Of a stretch of 64,000 nt of DNA, positions 1 to 64,000 are shown piece by piece. This DNA comes from Escherichia coli (GTDB taxonomy: Bacteria; Pseudomonadota; Gammaproteobacteria; Enterobacterales; Enterobacteriaceae), in NCBI RefSeq assembly GCF_051903065.1, contig NZ_CP178438.1; one strand, 5' to 3'. Below the pieces are notes generated by a model, which did not search any database, was not told where the DNA came from, and worked only from the letters and a program-made list of their open reading frames with translations. A program made the position numbers and the translations under genes. Within the stretch, counting starts at the first letter, position 1. Every line of letters starts with the position of its first letter.

Positions 1-10851: not shown

Positions 10852-12327
10852 ATGGCTAACTACTTCAATACACTGAATCTGCGCCAGCAGCTGGCACAGC
10901 TGGGCAAATGTCGCTTTATGGGCCGCGATGAATTCGCCGATGGCGCGAGCTACCTTCAGGGTAAAAAAGTAGTCATTGTCGGCTGTGGTGCACAAGGTCT
11001 GAACCAGGGCCTGAACATGCGTGATTCTGGTCTCGATATCTCCTACGCTCTGCGTAAAGAAGCGATTGCCGAGAAGCGCGCGTCCTGGCGTAAAGCGACC
11101 GAAAATGGTTTTAAAGTGGGTACTTACGAAGAACTGATCCCACAGGCGGATCTGGTGGTTAACCTGACGCCGGACAAGCAGCACTCTGATGTAGTGCGCA
11201 CCGTACAGCCACTGATGAAAGACGGCGCGGCGCTGGGTTACTCGCACGGTTTCAACATCGTCGAAGTGGGCGAGCAGATCCGTAAAGATATCACCGTAGT
11301 CATGGTTGCGCCGAAATGCCCTGGCACCGAAGTGCGTGAAGAGTACAAACGTGGATTCGGCGTACCGACGCTGATTGCCGTTCACCCGGAAAACGATCCG
11401 AAAGGCGAAGGTATGGCGATCGCTAAAGCATGGGCGGCAGCAACCGGTGGTCACCGTGCGGGCGTGCTGGAATCGTCCTTCGTTGCGGAAGTGAAATCTG
11501 ACCTGATGGGCGAGCAAACCATTCTGTGCGGTATGTTGCAGGCTGGCTCGCTGCTGTGCTTCGACAAGCTGGTGGAAGAAGGCACCGACCCGGCATACGC
11601 AGAAAAACTGATTCAGTTCGGCTGGGAAACCATCACCGAAGCGCTGAAACAGGGCGGCATCACCCTGATGATGGACCGTCTCTCTAACCCGGCGAAACTG
11701 CGTGCTTACGCGCTGTCTGAACAGCTGAAAGAGATCATGGCACCGCTGTTCCAGAAACATATGGATGACATCATCTCCGGCGAATTCTCTTCCGGTATGA
11801 TGGCGGACTGGGCCAACGATGATAAGAAACTGCTGACCTGGCGTGAAGAAACCGGCAAAACCGCGTTTGAAACCGCGCCGCAGTATGAAGGCAAAATCGG
11901 CGAGCAGGAGTACTTCGATAAAGGCGTACTGATGATCGCGATGGTGAAAGCGGGCGTTGAACTGGCGTTCGAAACCATGGTCGATTCCGGCATCATTGAA
12001 GAGTCTGCATATTATGAATCACTGCACGAGCTGCCGCTGATTGCCAACACCATCGCCCGTAAGCGTCTGTACGAAATGAACGTGGTTATCTCTGATACCG
12101 CTGAGTACGGTAACTATCTGTTCTCTTACGCTTGTGTGCCGTTGCTGAAACCGTTTATGGCAGAGCTGCAACCGGGCGACCTGGGTAAAGCTATTCCGGA
12201 AGGCGCGGTAGATAACGCGCAACTGCGTGATGTGAACGAAGCGATTCGCAGCCATGCGATTGAGCAGGTAGGTAAGAAACTGCGCGGCTATATGACAGAT
12301 ATGAAACGCATTGCTGTTGCGGGTTAA
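10852..12327 (+). CDS. ilvC: ketol-acid reductoisomerase
   Basis: ORF 10630-12327; start trimmed to [23 protein letters not shown] (491 aa). Confidence 0.93.
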
Positions 12328-12343
12328 TAGCGATTCAGAGTTC

Positions 12344-12368
12344 AAGGCCTTCTCCTGGAGAAGGCCTT
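12344..12368. terminator. bidirectional terminator hairpin (ilvC / ppiC)
   Basis: perfect palindrome aaggccttctcctggagaaggcctt between convergent genes. Confidence 0.7.
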
Positions 12369-12372
12369 ACTG

Positions 12373-12678
<306 letters not shown>

Positions 12679-12852
12679 TCAGGCGGCGATTTTAGCATGA
12701 TCCGCAGATGCTAACGTAATTGTCAGTCAGGGAGGGGCTGGTACATATATGGCAAAAGCCCGGAAAATCCGGGCTTCGCAGGTCCCTCAAGGGGAGAAAA
12801 CTTAGGGCCTCTATGGGCTACAAAGTCATTATCGGGGATGGTGATTTTATTG

Positions 12853-13344
12853 TCAATTTATGAGCGATATGGCATTGATTGACTTGATGACCGCCCTCTG
12901 TATGTCTGCAACCAACTCATGTGGCAAACATTGATTAAGATACCCTCTGTAAGTTCTTGCTCTGTTTAATCTGTTTCGACTGACTTGTTGTACCAGGTCG
13001 GCTTTGGCCCAACGAATCTGCTGATCAAAGAATTGCAGGTCATTGATAACATTACTGGCTATTTCAACATGCATTCCACGTTTTAACTTGTCATGGTCGC
13101 GAGTGGTTGATAATGGAACGACAATACATGCGTTGCCATTAATTTTTCCGTTGAGCACGACAACTAACCTGTTTTTTATCATTTCAGGAGGAATGCGGCC
13201 ATCGTAATACGTCGTGCTGAACGGTCCATTTTGGCTAACAGGATAGTTACCAAAGTTGCATTTCAGTATTTCACCAACCTTAGGGCTGAAATTAATCGCC
13301 ACGAGTAAACCTCTCCTTAGTAAACTCTGAAAAAGTAATAACAC
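12853..13344 (-). CDS. PemK/MazF-like toxin-fold protein (yifN-like); start uncertain
   Basis: 163-aa ORF with PemK-like segments (GEILKCNFG..., LVVVLNGK..., ACIVVPLSTT, C-terminal ...RNRLNRARTYRGYLNQCLPHELV...); no adjacent antitoxin ORF of 60 aa or more. Confidence 0.6.
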   Translation of the reverse strand: MLLLFQSLLRRGLLVAINFSPKVGEILKCNFGNYPVSQNGPFSTTYYDGRIPPEMIKNRLVVVLNGKINGNACIVVPLSTTRDHDKLKRGMHVEIASNVINDLQFFDQQIRWAKADLVQQVSRNRLNRARTYRGYLNQCLPHELVADIQRAVIKSINAISLIN

Positions 13345-13518
13345 AACGTTACGACCCGATATTTTCTAAGCCTAATGGATTCACGATGAACTCCGGTTTC
13401 GGTCTTCCCTCTCTGATTTAAACATCCGCAGCCAACCGGTTAGCGGCTTACACGCGGTCACATTCAAATGCGATTCTGCTACAATCCTCCCCCCGTTCGA
13501 AGATTGAGCAATACACCT

Positions 13519-15540
13519 ATGCGTCTAAACCCCGGCCAACAACAAGCTGTCGAATTCGTTACCGGCCCCTGCCTGGTGCTGGCGGGCGCGGGTTCCGGTA
13601 AAACTCGTGTTATCACCAATAAAATCGCCCATCTGATCCGCGGTTGCGGTTATCAGGCGCGGCACATTGCGGCGGTGACCTTTACTAATAAAGCAGCGCG
13701 CGAGATGAAAGAGCGTGTAGGGCAGACGCTGGGGCGCAAAGAGGCGCGTGGGCTGATGATCTCCACTTTCCATACGTTGGGGCTGGATATCATCAAACGC
13801 GAGTATGCGGCGCTTGGGATGAAAGCGAACTTCTCGTTGTTTGACGATACCGATCAGCTTGCTTTGCTTAAAGAGTTGACCGAGGGGCTGATTGAAGATG
13901 ACAAAGTTCTCCTGCAACAACTGATTTCGACCATCTCTAACTGGAAGAACGATCTCAAAACTCCGGCGCAGGCGGCGGCAGAGGCAAAGGGCGAGCGGGA
14001 TCGTATTTTTGCCCATTGTTATGGGCTGTATGATGCACACCTGAAAGCCTGTAACGTTCTCGACTTCGATGACCTGATTTTATTGCCGACGTTGCTGCTG
14101 CAACGCAATGAAGAAGTACGCGAACGCTGGCAGAACAAAATTCGCTACCTGCTGGTGGATGAGTATCAGGACACCAACACCAGCCAGTATGAACTGGTGA
14201 AACTGCTGGTGGGCAGCCGCGCGCGCTTTACCGTGGTGGGTGACGATGACCAGTCGATCTACTCCTGGCGCGGTGCACGTCCGCAAAACCTGGTGCTGCT
14301 GAGTCAGGATTTTCCGGCGCTGAAGGTGATTAAGCTTGAGCAGAACTATCGCTCTTCCGGGCGTATTCTGAAAGCGGCGAACATCCTGATCGCCAATAAC
14401 CCGCACGTCTTTGAAAAGCGTCTGTTCTCCGAACTGGGTTACGGCACAGAGCTAAAAGTTTTAAGCGCGAATAACGAAGAACATGAAGCCGAGCGCGTCA
14501 CTGGTGAACTGATTGCGCATCACTTCGTCAATAAAACGCAGTACAAAGATTACGCCATTCTTTATCGCGGCAACCATCAGTCGCGGGTATTTGAAAAATT
14601 CCTGATGCAAAACCGCATCCCGTACAAAATATCTGGTGGCACGTCGTTCTTCTCCCGTCCGGAAATCAAGGACTTGCTGGCTTATCTGCGCGTACTGACT
14701 AACCCGGATGATGACAGCGCGTTTTTGCGGATCGTTAACACGCCGAAGCGAGAGATTGGCCCGGCGACGCTGAAAAAGTTGGGTGAATGGGCGATGACGC
14801 GCAATAAAAGCATGTTTACCGCCAGCTTTGATATGGGATTGAGTCAGACGCTTAGCGGACGTGGTTATGAGGCGTTGACCCGCTTTACTCACTGGCTGGC
14901 AGAAATCCAGCGTCTGGCGGAGCGGGAGCCGATTGCCGCGGTGCGCGATCTGATCCACGGCATGGATTATGAATCCTGGCTATACGAAACATCGCCCAGC
15001 CCGAAAGCTGCCGAAATGCGCATGAAGAACGTCAACCAACTGTTTAGCTGGATGACGGAGATGCTGGAAGGCAGCGAACTGGATGAGCCGATGACGCTCA
15101 CCCAGGTGGTGACGCGCTTTACTTTGCGCGACATGATGGAGCGCGGCGAGAGTGAGGAAGAGCTGGATCAGGTGCAACTGATGACTCTCCACGCGTCGAA
15201 AGGGCTGGAGTTTCCTTATGTCTACATGGTCGGTATGGAAGAAGGGTTTTTGCCGCACCAGAGCAGTATCGATGAAGATAATATCGATGAGGAGCGGCGG
15301 CTGGCCTATGTCGGCATTACCCGCGCCCAGAAGGAATTGACCTTTACGCTGTGTAAAGAACGCCGTCAGTACGGCGAACTGGTGCGCCCGGAGCCGAGCC
15401 GCTTTTTGCTGGAGCTGCCGCAGGATGATCTGATTTGGGAACAGGAGCGCAAAGTGGTCAGCGCCGAAGAACGGATGCAGAAAGGGCAAAGCCATCTGGC
15501 GAATCTGAAAGCGATGATGGCGGCAAAACGAGGGAAATAA
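13519..15540 (+). CDS. rep: ATP-dependent DNA helicase Rep
   Basis: ORF 13468-15540; start trimmed to [31 protein letters not shown] (673 aa). Confidence 0.93.
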
Positions 15541-15543
15541 TCA

Positions 15544-15578
15544 AGGCCGGAAAAGATGCGTCAGCATCGCATCCGGCA
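15544..15578. repeat. REP element
   Basis: gccggaaaagatgcgtcagcatcgcatccggca between convergent rep and gppA; near-identical to the REP at 37139-37178. Confidence 0.7.
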
Positions 15579-15586
15579 TTTACTCA

Positions 15587-17071
15587 TTAATGCACTTCCA
15601 GCGGCCAGTGGACATAGCTCTGCCACTGGCTTTCCTGAGCAATAATCTCTTTACCCAGCGGATGTTGGGTTAGCCAACCTTGCGGAAGCGTCAAGGTCAA
15701 CAGTTCATGGTTAGCCTGTAATGTCATCTCTGGCACGAGATCGTCACGGCGACGGCTGGCAAAAATGATGGCCAGGCGTAGTAAACGGCAGAGTTGTTCT
15801 GCGACGCGCGGCGGTACGGCATTTTGCTGATGCAGCGATGAGAGATCGACCGGATTAGTCTGGTTGAGCAGTAGCGTCGCCAGCAATTTTTTCTGTGCGG
15901 GGGTAAAACCGGGAAGATCCAGATTACGCACCAGATAAGCAGCGTGTTGCGGCGCTTGTTTGAAGTCAACGCTCAGGCCGATTTCATGAAGCTGACAGGC
16001 GCTGATGAGCAAATCGCGGCTTATTGCTTCAAGATGCCATTCGCTTTCCACCTGATCGAAGAAGTTAGCCGCAACTTTGGCTACGCGCTGTGCCTGATCA
16101 ATATCGATCATAAAGCGGCGTTGAATATTACGCAGCGTACGGCTGCGAATATCCTGCTCGACGGCCAGATGCAACATGCCGTAGACCAGGCCTTCACGCA
16201 GCGCACCGCCCGCCAGGGTCATACACTGAATATTCAGTTCGGTAAAAATGGCGATCAGGATCGCCAGACCACTCGGGAACACTAACGCACGCTCCAGCGT
16301 CAGCCCGTCAATCTCCAGTTCCTCCAGCCGACCGCAATGAATGGCTCGCTGTTTCAATTGCTGCAACTTTTCCAGGGTAATGCGTTCATCCATCCCCTGT
16401 GCCATCATGATTTCCTGTAACGCCTGCACGGTGCCGGAAGCACCAACGCACACTTTCCAGCCGTGATACCGTAATTCATCGGCAACCGGACGTAACACTT
16501 CGCGTGCCGCTTTTTCTGCAGCATCAAAATTTTCCTGCCCCAGATTACGATCGGCAAAATAGCGTTCCAGCCAGGTGACGCAGCCCATCGACAGGCTGAA
16601 CAACGAGGTGGTTTGTGCACCCGTGCCGGTTACCAGTTCAGTACTGGCTCCGCCTATATCCACCACCAGGCGCTGATCGGCACCACCAGTGGTGTGAGCA
16701 ACGCCCTGATAAATCAGACGTGCTTCCTCTTCACCGCTGATCACCTGTACCGGACAACCGAGAATTTCCTGCGCTTTGGCAATAAAATCACCCGCATTGA
16801 CGGCAAGGCGTAACGTCGCCGTAGCGACAACGCGAATTTGCGAGGGAGGAATATCTTGCAGACGTTCAGCAAACAGGCGCAAACATTGCCAACCGCGCTC
16901 CATTGCTTCATTGGAGAGGGCATTTTCGCTATTCAGGCCAGCAGCCAGACGCACTTTGCGTTTTATTCGCGTCAGCGTCTGGATGCTTCCAGCCACCTCG
17001 CGCACAACCAGCATATGAAAACTATTCGAACCGAGATCAATGGCTGCATACAGCGACGAGGTGGAACCCAT
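15587..17071 (-). CDS. gppA: guanosine pentaphosphate phosphohydrolase
   Basis: ORF 15587-17080; Ppx/GppA N-terminus ([23 protein letters not shown]); start set at second Met. Confidence 0.9.
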
Positions 17072-17206
17072 ACTCTTCATCCTTCAATCTGTCTCTGTGT
17101 TGGCTGCATTCTTTCACCTGAATCACTTACTACAGTAAGCTCATCGGGATTCATTCTCTTGCCATCTTGATACAGTTTGAATGATTTTGAGTATGACATT
17201 TTTTAT

Positions 17207-18472
17207 TTAACCTGAACGACGACGATTACGCGGAGCGCCAGTACGACGCGGACCATTGCCTGTGCGCGGGCGCGTGAGGCGCAGCGGTTTTGGCAGATCG
17301 GTCATCAATGCGTCCGGATTGTATTTGCTTACCGGAATTGAGTGACCAATATAGGTCTCAATAGCAGGCAAATTCAATGCATACTCTTCACACGCCAGGC
17401 TAATAGAGTGACCGCTTGCGCCTGCGCGACCTGTACGACCAATACGGTGAACGTAATCTTCACAGTCATCGGGTAAATCGTAGTTAAAGACGTGTGTCAC
17501 TGCAGGAATATGCAAACCACGCGCGGCAACGTCGGTGGCAACCAGAATATCCAGATCGCCACGGGTAAATTCATCAAGAATACGCAGACGTTTTTTCTGC
17601 GCGACATCGCCTGTCAACAAACCGACACGATGACCATCTGCCGCCAGGTGGCCCCAGATCTCTTCACAACGGTGTTTGGTATTGGCGAAAATAATCGCTC
17701 TGTCTGGCCACTCTTCTTCGATCAGCGTTTGCAGCAAACGCATTTTTTCTTCGTTAGAAGGGTAGAAAAGCTCTTCTTTAATACGGTGGCCCGTTTTCTG
17801 TTCCGGTTCCACTTCAATATATTCGGCATTGTTCATCTGCTCGAACGCCAGTTCACGTACCCGGTACGAAAGCGTGGCGGAGAACAGCATGTTGAGGCGC
17901 TGGTTTGCAGGCGGCATACGGCGGAACAGCCAGCGGATATCTTTAATAAAGCCCAGATCGTACATGCGATCGGCTTCGTCCAGTACCACTACCTGAATGG
18001 CACCGAGGTTAATGTGGTTCTGCTTGGCGTAGTCAATTAAACGACCCGTGGTGCCAATCAGAATGTCAACGCCGCTTTCCAGCACTTTCAGCTGTTTGTC
18101 GTAACCATCACCACCGTAAGCCAGACCCAGCTTCAGGCCGGTAGCTTCCGCCAGCGGTTCCGCATCGGCATGGATCTGCACGGCAAGTTCACGCGTCGGT
18201 GCCATAATTAAGGCACGCGGCTGATTCACCTTGCGATCGGCAATCGCAGGATGAGAGAGAAGATAATGAAACGTTGACGTAAGAAACGCCATCGTTTTCC
18301 CGGTACCGGTTTGCGCCTGCCCGGCTACGTCACGACCCGCCAGCGTCAGCGGAAGGGCCAGTGCCTGAATGGGCGTACAGTTATGAAACCCTTTTTTTTC
18401 AAGGGCTTCTACAACCTTCGGATGCAGGGCGAAGTCGGAAAACTTCTGTTCTGTTAAATGTGTTTTGCTCAT
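17207..18472 (-). CDS. rhlB: DEAD-box RNA helicase RhlB
   Basis: 421-aa ORF, Q-motif and [12 protein letters not shown] (VLDEADRM), Arg-rich C-terminus. Confidence 0.93.
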
Positions 18473-18602
18473 AGTGTGGTAGAATATCAGCTTACTATTG
18501 CTTTACGAAAGCGTATCCGGTGAAATAAAGTCAACCTTTAGTTGGTTAATGTTACACCAACAACGAAACCAACACGCCAGGCTTATTCCTGTGGAGTTAT
18601 AT

Positions 18603-18932
18603 ATGAGCGATAAAATTATTCACCTGACTGACGACAGTTTTGACACGGATGTACTCAAAGCGGACGGGGCGATCCTCGTCGATTTCTGGGCAGAGTGGTG
18701 CGGTCCGTGCAAAATGATCGCCCCGATTCTGGATGAAATCGCTGACGAATATCAGGGCAAACTGACCGTTGCAAAACTGAACATCGATCAAAACCCTGGC
18801 ACTGCGCCGAAATATGGCATCCGTGGTATCCCGACTCTGCTGCTGTTCAAAAACGGTGAAGTGGCGGCAACCAAAGTGGGCGCACTGTCTAAAGGTCAGT
18901 TGAAAGAGTTCCTCGACGCTAACCTGGCGTAA
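18603..18932 (+). CDS. trxA: thioredoxin 1
   Basis: ORF 18498-18932 trimmed to [13 protein letters not shown]; WCGPCK active site (109 aa). Confidence 0.95.
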
Positions 18933-19072
18933 GGGAATTTCATGTTCGGGTGCCCCGTCGCTAAAAACTGGACGCCCGGCGTGAGTCATGCTAACTTAGT
19001 GTTGACTTCGTATTAAACATACCTTATTAAGTTTGAATCTTGTAATTTCCAACGCTTCCCATTTTATCTTAA

Positions 19073-19174
19073 ATGCGAAGTGAACAGATTTCTGGCTCGT
19101 CACTCAATCCGTCTTGTCGTTTCAGTTCTGCGTACTCTCCTGTGACCAGGCAGCGAAAAGACATGAGTCGATGA
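19073..19174 (+). CDS. rhoL: rho leader peptide
   Basis: 33-codon ORF MRSEQISGSSLNPSCRFSSAYSPVTRQRKDMSR upstream of rho. Confidence 0.7.
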   Translation: MRSEQISGSSLNPSCRFSSAYSPVTRQRKDMSR

Positions 19175-19258
19175 CCGTAAACAGGCATGGATGATCCTGC
19201 CATACCATTCACAACATTAAGTTCGAGATTTACCCCAAGTTTAAGAACTCACACCACT

Positions 19259-20518
19259 ATGAATCTTACCGAATTAAAGAATACGCCGGTTTCTGAGCTG
19301 ATCACTCTCGGCGAAAATATGGGGCTGGAAAACCTGGCTCGTATGCGTAAGCAGGACATTATTTTTGCCATCCTGAAGCAGCACGCAAAGAGTGGCGAAG
19401 ATATCTTTGGTGATGGCGTACTGGAGATATTGCAGGATGGATTTGGTTTCCTCCGTTCCGCAGACAGCTCCTACCTCGCCGGTCCTGATGACATCTACGT
19501 TTCCCCTAGCCAAATCCGCCGTTTCAACCTCCGCACTGGTGATACCATCTCTGGTAAGATTCGCCCGCCGAAAGAAGGTGAACGCTATTTTGCGCTGCTG
19601 AAAGTTAACGAAGTTAACTTCGACAAACCTGAAAACGCCCGCAACAAAATCCTCTTTGAGAACTTAACCCCGCTGCACGCAAACTCTCGTCTGCGTATGG
19701 AACGTGGTAACGGTTCTACTGAAGATTTAACTGCTCGCGTACTGGATCTGGCATCACCTATCGGTCGTGGTCAGCGTGGTCTGATTGTGGCACCGCCGAA
19801 AGCCGGTAAAACCATGCTGCTGCAGAACATTGCTCAGAGCATTGCTTACAACCACCCGGATTGTGTGCTGATGGTTCTGCTGATCGACGAACGTCCGGAA
19901 GAAGTAACCGAGATGCAGCGTCTGGTAAAAGGTGAAGTTGTTGCTTCTACCTTTGACGAACCCGCATCTCGCCACGTTCAGGTTGCGGAAATGGTGATCG
20001 AGAAGGCGAAACGCCTGGTTGAGCACAAGAAAGACGTTATCATTCTGCTCGACTCCATCACTCGTCTGGCGCGCGCTTACAACACCGTTGTTCCGGCGTC
20101 AGGTAAAGTGTTGACCGGTGGTGTGGACGCCAATGCCCTTCATCGTCCGAAACGCTTCTTTGGTGCGGCGCGTAACGTGGAAGAGGGCGGCAGCCTGACC
20201 ATTATCGCGACGGCGCTTATCGATACCGGTTCTAAAATGGACGAAGTTATCTACGAAGAGTTTAAAGGTACAGGCAACATGGAACTGCACCTCTCTCGTA
20301 AGATCGCTGAAAAACGCGTCTTCCCGGCTATCGACTACAACCGTTCCGGTACCCGTAAAGAAGAGCTGCTCACGACTCAGGAAGAACTGCAGAAAATGTG
20401 GATCCTGCGCAAAATCATTCACCCGATGGGCGAAATCGATGCAATGGAATTCCTCATTAATAAACTGGCAATGACCAAGACCAATGACGATTTCTTCGAA
20501 ATGATGAAACGCTCATAA
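19259..20518 (+). CDS. rho: transcription termination factor Rho
   Basis: ORF 19187-20518 trimmed to [25 protein letters not shown] (419 aa); Walker A APPKAGKT. Confidence 0.95.
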
Positions 20519-20533
20519 ATTTGTCTTATGCCA

Positions 20534-20567
20534 AAAACGCCACGTGTTTACGTGGCGTTTTGCTTTT
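20534..20567 (+). terminator. rho-independent terminator after rho
   Basis: hairpin aacgccacgtgtttacgtggcgtt followed by ttgctttt. Confidence 0.75.
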
Positions 20568-20757
20568 ATATCTGTAATCTTAATGCCGCGCTGGCGATGT
20601 TAGGAAAATTCCTGGAATTTGCTGGCATGTTATGCAATTTGCATATCAAATGGTTAATTTTTGCACAGGACTGGTGGGTTCGGAACGGACTTTCCCTTCT
20701 GAATAAAGGTCTTCGTGGTTATACTTCTGCTAATAATTTTCTCTGAGAGCATGCATT

Positions 20758-21861
20758 GTGAATTTACTGACAGTGAGTACTGATCTCATCAGTATTTTTT
20801 TATTCACGACACTGTTTCTGTTTTTTGCCCGTAAGGTGGCAAAAAAAGTCGGTTTAGTGGATAAACCAAACTTCCGCAAACGTCACCAGGGATTGATACC
20901 TCTCGTTGGGGGGATTTCGGTTTACGCAGGGATTTGCTTCACGTTCGGAATTGTCGATTACTATATTCCGCATGCATCTCTCTATCTCGCTTGTGCCGGT
21001 GTGCTTGTTTTCATTGGCGCGCTGGATGACCGTTTTGATATCAGCGTAAAAATCCGTGCCACCATACAGGCCGCTGTTGGCATTGTTATGATGGTGTTCG
21101 GCAAGCTTTATCTCAGTAGCCTGGGTTATATCTTTGGCTCCTGGGAGATGGTGCTCGGACCGTTTGGTTACTTCCTGACGCTATTTGCCGTCTGGGCGGC
21201 CATTAATGCGTTCAACATGGTTGATGGCATTGATGGCTTGCTGGGCGGGTTGTCCTGCGTCTCGTTTGCAGCAATCGGTATGATTTTGTGGTTCGACGGG
21301 CAAACCAGCCTCGCAATCTGGTGCTTTGCGATGATCGCCGCCATCCTGCCATACATCATGCTTAACCTTGGTATCCTGGGTCGCCGCTACAAAGTCTTTA
21401 TGGGTGATGCGGGCAGTACGCTGATTGGTTTTACCGTGATCTGGATCCTGCTCGAAACGACCCAGGGCAAAACCCATCCCATCAGCCCGGTTACCGCTTT
21501 GTGGATAATCGCCATTCCGCTAATGGATATGGTGGCGATTATGTACCGTCGCCTGCGTAAAGGCATGAGCCCATTCTCTCCTGACCGTCAGCATATTCAC
21601 CATTTGATCATGCGTGCCGGGTTTACTTCCCGCCAGGCGTTTGTGCTGATTACCCTTGCCGCAGCACTGCTCGCTTCCATTGGCGTGCTGGCAGAATATT
21701 CTCATTTTGTCCCGGAGTGGGTCATGCTGGTGCTCTTTTTGCTAGCATTCTTCCTCTATGGATATTGCATTAAGCGTGCCTGGAAAGTTGCTCGCTTTAT
21801 TAAGCGCGTAAAACGCAGACTGCGTAGAAATCGTGGTGGCAGCCCCAATTTAACCAAATAA
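20758..21861 (+). CDS. wecA: UDP-GlcNAc:undecaprenyl-phosphate GlcNAc-1-phosphate transferase
   Basis: 367-aa polytopic membrane ORF with NMVDGIDGL motif. Confidence 0.92.
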   Translation: MNLLTVSTDLISIFLFTTLFLFFARKVAKKVGLVDKPNFRKRHQGLIPLVGGISVYAGICFTFGIVDYYIPHASLYLACAGVLVFIGALDDRFDISVKIRATIQAAVGIVMMVFGKLYLSSLGYIFGSWEMVLGPFGYFLTLFAVWAAINAFNMVDGIDGLLGGLSCVSFAAIGMILWFDGQTSLAIWCFAMIAAILPYIMLNLGILGRRYKVFMGDAGSTLIGFTVIWILLETTQGKTHPISPVTALWIIAIPLMDMVAIMYRRLRKGMSPFSPDRQHIHHLIMRAGFTSRQAFVLITLAAALLASIGVLAEYSHFVPEWVMLVLFLLAFFLYGYCIKRAWKVARFIKRVKRRLRRNRGGSPNLTK

Positions 21862-21869
21862 ATGAGGAT

Positions 21870-22919
21870 GTGATGACACAACCAATGCCTGGGAAACCGG
21901 CCGAAGACGCTGAAAATGAACTGGATATTCGTGGGTTGTTTCGTACCTTGTGGGCTGGGAAGCTATGGATTATTGGCATGGGGCTGGCGTTTGCGTTAAT
22001 CGCGCTGGCGTATACGTTTTTTGCTCGTCAGGAGTGGAGCTCGACGGCGATTACCGATCGTCCAACGGTGAATATGCTGGGGGGATATTACTCGCAGCAG
22101 CAATTTTTGCGTAACCTGGATGTCCGTTCAAACATGGCTTCTGCCGACCAACCATCAGTCATGGACGAAGCCTATAAAGAGTTTGTTATGCAACTGGCCT
22201 CGTGGGATACCCGCAGAGAGTTCTGGCTGCAAACCGACTATTACAAGCAGCGGATGGTGGGCAACAGCAAAGCCGATGCGGCGTTGCTGGATGAAATGAT
22301 TAACAACATCCAGTTTATCCCCGGAGACTTTACCCGCGCGGTCAATGACAGCGTGAAGCTTATTGCCGAAACCGCGCCTGACGCTAATAACCTGTTACGT
22401 CAGTATGTTGCTTTTGCCAGCCAGCGTGCAGCCAGCCATCTGAATGATGAGCTGAAAGGCGCATGGGCGGCACGCACCATCCAGATGAAAGCTCAGGTGA
22501 AGCGTCAGGAAGAGGTGGCGAAAGCCATCTACGACCGCCGGATGAACAGCATTGAGCAGGCGCTGAAAATTGCTGAGCAGCATAATATTTCGCGCAGTGC
22601 GACAGATGTGCCTGCCGAGGAATTACCTGATTCAGAAATGTTCCTGCTTGGGCGTCCAATGCTCCAGGCTCGACTGGAAAATTTACAGGCCGTCGGTCCG
22701 GCCTTTGATCTCGACTATGATCAGAATCGGGCCATGTTAAACACCCTGAATGTTGGTCCAACCCTGGATCCGCGTTTTCAGACCTATCGCTATTTGCGTA
22801 CGCCGGAAGAACCGGTAAAACGCGATAGCCCACGTCGTGCCTTCCTGATGATTATGTGGGGCATTGTCGGGGGGCTGATCGGGGCTGGTGTCGCATTAAC
22901 CCGCCGTTGCTCGAAATAG
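21870..22919 (+). CDS. wzzE: ECA polysaccharide chain-length determinant
   Basis: 349-aa ORF, N- and C-terminal TM segments flanking a coiled-coil periplasmic domain. Confidence 0.9.
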
Positions 22920-22974
22920 CAACACTGCTGCGGTGAGCGCAAAGTCGCTCGCCGCTTATTCGAAGAGAATCGAT

Positions 22975-24105
22975 GTGAAAGTACTGACTGTATTTGGTAC
23001 GCGCCCGGAAGCCATCAAGATGGCTCCGTTGGTGCATGCGTTGGCAAAAGATCCTTTTTTTGAGGCTAAAGTTTGCGTCACTGCGCAGCATCGGGAGATG
23101 CTCGATCAGGTGCTGAAACTCTTTTCCATTGTACCTGACTACGATCTCAACATAATGCAGCCAGGACAGGGCCTGACAGAGATAACCTGTCGGATTCTGG
23201 AAGGGCTAAAACCTATTCTTGCCGAGTTCAAACCAGACGTCGTGCTGGTTCACGGCGACACAACGACGACGCTGGCAACCAGCCTGGCGGCGTTTTATCA
23301 GCGTATTCCTGTTGGTCACGTTGAGGCTGGTTTACGCACGGGCGATCTCTATTCGCCGTGGCCGGAAGAGGCTAACCGTACATTGACCGGGCATCTGGCG
23401 ATGTATCATTTCTCTCCAACCGAAACTTCCCGGCAAAACTTGCTGCGTGAAAACGTTGCAGATAGCCGAATCTTCATTACCGGTAATACAGTCATTGATG
23501 CACTGTTATGGGTGCGTGACCAGGTGATGAGCAGCGACACGCTGCGTTCAGAACTTGCGGCAAATTACCCGTTTATCGACCCCGATAAAAAGATGATTCT
23601 GGTGACCGGTCACAGGCGTGAAAGCTTCGGTCGTGGCTTTGAAGAAATCTGCCACGCGCTGGCAGACATCGCCACCACGCACCAGGACATCCAGATTGTC
23701 TATCCGGTGCATCTCAACCCGAACGTCAGAGAGCCGGTCAATCGCATTCTGGGGCATGTGAAAAATGTCATTCTGATCGATCCCCAGGAGTATTTACCGT
23801 TTGTCTGGCTGATGAACCACGCCTGGCTGATTTTGACCGACTCAGGCGGCATTCAGGAAGAAGCGCCTTCGCTGGGGAAACCGGTGCTGGTGATGCGCGA
23901 TACCACTGAGCGTCCGGAAGCGGTGACGGCGGGTACGGTGCGTCTGGTAGGCACGGATAAGCAGCGAATTGTCGAGGAAGTGACGCGTCTTTTAAAAGAC
24001 GAAAACGAATATCAAACTATGAGCCGCGCCCATAACCCGTATGGTGATGGTCAGGCATGCTCTCGCATTCTGGAAGCGTTAAAAAATAATCGGATATCAC
24101 TATGA
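22975..24105 (+). CDS. wecB: UDP-N-acetylglucosamine 2-epimerase
   Basis: ORF 22933-24105; known N-terminus (M)[17 protein letters not shown] begins at a GTG codon at 22975. Confidence 0.9.
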
Positions 24106-25364
24106 GTTTTGCGACCATTTCTGTTATCGGACTGGGTTACATCGGGCTGCCTACAGCAGCAGCGTTTGCCTCACGGCAAAAACAGGTGATTGGTGTCGAT
24201 ATCAACCAACACGCGGTTGATACTATCAATCGTGGCGAAATCCATATCGTCGAGCCTGATTTGGCGAGCGTAGTAAAAACTGCCGTAGAAGGCGGTTTTT
24301 TACGAGCGAGCACGACGCCAGTTGAAGCGGATGCCTGGCTGATTGCTGTACCCACGCCGTTTAAAGGCGATCATGAGCCAGATATGACCTACGTTGAATC
24401 GGCTGCTCGCTCCATTGCGCCAGTGCTGAAAAAAGGCGCGCTGGTGATCCTTGAATCCACCTCGCCGGTGGGGTCAACCGAGAAGATGGCAGAATGGTTA
24501 GCAGAGATGCGTCCGGATCTCACTTTCCCACAGCAGGTGGGCGAGCAGGCGGACGTCAACATTGCTTACTGCCCGGAACGCGTGTTACCGGGCCAGGTTA
24601 TGGTCGAGCTGATTAAAAACGATCGCGTGATTGGTGGTATGACGCCGGTTTGTTCGGCCCGCGCCAGCGAACTGTACAAAATTTTCCTCGAAGGTGAGTG
24701 TGTCGTCACTAACTCGCGGACGGCGGAAATGTGTAAGCTCACCGAAAACAGCTTCCGCGATGTGAATATCGCTTTTGCTAATGAATTGTCGCTGATTTGT
24801 GCCGATCAGGGGATTAACGTCTGGGAACTGATTCGCCTGGCGAATCGTCACCCTCGCGTTAATATTCTTCAGCCTGGCCCTGGCGTGGGCGGTCACTGCA
24901 TTGCTGTTGATCCGTGGTTTATCGTGGCACAGAACCCCCAGCAGGCGCGGCTTATCCGTACCGCGCGCGAAGTGAACGATCACAAACCGTTCTGGGTTAT
25001 CGATCAGGTGAAAGCGGCGGTGGCTGATTGCCTGGCGGCTACCGATAAACGCGCCAGTGAACTGAAAATCGCCTGCTTTGGTCTGGCGTTTAAACCGAAT
25101 ATTGATGACCTGCGCGAAAGCCCGGCGATGGAAATCGCTGAACTGATCGCCCAGTGGCATAGCGGCGAAACTCTGGTTGTTGAGCCTAACATCCACCAGT
25201 TGCCGAAAAAACTGACCGGGCTTTGTACTCTGGCGCAGCTTGACGAGGCGCTGGCAACGGCAGACGTGCTGGTGATGCTGGTCGATCATAGTCAGTTCAA
25301 AGTTATCAATGGCGACAATGTCCATCAGCAGTATGTCGTCGATGCCAAAGGAGTCTGGCGCTGA
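24102..25364 (+). CDS. wecC: UDP-N-acetyl-D-mannosamine dehydrogenase
   Basis: 420-aa ORF, NAD-binding GLGYIGLP, overlaps wecB stop. Confidence 0.92.
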
Positions 25365-26431
25365 TGAGAAAGATTCTGATAACAGGTGGTGCCGGGTTTA
25401 TTGGCTCGGCGCTGGTGCGTTATATCATCAACGAAACGAGCGACGCGGTGGTAGTGGTCGATAAGCTGACCTACGCCGGAAACCTGATGTCGCTGGCACC
25501 GGTCGCGCAAAGCGAGCGCTTTGCCTTTGAGAAAGTTGATATCTGCGATCGGGCAGAACTGGCACGCGTATTCACTGAGCATCAGCCAGACTGTGTCATG
25601 CATCTGGCAGCCGAAAGCCATGTTGACCGTTCTATTGACGGCCCGGCAGCGTTTATTGAAACCAACATTGTCGGGACTTATACATTGCTTGAAGCGGCGC
25701 GGGCTTACTGGAATGCGCTAACGGAAGATAAAAAATCAGCGTTCCGTTTTCATCATATCTCCACTGACGAAGTATATGGTGACCTGCACTCGACGGATGA
25801 TTTCTTCACCGAAACCACGCCGTATGCGCCGAGCAGCCCTTATTCCGCGTCAAAAGCCAGCAGCGACCATCTGGTGCGCGCCTGGCTGCGGACCTATGGT
25901 CTGCCGACGCTTATCACCAACTGCTCGAATAACTACGGCCCTTACCACTTTCCGGAAAAACTGATCCCGCTGATGATCCTCAACGCGCTGGCGGGTAAAT
26001 CGCTGCCGGTATATGGCAACGGGCAGCAAATCCGTGACTGGCTGTATGTGGAAGATCACGCCCGCGCGCTGTATTGCGTGGCGACCACCGGGAAAGTCGG
26101 TGAAACCTATAATATTGGTGGTCACAACGAGCGTAAGAATCTCGATGTTGTGGAAACCATTTGCGAGCTGCTGGAAGAACTGGCTCCGAACAAGCCGCAA
26201 GGCGTGGTGCATTATCGTGACTTGATCACCTTTGTCGCTGACCGTCCGGGGCATGATCTGCGCTATGCCATTGATGCTTCGAAAATTGCCCGTGAACTTG
26301 GCTGGCTGCCGCAGGAAACCTTTGAAAGTGGAATGCGTAAAACGGTGCAGTGGTATCTGGCTAATGAAAGTTGGTGGAAGCAGGTGCAGGACGGCAGCTA
26401 TCAGGGCGAGCGTTTAGGTCTGAAAGGCTAA
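25364..26431 (+). CDS. rffG: dTDP-glucose 4,6-dehydratase
   Basis: 355-aa [11 protein letters not shown] Rossmann motif, YSASK catalytic motif. Confidence 0.92.
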
Positions 26432-26449
26432 TTTTCAGCGGAGGCAAAC

Positions 26450-27331
26450 ATGAAAGGTATTATCCTGGCGGGCGGTTCCGGCACCCGATTGCATCCGATT
26501 ACGCGCGGCGTATCGAAGCAACTGTTGCCGATTTACGATAAGCCAATGATTTACTATCCGCTGTCGGTGCTGATGCTGGCCGGTATCCGCGAAATTCTCA
26601 TCATCACTACGCCGGAAGATAAAGGTTATTTCCAGCGCCTGCTGGGCGATGGTAGTGAGTTCGGTATCCAGCTGGAATATGCCGAACAGCCCAGCCCGGA
26701 CGGTCTGGCGCAGGCCTTTATCATCGGTGAAACCTTCCTTAATGGTGAACCTTCTTGTCTGGTGCTGGGCGATAACATCTTCTTCGGTCAGGGCTTCAGT
26801 CCGAAGCTGCGTCATGTTGCGGCGCGCACGGAAGGGGCGACGGTTTTTGGCTATCAGGTGATGGACCCGGAACGCTTTGGCGTGGTGGAGTTTGACGACA
26901 ATTTCCGCGCTATCTCGCTGGAAGAAAAGCCAAAACAGCCGAAGTCAAACTGGGCGGTGACCGGGCTTTATTTCTACGACAGTAAAGTCGTGGAGTACGC
27001 AAAGCAGGTGAAGCCGTCGGAGCGTGGTGAACTGGAGATTACCTCCATCAACCAGATGTACCTCGAGGCGGGCAACCTGACCGTTGAACTGCTCGGGCGC
27101 GGATTTGCCTGGCTGGACACTGGCACTCACGACAGCCTGATTGAAGCCAGCACCTTTGTACAGACGGTGGAAAAACGCCAGGGCTTTAAGATTGCCTGCC
27201 TGGAAGAGATCGCCTGGCGTAACGGCTGGCTCGATGACGAGGGTGTGAAGCGTGCTGCCAGTTCATTAGCGAAAACTGGCTACGGCCAATATCTGCTGGA
27301 GTTACTTCGTGCCCGTCCGCGCCAGTATTGA
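26450..27331 (+). CDS. rffH: glucose-1-phosphate thymidylyltransferase
   Basis: 293-aa ORF, GGSGTRL motif. Confidence 0.92.
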
Positions 27332-27983
27332 GCCACTAACCTGGGAAAACGCCTTCTTTGGTGTTAACAGCGCCATCGTGCGCATTACGTCTGAAGCACC
27401 GCTCCTGACGCCAGACGCGTTAGCGCCGTGGTCACGGGTGCAGGCCAAAATTGCGGCATCAAATACGGGTGAACTGGATGCCCTGCACCAGCTGGGATTC
27501 TCCCTGGTAGAAGGTGAAGTTGATTTGGCGCTACCCGTGAACAATGCCAGTGATAGCGGTGCTGTAGTGGCACAAGAGACCGATATTCCCGCATTACGTC
27601 AGTTAGCCAGCGCCGCATTTGCGCAAAGCCGTTTTCGTGCGCCGTGGTATGCGCCTGACGCCAGCAGTCGCTTTTATGCACAGTGGATTGAAAATGCCGT
27701 GCGCGGCACCTTTGATCATCAATGTCTGATTTTACGTGCGGCGTCCGGCGATATTCGCGGTTATGTCTCTTTACGGGAACTCAATGCGACAGATGCGCGA
27801 ATTGGCCTGCTGGCTGGACGCGGTGCAGGTGCTGAGCTGATGCAAACGGCGCTAAACTGGGCGTATGCTCGCGGTAAAACAACTTTGCGGGTGGCGACCC
27901 AAATGGGCAACACCGCCGCGCTTAAACGATACATACAAAGTGGTGCGAATGTAGAAAGCACCGCGTACTGGTTATACAGGTGA
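27309..27983 (+). CDS. wecD: dTDP-fucosamine acetyltransferase (GNAT)
   Basis: 224-aa ORF overlapping rffH end; start choice uncertain. Confidence 0.8.
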
Positions 27984-27987
27984 TCAC

Positions 27988-29118
27988 ATGATTCCATTTA
28001 ACGCACCGCCGGTGGTGGGAACCGAACTCGACTATATGCAGTCGGCAATGGGTAGCGGCAAACTGTGTGGCGATGGCGGTTTTACCCGTCGCTGCCAGCA
28101 GTGGCTGGAGCAACGTTTTGGCAGCGCCAAAGTGTTACTGACGCCGTCCTGCACTGCTTCGCTGGAGATGGCGGCGCTGCTGCTCGATATCCAGCCTGGC
28201 GATGAAGTGATCATGCCGAGCTACACCTTTGTCTCCACCGCCAATGCCTTTGTGCTGCGTGGCGCAAAAATCGTTTTTGTGGATGTTCGCCCGGACACCA
28301 TGAACATCGACGAAACGCTGATTGAAGCGGCGATCACCGACAAAACGCGCGTTATCGTGCCGGTCCATTACGCGGGTGTGGCCTGCGAAATGGACACCAT
28401 TATGGCGTTGGCGAAAAAGCATAATCTGTTTGTGGTGGAAGATGCCGCTCAGGGCGTGATGTCCACTTACAAAGGGCGTGCACTGGGAACCATTGGTCAT
28501 ATTGGCTGCTTTAGCTTCCATGAAACCAAAAACTACACGGCGGGTGGTGAAGGCGGCGCGACGCTGATTAACGATAAAGCGTTAATCGAACGAGCCGAGA
28601 TCATCCGTGAAAAGGGCACTAACCGCAGCCAGTTCTTCCGTGGTCAGGTCGATAAATATACCTGGCGCGATATTGGCTCCAGCTATTTGATGTCCGATCT
28701 GCAAGCTGCGTACCTGTGGGCGCAACTGGAAGCAGCGGATCGTATCAACCAGCAACGTCTGGCGCTGTGGCAAAACTACTACGATGCGTTAGCACCTCTG
28801 GCGAAAGCCGGGCGTATCGAGCTGCCGTCGATTCCCGATGGCTGCGTGCAGAACGCGCATATGTTCTACATTAAACTGCGGGATATTGATGACCGGAGCG
28901 CGTTGATTAACTTTCTGAAAGAAGCGGAAATCATGGCGGTGTTCCATTACATTCCGCTGCACGGTTGCCCTGCGGGGGAACGCTTTGGTGAGTTCCACGG
29001 TGAAGATCGCTACACCACCAAAGAGAGCGAGCGCCTGCTGCGCCTGCCGCTGTTCTACAACCTGTCGCCCGTCAATCAGCGTACGGTAATTGCGACTTTG
29101 TTGAACTACTTCTCCTGA
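27988..29118 (+). CDS. wecE: dTDP-4-oxo-6-deoxy-D-glucose transaminase
   Basis: 376-aa ORF of the DegT/aminotransferase family (SFHETKN lysine motif). Confidence 0.92.
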   Translation: MIPFNAPPVVGTELDYMQSAMGSGKLCGDGGFTRRCQQWLEQRFGSAKVLLTPSCTASLEMAALLLDIQPGDEVIMPSYTFVSTANAFVLRGAKIVFVDVRPDTMNIDETLIEAAITDKTRVIVPVHYAGVACEMDTIMALAKKHNLFVVEDAAQGVMSTYKGRALGTIGHIGCFSFHETKNYTAGGEGGATLINDKALIERAEIIREKGTNRSQFFRGQVDKYTWRDIGSSYLMSDLQAAYLWAQLEAADRINQQRLALWQNYYDALAPLAKAGRIELPSIPDGCVQNAHMFYIKLRDIDDRSALINFLKEAEIMAVFHYIPLHGCPAGERFGEFHGEDRYTTKESERLLRLPLFYNLSPVNQRTVIATLLNYFS

Positions 29119-29119
29119 T

Positions 29120-30370
29120 ATGTCGTTGGCAAAAGCGTCCTTGTGGACGGCGGCCAGTACACTGGTCAAGATTGGTGCCGGGTTACTGGTCGGTAAGTTG
29201 CTGGCGGTGTCATTTGGTCCGGCGGGGCTTGGGCTGGCGGCAAATTTCCGCCAGTTGATTACCGTGCTCGGCGTGCTTGCCGGGGCTGGCATCTTTAACG
29301 GTGTAACCAAATACGTTGCCCAGTACCATGATAATCCGCAACAGCTGCGCCGCGTGGTCGGCACTTCATCAGCGATGGTACTTGGTTTCTCTACGCTGAT
29401 GGCGCTGGTTTTTGTGCTGGCAGCAGCGCCAATCAGCCAGGGATTGTTTGGTAATACCGACTATCAGGGGCTGGTACGTTTAGTGGCGTTGGTGCAAATG
29501 GGGATCGCCTGGGGCAACCTGTTACTGGCGTTGATGAAAGGCTTTCGCGATGCCGCAGGTAATGCGTTATCTCTGATTGTCGGCAGCTTGATTGGCGTTC
29601 TCGCGTACTACGTCAGTTACCGTTTGGGCGGTTATGAAGGGGCGTTGCTGGGTCTGGCGCTGATTCCCGCGCTGGTGGTGATTCCTGCCGCCATCATGTT
29701 GATCAAACGTGGTGTCATCCCGTTAAGCTATCTGAACCCCAGCTGGGATAACGGTCTGGCAGGGCAGTTGAGCAAATTTACGCTCATGGCGTTGATTACG
29801 TCGGTGACCTTGCCTGTTGCTTACATCATGATGCGTAAACTGCTGGCGGCGCAGTATAGCTGGGATGAGGTGGGGATCTGGCAAGGGGTGAGCAGTATTT
29901 CCGATGCCTACCTGCAATTTATTACGGCATCGTTCAGCGTATATTTGCTGCCCACGTTGTCGCGGCTAACGGAAAAGCGCGATATCACCCGGGAAGTGGT
30001 TAAATCGCTGAAATTCGTCTTACCGGCAGTGGCGGCGGCGAGTTTTACCGTCTGGTTGCTGCGTGATTTTGCTATCTGGCTGCTGTTGTCGAATAAATTT
30101 ACCGCTATGCGCGATCTCTTTGCCTGGCAGTTAGTGGGTGATGTGTTAAAAGTGGGCGCTTATGTCTTTGGTTATCTGGTGATCGCCAAAGCTTCACTGC
30201 GGTTTTATATTCTGGCGGAAGTCAGCCAGTTCACTTTATTGATGGTATTTGCCCACTGGCTAATCCCTGCGCATGGTGCACTGGGCGCGGCGCAGGCCTA
30301 TATGGCAACCTATATCGTCTATTTTTCTCTTTGTTGTGGCGTGTTTTTACTCTGGCGTAGGCGGGCATGA
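29120..30370 (+). CDS. wzxE: ECA lipid III flippase
   Basis: 416-aa polytopic membrane ORF. Confidence 0.9.
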
Positions 30371-31446
30371 CTGTACTGATTCACGTACTGGGATCGGATA
30401 TCCCTCACCATAACCGAACCGTTTTGCGGTTTTTCAATGACGCGCTGGCCGCGACGAGCGAGCACGCGCGCGAGTTTATGGTTGTTGGCAAGGACGACGG
30501 CTTAAGTGATAGCTGTCCGGCGCTTTCTGTGCAATTTTTCCCTGGGAAAAAATCGCTGGCGGAAGCGGTCATCGCGAAAGCAAAAGCTAACCGTCAGCAG
30601 CGTTTTTTCTTCCACGGTCAGTTCAATCCCAAACTGTGGCTGGCTTTGCTGAGTGGTGGCATTAAGTCCCGCCAGTTTTTCTGGCATATCTGGGGGGCAG
30701 ATCTGTATGAGCTTTCCAGTGGCTTGAGATATAAGCTTTTTTACCCGCTACGTCGCCTGGCGCAAAAGCGAGTCGGCTGTGTATTTGCCACCCGCGGTGA
30801 TTTGAGCTTTTTTGCCAAAACGCATCCAAAGGTGCGGGGCGAACTGCTGTACTTCCCGACGCGGATGGACCCTTCTCTCAATACGATGGCGAACGATCGG
30901 CAACGTGAAGGGAAAATGACCATTCTGGTGGGGAACTCCGGCGACCGCAGCAATGAGCATGTCGCCGCCTTACGTGCCGTTCATCAGCAATTTGGCGATA
31001 CGGTAAAAGTGGTGGTGCCGATGGGATATCCGCCTAATAACGAAGCGTACATTGAGGAAGTTCGTCAGGCGGGGCTGGAGTTATTCAGCGAAGAAAATCT
31101 GCAAGTTCTGAGCGAAAAACTGGAATTTGACGCCTATCTGGCGCTACTTCGTCAGTGCGATCTCGGTTACTTTATTTTTGCCCGCCAGCAGGGCATTGGT
31201 ACGCTGTGCTTACTGATTCAGGCGGGCATTCCTTGTGTGCTTAACCGGGAAAATCCGTTCTGGCAGGATATGACGGAACAGCATTTGCCGGTGCTGTTTA
31301 CTACCGACGATCTCAACGAGGATATTGTGCGTGAAGCGCAGCGCCAGTTGGCGTCGGTGGATAAAAACACCATTGCCTTCTTTAGCCCGAACTATCTGCA
31401 AGGCTGGCAGCGGGCGTTGGCGATTGCCGCCGGGGAGGTCGCATGA
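30367..31446 (+). CDS. wecF: TDP-Fuc4NAc:lipid II Fuc4NAc transferase
   Basis: 359-aa ORF overlapping wzxE stop. Confidence 0.9.
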
Positions 31447-32795
31447 GTCTGCTGCAATTCAGTGGCCTGTTTGTGGTCTGGCTGCTCTGCACGCTGTTTA
31501 TTGCCACGCTGACCTGGTTTGAGTTTCGCCGTGTGCGCTTTAACTTCAATGTCTTCTTTTCATTGCTGTTTTTGCTCACCTTTTTCTTCGGCTTCCCTCT
31601 GACCAGCGTGCTGGTATTTCGCTTTGATGTTGGTGTAGCGCCGCCAGAAATCTTGTTGCAGGCGTTGCTTTCTGCGGGCTGCTTCTACGCGGTTTACTAC
31701 GTCACCTACAAAACCCGCCTACGCAAACGCGTTGCTGATGTACCGCGCCGTCCGCTGTTTACCATGAACCGCGTGGAAACCAATCTTACGTGGGTGATCC
31801 TGATGGGCATCGCGCTGGTAAGCGTCGGCATCTTCTTCATGCACAACGGCTTTTTGCTGTTCCGGCTTAACTCCTACAGTCAGATCTTCTCCAGTGAAGT
31901 CTCCGGCGTGGCGTTAAAACGCTTCTTTTACTTTTTCATCCCGGCGATGCTGGTGGTCTACTTTCTGCGCCAGGACAGCAAAGCGTGGCTGTTTTTCCTC
32001 GTCAGCACGGTCGCCTTTGGCTTGCTGACTTATATGATTGTCGGCGGCACTCGCGCCAATATCATCATCGCATTCGCTATCTTCCTGTTTATTGGCATTA
32101 TTCGCGGCTGGATTTCGTTGTGGATGCTGGCGGCGGCGGGCGTGCTGGGGATTGTTGGCATGTTCTGGCTGGCGCTAAAACGCTATGGAATGAATGTGAG
32201 CGGCGATGAAGCGTTCTATACGTTTCTCTATCTCACTCGCGACACCTTCTCGCCGTGGGAGAATCTGGCGTTGCTGTTGCAGAACTACGACAACATCGAC
32301 TTCCAGGGCCTGGCTCCAATTGTCCGCGATTTCTATGTCTTTATCCCTTCCTGGCTGTGGCCGGGTCGCCCGAGTATGGTGCTGAACTCAGCCAACTACT
32401 TTACCTGGGAAGTGCTGAATAACCACTCCGGACTGGCGATCTCGCCTACGCTTATAGGCTCACTGGTGGTGATGGGCGGCGCGTTGTTCATCCCGCTCGG
32501 GGCGATTGTGGTTGGACTGATCATCAAATGGTTCGACTGGCTGTATGAGCTGGGCAACCGCGAGACTAATCGCTATAAGGCTGCGATATTGCACAGTTTC
32601 TGCTTTGGGGCGATCTTCAATATGATCGTGCTGGCACGTGAAGGGCTGGATTCGTTTGTCTCACGCGTAGTCTTTTTTATCGTGGTCTTCGGCGCATGTC
32701 TGATGATCGCAAAACTGTTGTACTGGCTTTTTGAAAGCGCCGGACTCATTCATAAACGTACAAAATCATCGCTCCGGACGCAGGTTGAAGGATAA
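31443..32795 (+). CDS. wzyE: ECA polymerase
   Basis: 450-aa polytopic membrane ORF overlapping wecF stop. Confidence 0.9.
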
Positions 32796-32797
32796 CA

Positions 32798-33538
32798 ATG
32801 AATAACAACACCACGGCACCGACCTATACGCTGCGTGGCTTACAGTTGATTGGTTGGCGTGATATGCAGCACGCCCTCGATTATCTGTTTGCTGACGGGC
32901 AGCTTAAGCAGGGAACGCTGGTTGCCATTAATGCTGAAAAAATGCTGACCATTGAAGATAACGCCGAGGTCAGGGAGTTAATTAACGCTGCCGAATTTAA
33001 ATATGCGGATGGCATCAGCGTTGTACGTTCAGTACGTAAAAAGTACCCGCAGGCGCAGGTTTCCCGCGTTGCCGGTGCCGATCTCTGGGAAGAGCTGATG
33101 GCGCGCGCAGGCAAAGAAGGGACGCCGGTATTTCTTGTGGGCGGTAAACCTGAAGTGCTGGCGCAAACTGAAGCTAAACTGCGCAACCAATGGAATGTGA
33201 ATATCGTTGGCAGTCAGGATGGTTATTTTAAACCCGAGCAGCGTCAGGCGCTGTTTGAACGCATTCATGCCAACGGAGCGCAAATCGTCACCGTTGCGAT
33301 GGGATCGCCAAAGCAGGAGATCTTCATGCGCGACTGCCGTCTGGTGCATCCAGATGCGCTGTATATGGGCGTTGGCGGGACTTACGATGTTTTCACCGGT
33401 CACGTAAAACGCGCACCGAAAATCTGGCAAACGCTGGGACTGGAGTGGCTCTACCGCCTGCTTTCGCAGCCGAGCCGCATTAAGCGTCAGCTTCGTTTGC
33501 TGCGTTATTTACGCTGGCACTACACCGGCAACCTCTGA
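32798..33538 (+). CDS. wecG: UDP-ManNAcA transferase
   Basis: 246-aa ORF of the WecB/TagA/CpsF family. Confidence 0.9.
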
Positions 33539-33556
33539 TTTTCCTCTCTTTGTAAA

Positions 33557-33595
33557 GCGACGGAGTGGTCACTCCGTCGCCTGTCTGCTTTTTTA
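33557..33595 (+). terminator. rho-independent terminator of wec operon
   Basis: hairpin gcgacggagtggtcactccgtcgc followed by a T-run. Confidence 0.75.
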
Positions 33596-33728
33596 TTACA
33601 CAAAGCATTCAAATTTTTAATGCTTTATTTGCCATTTCTCCTGAATTACGAAAACATTCGCAACACTCGATGTACCCATAACGATAACCGGTAACACCGG
33701 AAAGCATGCAAACACAACACGAGGATTT

Positions 33729-35114
33729 ATGGCAGATAACAAACCAGAGCTACAGCGTGGGCTGGAAGCTCGACATATCGAACTCATCGCCCTGGGGGGC
33801 ACCATTGGCGTCGGCCTGTTTATGGGGGCCGCCAGTACCCTGAAATGGGCCGGGCCATCCGTATTGTTGGCCTATATCATCGCCGGGCTGTTCGTCTTTT
33901 TCATCATGCGTTCAATGGGCGAAATGTTGTTCCTCGAACCGGTTACCGGTTCGTTCGCCGTTTATGCGCATCGTTATATGAGCCCGTTCTTTGGCTATCT
34001 CACCGCCTGGTCTTACTGGTTTATGTGGATGGCGGTGGGGATCTCTGAAATCACCGCCATTGGCGTTTATGTCCAGTTCTGGTTCCCGGAGATGGCGCAG
34101 TGGATACCCGCATTGATCGCAGTGGCGCTGGTGGCGTTGGCGAATCTGGCGGCGGTGCGGTTGTACGGCGAAATCGAGTTCTGGTTCGCGATGATCAAAG
34201 TCACCACGATTATCGTGATGATTGTCATTGGCCTGGGCGTGATTTTCTTTGGCTTTGGCAATGGCGGGCAGTCGATTGGTTTTAGCAATCTCACAGAGCA
34301 TGGCGGTTTCTTTGCGGGTGGCTGGAAAGGGTTCCTGACCGCGCTGTGTATTGTGGTGGCGTCCTACCAGGGCGTGGAGCTGATTGGCATTACTGCCGGT
34401 GAAGCGAAGAATCCGCAGGTGACGCTGCGCAGTGCCGTAGGCAAGGTGCTGTGGCGGATCCTGATTTTCTACGTAGGCGCGATTTTCGTTATCGTCACCA
34501 TCTTCCCGTGGAATGAAATAGGCAGCAACGGCAGCCCGTTCGTACTGACTTTTGCCAAAATCGGTATTACCGCAGCGGCGGGCATTATCAACTTTGTGGT
34601 GCTGACGGCTGCGCTCTCTGGCTGTAACAGCGGCATGTACAGTTGCGGACGTATGCTCTATGCACTGGCGAAAAACCGTCAGTTACCGGCGGCGATGGCG
34701 AAAGTTTCCCGTCACGGCGTACCAGTTGCGGGTGTGGCAGTATCTATTGCTATTCTGCTAATTGGCTCATGCCTGAACTACATCATTCCCAATCCGCAGC
34801 GTGTGTTTGTCTACGTCTACAGTGCCAGCGTGCTTCCGGGGATGGTGCCATGGTTTGTGATATTGATAAGCCAGCTGCGTTTTCGGCGTGCACATAAAGC
34901 GGCGATTGCCAGCCATCCGTTCCGCTCAATCCTGTTCCCGTGGGCCAACTACGTAACAATGGCATTCCTGATTTGCGTTTTGATCGGCATGTACTTTAAT
35001 GAAGATACGCGTATGTCGCTGTTTGTTGGCATCATCTTTATGCTGGCGGTGACGGCGATTTATAAAGTTTTTGGCCTTAATCGCCACGGGAAAGCGCATA
35101 AACTGGAGGAATAA
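33729..35114 (+). CDS. yifK: APC-family amino acid permease
   Basis: 461-aa ORF with 12 predicted TM helices. Confidence 0.9.
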
Positions 35115-35216
35115 GCAGCAAAACGCACAAACCGTAACCAAACGCGCAATTTATTTAAAAAGGGACTAGACAGAGGGGGGGGAAGTCCGTATTATCCACC
35201 CCCGCAACGGCGCTAA

Positions 35217-35293
<77 letters not shown>

Positions 35294-35350
35294 TTTAGTC
35301 CCGGCGCTTGAGCTGCGGTGGTAGTAATACCGCGTAACAAGATTTGTAGT

Positions 35351-35427
35351 GGTGGCTATAGCTCAGTTGGTAGAGCCCTGGATTGTGATTCCAGTTGTCG
35401 TGGGTTCGAATCCCATTAGCCACCCCA
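35351..35427 (+). tRNA. hisR: tRNA-His (GUG)
   Basis: GGTGGCTATAGCTCAGTTGGTAGAGCCCTGGATTGTGATTCCAGTTGTCGTGGGTTCGAATCCCATTAGCCACCCCA including the extra 5' G typical of tRNA-His. Confidence 0.95.
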
Positions 35428-35447
35428 TTATTAGAAGTTGTGACAAT

Positions 35448-35534
35448 GCGAAGGTGGCGGAATTGGTAGACGCGCTAGCTTCAGGTGTTAGTGTCCTTAC
35501 GGACGTGGGGGTTCAAGTCCCCCCCCTCGCACCA
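35448..35534 (+). tRNA. leuT: tRNA-Leu (CAG)
   Basis: 87-nt class II tRNA GCGAAGGTGGCGGAATTGGTAGACGCG...CTTCAGG...CCCCCCCTCGCACCA. Confidence 0.95.
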
Positions 35535-35576
35535 CGACTTTAAAGAATTGAACTAAAAATTCAAAAAGCAGTATTT

Positions 35577-35653
35577 CGGCGAGTAGCGCAGCTTGGTAGC
35601 GCAACTGGTTTGGGACCAGTGGGTCGGAGGTTCGAATCCTCTCTCGCCGACCA
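35577..35653 (+). tRNA. proM: tRNA-Pro (UGG)
   Basis: CGGCGAGTAGCGCAGCTTGGTAGCGCAACTGGTTTGGGACCAGTGGGTCGGAGGTTCGAATCCTCTCTCGCCGACCA. Confidence 0.95.
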
Positions 35654-35659
35654 ATTTTG

Positions 35660-35688
35660 AACCCCGCTTCGGCGGGGTTTTTTGTTTT
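35660..35688 (+). terminator. rho-independent terminator of tRNA operon
   Basis: hairpin aaccccgcttcggcggggtt followed by ttttgtttt. Confidence 0.8.
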
Positions 35689-35799
35689 CTGTGCATTTCG
35701 TCACTCTCCCTTCGCAATAAACGCCCGTAATAACTCATTGCCCCACGGTATGATTTCGCCCTTAACGTATTGAAGGATGACTTCAGGCAAGGAGCGACC

Positions 35800-37035
35800 A
35801 TGCTGCAACAGGTTCCAACGCGTGCTTTTCATGTGATGGCGAAACCGAGCGGTTCCGATTGTAATCTGAACTGTGACTACTGTTTTTATCTCGAAAAACA
35901 ATCCCTTTACCGCGAAAAGCCAGTCACGCATATGGACGATGACACGCTGGAAGCGTATGTCCGTCACTATATCACTGCCAGCGAACCGCAAAACGAAGTG
36001 GCTTTTACCTGGCAGGGCGGCGAACCAACGTTACTCGGGCTGGATTTTTACCGCCGTGCCGTAAAGTTACAGGCGAAATACGGTGCTGGCAGGAAGATAA
36101 GTAACAGCTTCCAGACTAACGGCGTGCTGCTCGATGATAAATGGTGTGCATTTCTGGCAGAAAATCATTTTCTTGTTGGGTTATCGCTGGACGGTCCGGC
36201 TGAGATCCACAATCAATATCGCGTGACCAAAGGTGGCAGACCAACGCATAAGCTGGTGATGCGTGCCCTGACGCTGCTGCAAAAACATCATGTCGACTAT
36301 AACGTGCTGGTCTGCGTCAACCGCACCAGCGCGCAGCAACCGTTGCAGGTTTATGATTTTTTGTGCGATGCGGGAGTCGAATTCATCCAGTTTATTCCGG
36401 TGGTCGAGCGTCTGGCTGATGAAACAGCTGCCCGCGATGGACTGAAATTGCATGCGCCTGGTGATATTCAGGGGGAACTGACGGAATGGTCGGTGCGCCC
36501 CGATGAATTTGGTGAATTTCTGGTGGCGATATTCGACCACTGGATTAAACGCGACGTCGGCAAGATTTTCGTGATGAATATCGAATGGGCGTTTGCCAAT
36601 TTTGTCGGTGCGCCGGGTGCGGTTTGCCATCATCAGCCAACCTGTGGGCGCTCGGTGATTGTTGAGCACAATGGCGACGTTTACGCCTGCGATCACTATG
36701 TTTATCCGCAATATCGACTGGGGAATATGCACCAGCAAACAATTGCAGAAATGATCGATTCCCCGCAACAGCAGGTGTTTGGTGAAGATAAATTTAAGCA
36801 ATTACCGGCGCAGTGTCGCAGTTGTAACGTGTTAAAAGCATGTTGGGGAGGCTGCCCGAAACACCGCTTCATGCTCGATGCCAGCGGCAAACCGGGACTG
36901 AATTATTTGTGTGCCGGGTATCAGCGTTATTTCCGCCATCTACCGCCATATCTTAAAGCAATGGCTGATTTGCTGGCGCACGGTCGCCCGGCCAGCGACA
37001 TTATGCATGCGCATTTGCTGGTGGTGAGTAAGTAA
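35800..37035 (+). CDS. aslB: anaerobic sulfatase-maturating enzyme homolog (radical SAM)
   Basis: ORF 35770-37035 trimmed to MLQQVPTRAF; CNLNCDYC radical-SAM cluster motif. Confidence 0.9.
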   Translation: MLQQVPTRAFHVMAKPSGSDCNLNCDYCFYLEKQSLYREKPVTHMDDDTLEAYVRHYITASEPQNEVAFTWQGGEPTLLGLDFYRRAVKLQAKYGAGRKISNSFQTNGVLLDDKWCAFLAENHFLVGLSLDGPAEIHNQYRVTKGGRPTHKLVMRALTLLQKHHVDYNVLVCVNRTSAQQPLQVYDFLCDAGVEFIQFIPVVERLADETAARDGLKLHAPGDIQGELTEWSVRPDEFGEFLVAIFDHWIKRDVGKIFVMNIEWAFANFVGAPGAVCHHQPTCGRSVIVEHNGDVYACDHYVYPQYRLGNMHQQTIAEMIDSPQQQVFGEDKFKQLPAQCRSCNVLKACWGGCPKHRFMLDASGKPGLNYLCAGYQRYFRHLPPYLKAMADLLAHGRPASDIMHAHLLVVSK

Positions 37036-37069
37036 AAAAGCGGCCATTTTGTGGCCGCCTGCGGTTGAT

Positions 37070-37178
<109 letters not shown>

Positions 37179-37202
37179 GCAGATCTCAGCGATAGCGCCG
37201 GC

Positions 37203-38858
37203 TTAATCAGATTTAATCTGCGCGCGTGGTGGATACTTTTTCAGGATCTCCATATACGCGTGCATTTCGGTCTGTAGCGGTACACCCATCGGAATATGGC
37301 GCACGCCGATAGAGTCGCTCTCCTGCGGATCGGTGTACAGGTTAAACACCGACGATCCGGCTGTTTGCATTACTGTGCCGGTGAATCCACCCTGATATCC
37401 GCTCTGGGTATAAGCGTAAGGTTGCTGAATCAGGACGTGATACTTGAATTCATCCATACGCACAGCAGCGAGTTTACCGTTGAGGAAGTAGTGCTCGGCC
37501 TTACGGTTAGACTGACCATTTGTTCCCAGGAAGAAAGATGTCTGGTCCACACCATCGATAAAGGTGGTTTTCGGCACTAAATTCGCCACTTTCGCGCCAG
37601 GATGCCCTGCCAGATCCAGCGCGGTAGGGAAGAGATCTGCCAGATCGACAATACCGTCAGATTTACGCGGTTGGATCATCCCTTTCCAGTACACGAAAGT
37701 CGGAACGCGAACGCCGCCTTCCCAGGTAGATCCTTTCGCACCACGGAACGGTGTGCGTCCGTGCGGCGGTACTTCGGCTTCCGGTCCGTTATCGGAGGTA
37801 AAGACAATCAGCGTGTTATCAAGCTGACCGTTTTTCTCTAGTGCTTTATACAGATTAGCGAACACATCGTTCATTTCCACCATGCAGTCGCCATACGAGG
37901 TGCGTGCCGGAGAGCTACCCGCATATTTGGCGTTCGGGTAGTTATCGAAGTGACAGCCGCGAGTGCCGTAATAGAGGAAGAAAGGCTTCTCACTCTTCGC
38001 CATCTTGTCGAGGAACTTAACGCCATATTCCATCCAGCGTTGATCCAGATCTTCCATATATTTCGGCGTAATGTCGGCAATGGCCTGTTGTTCGCCGCCG
38101 CGCACCGCATGAACGTCATCTTTGCTAAATGGTAATTGCTTGATGTATTCAGAACGGTCCGGACTCAGGGCCACTTCCGGATTGACGTGAACGTCGCGCC
38201 ATTCGGTGTACATATCAGACACCGAGTTAAAGCCACGGAAATCATCAAAGCCAACGTTCTGCGGCTGCGACTCTTTGTTTTCCCCCATATGCCATTTCCC
38301 GATGGCCTGAGTGACGTAGCCCTGATCGTGCAGCAACTGCGGCAGCGTGGTTAACCCTTGCAGCCCGCCCGGTTGCCCGTACATTGGCGGCATCAGAATG
38401 CCGTGGTGGATGGAGTATTGTCCGGTGAGAATGGTGGCGCGGGTTGGGGAAGAGCTTGGTTGAGAATACGCCGAAGTTAAAATCAGCCCCTGGCTGGCAA
38501 CGGCGTCGATATCTGGTGTAGGGTTACCCACCGCCACGCCGCCACCGTTAAAACCGACGTCCATCCAGCCCACATCGTCCAGCAAGAAAACAACCACATT
38601 CGGTTTCTTACCGGTTTTTTTCTCAAGTTCTGCCAGCTTCTGCTGGGTTTCTTTATCCTGCGCCGGATGCTGCATTACTGGCATCATGTTGTCGGCAATA
38701 GTGGTCGCCGGTTTAACCAGATACTGGTTTGGGTGATCGTATCCGGCAAAGCCTTTGCGTGCGGTGGCAGTTGAAGGGGTATCTGCTGCGCTGGCCATGA
38801 GAGGAAGAGCGGCGGCGACAGCAACAACAAGAAGTTTGGGTGAAAACGAAAATTCCAT
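37203..38858 (-). CDS. aslA: arylsulfatase-like protein
   Basis: 551-aa ORF with signal peptide and sulfatase signature ([27 protein letters not shown] region). Confidence 0.9.
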
Positions 38859-39282
38859 GCAAAATGCTCCGGTTTCATGTCATCAAAATGATGACGTAAT
38901 TAAGCATTGATAATTGAGATCCCTCTCCCTGACAGGATGATTACATAAATAATAGTGACAAAAATAAATTATTTATTTATCCAGAAAATGAATTGGAAAA
39001 TCAGGAGAGCGTTTCCAATCCTACCTCTGGCGCAGTTGATATGTAAGGCAGGTTTATTATATCGCGTTGATTATTGATGCTGTTTTTAGTTTTAACGGCA
39101 ATTAATATATGCGTTATTAATTGAATGAATTTTATCATTCATAATAAGTATGTGTAGGATCAAGCTCAGGTTAAATATTCACTCAGGAAGTTATTACTCA
39201 GGAAGCCAAGAGGATTACAGAATTATCTCATAACAAGTGTTAAGGGATGTTATTTCCCGATTCTCTGTGGCATAATAAACGA

Positions 39283-39489
39283 GTAGATGCTCATTCCATC
39301 TCTTATGTTCGCCTTAGTGCCTCATAAACTCCGGAATGACGCAGAGCCGTTTACGGTGCTTATCGTCCACTGACAGATGTCGCTTATGCCTCATCAGACA
39401 CCATGGACACAACGTTGAGTGAAGCACCCACTTGTTGTCATACAGACCTGTTTTAACGCCTGCTCCGTAGTAAGAGCAGGCGTTTTTTT
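39283..39489 (+). ncRNA. glmZ: GlmZ small RNA
   Basis: starts GTAGATGCTCATTCCATCTCTTATG...; ends with hairpin gcctgctccgtagtaagagcaggc plus T7 on the + strand between minus-strand aslA and hemY; recognised as GlmZ from memory. Confidence 0.75.
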
Positions 39490-39536
39490 ATGTGTCAGGA
39501 AGGCCCCGGAGGTGCTTGCCTCCGGGTGAGAAGGAA

Positions 39537-40733
39537 CTACTGTGGTGGGTTGTTCTGCAACGTTAACATCAAACCGTCGCGACGCATCGCTGCAGCTTCT
39601 TCCGGCTTGTGCAGTCTGTCCAGCGCGTCGGCAAGCCATGCGTAATCGTAGGCGTCCGGACGTTGTTTCAGCGCTGCGCGGAAGGCGAGCGATGCTTCCT
39701 GCCATTCTCCGTGCTTCATCAGTGACTGGCCCAGTGTGCTCCACAACAGCGGGCGATCGCCGACGTTTTTGATTTGCTGGCGCAGCACTTTTTCAAGCTG
39801 TTCAGGGTTATTGGTTTTCAGACGCGGGATCGGCAGCAGTAGGCGATCGTCATACTGGCGTTTCAGGCCGTCGATGATAATTTGCTGGGCAGTATCATGA
39901 TCGTCACATTCAATAAGATGTTCCGCCATTGCCACCTGCAACGCTACCTGATGACGCGTTTTCCGGCTTTGGTTTTTCCACCAGTTACGCAAACCTTCGC
40001 TACCGTTATCGGCACGCGCCTGATCCATCAGGCCAATCCATGCCTGTTGTTCCAGCATTGCACGATGTTCTTCATCACCAACATGGGCTTTCGCCATTGA
40101 TGGGATAATATCCAGCAGCGAACTCCATGCACCTGTGCGGATATACGCCTGTTCCGCCAGACGTAATACTTCCGGATGGCGTGGCGTAACTTCCAGCAGC
40201 TTATCCACGCCGTGGCGTGCAGCATGGTTTTCATTACGGGCCAGTTGCAGACGTACACGGGTGATTTCTACCGGAATGGTGTCATTGCCGGCCAGCTCCG
40301 CTGCGCGTTCCAGATGTTGGTTGGCGCGCGCTTCATCACCACGTTGTTGCGCGGCTTCGGCAGCCAGTAGATAGTTCACCACCGGTTGTTCAGCGTGATC
40401 GGCATTTTTCGCCATCAGCTTTTCAACTTGCTGATAATCGCCTTCCGCCAGTTTCAGCAGCGCCTGTTCGGTCTGCTTACGTGCACGGCGACGCTTACGC
40501 CCGACAAACCACCCACGGGTGTGCGCGCCAGTGCGGAAGATCCGCCGCAGTAGCCACTCAATGGCAAACAGCACTACCATCGCCAGAATCAATATGATCG
40601 CCAGGCCCGTGACGCTGGTTTCGATATTGTAGTTGTCGGTCTGGATCAGCACATAACCCTGATGACCGGCAATCATCGGGCCAACCACGATCCCCGCAAT
40701 CAGCAACACAAAGAGCAATAACACTTTTAGCAT
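39537..40733 (-). CDS. hemY: heme biosynthesis-associated TPR membrane protein HemY
   Basis: 398-aa ORF, N-terminal TM helices then TPR-like repeats. Confidence 0.9.
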   Translation of the reverse strand: MLKVLLLFVLLIAGIVVGPMIAGHQGYVLIQTDNYNIETSVTGLAIILILAMVVLFAIEWLLRRIFRTGAHTRGWFVGRKRRRARKQTEQALLKLAEGDYQQVEKLMAKNADHAEQPVVNYLLAAEAAQQRGDEARANQHLERAAELAGNDTIPVEITRVRLQLARNENHAARHGVDKLLEVTPRHPEVLRLAEQAYIRTGAWSSLLDIIPSMAKAHVGDEEHRAMLEQQAWIGLMDQARADNGSEGLRNWWKNQSRKTRHQVALQVAMAEHLIECDDHDTAQQIIIDGLKRQYDDRLLLPIPRLKTNNPEQLEKVLRQQIKNVGDRPLLWSTLGQSLMKHGEWQEASLAFRAALKQRPDAYDYAWLADALDRLHKPEEAAAMRRDGLMLTLQNNPPQ

Positions 40734-40735
40734 GG

Positions 40736-41965
40736 TTATTCTCCTTGCGGCGCGGCTGCCGGAGTATCAGCTTGCGGTGCAGGTGCAGGTGCAGGTGCAG
40801 GTGCAGGTGCAGGTGCAGGTGCAGGTGCAGGTGCAGGTTTAGCTTCCGTTGTCTCCGCTGCCGGTTGTGCCAGCAGGTTACGCACGCGAGTCTGCATCAG
40901 TTTTTCCAGCATCGCCTGGCTTTGCAGGGTTTCCGGAAGATCCATCGAGATATTTTGCTGGCTTAACTGGTCCACCTCGTCGAGGAACGCTTTGGTGGTG
41001 GCATCATCAGTATCGTAGTAAGCACGTACCCAGGTGGAGACGTTCTCCAGCGCCTGGCGATAAGTCTCTTCCTGATGACGCGGTACAGCTTGTGCTGCGA
41101 CCAGCAGGCGAGAGCGAATATTTTCGCGCAGATAGATATCCTGATTTGGCGCTAACAGCGGTACGGCGGTGTCATCACGACGGCGAATCGTAATGAAGTT
41201 GTCCATAAAGTTCTGCCAGCTTTTTTGCAGATTGATACGCCATTCGCTGATGGAACTGGAAAGCTCTTCACCGTCGGAATCCATCGGCGAACCATCGCTG
41301 TCATTATCGGCCAGACGCAGGTTATCTACCTGATTTGAAAGCTGATTAAGCTTAAGGATGATGCCGTCATAATCCACCTGCGATACTGCAGAAAGGCTGG
41401 CGATATCATCGGTAATTGCCCGACGAACGGTAATCAAACTCGGGTCATTCATATCCGCCAGGCTGGCGTCTGCACTTTTCAGCAACGCTGCAGCGGTCGT
41501 GACGTCCTGATCGCTCCACAGCTTCCGTCCGGCGAGTTTCACCAGAAAATCGGCCTGAGCCAGCAGCCAGGTTTTAGCATCGCTGCCGGAAATGGTGGCG
41601 ACCTTTTGTTGGACTTCATCCAACTGTTTTGCCAGCGTTTCTTGCTGACGATTCGCCTGCTTAAGTTGTGCAGCTTGTTGCTTAATAATGCCTTCCAGCT
41701 CGGCTTTTTGGCTCTCCTGGGCTTTTTGCAATGCCGTCAGTTGGTTAGCCAGGGCATCGCTGGTGGCGGTCTGATTGACGGCCTGTTGTTTACCCCAGCC
41801 ATACAAACCGACGCCTGCCGCCAGAGCAATAGCGATAGCCACCGCACTGAGAATCAATGCGGTATTGTTCTTACTCTTTTTTTCTGTTGCGACAGGTTGT
41901 GACGTGGTGTCCACGGCCTCCCTGGTCTCTTCAACCACGGCGGAGGTTTTTTCTTGTTCCGTCAT
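40736..41965 (-). CDS. hemX: HemX (uroporphyrinogen-III C-methyltransferase-like membrane protein)
   Basis: 409-aa ORF with coiled-coil region and a C-terminal Pro-Ala repeat tract. Confidence 0.88.
40777..40836. repeat. perfect hexanucleotide tandem repeat (gtgcag)x10 encoding (PA)n in hemX
   Basis: 10 uninterrupted gtgcag units read directly; the + strand frame gives an (RC)10 artefact ORF. Confidence 0.95.
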
Positions 41966-41986
41966 TATGGCTTCCTGTTATGAGAG

Positions 41987-42727
41987 TTATTGTAATGCCC
42001 GTAAAAGCGCATCGTTGTCAGCGTTATCGGCGACCTTAATGTCTTGCCAGCCCAGTTCCCGGGCGAGTTTCGCCAAACGCTCACTGACGACCAATAGTCG
42101 ACAGTGTAGTAACCAGTGCTCACGATACCATTGTGGGATCAGCGACCAGAGTTGCTGCAACATTTCACCGCTGGTAACAACGACCGTCGTCACCTCGCGG
42201 GATTGCCAGCGCATCGCTTCTTCTGCACCATCGTAATGGATTGCGCATCGTTGATAACATTCACAAAAAGTGACCTCAGCACCGCGCGCCGTCAGGGTAT
42301 CCCCAATTAGCTCACGACCGCCATTGCCACGTAATATCAGCGCACGTTTGCCCGCAATATTTTGTAATTCAGGTAATTGTAGCAAGACTTCGCTGATTTC
42401 CCGATCCTGTGGGTAGAGAATCTTCTGTCCGCTTACGGTATGTAGCGCCAGTGCGGTGGTGCGTCCAATGGCGAAATAAGTAGGTAGTCGGGGCCATTTA
42501 CGATCTTGCTGATGCAGCTGTGATTGGGCAAAAGCAACCGCGTGTTGCGAGAGGGCAAACAACAGATCGCTCTCCCCCAGCGCTGCCAGTTGATCAGCAA
42601 GTTGCGGTAATTGTCGACCCGGAGAAAACTCAATCAGCGGAAAATGCCAGGCCACCTGCCCCAGTGTGCGCAGACGGCTCACTAACTCTTCTCCAGCGGG
42701 AGACGGGCGGGTGACAAGGATACTCAT
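41987..42727 (-). CDS. hemD: uroporphyrinogen-III synthase
   Basis: 246-aa [26 protein letters not shown]. Confidence 0.92.
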
Positions 42728-43665
42728 GCCGGGGCGTCTCCGTTATAGACTTCAGCGAGGATCTCGCGCGCGCCGTTATTCAGTAGCTCTTCTGCCAGCG
42801 AAATCCCCATTTGTTCGGCATCTTGCGGCGCACCGCGGCGTTCACCGCGAATAATCTGCGAACCGTCCGGCGCGCCGACCAGCGCACGCAGCCAGATTTC
42901 GCCATCAATAAGCTCGGCGTAGCTACCAATTGGCACCTGACATCCGCCTTCGAGACGGGTATTCATGGCGCGTTCTGCGGTAACGCGCAGTGCAGTTTCG
43001 TGGTGATTCAGCGCGGCAAGCAGCTCGCGAGTGCGTGAATCATCAAGGCGGCATTCAATACCGACTGCACCTTGTCCTACCGCCGGAAGAGAAATCTCGG
43101 GTGGCAACGCGGCGCGAATGCGGGACTCCAGACCTAAACGTTTTAGTCCGGCTACGGCAAGAATGATGGCATCGTATTCGCCGTTATCCAGTTTGCTCAG
43201 GCGAGTGCCGACGTTGCCGCGCAGGGAGCGGATAATCAGATCCGGGCGGCGTTCAGCCAGTTGGCACTGGCGACGTAAACTGGACGTCCCGACGATACTG
43301 CCTGCCGGTAACGCATCCAGACTGTCATAGTTATTGGACACAAAGGCATCGCGAGGATCTTCACGCTCACAAATAGTGACCAGTCCCAGACCTTGCGGGA
43401 ATTCAACCGGCACATCTTTCATTGAGTGTACGGCGATATCGGCGCGATTTTCGAGGAGCGCGACTTCCAGCTCTTTTACAAATAAGCCTTTTCCGCCTAC
43501 TTTCGCCAGCGGCGTATCAAGAATCACATCGCCGCGCGTCACCATCGGTACCAGTTCAACGACCAGGCCCGGATGGCTCGCCATCAACTTGTCTTTGACA
43601 TAGTGTGCCTGCCAGAGTGCAAGTGGGCTTTGGCGTGTGGCAATTCTTAAAACATTGTCTAACAT
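42724..43665 (-). CDS. hemC: porphobilinogen deaminase (hydroxymethylbilane synthase)
   Basis: ORF 42724-43686 trimmed to [20 protein letters not shown] (313 aa); overlaps hemD start. Confidence 0.92.
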
Positions 43666-44051
43666 GCTTGTTACCGTCATTATCATCCGTGGTCCATCCT
43701 AACATCCTTGCCAGAGTGATGTCAGTGTTGTGGTGAAACGTAGACGCCTGCGCAAACCGTAAAATGAGGTCTGGCAGTGGATCCTGACAGGCGTTTCACG
43801 CCGTCGTAATAAGGAATTTACAGAGAATAAACGGTGCTACACTTGTATGTAGCGCATCTTTCTTTACGGTCAATCAGCAAGGTGTTAAATTGATCACGTT
43901 TTAGACCATTTTTTCGTCGTGAAACTAAAAAAACCAGGCGCGAAAAGTGGTAACGGTTACCTTTGACATACGAAATATCCCGAATGCCGCGTGTTACCGT
44001 TGATGTTGGCGGAATCACAGTCATGACGGGTAGCAAATCAGGCGATACGTC

Positions 44052-46598
44052 TTGTACCTCTATATTGAGACTCTGAAACAGAGACTGGATGCCATAAATC
44101 AATTGCGTGTGGATCGCGCGCTTGCTGCTATGGGGCCTGCATTCCAACAGGTCTACAGTCTACTGCCGACATTGTTGCACTATCACCATCCGCTAATGCC
44201 GGGTTACCTTGATGGTAACGTTCCCAAAGGCATTTGCCTTTACACGCCTGATGAAACTCAACGCCACTACCTGAACGAGCTTGAACTGTATCGTGGAATG
44301 TCAGTACAGGACCCGCCGAAAGGTGAGCTTCCAATTACTGGTGTATACACCATGGGCAGCACTTCGTCCGTAGGGCAAAGTTGTTCCTCTGACCTGGATA
44401 TCTGGGTCTGTCATCAATCCTGGCTCGATAGCGAAGAGCGCCAGTTGCTACAACGTAAATGTAGCCTGCTGGAAAGCTGGGCCGCCTCGCTGGGTGTGGA
44501 AGTCAGCTTCTTCCTGATTGATGAAAACCGCTTCCGTCATAATGAAAGTGGCAGTCTGGGGGGCGAAGATTGTGGCTCCACCCAGCATATACTGTTGCTT
44601 GACGAATTTTATCGTACCGCCGTGCGTCTCGCCGGTAAGCGTATTCTGTGGAATATGGTGCCGTGCGACGAAGAAGAGCATTACGACGACTATGTGATGA
44701 CGCTTTACGCGCAGGGCGTGCTGACGCCAAATGAATGGCTGGATCTCGGTGGCTTAAGCTCGCTTTCTGCTGAAGAGTACTTTGGTGCCAGCCTTTGGCA
44801 GCTCTACAAGAGTATCGATTCCCCATACAAAGCGGTACTGAAAACACTGCTGCTGGAAGCCTATTCCTGGGAATACCCGAACCCACGTCTGCTGGCGAAA
44901 GATATCAAACAGCGTTTGCACGACGGCGAGATTGTATCGTTTGGCCTCGATCCGTACTGCATGATGCTGGAGCGAGTTACTGAATACCTGACGGCGATTG
45001 AAGATTTCACCCGTCTGGATTTAGTACGTCGCTGCTTCTATTTAAAAGTGTGCGAAAAGCTCAGCCGTGAACGCGCCTGTGTAGGCTGGCGTCGCGCAGT
45101 GTTGAGCCAGTTAGTGAGCGAGTGGGGTTGGGACGAAGCTCGTCTGGCAATGCTCGATAACCGCGCTAACTGGAAGATTGATCAGGTGCGTGAGGCGCAC
45201 AACGAGTTGCTCGACGCGATGATGCAGAGCTACCGTAATCTGATCCGCTTTGCGCGTCGCAATAACCTTAGCGTCTCCGCCAGTCCGCAGGATATCGGCG
45301 TGCTGACGCGTAAGCTGTATGCCGCGTTTGAAGCATTACCAGGTAAAGTGACGCTGGTAAACCCGCAGATTTCACCCGATCTCTCGGAACCGAATCTGAC
45401 CTTTATTTATGTGCCGCCGGGCCGAGCTAACCGTTCAGGTTGGTATCTGTATAACCGCGCGCCAAATATTGAGTCGATCATCAGCCATCAGCCGCTGGAA
45501 TATAACCGTTACCTGAATAAACTGGTGGCGTGGGCATGGTTTAACGGCCTGCTGACCTCGCGCACCCGCTTGTATATTAAAGGTAACGGCATTGTCGATT
45601 TGCCTAAGTTGCAGGAGATGGTCGCCGACGTGTCGCACCATTTCCCGCTGCGCTTACCTGCACCGACACCGAAGGCGCTCTACAGCCCGTGTGAGATCCG
45701 CCATCTGGCGATTATCGTTAACCTGGAATATGACCCGACAGCTGCGTTCCGCAATCAGGTGGTGCATTTCGATTTCCGTAAGCTGGATGTCTTCAGCTTT
45801 GGCGAGAATCAAAATTGCCTGGTAGGTAGCGTTGACCTGCTGTATCGCAACTCGTGGAATGAAGTGCGTACGCTGCACTTCAACGGCGAGCAATCGATGA
45901 TCGAAGCCCTGAAAACTATTCTCGGCAAAATGCATCAGGACGCCGCACCGCCAGATAGCGTGGAAGTCTTCTGTTATAGCCAGCATCTGCGCGGCTTAAT
46001 TCGTACTCGCGTGCAGCAACTGGTTTCTGAGTGTATTGAATTGCGTCTTTCCAGCACCCGCCAGGAAACCGGGCGTTTCAAGGCGCTGCGCGTTTCTGGT
46101 CAAACCTGGGGCTTGTTCTTCGAACGCCTGAATGTATCGGTACAGAAACTGGAGAACGCCATCGAGTTTTATGGCGCTATTTCGCATAACAAACTGCACG
46201 GCCTGTCAGTGCAGGTTGAAACCAATCACGTCAAATTACCGGCGGTGGTGGACGGCTTTGCCAGCGAAGGGATCATCCAATTCTTCTTCGAAGAAACGCA
46301 AGACGAGAATGGCTTTAATATCTACATTCTCGACGAAAGCAACCGGGTTGAGGTGTATCACCACTGCGAAGGCAGCAAAGAGGAGCTGGTACGTGACGTC
46401 AGTCGCTTCTACTCGTCATCGCATGACCGTTTTACCTACGGCTCAAGCTTCATCAACTTCAACCTGCCGCAGTTCTATCAGATTGTGAAGGTTGATGGTC
46501 GTGAACAGGTGATTCCGTTCCGCACAAAATCTATCGGTAACATGCCGCCTGCCAATCAGGATCACGATACGCCGCTATTACAGCAGTATTTTTCGTGA
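44052..46598 (+). CDS. cyaA: adenylate cyclase (class I)
   Basis: 848-aa ORF beginning at a TTG codon (positions 44052-44054 = ttg), N-terminus (M)[19 protein letters not shown]. Confidence 0.93.
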
Positions 46599-46637
46599 TG
46601 AACGTGCCGGAAAGCGAGGCTTATCCGGCATGCAATC

Positions 46638-46958
46638 TTAGCGGAAACTGACTGTTTCACCCGCCTGCTGCGTCGCCGCCTGTTCCAGCAAATCCCAGAA
46701 GGTTTCGCCGCTGCGATCGCAAATCCACTCATCGCCTTTCAGATCAAAATGGTAGCCGCCTTGTTTGGTTGCCAGCCATACCTGGTGCAGCGGTTCCTGG
46801 CGGTTGATAATGATTTTGCTGCCATTCTCAAAGGTAATGGTCAGCACGCCGCCGTTGATTTCGCAGTCGATATCGCTGTCGCCATCCCAGTCGTCCAGGC
46901 GTTCTTCAATGGTCAGCCAGAGTTGATCAGCCAGGCGATGAAATTCACTGTCGTTCAT
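46638..46958 (-). CDS. cyaY: frataxin homolog CyaY
   Basis: 106-aa [36 protein letters not shown]. Confidence 0.93.
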
Positions 46959-47040
46959 TGTTGTATCCTGTTTTTAAGTGATGGCGGCAGTATAAGTTGT
47001 TTCGTCTAACAGTGAAATCAACATGGTTCGGCTATAAAAC

Positions 47041-47466
47041 TTAACCTACATACCTCGTCCCATTCCAACGCAAGATTGTATCCTCGTCGCATAAAAGGTT
47101 GTGTACGCCATGATTCTTTTCTTTCATCAGGCTGATTTTGCTACAAAAATAATCAATGTTAATTTTGGAGTTATCCGGGGTCATAATACTGCAAGCCATA
47201 GTTGGTGCGTCACTCGCGGTATATCCACAATCGTCTTTCCCGCAGGCAGCGGGAGGCGTGGAGGGTGAATACGTGCAGTTAAGCGTTTCGGAAATGCCAT
47301 CATCGTTAATGTCGAGGGGACGGCTAATCTCATCGCTGTCAGTGCCTAATGTGGTTGCATCCAGGATGACGTTTGGTTTTTGTATCTCGCTTGTGGCCGC
47401 GTAATTGAAGCTGCTTGCGGCCATTATGCCTAGAGCTATGCCAATCCGTAAGGCTATTTTTTGCAT
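47041..47466 (-). CDS. small secreted Cys-rich protein of unknown function
   Basis: 141-aa ORF with N-terminal signal peptide (MQKIALRIGIALGIMAASSFNYA) and 6 Cys; its start overlaps the stop of the upstream gene by 13 nt; AT-rich. Confidence 0.6.
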   Translation of the reverse strand: MQKIALRIGIALGIMAASSFNYAATSEIQKPNVILDATTLGTDSDEISRPLDINDDGISETLNCTYSPSTPPAACGKDDCGYTASDAPTMACSIMTPDNSKINIDYFCSKISLMKEKNHGVHNLLCDEDTILRWNGTRYVG

Positions 47467-48749
47467 CCTGGTTCCTCTGTAATAATCATAATGTCTCTGT
47501 TTTGAACTTCACGCACATTCTCTTCTCTGACACGAGTTTTCGCCGGACAGGGGGATGGCGTAATCCTGACCTCTGTATCGGTCCAGGTATAAACATTGCG
47601 ATCGTCATAAGCGAAGCGATCGTTTTTAATTAGCGGGCCGTTAGTTGGAATAATTTGCACGCTCTTTGACCGTAATTGGCGGATAAAGTAAACATGTTGT
47701 TTGCCGCCATTAAATGAGTTATCAATGACCAGGTCTGGCGAATCCAGCGGAATTATTTCAAGCTGGTCTTCACCAAAAGTCGATAATTTTGTTACATACA
47801 GACGATCTTTATACTGCGCAATATTGCCAGTAATCAGATGAAATTGTTCAGGTTCAATATCCGGTAGGTCTATCCACTTGCTCCACTGACGGTCGGGCGA
47901 GAGCTGTTTACGCCAGCGAACGCGACTTTCCCCCACTTCAAAAGAGACGTCATCATCTACGGGTATCGCTTTGCCAGATAATTGCCCAAAGGGATAACGA
48001 TGCAGACCATTGTTGTCGCGAAAAACCAGCAGTGAATGAGGTATCCAGCGAATTATCTCAAATGAGTCTGCATTCGCCGTAAGGTGAACGCCATTTAAAT
48101 AAATATTCTGCCCACTGCGGATAAGCAGATCATTGGAATACAAATTTCTGTTTACACTCATAAGACGTGGATTAATACCCCACCATCTTTTTTCTAATAC
48201 AGTAACATTACTGCTGCTCCCCTGACGTCGACCGGACAAATAGAGATTTTTACTATCCACCAGCGTGGTAGAGTTACCTTCGATAGCTTTTAGTGTCGCC
48301 AGATCAACACGTGACGCGCCGCTATTACTTTCGGTGCGCTGTCCATCAAAATAGAGGCTATATTTATCGACCGCGAAGCGGCCCATAGCCTGAAAGCTGG
48401 CAATATCGACAGTGGGTATTCCCGGTGGATTGCTAACGATTTTGCCACGCCAGAGAATAACGCGGCCGTCTGTCACCCAGTGGTATTCCTCATTTTTTAT
48501 GCTTATTTCATCGGTGGGTATATAGCCTTCCACTAACTCCCGCTCCCCGGATATATTTGTCACAAGGCGCAAATCGGCTCTGTTCATCTTCGGAAATTGG
48601 GCAATGATTTTCTCATCCTCCCCATAACCTTTACCGTAAGACATGACACCGTGATCATTGTAATAGTCGAACCCTATGGCCTGTACAGCAGGTGTCAGAA
48701 ATGTGTGCCCCAACAGGATGAGTGCAACTGTGATTATTTGACCATTCAT
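47454..48749 (-). CDS. secreted DKNYY-like repeat protein, paralog B
   Basis: 431-aa ORF, signal peptide (MNGQIITVALILLGHTFLTPAVQA); recurring motifs (DKYSLYFDG, NIYLNGVHLTANADSFEI, DDRNVYTW); clearly homologous to the ORF at 48746-50224. Confidence 0.7.
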   Translation of the reverse strand: MNGQIITVALILLGHTFLTPAVQAIGFDYYNDHGVMSYGKGYGEDEKIIAQFPKMNRADLRLVTNISGERELVEGYIPTDEISIKNEEYHWVTDGRVILWRGKIVSNPPGIPTVDIASFQAMGRFAVDKYSLYFDGQRTESNSGASRVDLATLKAIEGNSTTLVDSKNLYLSGRRQGSSSNVTVLEKRWWGINPRLMSVNRNLYSNDLLIRSGQNIYLNGVHLTANADSFEIIRWIPHSLLVFRDNNGLHRYPFGQLSGKAIPVDDDVSFEVGESRVRWRKQLSPDRQWSKWIDLPDIEPEQFHLITGNIAQYKDRLYVTKLSTFGEDQLEIIPLDSPDLVIDNSFNGGKQHVYFIRQLRSKSVQIIPTNGPLIKNDRFAYDDRNVYTWTDTEVRITPSPCPAKTRVREENVREVQNRDIMIITEEPGCKK

Positions 48750-50224
48750 TTTGTCGCCTCATTGCGCGGGGCAGGAATAAATTCGCCGTCATCGGTAATT
48801 TTTCCGTCCAGATATCCCGTTTTGTAATTTACCCCGTAGCCATATCCCGAATGTTGTTCCTTCCAGATTAAGCGAACTTGTTTCGGATCAGCGGTGCGGT
48901 ATCGCCAGAGCTGCGCGCCATCAAAGCTGTAAACGTAGCGGTTATCGCGGGCATACCATCTGCGCAAAAAGGGATGGTCATTAAGATGGGCTTCGCGTTC
49001 ATCCGGAGAACGGTTATCCAGTAAGATCAGCGGTCCGTCAGATTCAAACACGTGTAAACCGGAATGGTATGGCCACCCTTCGGCACGCGTAAGTAAATAG
49101 CCGTGGCGTTTCCCGGCGTTGAAACGTTTGTTGATAATAAGATTGGGATCATCAAGTTTCACGATCTCCAGCTTGCGGTCACCAGACTCTGTTTCGATGA
49201 TGGTATAAAGCGAGTCCTGATACTGTGCGACAGCATCACTGATGGGGTGAAACTGTTCCGGATCGAGTCCGGGTAATTCTTCCTGTTTACAGTCAGGCCC
49301 CTGACGCCAGAACACTTTCTTTTCCAGCAGAGAAAAATCCAGACAGTGCTTTGTTAAATCTTCATCCCACGCCAGATTTTCCTTGTCGAGGACTTTACGC
49401 TGCAGCCCGTTTTTATCACGCCAGGTCAAGAGTGAGCCGGGCATCCAGCGCACGACGGAAAAAGTGTCCGGGTCGGCATCAAGCTGTTCGCCGTTGATCA
49501 GGATTTTGGTTCTTGTACGAGCCAGGGTATCCCAGGGGCCAAATGGCATAGCCACACAGGGATTAAACGCGGTAGAAAACTTTCCTCTTTGATCCCATGA
49601 CTTTTGTGCCAGCACACGGAAACTCTCGGGGTCAGCGAGGCGATGCCCATCGACATATAAGAAATTAGCGTCACGTAATATCAGCCCCAGTAAGTCAGGA
49701 TCCCAGGGAGGCCGGAATTCCACCTGATGCAGTGTTTTGATATCTACGCTATTTCCCCCGCCATTGTCATCGGTGCGCTTGCCTTCGAAATAGAGACTGT
49801 GTTTATCTGCGGCAAAATCACCCCATGCCTTGAACGAGGCGACATCGACGGGAGGTTTGTCTGGCGGGTTTTGCACAACTTCACCCGCGTAGAGGATATT
49901 GCGGCCATCGCTATGCCAGGAGTAATGAGGATACCAGGCTTGTGCGCCTTCATAGAGGTAGTCGGTTGTTAGATCAGTCAGAGGTGGTTCTTTATTCCAT
50001 TCATCTTGTGTTGTTGGGTCTATTAATAAATTGGGTAAACGGCGCAAACTCTTGTAATTCACGTCAGGTAGAGAAAGATTTGTTTCTTTATAAGGGCGCA
50101 GGTACACCACGCCTTTTCCCTGTTTCTGGTAAATATTATGTTCAGGTGCATCAAGCCGACATCCCCATGCCGACGATAAGAACAATGAACAAGCCAACAA
50201 ACAAACCACATTGCGATAGTGCAT
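48746..50224 (-). CDS. secreted DKNYY-like repeat protein, paralog A
   Basis: ORF 48746-50254 (GTG) trimmed to ATG at 50224 (MHYRNVVCLLACSLFLSSAWG signal peptide); motifs DKHSLYFEG, FLYVDGHRLADPESF, ILINGEQLDADPDTF, RDNRYVYSFDG; 4-nt ATGA overlap with paralog B. Confidence 0.7.
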   Translation of the reverse strand: MHYRNVVCLLACSLFLSSAWGCRLDAPEHNIYQKQGKGVVYLRPYKETNLSLPDVNYKSLRRLPNLLIDPTTQDEWNKEPPLTDLTTDYLYEGAQAWYPHYSWHSDGRNILYAGEVVQNPPDKPPVDVASFKAWGDFAADKHSLYFEGKRTDDNGGGNSVDIKTLHQVEFRPPWDPDLLGLILRDANFLYVDGHRLADPESFRVLAQKSWDQRGKFSTAFNPCVAMPFGPWDTLARTRTKILINGEQLDADPDTFSVVRWMPGSLLTWRDKNGLQRKVLDKENLAWDEDLTKHCLDFSLLEKKVFWRQGPDCKQEELPGLDPEQFHPISDAVAQYQDSLYTIIETESGDRKLEIVKLDDPNLIINKRFNAGKRHGYLLTRAEGWPYHSGLHVFESDGPLILLDNRSPDEREAHLNDHPFLRRWYARDNRYVYSFDGAQLWRYRTADPKQVRLIWKEQHSGYGYGVNYKTGYLDGKITDDGEFIPAPRNEATK

Positions 50225-50333
50225 AAAGCCATCCTGGCGCGAGGTGTTGATCACGATACTGCCAGCAGAACATAAATCCTCACACGTAAGCGTAATTCTC
50301 GCGGCAAATCGTCACTTTTCAGAATCCATAAAG
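50163..50333. repeat. direct repeat copy 1 (~171 bp): 5' end and upstream region of paralog A
   Basis: near-identical to 51245-51415 by eye (ccccatgccgacgataa...cacttttcaga..cataaag). Confidence 0.85.
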
Positions 50334-50590
50334 GTCATTGCTATTTTCTGATAGTTGCTGGGGTAAACGTGATGTTTTCATTCACGATATAAATACGAGG
50401 TACTGCGCCATGGTGTGACTGATCACGTTAAAATGTGCCGGGTTGACGCCGGGAAGGGGTTCAACATGCGACTCTGCCCCCGTTGCCTACTTTATTGTCT
50501 TTCGCGAGTTGTACCCATGTTCCACCACTGGTATCTAACATTCTCCACATTATTACGCTTTCTGCCGAATGTGATTTTTATAGAAATCTA

Positions 50591-51145
50591 TCAATTCATT
50601 TTCCCTGTGCCATAAATTTTATCCTTCACATCCTGCCGAACGCGGGTCTTGTACCCCCCGTTGTGAAGATCTTCATACGGAGAAAAAGAATCTTTACTCC
50701 ACCCCAGCAGCACTTTATCGCCAGGCATAAAATGCACATGCAGAAAATCTTCTCCCCATTCTCTTTTGGGGAGAGGTAACGTCATATTCCGTTTCTCCAG
50801 ACGCATTCCAGCATTATACTGTGTACGAGTAGTACTTAATGTCCAGATAACCTCTGCAGTATCCCCACTGACATCACCACAACAGGTTGTTGAACCTCCA
50901 CCATTTGCAAAAGCATTCGCGCCCGCCACGCCGTTAACACTGAATCCCAGTATCGGACGGTCAATTTCACTGTGGATTTCCAGAATCACTCCACCTCTTG
51001 GACCTCCCCATACTGCCTGCCCTATATTCCACAACACGACCAGTACTGGAACGACAATTAACGTCCGCCATACCCAGCGCCCCCAGCGGGCATAACCGCG
51101 CGTAAGCTTTTGGTCAAATTTTTCCAGTTGGGTAAATAGCCCCAT
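50591..51145 (-). CDS. membrane-anchored protein of unknown function
   Basis: 184-aa ORF, one N-terminal TM helix (WRTLIVVPVLVVLWNIGQAVW) then a Gly-rich soluble domain with a CC pair (GGGSTTCCGDVSGD); lies downstream of repeat copy 2. Confidence 0.6.
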   Translation of the reverse strand: MGLFTQLEKFDQKLTRGYARWGRWVWRTLIVVPVLVVLWNIGQAVWGGPRGGVILEIHSEIDRPILGFSVNGVAGANAFANGGGSTTCCGDVSGDTAEVIWTLSTTRTQYNAGMRLEKRNMTLPLPKREWGEDFLHVHFMPGDKVLLGWSKDSFSPYEDLHNGGYKTRVRQDVKDKIYGTGKMN

Positions 51146-51237
51146 CAGATTTTATTCCCTCTTATCACCAGGTTGGCAAAGTTGTATGTCACTAGCGACT
51201 AAGGTCAGACAACGAAATTGCATGGTGCGCCACTCTA

Positions 51238-51306
51238 TTAAAAGCCCCATGCCGACGATAAAAACAACGAACAAGCCAACAAACAAACCACATTGCGATA
51301 GTGCAT
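51238..51306 (-). pseudogene. 22-codon remnant of a DKNYY-paralog signal peptide
   Basis: minus-strand ATG at 51306 encodes MHYRNVVCLLACSLFLSSAWGF then TAA; first 21 residues identical to the paralog A N-terminus. Confidence 0.7.
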
Positions 51307-51415
51307 AAAGCCATCCTGGCGCGAGGTGTTGATCACGAAACTGCCAGCAGAACATAAATCCTCACGAGTAAGCGTTATACTCGCAGCATTTCCTCACTTT
51401 TCAGACTTCATAAAG
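51245..51415. repeat. direct repeat copy 2 (~171 bp)
   Basis: same orientation as copy 1, roughly 90 percent identical by eye. Confidence 0.85.
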
Positions 51416-51494
51416 AGTCGCTAAACGCTTGCTTTTACGCCTTCTCCTGCGATGATAGAAAGCAGAAAGCGATGAACTTTACAGGCAATCCATA

Positions 51495-51698
51495 ATGAAA
51501 AACGTGTTTAAGGCACTCACTGTATTACTTACTCTCTTCAGCCTGACGGGCTGCGGTCTGAAAGGTCCGCTCTATTTCCCGCCTGCAGATAAAAATGCAC
51601 CGCCGCCGACCAAACCGGTAGAGACGCAAACGCAATCCACGGTGCCGGATAAAAACGATCGCGCCACTGGCGATGGTCCATCCCAGGTGAATTACTAA
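51495..51698 (+). CDS. yifL: small lipoprotein YifL
   Basis: 67-aa ORF with lipobox LTGC (MKNVFKALTVLLTLFSLTGCGLKGPLYFPPADKN), immediately upstream of dapF. Confidence 0.85.
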   Translation: MKNVFKALTVLLTLFSLTGCGLKGPLYFPPADKNAPPPTKPVETQTQSTVPDKNDRATGDGPSQVNY

Positions 51699-51734
51699 AA
51701 GTCAGTTTCTGTACCCGCGTGATTGGAGTAAATG

Positions 51735-52559
51735 ATGCAGTTCTCGAAAATGCATGGCCTTGGCAACGATTTTATGGTCGTCGACGCGGTAACGCAGAAT
51801 GTCTTTTTTTCACCGGAGCTGATTCGTCGCCTGGCGGATCGGCACCTGGGGGTAGGGTTTGACCAGCTGCTGGTGGTTGAGCCGCCGTATGATCCTGAAC
51901 TGGATTTTCACTATCGCATTTTCAATGCTGATGGCAGTGAAGTGGCGCAGTGCGGCAACGGTGCGCGCTGCTTTGCCCGTTTTGTGCGCCTGAAAGGGCT
52001 GACCAATAAGCGCGATATCCGCGTCAGCACCGCCAACGGGCGGATGGTTCTGACCGTCACCGATGATGATCTGGTCCGCGTAAATATGGGCGAACCCAAC
52101 TTCGAACCTTCCGCTGTGCCGTTTCGCGCTAACAAAGCGGAAAAGACCTACATTATGCGCGCCGCCGAGCAGACAATCTTATGCGGCGTGGTGTCGATGG
52201 GAAATCCGCATTGCGTGATTCAGGTCGATGATGTCGATACCGCGGCGGTAGAAACGCTTGGTCCTGTTCTGGAAAGCCACGAGCGTTTTCCGGAGCGAGC
52301 CAATATCGGTTTTATGCAAGTGGTTAAGCGCGAGCATATTCGTTTACGCGTTTATGAGCGTGGGGCAGGAGAAACCCAGGCCTGCGGCAGCGGCGCGTGT
52401 GCGGCGGTTGCAGTAGGGATTCAGCAAGGTTTGCTGGCCGAAGAAGTACGCGTGGAACTCCCCGGCGGTCGTCTTGATATCGCCTGGAAAGGTCCGGGTC
52501 ACCCGTTATATATGACTGGCCCGGCGGTACATGTCTACGACGGATTTATTCATCTATGA
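51735..52559 (+). CDS. dapF: diaminopimelate epimerase
   Basis: ORF 51732-52559; [22 protein letters not shown]-terminus (274 aa). Confidence 0.93.
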
Positions 52560-53263
52560 AGCAACCAGGGGAAGAACTGCAGGAAACACTCACGGAGCTT
52601 GATGACCGGGCGGTTGTCGATTATCTGATTAAAAATCCTGAGTTTTTTATCCGCAATGCGCGCGCAGTAGAAGCGATACGTGTGCCGCATCCGGTACGCG
52701 GCACCGTTTCGTTGGTCGAGTGGCACATGGCCCGCGCACGTAATCATATTCATGTTCTGGAAGAGAACATGGCGCTGTTGATGGAACAGGCTATCGCCAA
52801 CGAAGGCCTGTTTTATCGCCTACTCTACCTGCAGCGCAGTCTCACCGCCGCCAGCAGTCTCGACGATATGCTGATGCGCTTTCACCGCTGGGCGCGCGAT
52901 CTCGGCCTGGCAGGTGCGAGTCTGCGCCTGTTTCCAGATCGCTGGCGCTTAGGTGCGCCGTCGAACCACACTCATCTGGCATTAAGCCGTCAGTCTTTCG
53001 AACCGCTGCGTATTCAGCGTTTGGGGCAGGAACAGCACTATCTTGGGCCGCTTAACGGACCGGAGCTGCTGGTGGTGCTACCGGAAGCGAAAGCGGTGGG
53101 ATCGGTGGCGATGTCGATGCTGGGGAGCGATGCTGATTTGGGTGTCGTGCTGTTTACCAGTCGCGATGCCAGTCACTATCAACAAGGGCAGGGAACGCAG
53201 TTACTTCATGAAATTGCGCTGATGTTGCCGGAGCTTCTGGAGCGTTGGATTGAACGCGTATGA
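52556..53263 (+). CDS. yigA: DUF484-family protein YigA
   Basis: 235-aa ORF overlapping dapF stop and xerC start. Confidence 0.88.
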
Positions 53264-54156
53264 CCGATTTACACACCGATGTAGAACGCTACCTACGTTA
53301 TCTGAGCGTGGAGCGTCAGCTTAGCCCGATAACCCTACTTAACTACCAGCGTCAGCTTGAGGCGATCATCAATTTTGCCAGCGAAAACGGCCTGCAAAGC
53401 TGGCAACAATGCGATGCAGCGATGGTACGCAATTTTGCTGTACGCAGTCGCCGTAAAGGGCTGGGAGCAGCAAGCCTCGCGTTACGGCTTTCTGCGCTAC
53501 GTAGCTTTTTTGACTGGCTGGTCAGCCAGAACGAACTCAAAGCTAACCCGGCGAAAGGTGTTTCGGCACCGAAAGCGCCGCGTCATCTGCCGAAAAACAT
53601 CGACGTCGACGATATGAATCGGCTGCTGGATATTGATATCAACGATCCCCTCGCTGTACGCGACCGTGCAATGCTGGAAGTGATGTACGGCGCGGGTCTG
53701 CGTCTTTCCGAGCTGGTGGGGCTGGATATCAAACACCTCGACCTGGAGTCTGGTGAAGTGTGGGTAATGGGGAAAGGCAGCAAAGAGCGCCGCCTGCCGA
53801 TTGGTCGCAACGCTGTGGCGTGGATTGAGCACTGGCTTGATTTGCGCGACCTGTTTGGTAGCGAAGACGACGCGCTTTTTCTGTCGAAACTGGGCAAGCG
53901 TATCTCCGCGCGTAATGTGCAGAAACGCTTTGCCGAATGGGGCATAAAACAAGGGCTGAATAATCACGTTCACCCGCATAAATTACGTCACTCGTTCGCT
54001 ACGCATATGCTGGAGTCGAGCGGCGATCTTCGTGGTGTGCAGGAGCTGCTGGGTCATGCCAACCTCTCCACCACGCAAATCTATACTCATCTTGATTTTC
54101 AACACCTTGCCTCGGTGTACGATGCGGCGCATCCACGCGCCAAACGGGGGAAATAA
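53260..54156 (+). CDS. xerC: tyrosine site-specific recombinase XerC
   Basis: 298-aa ORF with the conserved R...HxxR...Y catalytic region ([12 protein letters not shown]...TQIYTH). Confidence 0.93.
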
Positions 54157-54872
54157 TGCGTTTTTACCGGCCTTTGGGGCGCATCTCGGCGCTCACCTTT
54201 GACCTGGATGATACCCTTTACGATAACCGTCCGGTGATTTTGCGCACCGAGCGAGAGGCGCTTACCTTTGTGCAAAATTATCATCCGGCGCTGCGCAGCT
54301 TCCAGAATGAAGATCTGCAACGCCTGCGCCAGGCGGTACGGGAAGCGGAACCCGAGATTTATCACGACGTGACGCGTTGGCGTTTTCGTTCGATTGAACA
54401 AGCGATGCTCGACGCCGGGCTGAGTGCCGAAGAAGCCAGTGCAGGCGCACACGCAGCAATGATTAACTTTGCCAAATGGCGCAGCCGAATCGACGTCCCG
54501 CAGCAAACTCACGACACCTTAAAACAGCTGGCGAAGAAATGGCCGCTGGTGGCGATCACCAACGGTAACGCCCAGCCGGAACTGTTTGGTTTGGGGGATT
54601 ATTTTGAGTTTGTGCTGCGCGCTGGCCCGCACGGGCGCTCAAAACCGTTCAGCGATATGTACTTTTTGGCTGCGGAAAAACTCAACGTGCCGATCGGCGA
54701 GATCTTACATGTTGGGGACGATCTCACCACTGACGTGGGTGGGGCAATTCGCAGCGGAATGCAGGCCTGTTGGATCAGACCGGAAAATGGCGATCTGATG
54801 CAAACCTGGGACAGCCGTTTACTGCCGCATCTGGAAATTTCCCGGTTGGCATCTCTGACCTCGCTGATATAA
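54156..54872 (+). CDS. yigB: HAD-family phosphatase YigB
   Basis: 238-aa ORF with HAD motif I ([10 protein letters not shown]). Confidence 0.9.
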
Positions 54873-54891
54873 TCAGCAAATCTGTATATAT

Positions 54892-54907
54892 ACCCAGCTT
54901 TTTGGCG
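54892..54907. promoter_or_regulatory. LexA (SOS) box upstream of uvrD
   Basis: CTGTATATATACCCAG matches the CTGT-N8-ACAG class, about 50 bp upstream of the uvrD start. Confidence 0.75.
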
Positions 54908-54955
54908 GAGGGCGTTGCGCTTCTCCGCCCAACCTATTTTTACGCGGCGGTGCCA

Positions 54956-57118
54956 ATGGACGTTTCTTACCTGCTCGACAGCCTTAATGACAAACAGCGC
55001 GAAGCGGTGGCCGCGCCACGCAGCAACCTTCTGGTGCTGGCGGGCGCGGGCAGTGGTAAGACGCGCGTACTGGTGCATCGTATCGCCTGGCTGATGAGCG
55101 TGGAAAACTGCTCGCCATACTCGATTATGGCGGTGACGTTTACCAACAAAGCGGCGGCGGAGATGCGTCATCGTATCGGGCAACTGATGGGCACCAGCCA
55201 GGGCGGCATGTGGGTCGGCACCTTCCACGGGCTGGCGCACCGCCTGCTGCGTGCGCACCATATGGACGCCAATCTGCCGCAGGATTTCCAGATCCTAGAC
55301 AGTGAAGACCAGCTACGCCTGCTTAAGCGTCTGATCAAAGCCATGAACCTCGACGAGAAGCAGTGGCCGCCGCGCCAGGCAATGTGGTACATCAACAGCC
55401 AGAAAGATGAAGGCCTGCGTCCGCATCATATTCAAAGCTACGGTAATCCGGTGGAGCAGACCTGGCAGAAGGTGTATCAGGCGTATCAGGAAGCGTGTGA
55501 CCGCGCGGGCCTGGTGGACTTCGCCGAGCTGCTGCTGCGCGCTCACGAGTTGTGGCTTAACAAGCCGCATATCCTGCAACACTACCGCGAACGTTTTACC
55601 AATATCCTGGTGGACGAATTCCAGGATACCAACAACATTCAGTACGCGTGGATCCGCCTGCTGGCGGGCGACACCGGCAAAGTGATGATCGTCGGTGATG
55701 ACGACCAGTCAATCTACGGCTGGCGCGGGGCGCAGGTGGAGAATATTCAGCGTTTCCTCAATGATTTCCCCGGTGCCGAAACTATCCGTCTGGAGCAGAA
55801 CTATCGTTCTACCAGTAACATTCTGAGCGCCGCGAACGCCCTGATTGAAAACAACAACGGGCGTCTGGGTAAAAAACTGTGGACCGATGGCGCGGACGGT
55901 GAGCCTATTTCCCTCTATTGCGCTTTTAACGAACTCGATGAAGCGCGTTTTGTGGTTAACCGCATCAAAACCTGGCAGGACAACGGTGGGGCGCTCGCCG
56001 AGTGCGCCATTCTCTACCGCAGCAACGCCCAGTCGCGTGTACTGGAAGAAGCACTGTTGCAGGCAAGTATGCCGTACCGTATTTACGGCGGGATGCGATT
56101 CTTCGAACGCCAGGAAATCAAAGATGCGCTCTCGTATCTGCGCCTGATTGCCAACCGCAACGACGACGCGGCCTTTGAGCGTGTGGTGAATACGCCAACG
56201 CGGGGTATTGGTGACCGGACGCTGGACGTGGTACGTCAGACATCGCGCGATCGCCAGTTAACACTCTGGCAGGCATGTCGTGAGCTGTTGCAGGAAAAAG
56301 CGCTCGCCGGGCGAGCTGCCAGCGCCTTGCAGCGATTTATGGAATTAATCGACGCCTTAACGCAAGAAACTGCCGATATGCCGCTGCATGTACAGACTGA
56401 CCGGGTAATTAAAGACTCCGGCCTGCGCACCATGTACGAGCAGGAGAAGGGCGAAAAAGGCCAGACGCGTATCGAAAACTTAGAGGAACTGGTGACGGCA
56501 ACGCGCCAGTTCAGCTACAACGAAGAAGATGAAGATTTAATGCCGCTGCAGGCGTTCCTCTCCCATGCGGCACTGGAAGCGGGCGAGGGGCAGGCGGATA
56601 CCTGGCAGGACGCGGTGCAGTTGATGACGCTACACTCGGCGAAAGGGCTGGAGTTCCCGCAGGTGTTTATCGTCGGTATGGAAGAGGGCATGTTCCCAAG
56701 CCAGATGTCGCTGGATGAAGGCGGTCGTCTGGAAGAAGAACGCCGTCTGGCCTACGTTGGCGTAACCCGTGCGATGCAGAAACTGACGCTGACCTACGCG
56801 GAAACTCGCCGTCTGTATGGCAAAGAGGTTTACCATCGCCCGTCGCGCTTTATCGGCGAGCTGCCGGAAGAGTGTGTGGAAGAGGTGCGCCTGCGCGCCA
56901 CGGTAAGCCGCCCGGTCAGCCATCAGCGTATGGGTACGCCGATGGTCGAGAACGACAGCGGCTACAAGCTCGGCCAGCGTGTACGCCACGCTAAGTTTGG
57001 TGAAGGCACTATCGTCAATATGGAAGGCAGCGGCGAGCATAGCCGTTTGCAGGTGGCATTCCAGGGCCAGGGTATTAAATGGCTGGTGGCGGCTTACGCC
57101 CGGCTGGAGACGGTATAA
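54956..57118 (+). CDS. uvrD: DNA helicase II
   Basis: ORF 54770-57118 trimmed to [38 protein letters not shown] (720 aa). Confidence 0.93.
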   Translation: MDVSYLLDSLNDKQREAVAAPRSNLLVLAGAGSGKTRVLVHRIAWLMSVENCSPYSIMAVTFTNKAAAEMRHRIGQLMGTSQGGMWVGTFHGLAHRLLRAHHMDANLPQDFQILDSEDQLRLLKRLIKAMNLDEKQWPPRQAMWYINSQKDEGLRPHHIQSYGNPVEQTWQKVYQAYQEACDRAGLVDFAELLLRAHELWLNKPHILQHYRERFTNILVDEFQDTNNIQYAWIRLLAGDTGKVMIVGDDDQSIYGWRGAQVENIQRFLNDFPGAETIRLEQNYRSTSNILSAANALIENNNGRLGKKLWTDGADGEPISLYCAFNELDEARFVVNRIKTWQDNGGALAECAILYRSNAQSRVLEEALLQASMPYRIYGGMRFFERQEIKDALSYLRLIANRNDDAAFERVVNTPTRGIGDRTLDVVRQTSRDRQLTLWQACRELLQEKALAGRAASALQRFMELIDALTQETADMPLHVQTDRVIKDSGLRTMYEQEKGEKGQTRIENLEELVTATRQFSYNEEDEDLMPLQAFLSHAALEAGEGQADTWQDAVQLMTLHSAKGLEFPQVFIVGMEEGMFPSQMSLDEGGRLEEERRLAYVGVTRAMQKLTLTYAETRRLYGKEVYHRPSRFIGELPEECVEEVRLRATVSRPVSHQRMGTPMVENDSGYKLGQRVRHAKFGEGTIVNMEGSGEHSRLQVAFQGQGIKWLVAAYARLETV

Positions 57119-57131
57119 TTTACGATCACGG

Positions 57132-57163
57132 TGCCGGATGCGGTGCGCCACACCGCATCCGGC
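57132..57163. repeat. REP-like palindrome / bidirectional terminator
   Basis: tgccggatgcggtgcgccacaccgcatccggca between convergent uvrD and the DUF62 gene. Confidence 0.7.
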
Positions 57164-57172
57164 ATCAGCACC

Positions 57173-58090
57173 TTACTTAGCGCACTTCTTCACATCAATA
57201 TTCCAGTTAGCACCAGACGCAACCTGATGTTTCTGCGCGAAATTATCCATATTCAGCGCCACGGAAACATTCAATAAGCTGTTCAGATACACCATCGGCT
57301 GACCTTCCGGCACATCGCCGAAGCTTGCGACATACGGCATTTTCCCTTCGTATTTTTGCTGGGAACCTTCGGAAATGGTTACACACAACGTGTCGTTGAG
57401 TTTGATTCCTGCCTGATTCAGCAACTCGTCGCTGATATTGCTCCAGACGTTGCCGTACTGAATATCGAGAATCGGGATATTGCCCTTCACTTCACCTTTT
57501 GTTGCTTTGGCTTTCTGATAAGAAAGTTCGACAACTTTTGCCGGAAGCTCTGGCCCCACCTGTTCGAACGTGATCGCTCCGGAAGCCAGGCGTGCACCGG
57601 TGTAGGCATACACGTCACGACCGTGGAAGGTATATGACTTTTCGGAACCTTTCAGGCGGTTGGTTTTTTCATCGATTTGCCGGACGCTCTCAATACCCAG
57701 CGATTCCGCCACCAAAGTGAGCGTACCGTTATCCGGTGAAACGAAGTATTGACCGTTTTTGGTTTTCAGCACTACCGATTTACGGTCTGTACCTACACCT
57801 GGATCGACCACGCTAACAAACACCGAACCTTGTGGCCAATAACTGGCGGTCTGATACAGGCGGTAAGCGCCTTCCCAGATGTTATACGGTGGAATTTCGT
57901 GTGTTAAATCAAAGATTTTAAGATTATGGTCAACACCGAATGCGACCCCTTTCATCGCCGAGACGGCACCATCTTTCAGGCTAAAATCAGTTTGTAAAAT
58001 CAAAGCGTTATCCGCATAAGCGGATGATGATCCCAGACACGTTAATAAAAATAACGTTGCGAGCGTTTTTTCATTTTTGTTTCCCTTCAT
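57173..58090 (-). CDS. exported DUF62 / SAM hydroxide adenosyltransferase-family protein
   Basis: 305-aa ORF; signal peptide MKGNKNEKTLATLFLLTCLGSSSAYA; family motifs LILQTDFSLKDGAVSAMKGV, VSVVDPGVGTDRKSVV, YFVSPDNGTL, ILDIQYGNVWSNI. Confidence 0.75.
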   Translation of the reverse strand: MKGNKNEKTLATLFLLTCLGSSSAYADNALILQTDFSLKDGAVSAMKGVAFGVDHNLKIFDLTHEIPPYNIWEGAYRLYQTASYWPQGSVFVSVVDPGVGTDRKSVVLKTKNGQYFVSPDNGTLTLVAESLGIESVRQIDEKTNRLKGSEKSYTFHGRDVYAYTGARLASGAITFEQVGPELPAKVVELSYQKAKATKGEVKGNIPILDIQYGNVWSNISDELLNQAGIKLNDTLCVTISEGSQQKYEGKMPYVASFGDVPEGQPMVYLNSLLNVSVALNMDNFAQKHQVASGANWNIDVKKCAK

Positions 58091-58156
58091 TTATCTGATG
58101 ATTTTCCAGCGGTGTAGCCAGCCCCAGTTTGTCTGGCCTCCTCGAGTGTACAATGC

Positions 58157-58921
58157 TTAACCTTTCCGCTCGACGGAAATCATGGTGACAAAAGGATAGC
58201 GTTGCCACGGGATTGCCCCGCCTTTCATATACATATGTGAAATCGTGCCATCAAGATTAAGCAGCTGCTCAACGTTCAGTTTCGCTTTGGCATAACAGGC
58301 AAAATCATAAAAATTTGTCGCCTGCTGGCTCAACAAAAACACGGCATTCCCATGTTTATTAATCCCAACACCGTTACGAATTTTACGTGAGGCGACGTTG
58401 GGATGAATACGCGGATTAATTACACTGTTTTCCATCAACATTGGCCCTGACTGCACCGCAAACTGAATCTCTTTACTGGTTTTGAAGGCATCCAGACGAA
58501 CGATGCCGACTTTATCTCCCGCGACATAAAACACGCCGCCAGGACTGATAAAGAAATTCCCTTCACCTGAAGCGAGATTTAACGCCACCTTCTGCTGACC
58601 GTTTTCGATGTACAAACCGAGCGGCGCATAGCTTTCATCATAGATGCCGCCGTTCATCGCCATCTGCACCTGACCGTGACTATTAATATCCGCCAGCAGA
58701 GCATGTAACGTTCCCCACGCTTCGCCATTGGCTTTTTGCCAGTACATTTTCACCCGCTCTGTTTGAGGATTAACGGTATACGCCTGTACGGTCAGCGTTG
58801 GATCTGAGAGTGCGCAATCATCAGCGGCAACAGCAAACAAGGGAAGTAAGGTGAGAGTGAGAAAAATCCGTTTGAGATTCAAGGTGATCATTCCTTTACC
58901 AATGAGTAGCCGATGCGCCAT
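58157..58921 (-). CDS. yigE: DUF2233-family secreted protein YigE
   Basis: 254-aa ORF with N-terminal hydrophobic signal region; gene identity from position next to corA and recalled family. Confidence 0.75.
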   Translation of the reverse strand: MAHRLLIGKGMITLNLKRIFLTLTLLPLFAVAADDCALSDPTLTVQAYTVNPQTERVKMYWQKANGEAWGTLHALLADINSHGQVQMAMNGGIYDESYAPLGLYIENGQQKVALNLASGEGNFFISPGGVFYVAGDKVGIVRLDAFKTSKEIQFAVQSGPMLMENSVINPRIHPNVASRKIRNGVGINKHGNAVFLLSQQATNFYDFACYAKAKLNVEQLLNLDGTISHMYMKGGAIPWQRYPFVTMISVERKG

Positions 58922-59290
58922 TATAGGTCCTGGATGTGGGATTTTTTTATCCTGTTAGCGACCTTGACGAGTACCAAAAAGCGCGAAGTTCAACTATTGT
59001 TCTGTGGTGTTCTGTTGCGTGTTGACGGCAAAATTTTGCTGGCGTAACATGCGCGCACGATCACTCTAAGAGGACATTCGCCTTGGACACACCCAGTAGA
59101 TACTGGCTCACTATCCTGTCATCCAGGATCAACTCCTAAGGCTATCCCTTTTTGCTGATAGCCTTAGCGGTTGTCAGCGACCTCAATTTTTCCCGTCGCG
59201 CTGAGTCAGGCTGTTTAATGGTCTGAAACCCAATTTGTTTCTGTGTGCCCACCGAACTGTCCGATATTTTAAGCATTGGGAGTCCCGGTC

Positions 59291-60241
59291 ATGCTGAGCG
59301 CATTTCAACTGGAAAATAACCGACTGACCCGGCTGGAAGTCGAAGAGTCACAACCCCTTGTAAATGCAGTATGGATTGATCTTGTCGAACCGGACGACGA
59401 CGAGCGACTGCGCGTACAATCTGAACTTGGCCAGAGCCTGGCAACCCGCCCGGAACTGGAAGACATCGAAGCATCGGCCCGTTTCTTTGAAGACGATGAC
59501 GGCCTGCACATTCACTCCTTCTTCTTCTTTGAAGATGCGGAAGATCACGCCGGTAACTCCACTGTGGCATTTACCATCCGTGATGGTCGTCTGTTTACTC
59601 TGCGTGAGCGTGAACTGCCCGCTTTTCGTCTGTATCGTATGCGTGCCCGTAGCCAGTCGATGGTAGACGGTAACGCCTACGAGCTGCTGCTGGATCTGTT
59701 CGAAACCAAAATCGAACAGTTGGCAGATGAAATTGAAAATATCTATAGCGACCTGGAGCAATTGAGCCGGGTGATTATGGAAGGGCATCAGGGCGATGAG
59801 TACGACGAGGCGCTCTCCACGCTGGCGGAACTGGAAGATATCGGCTGGAAAGTGCGCCTGTGTCTGATGGATACCCAGCGCGCTCTCAACTTCCTGGTGC
59901 GTAAAGCGCGTTTACCGGGTGGGCAACTGGAGCAGGCGCGTGAAATCCTGCGAGATATCGAATCCCTGCTGCCGCATAACGAATCCCTGTTCCAGAAGGT
60001 GAACTTCCTGATGCAGGCGGCAATGGGTTTTATCAACATCGAGCAGAACCGCATCATCAAAATTTTCTCGGTGGTATCCGTCGTGTTCCTGCCGCCAACG
60101 CTGGTTGCTTCCAGCTACGGGATGAACTTTGAGTTTATGCCAGAACTGAAGTGGAGTTTCGGCTACCCAGGCGCGATTATCTTTATGATCCTCGCGGGCC
60201 TGGCACCGTATCTGTACTTTAAGCGGAAGAACTGGTTGTAA
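59291..60241 (+). CDS. corA: magnesium/cobalt transporter CorA
   Basis: ORF 59276-60241 trimmed to [13 protein letters not shown]; YGMNF signature and C-terminal TM helices. Confidence 0.93.
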
Positions 60242-60283
60242 AAAACGAGAGCGGTGGCTTAGTCTGGCTAAGCCACCTGTTAT

Positions 60284-60664
60284 TCAAAGGCTCCAGGTAT
60301 TTAACCCTTTTACCTCTTTCTCATAGAACCATTTGTTCGTGTTAACAGCAACATAGGCTGCTACGGCAATTCCCAGAATGTTAACGCCAATTAATGCACC
60401 AACAAATAGAGATAGAATGCCAAGTAATAGAACTATAATTGCTTTTTTCCATAAGCCCAGAACAAATAAATAGATCCAGGAACAGAAGAAAGCAATGAAA
60501 TTCATTTGAATAGTTAATCGTTGTCTTACTTTTAATGCTTTAAATGCTGCTTTATATTCTGGTGTTGCTCCCCAGAATCCAGGAAAGCCATGTTGATCAT
60601 AAAAATTAAATCGGTATTTCCATTTTTCACTTAATGAACCATCGTTCATATATTCCTTACTCAT
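60284..60664 (-). CDS. yigF: small inner-membrane protein YigF
   Basis: ORF 60284-60706 trimmed to MSKEYMNDGSL (126 aa); two TM helices; AT-rich. Confidence 0.75.
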   Translation of the reverse strand: MSKEYMNDGSLSEKWKYRFNFYDQHGFPGFWGATPEYKAAFKALKVRQRLTIQMNFIAFFCSWIYLFVLGLWKKAIIVLLLGILSLFVGALIGVNILGIAVAAYVAVNTNKWFYEKEVKGLNTWSL

Positions 60665-60677
60665 AAATACTCCATAA

Positions 60678-61058
60678 CTATTGTTTTGATGAATCAGTAG
60701 GTGCAAGCATTAGCATACTGAAAGTGGAAAAATAACAAATCAAAAAAATCATCGAACCATTGCCTGAACAGGCAAAATCTTCGGCTATCATTGTGATGAT
60801 AGAGATGATATATACTGCTAATGTACCAAAAACATAAGTTTTTATATAGATGAAACCACTATCACGGAGTCGCTGGCAATTCATGTTGATGACGAGATAA
60901 TGGAGTACGATGGTAGAGACTATAACAAGAAAACCTACTTCCCCATCGTTAAAAAAGATAATAAGAAAGGCAAAAATGAAATTTATTAAAATAAATGAAA
61001 ATATATATCGGCGTCTGGAAATCTTACCGTTAGATGTTGGGATAAACATACGTAACAT
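60678..61058 (-). CDS. yigG: small inner-membrane protein YigG
   Basis: ORF 60678-61118; start tentatively at [12 protein letters not shown] (126 aa); several TM helices; AT-rich. Confidence 0.65.
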
Positions 61059-61152
61059 AAATTTTACATCCTTGTGTGAGTCTCCTGTCAGCATGGCAAT
61101 ATGCCCACTCTCATACAAGAGTCGGCATATTTTTTCAGAATATATTTATTTT

Positions 61153-62043
61153 TTATTTGGACGTTCTACGCTGCGTATAAATCGCATCCATCACAAAAAT
61201 TGCCAGCGCCACCCAAATAAAGGCGAAAGTCACCATCTTATCGGCACCCGGTTTTTCACCATAAAACGTCACAGCCAGCAGGAACATCAGCGTCGGGCCA
61301 ATGTACTGGAAAAAGCCTAACGTTGAGAGACGCAGGCGCGTGGCAGCGGCAGTAAAACACAACAGCGGTACGGTAGTGACAATACCGGCGGCGATCAGCA
61401 GTAAATTCAGCGACATCGGGTTTTGCCCCATATGGCTGGTTGAGCTGTCGGCAATAGCAAACAGGTAAATCGCCGCCACGGGCAGCAGCCACATAGTTTC
61501 GATTAACATGCCGGTTTGCGCTTCAACGGCAATCTTCTTGCGTACCAGACCGTAGAAGGCAAAACTAAATGCCAGCCCCAGCGCGATGATCGGCAGTGAA
61601 CCAAAAGTCCAGAGCTGAACCAACACGCCACATATCGCCAGAATCACCGCCAGCCATTGCATCCGGCGGAATCGCTCGCCGAGGAAAATCATCCCCAGCA
61701 CAATGTTCACCAGCGGGTTAATAAAGTAACCAAGGCTCGCTTCCAGCATATGGTGATTGTTCACCGCCCAGATAAACAGTAGCCAGTTGCCGCCAATCAG
61801 CACGGCAGAGACTGCCAGCATAAAAATTTTCTGTGGCGTCTGAATCAGCGTTTTTAAATAGGACCACTGGCGGCAAATGCTCATCAGCACCACCATAAAG
61901 AAAAATGACCAGATCACGCGATGCGTCAGGATTTCATCGGCGGGCACGTAGTAAATCAACTTGAAGTACGCTGGGGCTATACCCCAAATAAAATAAGCGG
62001 CAAGAGCGAGTAATACGCCCTGCCGCGTTTGTTTTGCATCCAT
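61153..62043 (-). CDS. rarD: EamA/DMT-family membrane protein RarD
   Basis: 296-aa polytopic membrane ORF. Confidence 0.9.
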   Translation of the reverse strand: MDAKQTRQGVLLALAAYFIWGIAPAYFKLIYYVPADEILTHRVIWSFFFMVVLMSICRQWSYLKTLIQTPQKIFMLAVSAVLIGGNWLLFIWAVNNHHMLEASLGYFINPLVNIVLGMIFLGERFRRMQWLAVILAICGVLVQLWTFGSLPIIALGLAFSFAFYGLVRKKIAVEAQTGMLIETMWLLPVAAIYLFAIADSSTSHMGQNPMSLNLLLIAAGIVTTVPLLCFTAAATRLRLSTLGFFQYIGPTLMFLLAVTFYGEKPGADKMVTFAFIWVALAIFVMDAIYTQRRTSK

Positions 62044-62094
62044 CGGGAATACTCATTTTTAATTGGTAACAGCAGTTTACCTGCTTTTATGTCT

Positions 62095-62562
62095 TCAACC
62101 TACCATATAGGTGGCGGTGGCACTGGCAATATAAAGCTGTTCTTCATTGTGTAATTCAACGCGGGCGACGGCGACTTTATTGCCTGCACGCAACAGACTA
62201 CTGGTAGCAGTAAAACGCTCGCCCCTGCCTGGGCGCAGATAATCAACGCGAAGATCAATGGTCCCCATCCGCGATAGCCGCTGGCGTAGTTCATCTTCAC
62301 TGATGGTTTCGTGGCGGGTTAAGGTACTTCCCACGCACACCAGACCGGCGGCGACATCCAGCGCCGACGCAATGACCCCGCCGTGCAAAATGCTTTGCGC
62401 CCAGTTGCCCACCATCATTGGCTGATTTTTAAAGGCCAGCTGTGCGAACTCTTTTTCGTAACGCTCCAGTTCCATCCCCAATGCGCGGTTAAATGGCATG
62501 TGATAAACAAACATCTCACCCACTAATTTCAGGGCTTGTTCAGCGGTCAGTACGGCAGACAT
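62095..62562 (-). CDS. yigI: hotdog-fold (4HBT-type) thioesterase YigI
   Basis: ORF 62095-62580; start likely MSAVLTAEQ. Confidence 0.85.
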
Positions 62563-62726
62563 ATCATCCTTACACTTCATTGGTTAATGAAATGTTGATT
62601 TTATGCTTCTTTGTTGTTGGTTTCTACTTTAGGAAGGGATAACTAACGGCTATGGAGTTAAGTATGTAAAATAGCCCGCAGAAAAATATTCACCTTATCA
62701 ATAATTCGTTACGGAGAACACGACCG

Positions 62727-63596
62727 ATGCGGACTCTGCAGGGCTGGTTGTTGCCGGTGTTTATGTTGCCTATGGCAGTATATGCACAAGAGGCAACGGT
62801 GAAAGAGGTGCATGACGCGCCAGCGGTGCGTGGCAGTATTATCGCCAATATGCTGCAGGAGCATGACAATCCGTTCACGCTCTATCCTTATGACACCAAC
62901 TACCTCATCTACACCCAAACCAGCGATCTGAACAAAGAAGCGATTGCCAGTTACGACTGGGCGGAAAATGCGCGTAAGGATGAAGTAAAGTTTCAGTTGA
63001 GCCTGGCATTTCCGCTGTGGCGTGGGATTTTAGGCCCGAACTCGGTGTTGGGTGCGTCTTATACGCAAAAATCCTGGTGGCAACTGTCCAATAGCGAAGA
63101 GTCTTCACCGTTTCGTGAAACCAACTACGAACCGCAATTGTTCCTCGGTTTTGCCACCGATTACCGTTTTGCAGGTTGGACGCTGCGCGATGTGGAGATG
63201 GGGTATAACCACGACTCTAACGGGCGTTCAGACCCGACCTCCCGCAGCTGGAACCGCCTTTATACTCGCCTGATGGCAGAAAACGGTAACTGGCTGGTAG
63301 AAGTGAAGCCGTGGTATGTGGTGGGTAATACTGACGATAACCCGGATATCACCAAATATATGGGTTACTACCAGCTTAAAATCGGCTATCACCTCGGTGA
63401 TGCGGTGCTCAGTGCGAAAGGACAGTACAACTGGAACACCGGCTACGGCGGCGCGGAGTTAGGCTTAAGTTACCCGATCACCAAACATGTGCGCCTTTAT
63501 ACTCAGGTTTACAGCGGCTATGGCGAATCGCTCATCGACTATAACTTCAACCAGACCCGTGTCGGTGTGGGGGTTATGCTAAACGATTTGTTTTGA
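62727..63596 (+). CDS. pldA: outer-membrane phospholipase A
   Basis: 289-aa ORF with signal peptide and the GYNHDSNG active-site region. Confidence 0.93.
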   Translation: MRTLQGWLLPVFMLPMAVYAQEATVKEVHDAPAVRGSIIANMLQEHDNPFTLYPYDTNYLIYTQTSDLNKEAIASYDWAENARKDEVKFQLSLAFPLWRGILGPNSVLGASYTQKSWWQLSNSEESSPFRETNYEPQLFLGFATDYRFAGWTLRDVEMGYNHDSNGRSDPTSRSWNRLYTRLMAENGNWLVEVKPWYVVGNTDDNPDITKYMGYYQLKIGYHLGDAVLSAKGQYNWNTGYGGAELGLSYPITKHVRLYTQVYSGYGESLIDYNFNQTRVGVGVMLNDLF

Positions 63597-63678
63597 TGAA
63601 CGGTTGAGTGGTTGGCAAATCTGGAATCCAGCATCCAGGATTACCCTCTCAGAGACTAAAAGCATTGCAGTTTCTCGC

Positions 63679-63709
63679 GCAGGCGCTGAAAATAGCGCCT
63701 GTTTTTATT
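63679..63709 (+). terminator. rho-independent terminator after pldA
   Basis: hairpin gcaggcgctgaaaatagcgcctg followed by tttttattt. Confidence 0.7.
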
Positions 63710-63728
63710 TCAGGCAATCGGGGTGAAT

Positions 63729-64000
63729 GTGGCGCAGGCGGAAGTGTTGAATCTGGAGTCCGGAGCTAAACAGGTTTTACAAGAAACCTTTGGCTACCAA
63801 CAGTTTCGCCCCGGCCAGGAAGAAATTATCGACACTGTGCTTTCCGGTCGCGATTGCCTGGTCGTCATGCCCACCGGTGGCGGAAAATCCCTTTGCTATC
63901 AAATTCCTGCCTTATTGCTAAACGGCCTTACCGTGGTTGTTTCACCGCTGATTTCGTTGATGAAAGATCAGGTGGATCAACTGCAAGCCAACGGCGTGGC
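63729..64000 (+). CDS. recQ: ATP-dependent DNA helicase RecQ (5' partial, runs off window)
   Basis: GTG start; (M)[53 protein letters not shown]. Confidence 0.85.

Follow-up and report, generated by a model that had tools for sequence, protein, structure and literature searches.

The O-antigen locus between galF and gnd is a replacement hotspot anchored in its flanks, and other hotspots are likewise defined by conserved core-gene flanks. The gap between corA and rarD in Escherichia coli resembles such loci in that unrelated low-GC gene sets occur between the same core genes, recombination appears to act in the flanks, and deep alleles are found across species. However, it is very small (0.9–2.7 kb, two to four genes) and, unlike loci of the O-antigen type, it can hold tandem-stacked alleles with duplicated flank ends.

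A second comparison is with orphan T6SS effector-immunity islets. In the DUF3289/DUF943 pair, the first protein has been described as a colicin M-like toxin and the second as the one that confers immunity to it (PMC11148199), and an Aeromonas DUF3289 effector was found to be T6SS-dependent (PMC12135965). These islets use the same gap as yigF and yigG (hereafter yigFG), and the two are alike in being AT-rich, in encoding small membrane proteins, in lacking mobility genes, and in showing both presence/absence and deep allelic polymorphism. They differ in that yigFG has no toxin partner and no match to a known immunity family, and in that its motifs are conserved across genera.

The third comparison, with the H-NS-silenced promoter islands of K-12, is literal, because yigF-yigG is one of them (663 bp in MG1655; Figure 1 of PMC3661553), and the K-12-type allele shows no difference. 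In K-12 the pair was predicted to be foreign by two methods and was H-NS-bound in all ChIP studies (PMC3661553, Table 1), and a small extended protein-occupancy domain (EPOD) spans yigF, yigG, and rarD (bioRxiv 10.1101/2020.01.29.924811). The fragment “yigG 1.2,” to which both published primers match exactly at 60758..60907 (− strand), contains an H-NS-repressed intragenic promoter within yigG, dependent on both an AT-tract and sigma70 R451 (PMC7229825). Together, these studies class the pair as horizontally acquired and H-NS-bound, and describe the K-12 block as H-NS-coated and transcriptionally quiet, with spurious intragenic promoters (PMC3661553; PMC7229825; bioRxiv 10.1101/2020.01.29.924811). 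That yigF-yigG of K-12 is an AT-rich, H-NS-silenced, and presumably foreign islet is already published. The K-12 promoter-island papers do not include the population polymorphism, alternative cassettes, and cross-genus distribution described here.

The context that we add (purifying selection in eight genera, deep alleles that cross species boundaries, and a slot shared with a T6SS toxin-immunity pair) could make YigF and YigG experimentally tractable. Our reading, to which we give a probability of roughly 75%, is that yigG-yigF is an ancient accessory two-gene cassette without mobility genes, exchanged through its flanks and silenced by H-NS, with a conditionally expressed envelope function at which we can only guess.

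Layout of the corA-rarD gap

Gene coordinates were taken from the RefSeq annotation of an E. coli chromosome that is 100% identical to the window (the whole 64,000-nt stretch of DNA that was analyzed). The gap is bounded by corA (59291..60241, + strand) and rarD (61153..62043, − strand), the conserved left and right flanks and, as we see it, the left and right recombination anchors. Their convergent arrangement is conserved across 70+ species of Enterobacterales. Between them lie yigG (60678..61058, − strand), for a four-helix inner-membrane protein of a divergent DUF805-like lineage, and yigF (60284..60664, − strand), for a DUF2628 inner-membrane protein. Each product has 126 aa and both are strongly hydrophobic, as anticipated by an earlier sequence-only reading, which had described two small hydrophobic proteins here. 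The 13-nt spacer between the two genes (60665..60677, − strand), with a GGAG Shine-Dalgarno sequence 8 nt before the yigF ATG, gives what looks like the layout of a bicistronic operon, and the genes are probably co-transcribed. In one relative (locus L096), yigG and yigF overlap by 4 bp.

Junction comparison places the rarD-yigG spacer, with the yigG leader, at 61059..61152 (− strand). It is conserved across alleles A, A', and B of E. coli, and it persists where deletion has removed yigF and the greater part of yigG; locus L003, for example, holds a 21-aa yigG remnant. At the other end, homology between alternative alleles stops right past the corA stop codon. Incidentally, position 61118, the end coordinate in the sequence-only reading, is the TTG start of a mechanical ORF and not the annotated yigG start.

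No trace of a mobile element was found. The block has only two ORFs, without Pfam or PHROGs mobility matches; there are no flanking repeats around yigF-yigG, and there is no tRNA within 57–64 kb. Overall, the features of a classical genomic island or integrative element (integrase or transposase, direct repeats, an att/tRNA site) are missing from yigF-yigG. On the other hand, those of an H-NS-type islet are apparent in the sequence: AT-richness that includes synonymous sites, and a distribution that is patchy relative to the flanking core genes.

A hairpin occurs at each end of the block. The first, which is GC-rich (60253..60277), is common to the convergent corA and yigF and is terminator-like on both strands, matching in a terminator scan in either direction (fold energies of −21.0 and −17.5 kcal/mol, z of −4.2 and −3.8). 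Each alternative cassette carries its own, different hairpin after corA. The second is a strong hairpin followed by T6 (61098..61137, + strand), resembling a terminator for transcription that exits the AT-rich island toward rarD; its fold energy is −15.8 kcal/mol (z −4.2) on the + strand and −20 kcal/mol (z −5.1) on the − strand. A simple terminator scan did not detect this hairpin, which is conserved in loci L002, L003, L007, and L026. On the − strand it is followed by no U-tract, so transcription of rarD may continue into yigG. We also considered a noncoding RNA in the block and rejected it, given that the Rfam matches were sub-threshold noise only.

Base composition

GC content over 60284–61118 (835 bp) is 0.3425, compared with 0.519 for the whole 64-kb window (z = −4.5 against all 835-bp windows; mean 0.519, sd 0.039), and this is the lowest-GC stretch of its length in the entire window. 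One other stretch falls below 0.42 GC, the aslA-hemY intergenic region near 38.5–39.5 kb. In 300-bp windows, GC is 0.31–0.36 across ~60300..61200, with sharp edges. The low values extend to every part of the block (0.346 in yigF, 0.331 in yigG, and 0.351 in the yigG-rarD spacer, vs. 0.528 in corA and 0.510 in rarD). At third codon positions, GC is 0.28 in yigF and 0.33 in yigG, compared with about 0.62–0.63 in corA and rarD, and because the bias is present at synonymous sites it is not merely an effect of membrane-protein amino-acid composition. The windowed calculation thus puts yigF-yigG outside the range of the flanking genes (0.34 vs. 0.52), in agreement with the impression from the letters alone that the pair is more AT-rich than its neighbors.

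The AT-richness is not uniform across genera. The GC3 of the cassette is 0.51–0.63 in Kosakonia, Phytobacter, and Pseudescherichia, compared with 0.28–0.44 in the Escherichia/Salmonella group. No AT-rich donor was found, and the closest outside relatives belong to the GC-rich genus Pseudomonas. AT-richness that lasts in a module of such age is more than donor DNA that has yet to ameliorate.

Polymorphism and alternative cassettes in E. coli

The gap was classified in 5426 complete E. coli genomes using megablast coverage thresholds, which left 78 of them unclassified. yigFG is present in 2962 (55%), of which about 566 hold a diverged allele whose synonymous divergence is 5–10 times that of the flanks. 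A T6SS toxin/immunity pair, DUF3289/DUF943, is found in the gap of 2627 genomes (roughly half of the sequenced E. coli); it is frequently stacked next to yigFG, following a duplicate of the corA 3′ end. Another pair of small membrane proteins (C-type) is found in 1431 genomes. A further 927 genomes hold only a yigG remnant, 299 have a composite gap, and in 28 the gap is near-empty. These counts refute the earlier suggestion that the module is fixed in the core genome, and they caution against taking “AT-rich between core genes in K-12” to mean “fixed.” An attempt to classify the C-type protein of 99–104 aa as DUF805- or YigF-like was unsupported by hhalign.

Stacked cassettes in other genomes adjoin duplicated corA 3′ fragments of 147–274 bp. 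In E. coli, the duplicate is 147 bp long and 92.5–94% identical; in Atlantibacter, stacking involves 192 bp of rarD and 274 bp of corA, the rarD 3′ duplicate being that of Atlantibacter subterranea.

The corA-rarD gap acts as a hotspot at which interchangeable cassettes replace one another, and yigFG is an old but not fixed occupant. The gap could serve as a small and clean model for how cassettes free of mobility genes are exchanged and stacked via recombination in conserved flanks.

Distribution across genera

Phyletic analysis found yigFG in at least seven genera besides Escherichia, and found it to be absent from most other Enterobacteriaceae sampled. Intact copies beside corA occur in Escherichia, Salmonella, Superficieibacter, Pseudescherichia, Atlantibacter, Phytobacter, Kosakonia, and Mangrovibacter (14 loci in these eight genera retain both reading frames). 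Most relatives have an empty corA-rarD gap of 29–110 bp with only a hairpin, an ancestral or alternative state of the site, including most species of Enterobacter, Citrobacter, Klebsiella, Kluyvera, and Cedecea, among others. Salmonella is itself polymorphic: according to the literature, S. Enteritidis lacks yigG, and isolates of S. Newport vary in yigF (PMC3579871, PMC12952584).

For the most part, trees of the two genes agree with that of the flanks. This congruence would fit one very old gain with many losses as well as it would fit repeated transfer. The sequence-only reading called the pair an old, horizontally acquired module; it is indeed old and foreign-looking (AT-rich and absent from most genera), and its acquisition from elsewhere is a matter of inference.

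Two other origins were considered and rejected. The first is plasmid carriage: “plasmid” matches in E. coli, Salmonella, and Kosakonia were to non-mobilizable records, and the one such record that was opened (NZ_CP047533.1) carries xerC-uvrD-corA-rarD-recQ and is chromosomal sequence that was mislabeled. Matches on Pantoea megaplasmids are to solitary paralogs with 39% identity. The second is a phage origin: there are no PHROGs matches for YigF, YigG, or the C-type proteins, and two “phage” matches were to unannotated fragments of 1.6–3.5 kb.

Selection and exchange

Both genes are under purifying selection (dN/dS of 0.04–0.24 for yigF and 0.20–0.31 for yigG), and dS between their alleles is discordant with that of the flanks. 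Comparison of the window with strain C31 (allele A vs. A') gives dS of 1.16 for yigF and 0.64 for yigG, against 0.11–0.12 for the flanks. The opposite is seen with Escherichia sp. E1V33, for which the window allele has dS of only 0.08, whereas the flanks are more distant (0.22–0.27). Also, YigF of E. albertii and that of the A' allele in E. coli share 99% identity, and in Mangrovibacter the alleles of yigF and yigG swap independently of each other.

Given that no integrase, tRNA, or flanking repeat is present, we infer that exchange occurs by homologous recombination in the flanks, as is also suggested by the junctions and the discordant dS values. If the cassette moves only via its flanks, every relative should adjoin corA, and all YigG-family members with known context do so.

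The two proteins

YigF matches Pfam PF10947 (DUF2628) over residues 17–117 with 40.6 bits (cutoff 23, E 3.7e-10), and the A' allele scores 41 bits. An alignment of 13 enterobacterial, five Pseudomonas, and two unassigned metagenomic sequences revealed two invariant motifs, an N-terminal KWxxRFxF and YLxxLGLWKK; the invariant residues are K14, W15, R18, F19, F21, G26, Y65, and L69–K74 (LGLWKK). In the AlphaFold model (pLDDT 90.2, pTM 0.81), an N-terminal helical part is followed by long hydrophobic helices. The KWxxRFxF and LGLWKK motifs are common to YigF and to Pseudomonas DUF2628 members that are 40–46% identical to it. However, YigF at the enterobacterial corA locus always occurs with YigG, whereas the family members examined in Pseudomonas and Pantoea are solitary. 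The existence of solitary distant homologs without a YigG partner indicates that YigF can function without YigG. The genomic neighborhoods of the distant Pseudomonas homologs gave no functional lead, and a search of the literature on DUF2628, DUF805, and corA/rarD hotspots found nothing functional.

YigG matches NCBIfam NF008474 (PRK11371) with 254.4 bits (cutoff 217; profile positions 13–138 of 138). Its match to Pfam DUF805 (PF05656) is 17.0 bits, below the cutoff of 25.7, and across the family sub-threshold DUF805 matches were obtained for five of 14 members (the best with 22.1 bits, against 25.7). In the reverse direction, seven of 10 tested proteins with weak matches to the YigG profile (E 1e-8 to 1e-4) matched DUF805, four of them above the DUF805 threshold. 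These matches are compatible with YigG being a divergent DUF805 offshoot. The invariant residues of YigG are R15, R63, R65, D66, G68, and P120, and its AlphaFold model has four long helices (pLDDT 84–92). Like DUF805 proteins of the E. coli YhaH/YhaI type, YigG is a small protein of the inner membrane with four helices and a loop of the RxRDxG type. Its family differs in being tiny (a profile search of 1.84 billion representatives returned just 65 clusters, 23 of them at E ≤ 1e-10), in having no member that reaches the Pfam threshold, and in that all members with examined context are at the corA locus.

Homology between YigF and YigG was considered and rejected; the two proteins are unrelated. 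They may act together in the inner membrane; a model of the fused chains (pTM 0.45) gave no confident packing of the two halves.

Proposed explanation

In our preferred account, the operon would produce two small inner-membrane proteins, YigG (four-helix, DUF805-like) and YigF (DUF2628). The cassette would be gained, lost, or swapped only through homologous recombination in the corA and rarD flanks, and in E. coli the gap is filled in several ways: by yigFG (in two deep alleles), by an unrelated membrane pair, by DUF3289/DUF943, by stacks, by deletion remnants, or by next to nothing. The hairpin at each end would insulate the neighboring genes from the AT-rich block. Once silencing is relieved, the bicistron might be expressed by read-through from rarD and/or from a promoter in the 94-bp spacer. 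Our best guess is that YigF and YigG have an envelope function that is conditionally expressed.

Alternative explanations

The best of the alternatives, although still unlikely, is that YigF/YigG and the C-type proteins are orphan immunity-like proteins against toxins that act on the membrane or periplasm (T6SS, contact-dependent inhibition [CDI], colicins), and that frequency-dependent selection maintains multiple deep alleles in a dedicated islet. Immunity proteins to pore formers are small, polytopic proteins of the inner membrane, as are YigF and YigG. An orphan T6SS effector-immunity pair uses the same gap in the 2627 E. coli genomes noted above; its colicin M-like toxin and immunity protein, and the T6SS-dependent Aeromonas effector, are known from the literature (PMC11148199, PMC12135965). 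The presence/absence polymorphism, the allelic dS of 5–10 times that of the flanks, the sharing of alleles across species, and the independent shuffling of yigF and yigG in Mangrovibacter all count in its favor. However, a shared hotspot is guilt by association. No toxin gene is found beside yigFG in the approximately 18 loci examined, and DUF3289, where present, has its own DUF943 partner, with a corA fragment dividing that pair from yigFG. Motifs that are invariant across genera, and solitary Pseudomonas DUF2628 proteins without a nearby toxin, suggest an activity of a housekeeping type. dN/dS is well below 1, and positive selection was not seen at the available resolution. A PADLOC search (E ≤ 1) returned no defense-protein match for YigF, YigG, or the proteins of the alternative cassettes, on which basis an anti-phage defense system was also rejected, and our literature search linked neither DUF2628 nor DUF805 to immunity.

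A wider version of this idea, to which we give slightly less credence, would make the corA-rarD gap as a whole a flank-anchored “interbacterial-conflict islet,” with yigF-yigG and the C-type pair as orphan protective proteins, stackable with DUF3289/DUF943, whose trans-species alleles are under balancing selection. If true, it would provide a first function for two y-ome proteins and for the DUF2628 and DUF805-like families.

It is distinctly improbable that YigG and YigF serve RarD (an EamA-family permease) or CorA as modulators or accessory subunits. Such a role would explain the constant position of the genes (always beside corA and, at all loci but L096, immediately downstream of rarD and in its orientation) and a possible co-transcription with rarD, for which the missing − strand U-tract and the single EPOD over yigF, yigG, and rarD leave room. 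But CorA and RarD function without yigFG in the many species and E. coli strains whose gap is empty or otherwise filled, and in L096 the upstream neighbor is a gene for an MR_MLE enzyme rather than rarD. The constant position follows more simply if flank recombination is the sole route of mobility.

A little less probable again is the reading that the module was acquired horizontally once, long ago, and was then fixed in the E. coli core genome. AT-rich synonymous sites, a position beside corA in several genera, and gene trees that are broadly congruent with the flanks could all be explained in this way. What speaks against it is the census, in which nearly half of the E. coli genomes lack yigFG and have the gap otherwise filled, reduced to a remnant, or near-empty, together with the deep allelic lineages, the alleles shared across species, and the polymorphism in Salmonella (PMC3579871, PMC12952584).

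Finally, the view that the yigF and yigG ORFs are nonfunctional (AT-rich filler, decaying foreign DNA, or an effect of hydrophobic composition) draws on the silent, H-NS-coated K-12 block with its spurious promoters, on the lack of a known E. coli phenotype, and on many truncated database entries, and is hardly credible against ORFs intact in 14 loci from eight genera with dN/dS of 0.04–0.31, invariant motifs, a GC3 bias at synonymous sites, a conserved Shine-Dalgarno sequence and operon layout (including the 4-bp overlap), and a Salmonella yigG deletion with mild attachment phenotypes that complementation restored only in part (PMC3579871).

Composition and gene layout of the corA–rarD gap

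The interval 60284–61118, which carries yigF and yigG between corA and rarD, has a GC content of 34.25%, compared with 51.9% for the window as a whole (z = −4.5 relative to all 835-bp windows), and it includes the lowest value anywhere in the 64 kb. In a 300-bp profile, GC drops from 0.50–0.55 to 0.31–0.36 over ~60300–61200 and rises again inside rarD; the windowed calculation thus confirms the AT-richness noted in the sequence-only reading. GC at third codon positions is 28% in yigF and 33% in yigG (62–63% in corA, rarD, and pldA), so the AT bias extends to synonymous sites and hydrophobic residues are not its sole source. The sequence of 60150–61300 is 100% identical to that of E. coli ECNB21-M121 and 98.3% identical to that of the laboratory strain Stbl4.

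In the RefSeq annotation, corA (59291–60241) is on the plus strand, and yigF (60284–60664; 126 aa), yigG (60678–61058; 126 aa), and rarD (61153–62043) are on the minus strand; position 61118, earlier taken as the right edge, is a mechanical ORF start only. With a spacing of 13 nt, a GGAG ahead of the yigF start, and a 4-bp overlap of the two genes in one relative, yigG–yigF has the layout of a predicted operon. A GC-rich hairpin at 60253–60277 resembles a terminator in both directions, that of corA and that of yigF. The strong hairpin at the rarD end (61098–61131) is followed by T6 on the plus strand only (61098–61137 in all); it would stop island transcripts heading to rarD while letting those of rarD run on into yigG. 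It is kept in the window-type allele (A), the diverged yigFG allele (A′), the allele with a yigG remnant (B), and Superficieibacter.

The sole other stretch of the window below 0.42 GC (835-bp windows) is 38859–39536, which is intergenic between a sulfatase gene (aslA-like, 37203–38858) and a hemY-like gene (39537–40733). The uvrD–corA interval 57173–58921 (GC about 0.43–0.50) contains two minus-strand genes, one of the SAM hydrolase/SAM-dependent halogenase family (57173–58090) and yigE (58157–58921). Because uvrD, ysgD, and corA are adjacent in Salmonella Typhimurium, this interval is another variable segment, on corA's other side.

The region has a published record. It is Figure 1 of a “promoter island” paper, Table 1 of which ties the island to genes predicted to be foreign by two independent methods, and it was H-NS-bound in all ChIP studies considered there (PMC3661553). 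One of six H-NS-repressed, AT-tract-dependent intragenic promoters comes from yigG (PMC7229825); the primers used map to 60758–60907 of the window, minus strand. A small extended protein-occupancy domain spans yigF, yigG, and rarD (bioRxiv 10.1101/2020.01.29.924811). In Salmonella, yigG was reported to be chlorine-responsive, and its deletion modestly reduced attachment, with only partial rescue by complementation; S. Enteritidis is described as being without yigG (PMC3579871), and closely related S. Newport isolates differ in yigF (PMC12952584). Given these papers, the AT-rich observation, correct as it is, and its “foreign” reading were already known. What we add is a description of the corA–rarD gap as a small, apparently recombination-driven hotspot of replacement and stacking. 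We found no such description in the searchable literature, although the hotspot belongs to a type of locus that is already known.

Gap contents across E. coli

We surveyed 5426 complete E. coli genomes at an 80% coverage threshold, with 78 left unclassified. Any allele of yigFG is present in 2962 of them, about 566 of which have A′ (83% DNA identity to the window). The sequence-only reading regarded the pair as an old horizontal acquisition fixed in the core genome; its age and foreign character stand, but fixation is refuted, as other genomes have different cassettes, remnants, or near-empty sites. The alternative cassettes are as AT-rich as yigFG (GC 0.33–0.34).

One such occupant is an orphan DUF943 + DUF3289 (YPO3983 family) pair, which directly follows corA, alone or in combination, in 2627 genomes (e.g., fetched corA loci L003, 1432–2774; L004, 364–1688; and L092, 1536–2878; the same gap as window 60242–61152). 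In the literature they figure as a colicin M-like T6SS toxin (DUF3289) and the cognate immunity protein, DUF943 (PMC11148199), and a DUF3289 effector was shown to be T6SS-dependent in Aeromonas (PMC12135965); no T6SS structural gene lies near the pair in the E. coli gap. The C-type pair, found in 1431 genomes (O157:H7 and O111 included), combines a 128-aa YigG-like protein with an unrelated membrane protein of 99–104 aa on the opposite strand. The YigG-like ORF (L001, 1617–2003; L004, 2049–2432; minus strand) is unannotated in O157:H7-type RefSeq genomes, in which only the neighboring 99-aa “hypothetical protein” is annotated. The rarD–corA interval of an enterobacterium other than E. coli (L095) contains a 157-aa relative, again with this partner. 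In B-type loci (927 genomes), DUF3289 abuts a 5′ remnant of yigG; 299 genomes have the composite corA–DUF943–DUF3289–corA′ (147 bp)–yigF–yigG–rarD, where corA′ is a duplicated corA 3′ end; and in 28 near-empty genomes an internal deletion of the C-type leaves a 128-bp gap.

Distribution outside E. coli

The corA locus was fetched from 80 species and rarD was located in each; the convergent pair is conserved across Enterobacterales in this set. The gap is a 29–110 bp GC-rich hairpin in most Enterobacter, Citrobacter, Klebsiella, Kluyvera, Cedecea, Trabulsiella, and other species. In Serratia, Pectobacterium, Pantoea, Dickeya, Edwardsiella, and others, the gap after corA holds something else, a 1.1–1.8 kb insert whose GC is normal or high (0.52–0.64; L054–L057, L061, L067, L068, L072–L076, L079, and L081–L084). 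The yigG–yigF pair fills the gap in Escherichia, Superficieibacter, Pseudescherichia, Phytobacter, Kosakonia, Mangrovibacter, “Enterobacter” sp. Bisph1, Atlantibacter subterranea, and Salmonella Typhimurium (YigF 84% and YigG 58% identical; GC 0.35–0.36 vs. 0.53), with GC below that of the flanks in every genus. Further YigG relatives from a profile search likewise adjoin corA.

All copies are intact, with pairwise dN/dS of 0.04–0.31, and are under purifying selection. YigF and YigG trees mostly track the flank tree (exceptions are Superficieibacter and the E. coli A′ YigF). Cassette GC3 is 0.28–0.44 in the Escherichia/Salmonella/Atlantibacter/Superficieibacter group, 0.51–0.63 in Kosakonia, Phytobacter, and Pseudescherichia, and 0.61 in one high-GC relative, where the flanks reach 0.72–0.86. 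Together, the intact copies beside corA in many genera, the trees, and the GC3 pattern support an old module, through one ancient gain and many losses, spread by flank recombination, or both.

Stacking and probable exchange of cassettes

Homology between alleles stops directly past the corA stop codon, and each cassette has its own hairpin. Compared with E. coli C31, the window is 97–98% identical in corA and rarD (dS 0.11–0.12) but 74.5% in yigF (dS 1.16) and 80% in yigG (dS 0.64). The reverse occurs with Escherichia sp. E1V33, where dS is 0.08 for the allele and 0.22–0.27 for the flanks; E. albertii has the A′ YigF at 99% identity. In Mangrovibacter spp. (L045, L048, and L052; gap 6951–8048), the deep allelic lineage of yigF switches without that of yigG, and vice versa, and neither follows the flanks: dS is 1.17 vs. 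0.13 for one pair of species and 0.20 vs. 1.45 for another (flanks 0.2–0.36), a pattern that implies breakpoints of recombination within the pair.

Stacked arrangements retain duplicated flank ends. E. coli stacks have only corA′ (L092, 3065–3211; L004, 1875–2021), which is 147 bp and 92.5–94% identical to the resident corA, with the same left junction in composite and C-type genomes. Atlantibacter subterranea has both a rarD 3′ end (rarD′; 192 bp, 94.8%) and corA′ (274 bp, 94.9%) between the DUF3289 pair and yigFG (L022, 8356–9090), the structure that a tandem union of alternative alleles from a single locus leaves behind. An integrase is absent from every cassette, and no flanking repeats or tRNA genes were found. 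We infer that cassettes are exchanged by recombination in the corA and rarD flanks; loss and stacking would likewise proceed by homologous, occasionally illegitimate, recombination anchored in these genes. Such anchoring would account for the YigG family never being found elsewhere.

PLSDB record NZ_CP047533.1, filed as a plasmid, carries the chromosomal block xerC–uvrD–corA–yigF–rarD–recQ, so a plasmid match for yigF is no evidence of mobility. The gene is also on other non-mobilizable records and on 4.9-Mb “plasmids” (further records include NZ_LN868946.1, NZ_OY843411.1, and NZ_CP134663.1).

Proteins and possible function

YigF belongs to DUF2628 (Pfam 40.6 bits, cutoff 23), and YigG matches the NCBI YigG equivalog model (254 bits, cutoff 217) but scores only 17 bits against Pfam DUF805, under the 25.7 threshold. 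A profile of 14 YigG-type proteins retrieved only 65 clusters (E ≤ 1e-3) among 1.84 billion representatives, and seven of 10 weaker hits tested match DUF805, a pattern that would make YigG a small, divergent branch of the DUF805 superfamily. AlphaFold predicts YigF confidently (pLDDT 90.2, pTM 0.81) as an N-terminal helical part plus long hydrophobic helices, and YigG, within a fused model, as four long helices (pLDDT 84–92). Sequence searches found no solved relatives of either protein, and fold searches returned generic helical bundles only. Invariant residues are R15, R63, R65, D66, G68, and P120 in YigG, and KWxxRFxF and YLxxLGLWKK in YigF, motifs also present in Pseudomonas proteins at 40–46% identity; the charged motifs are probably cytoplasmic.

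Silenced in laboratory K-12 (PMC3661553; PMC7229825), yigFG is most defensibly described as a putative, conditionally expressed inner-membrane pair. This conserved two-gene membrane module shares its slot with the DUF3289/DUF943 toxin–immunity pair and shows deep allelic polymorphism, features that would suit immunity-like proteins; however, no toxin is adjacent to yigFG in any of the roughly 18 loci examined, and motifs conserved out to solitary Pseudomonas homologs fit awkwardly, so we consider that role unlikely. More doubtful still is an accessory function for RarD or CorA, the flank products beside whose genes the pair resides and whose genes also stand together without it. That genes under such constraint are non-functional is barely credible.
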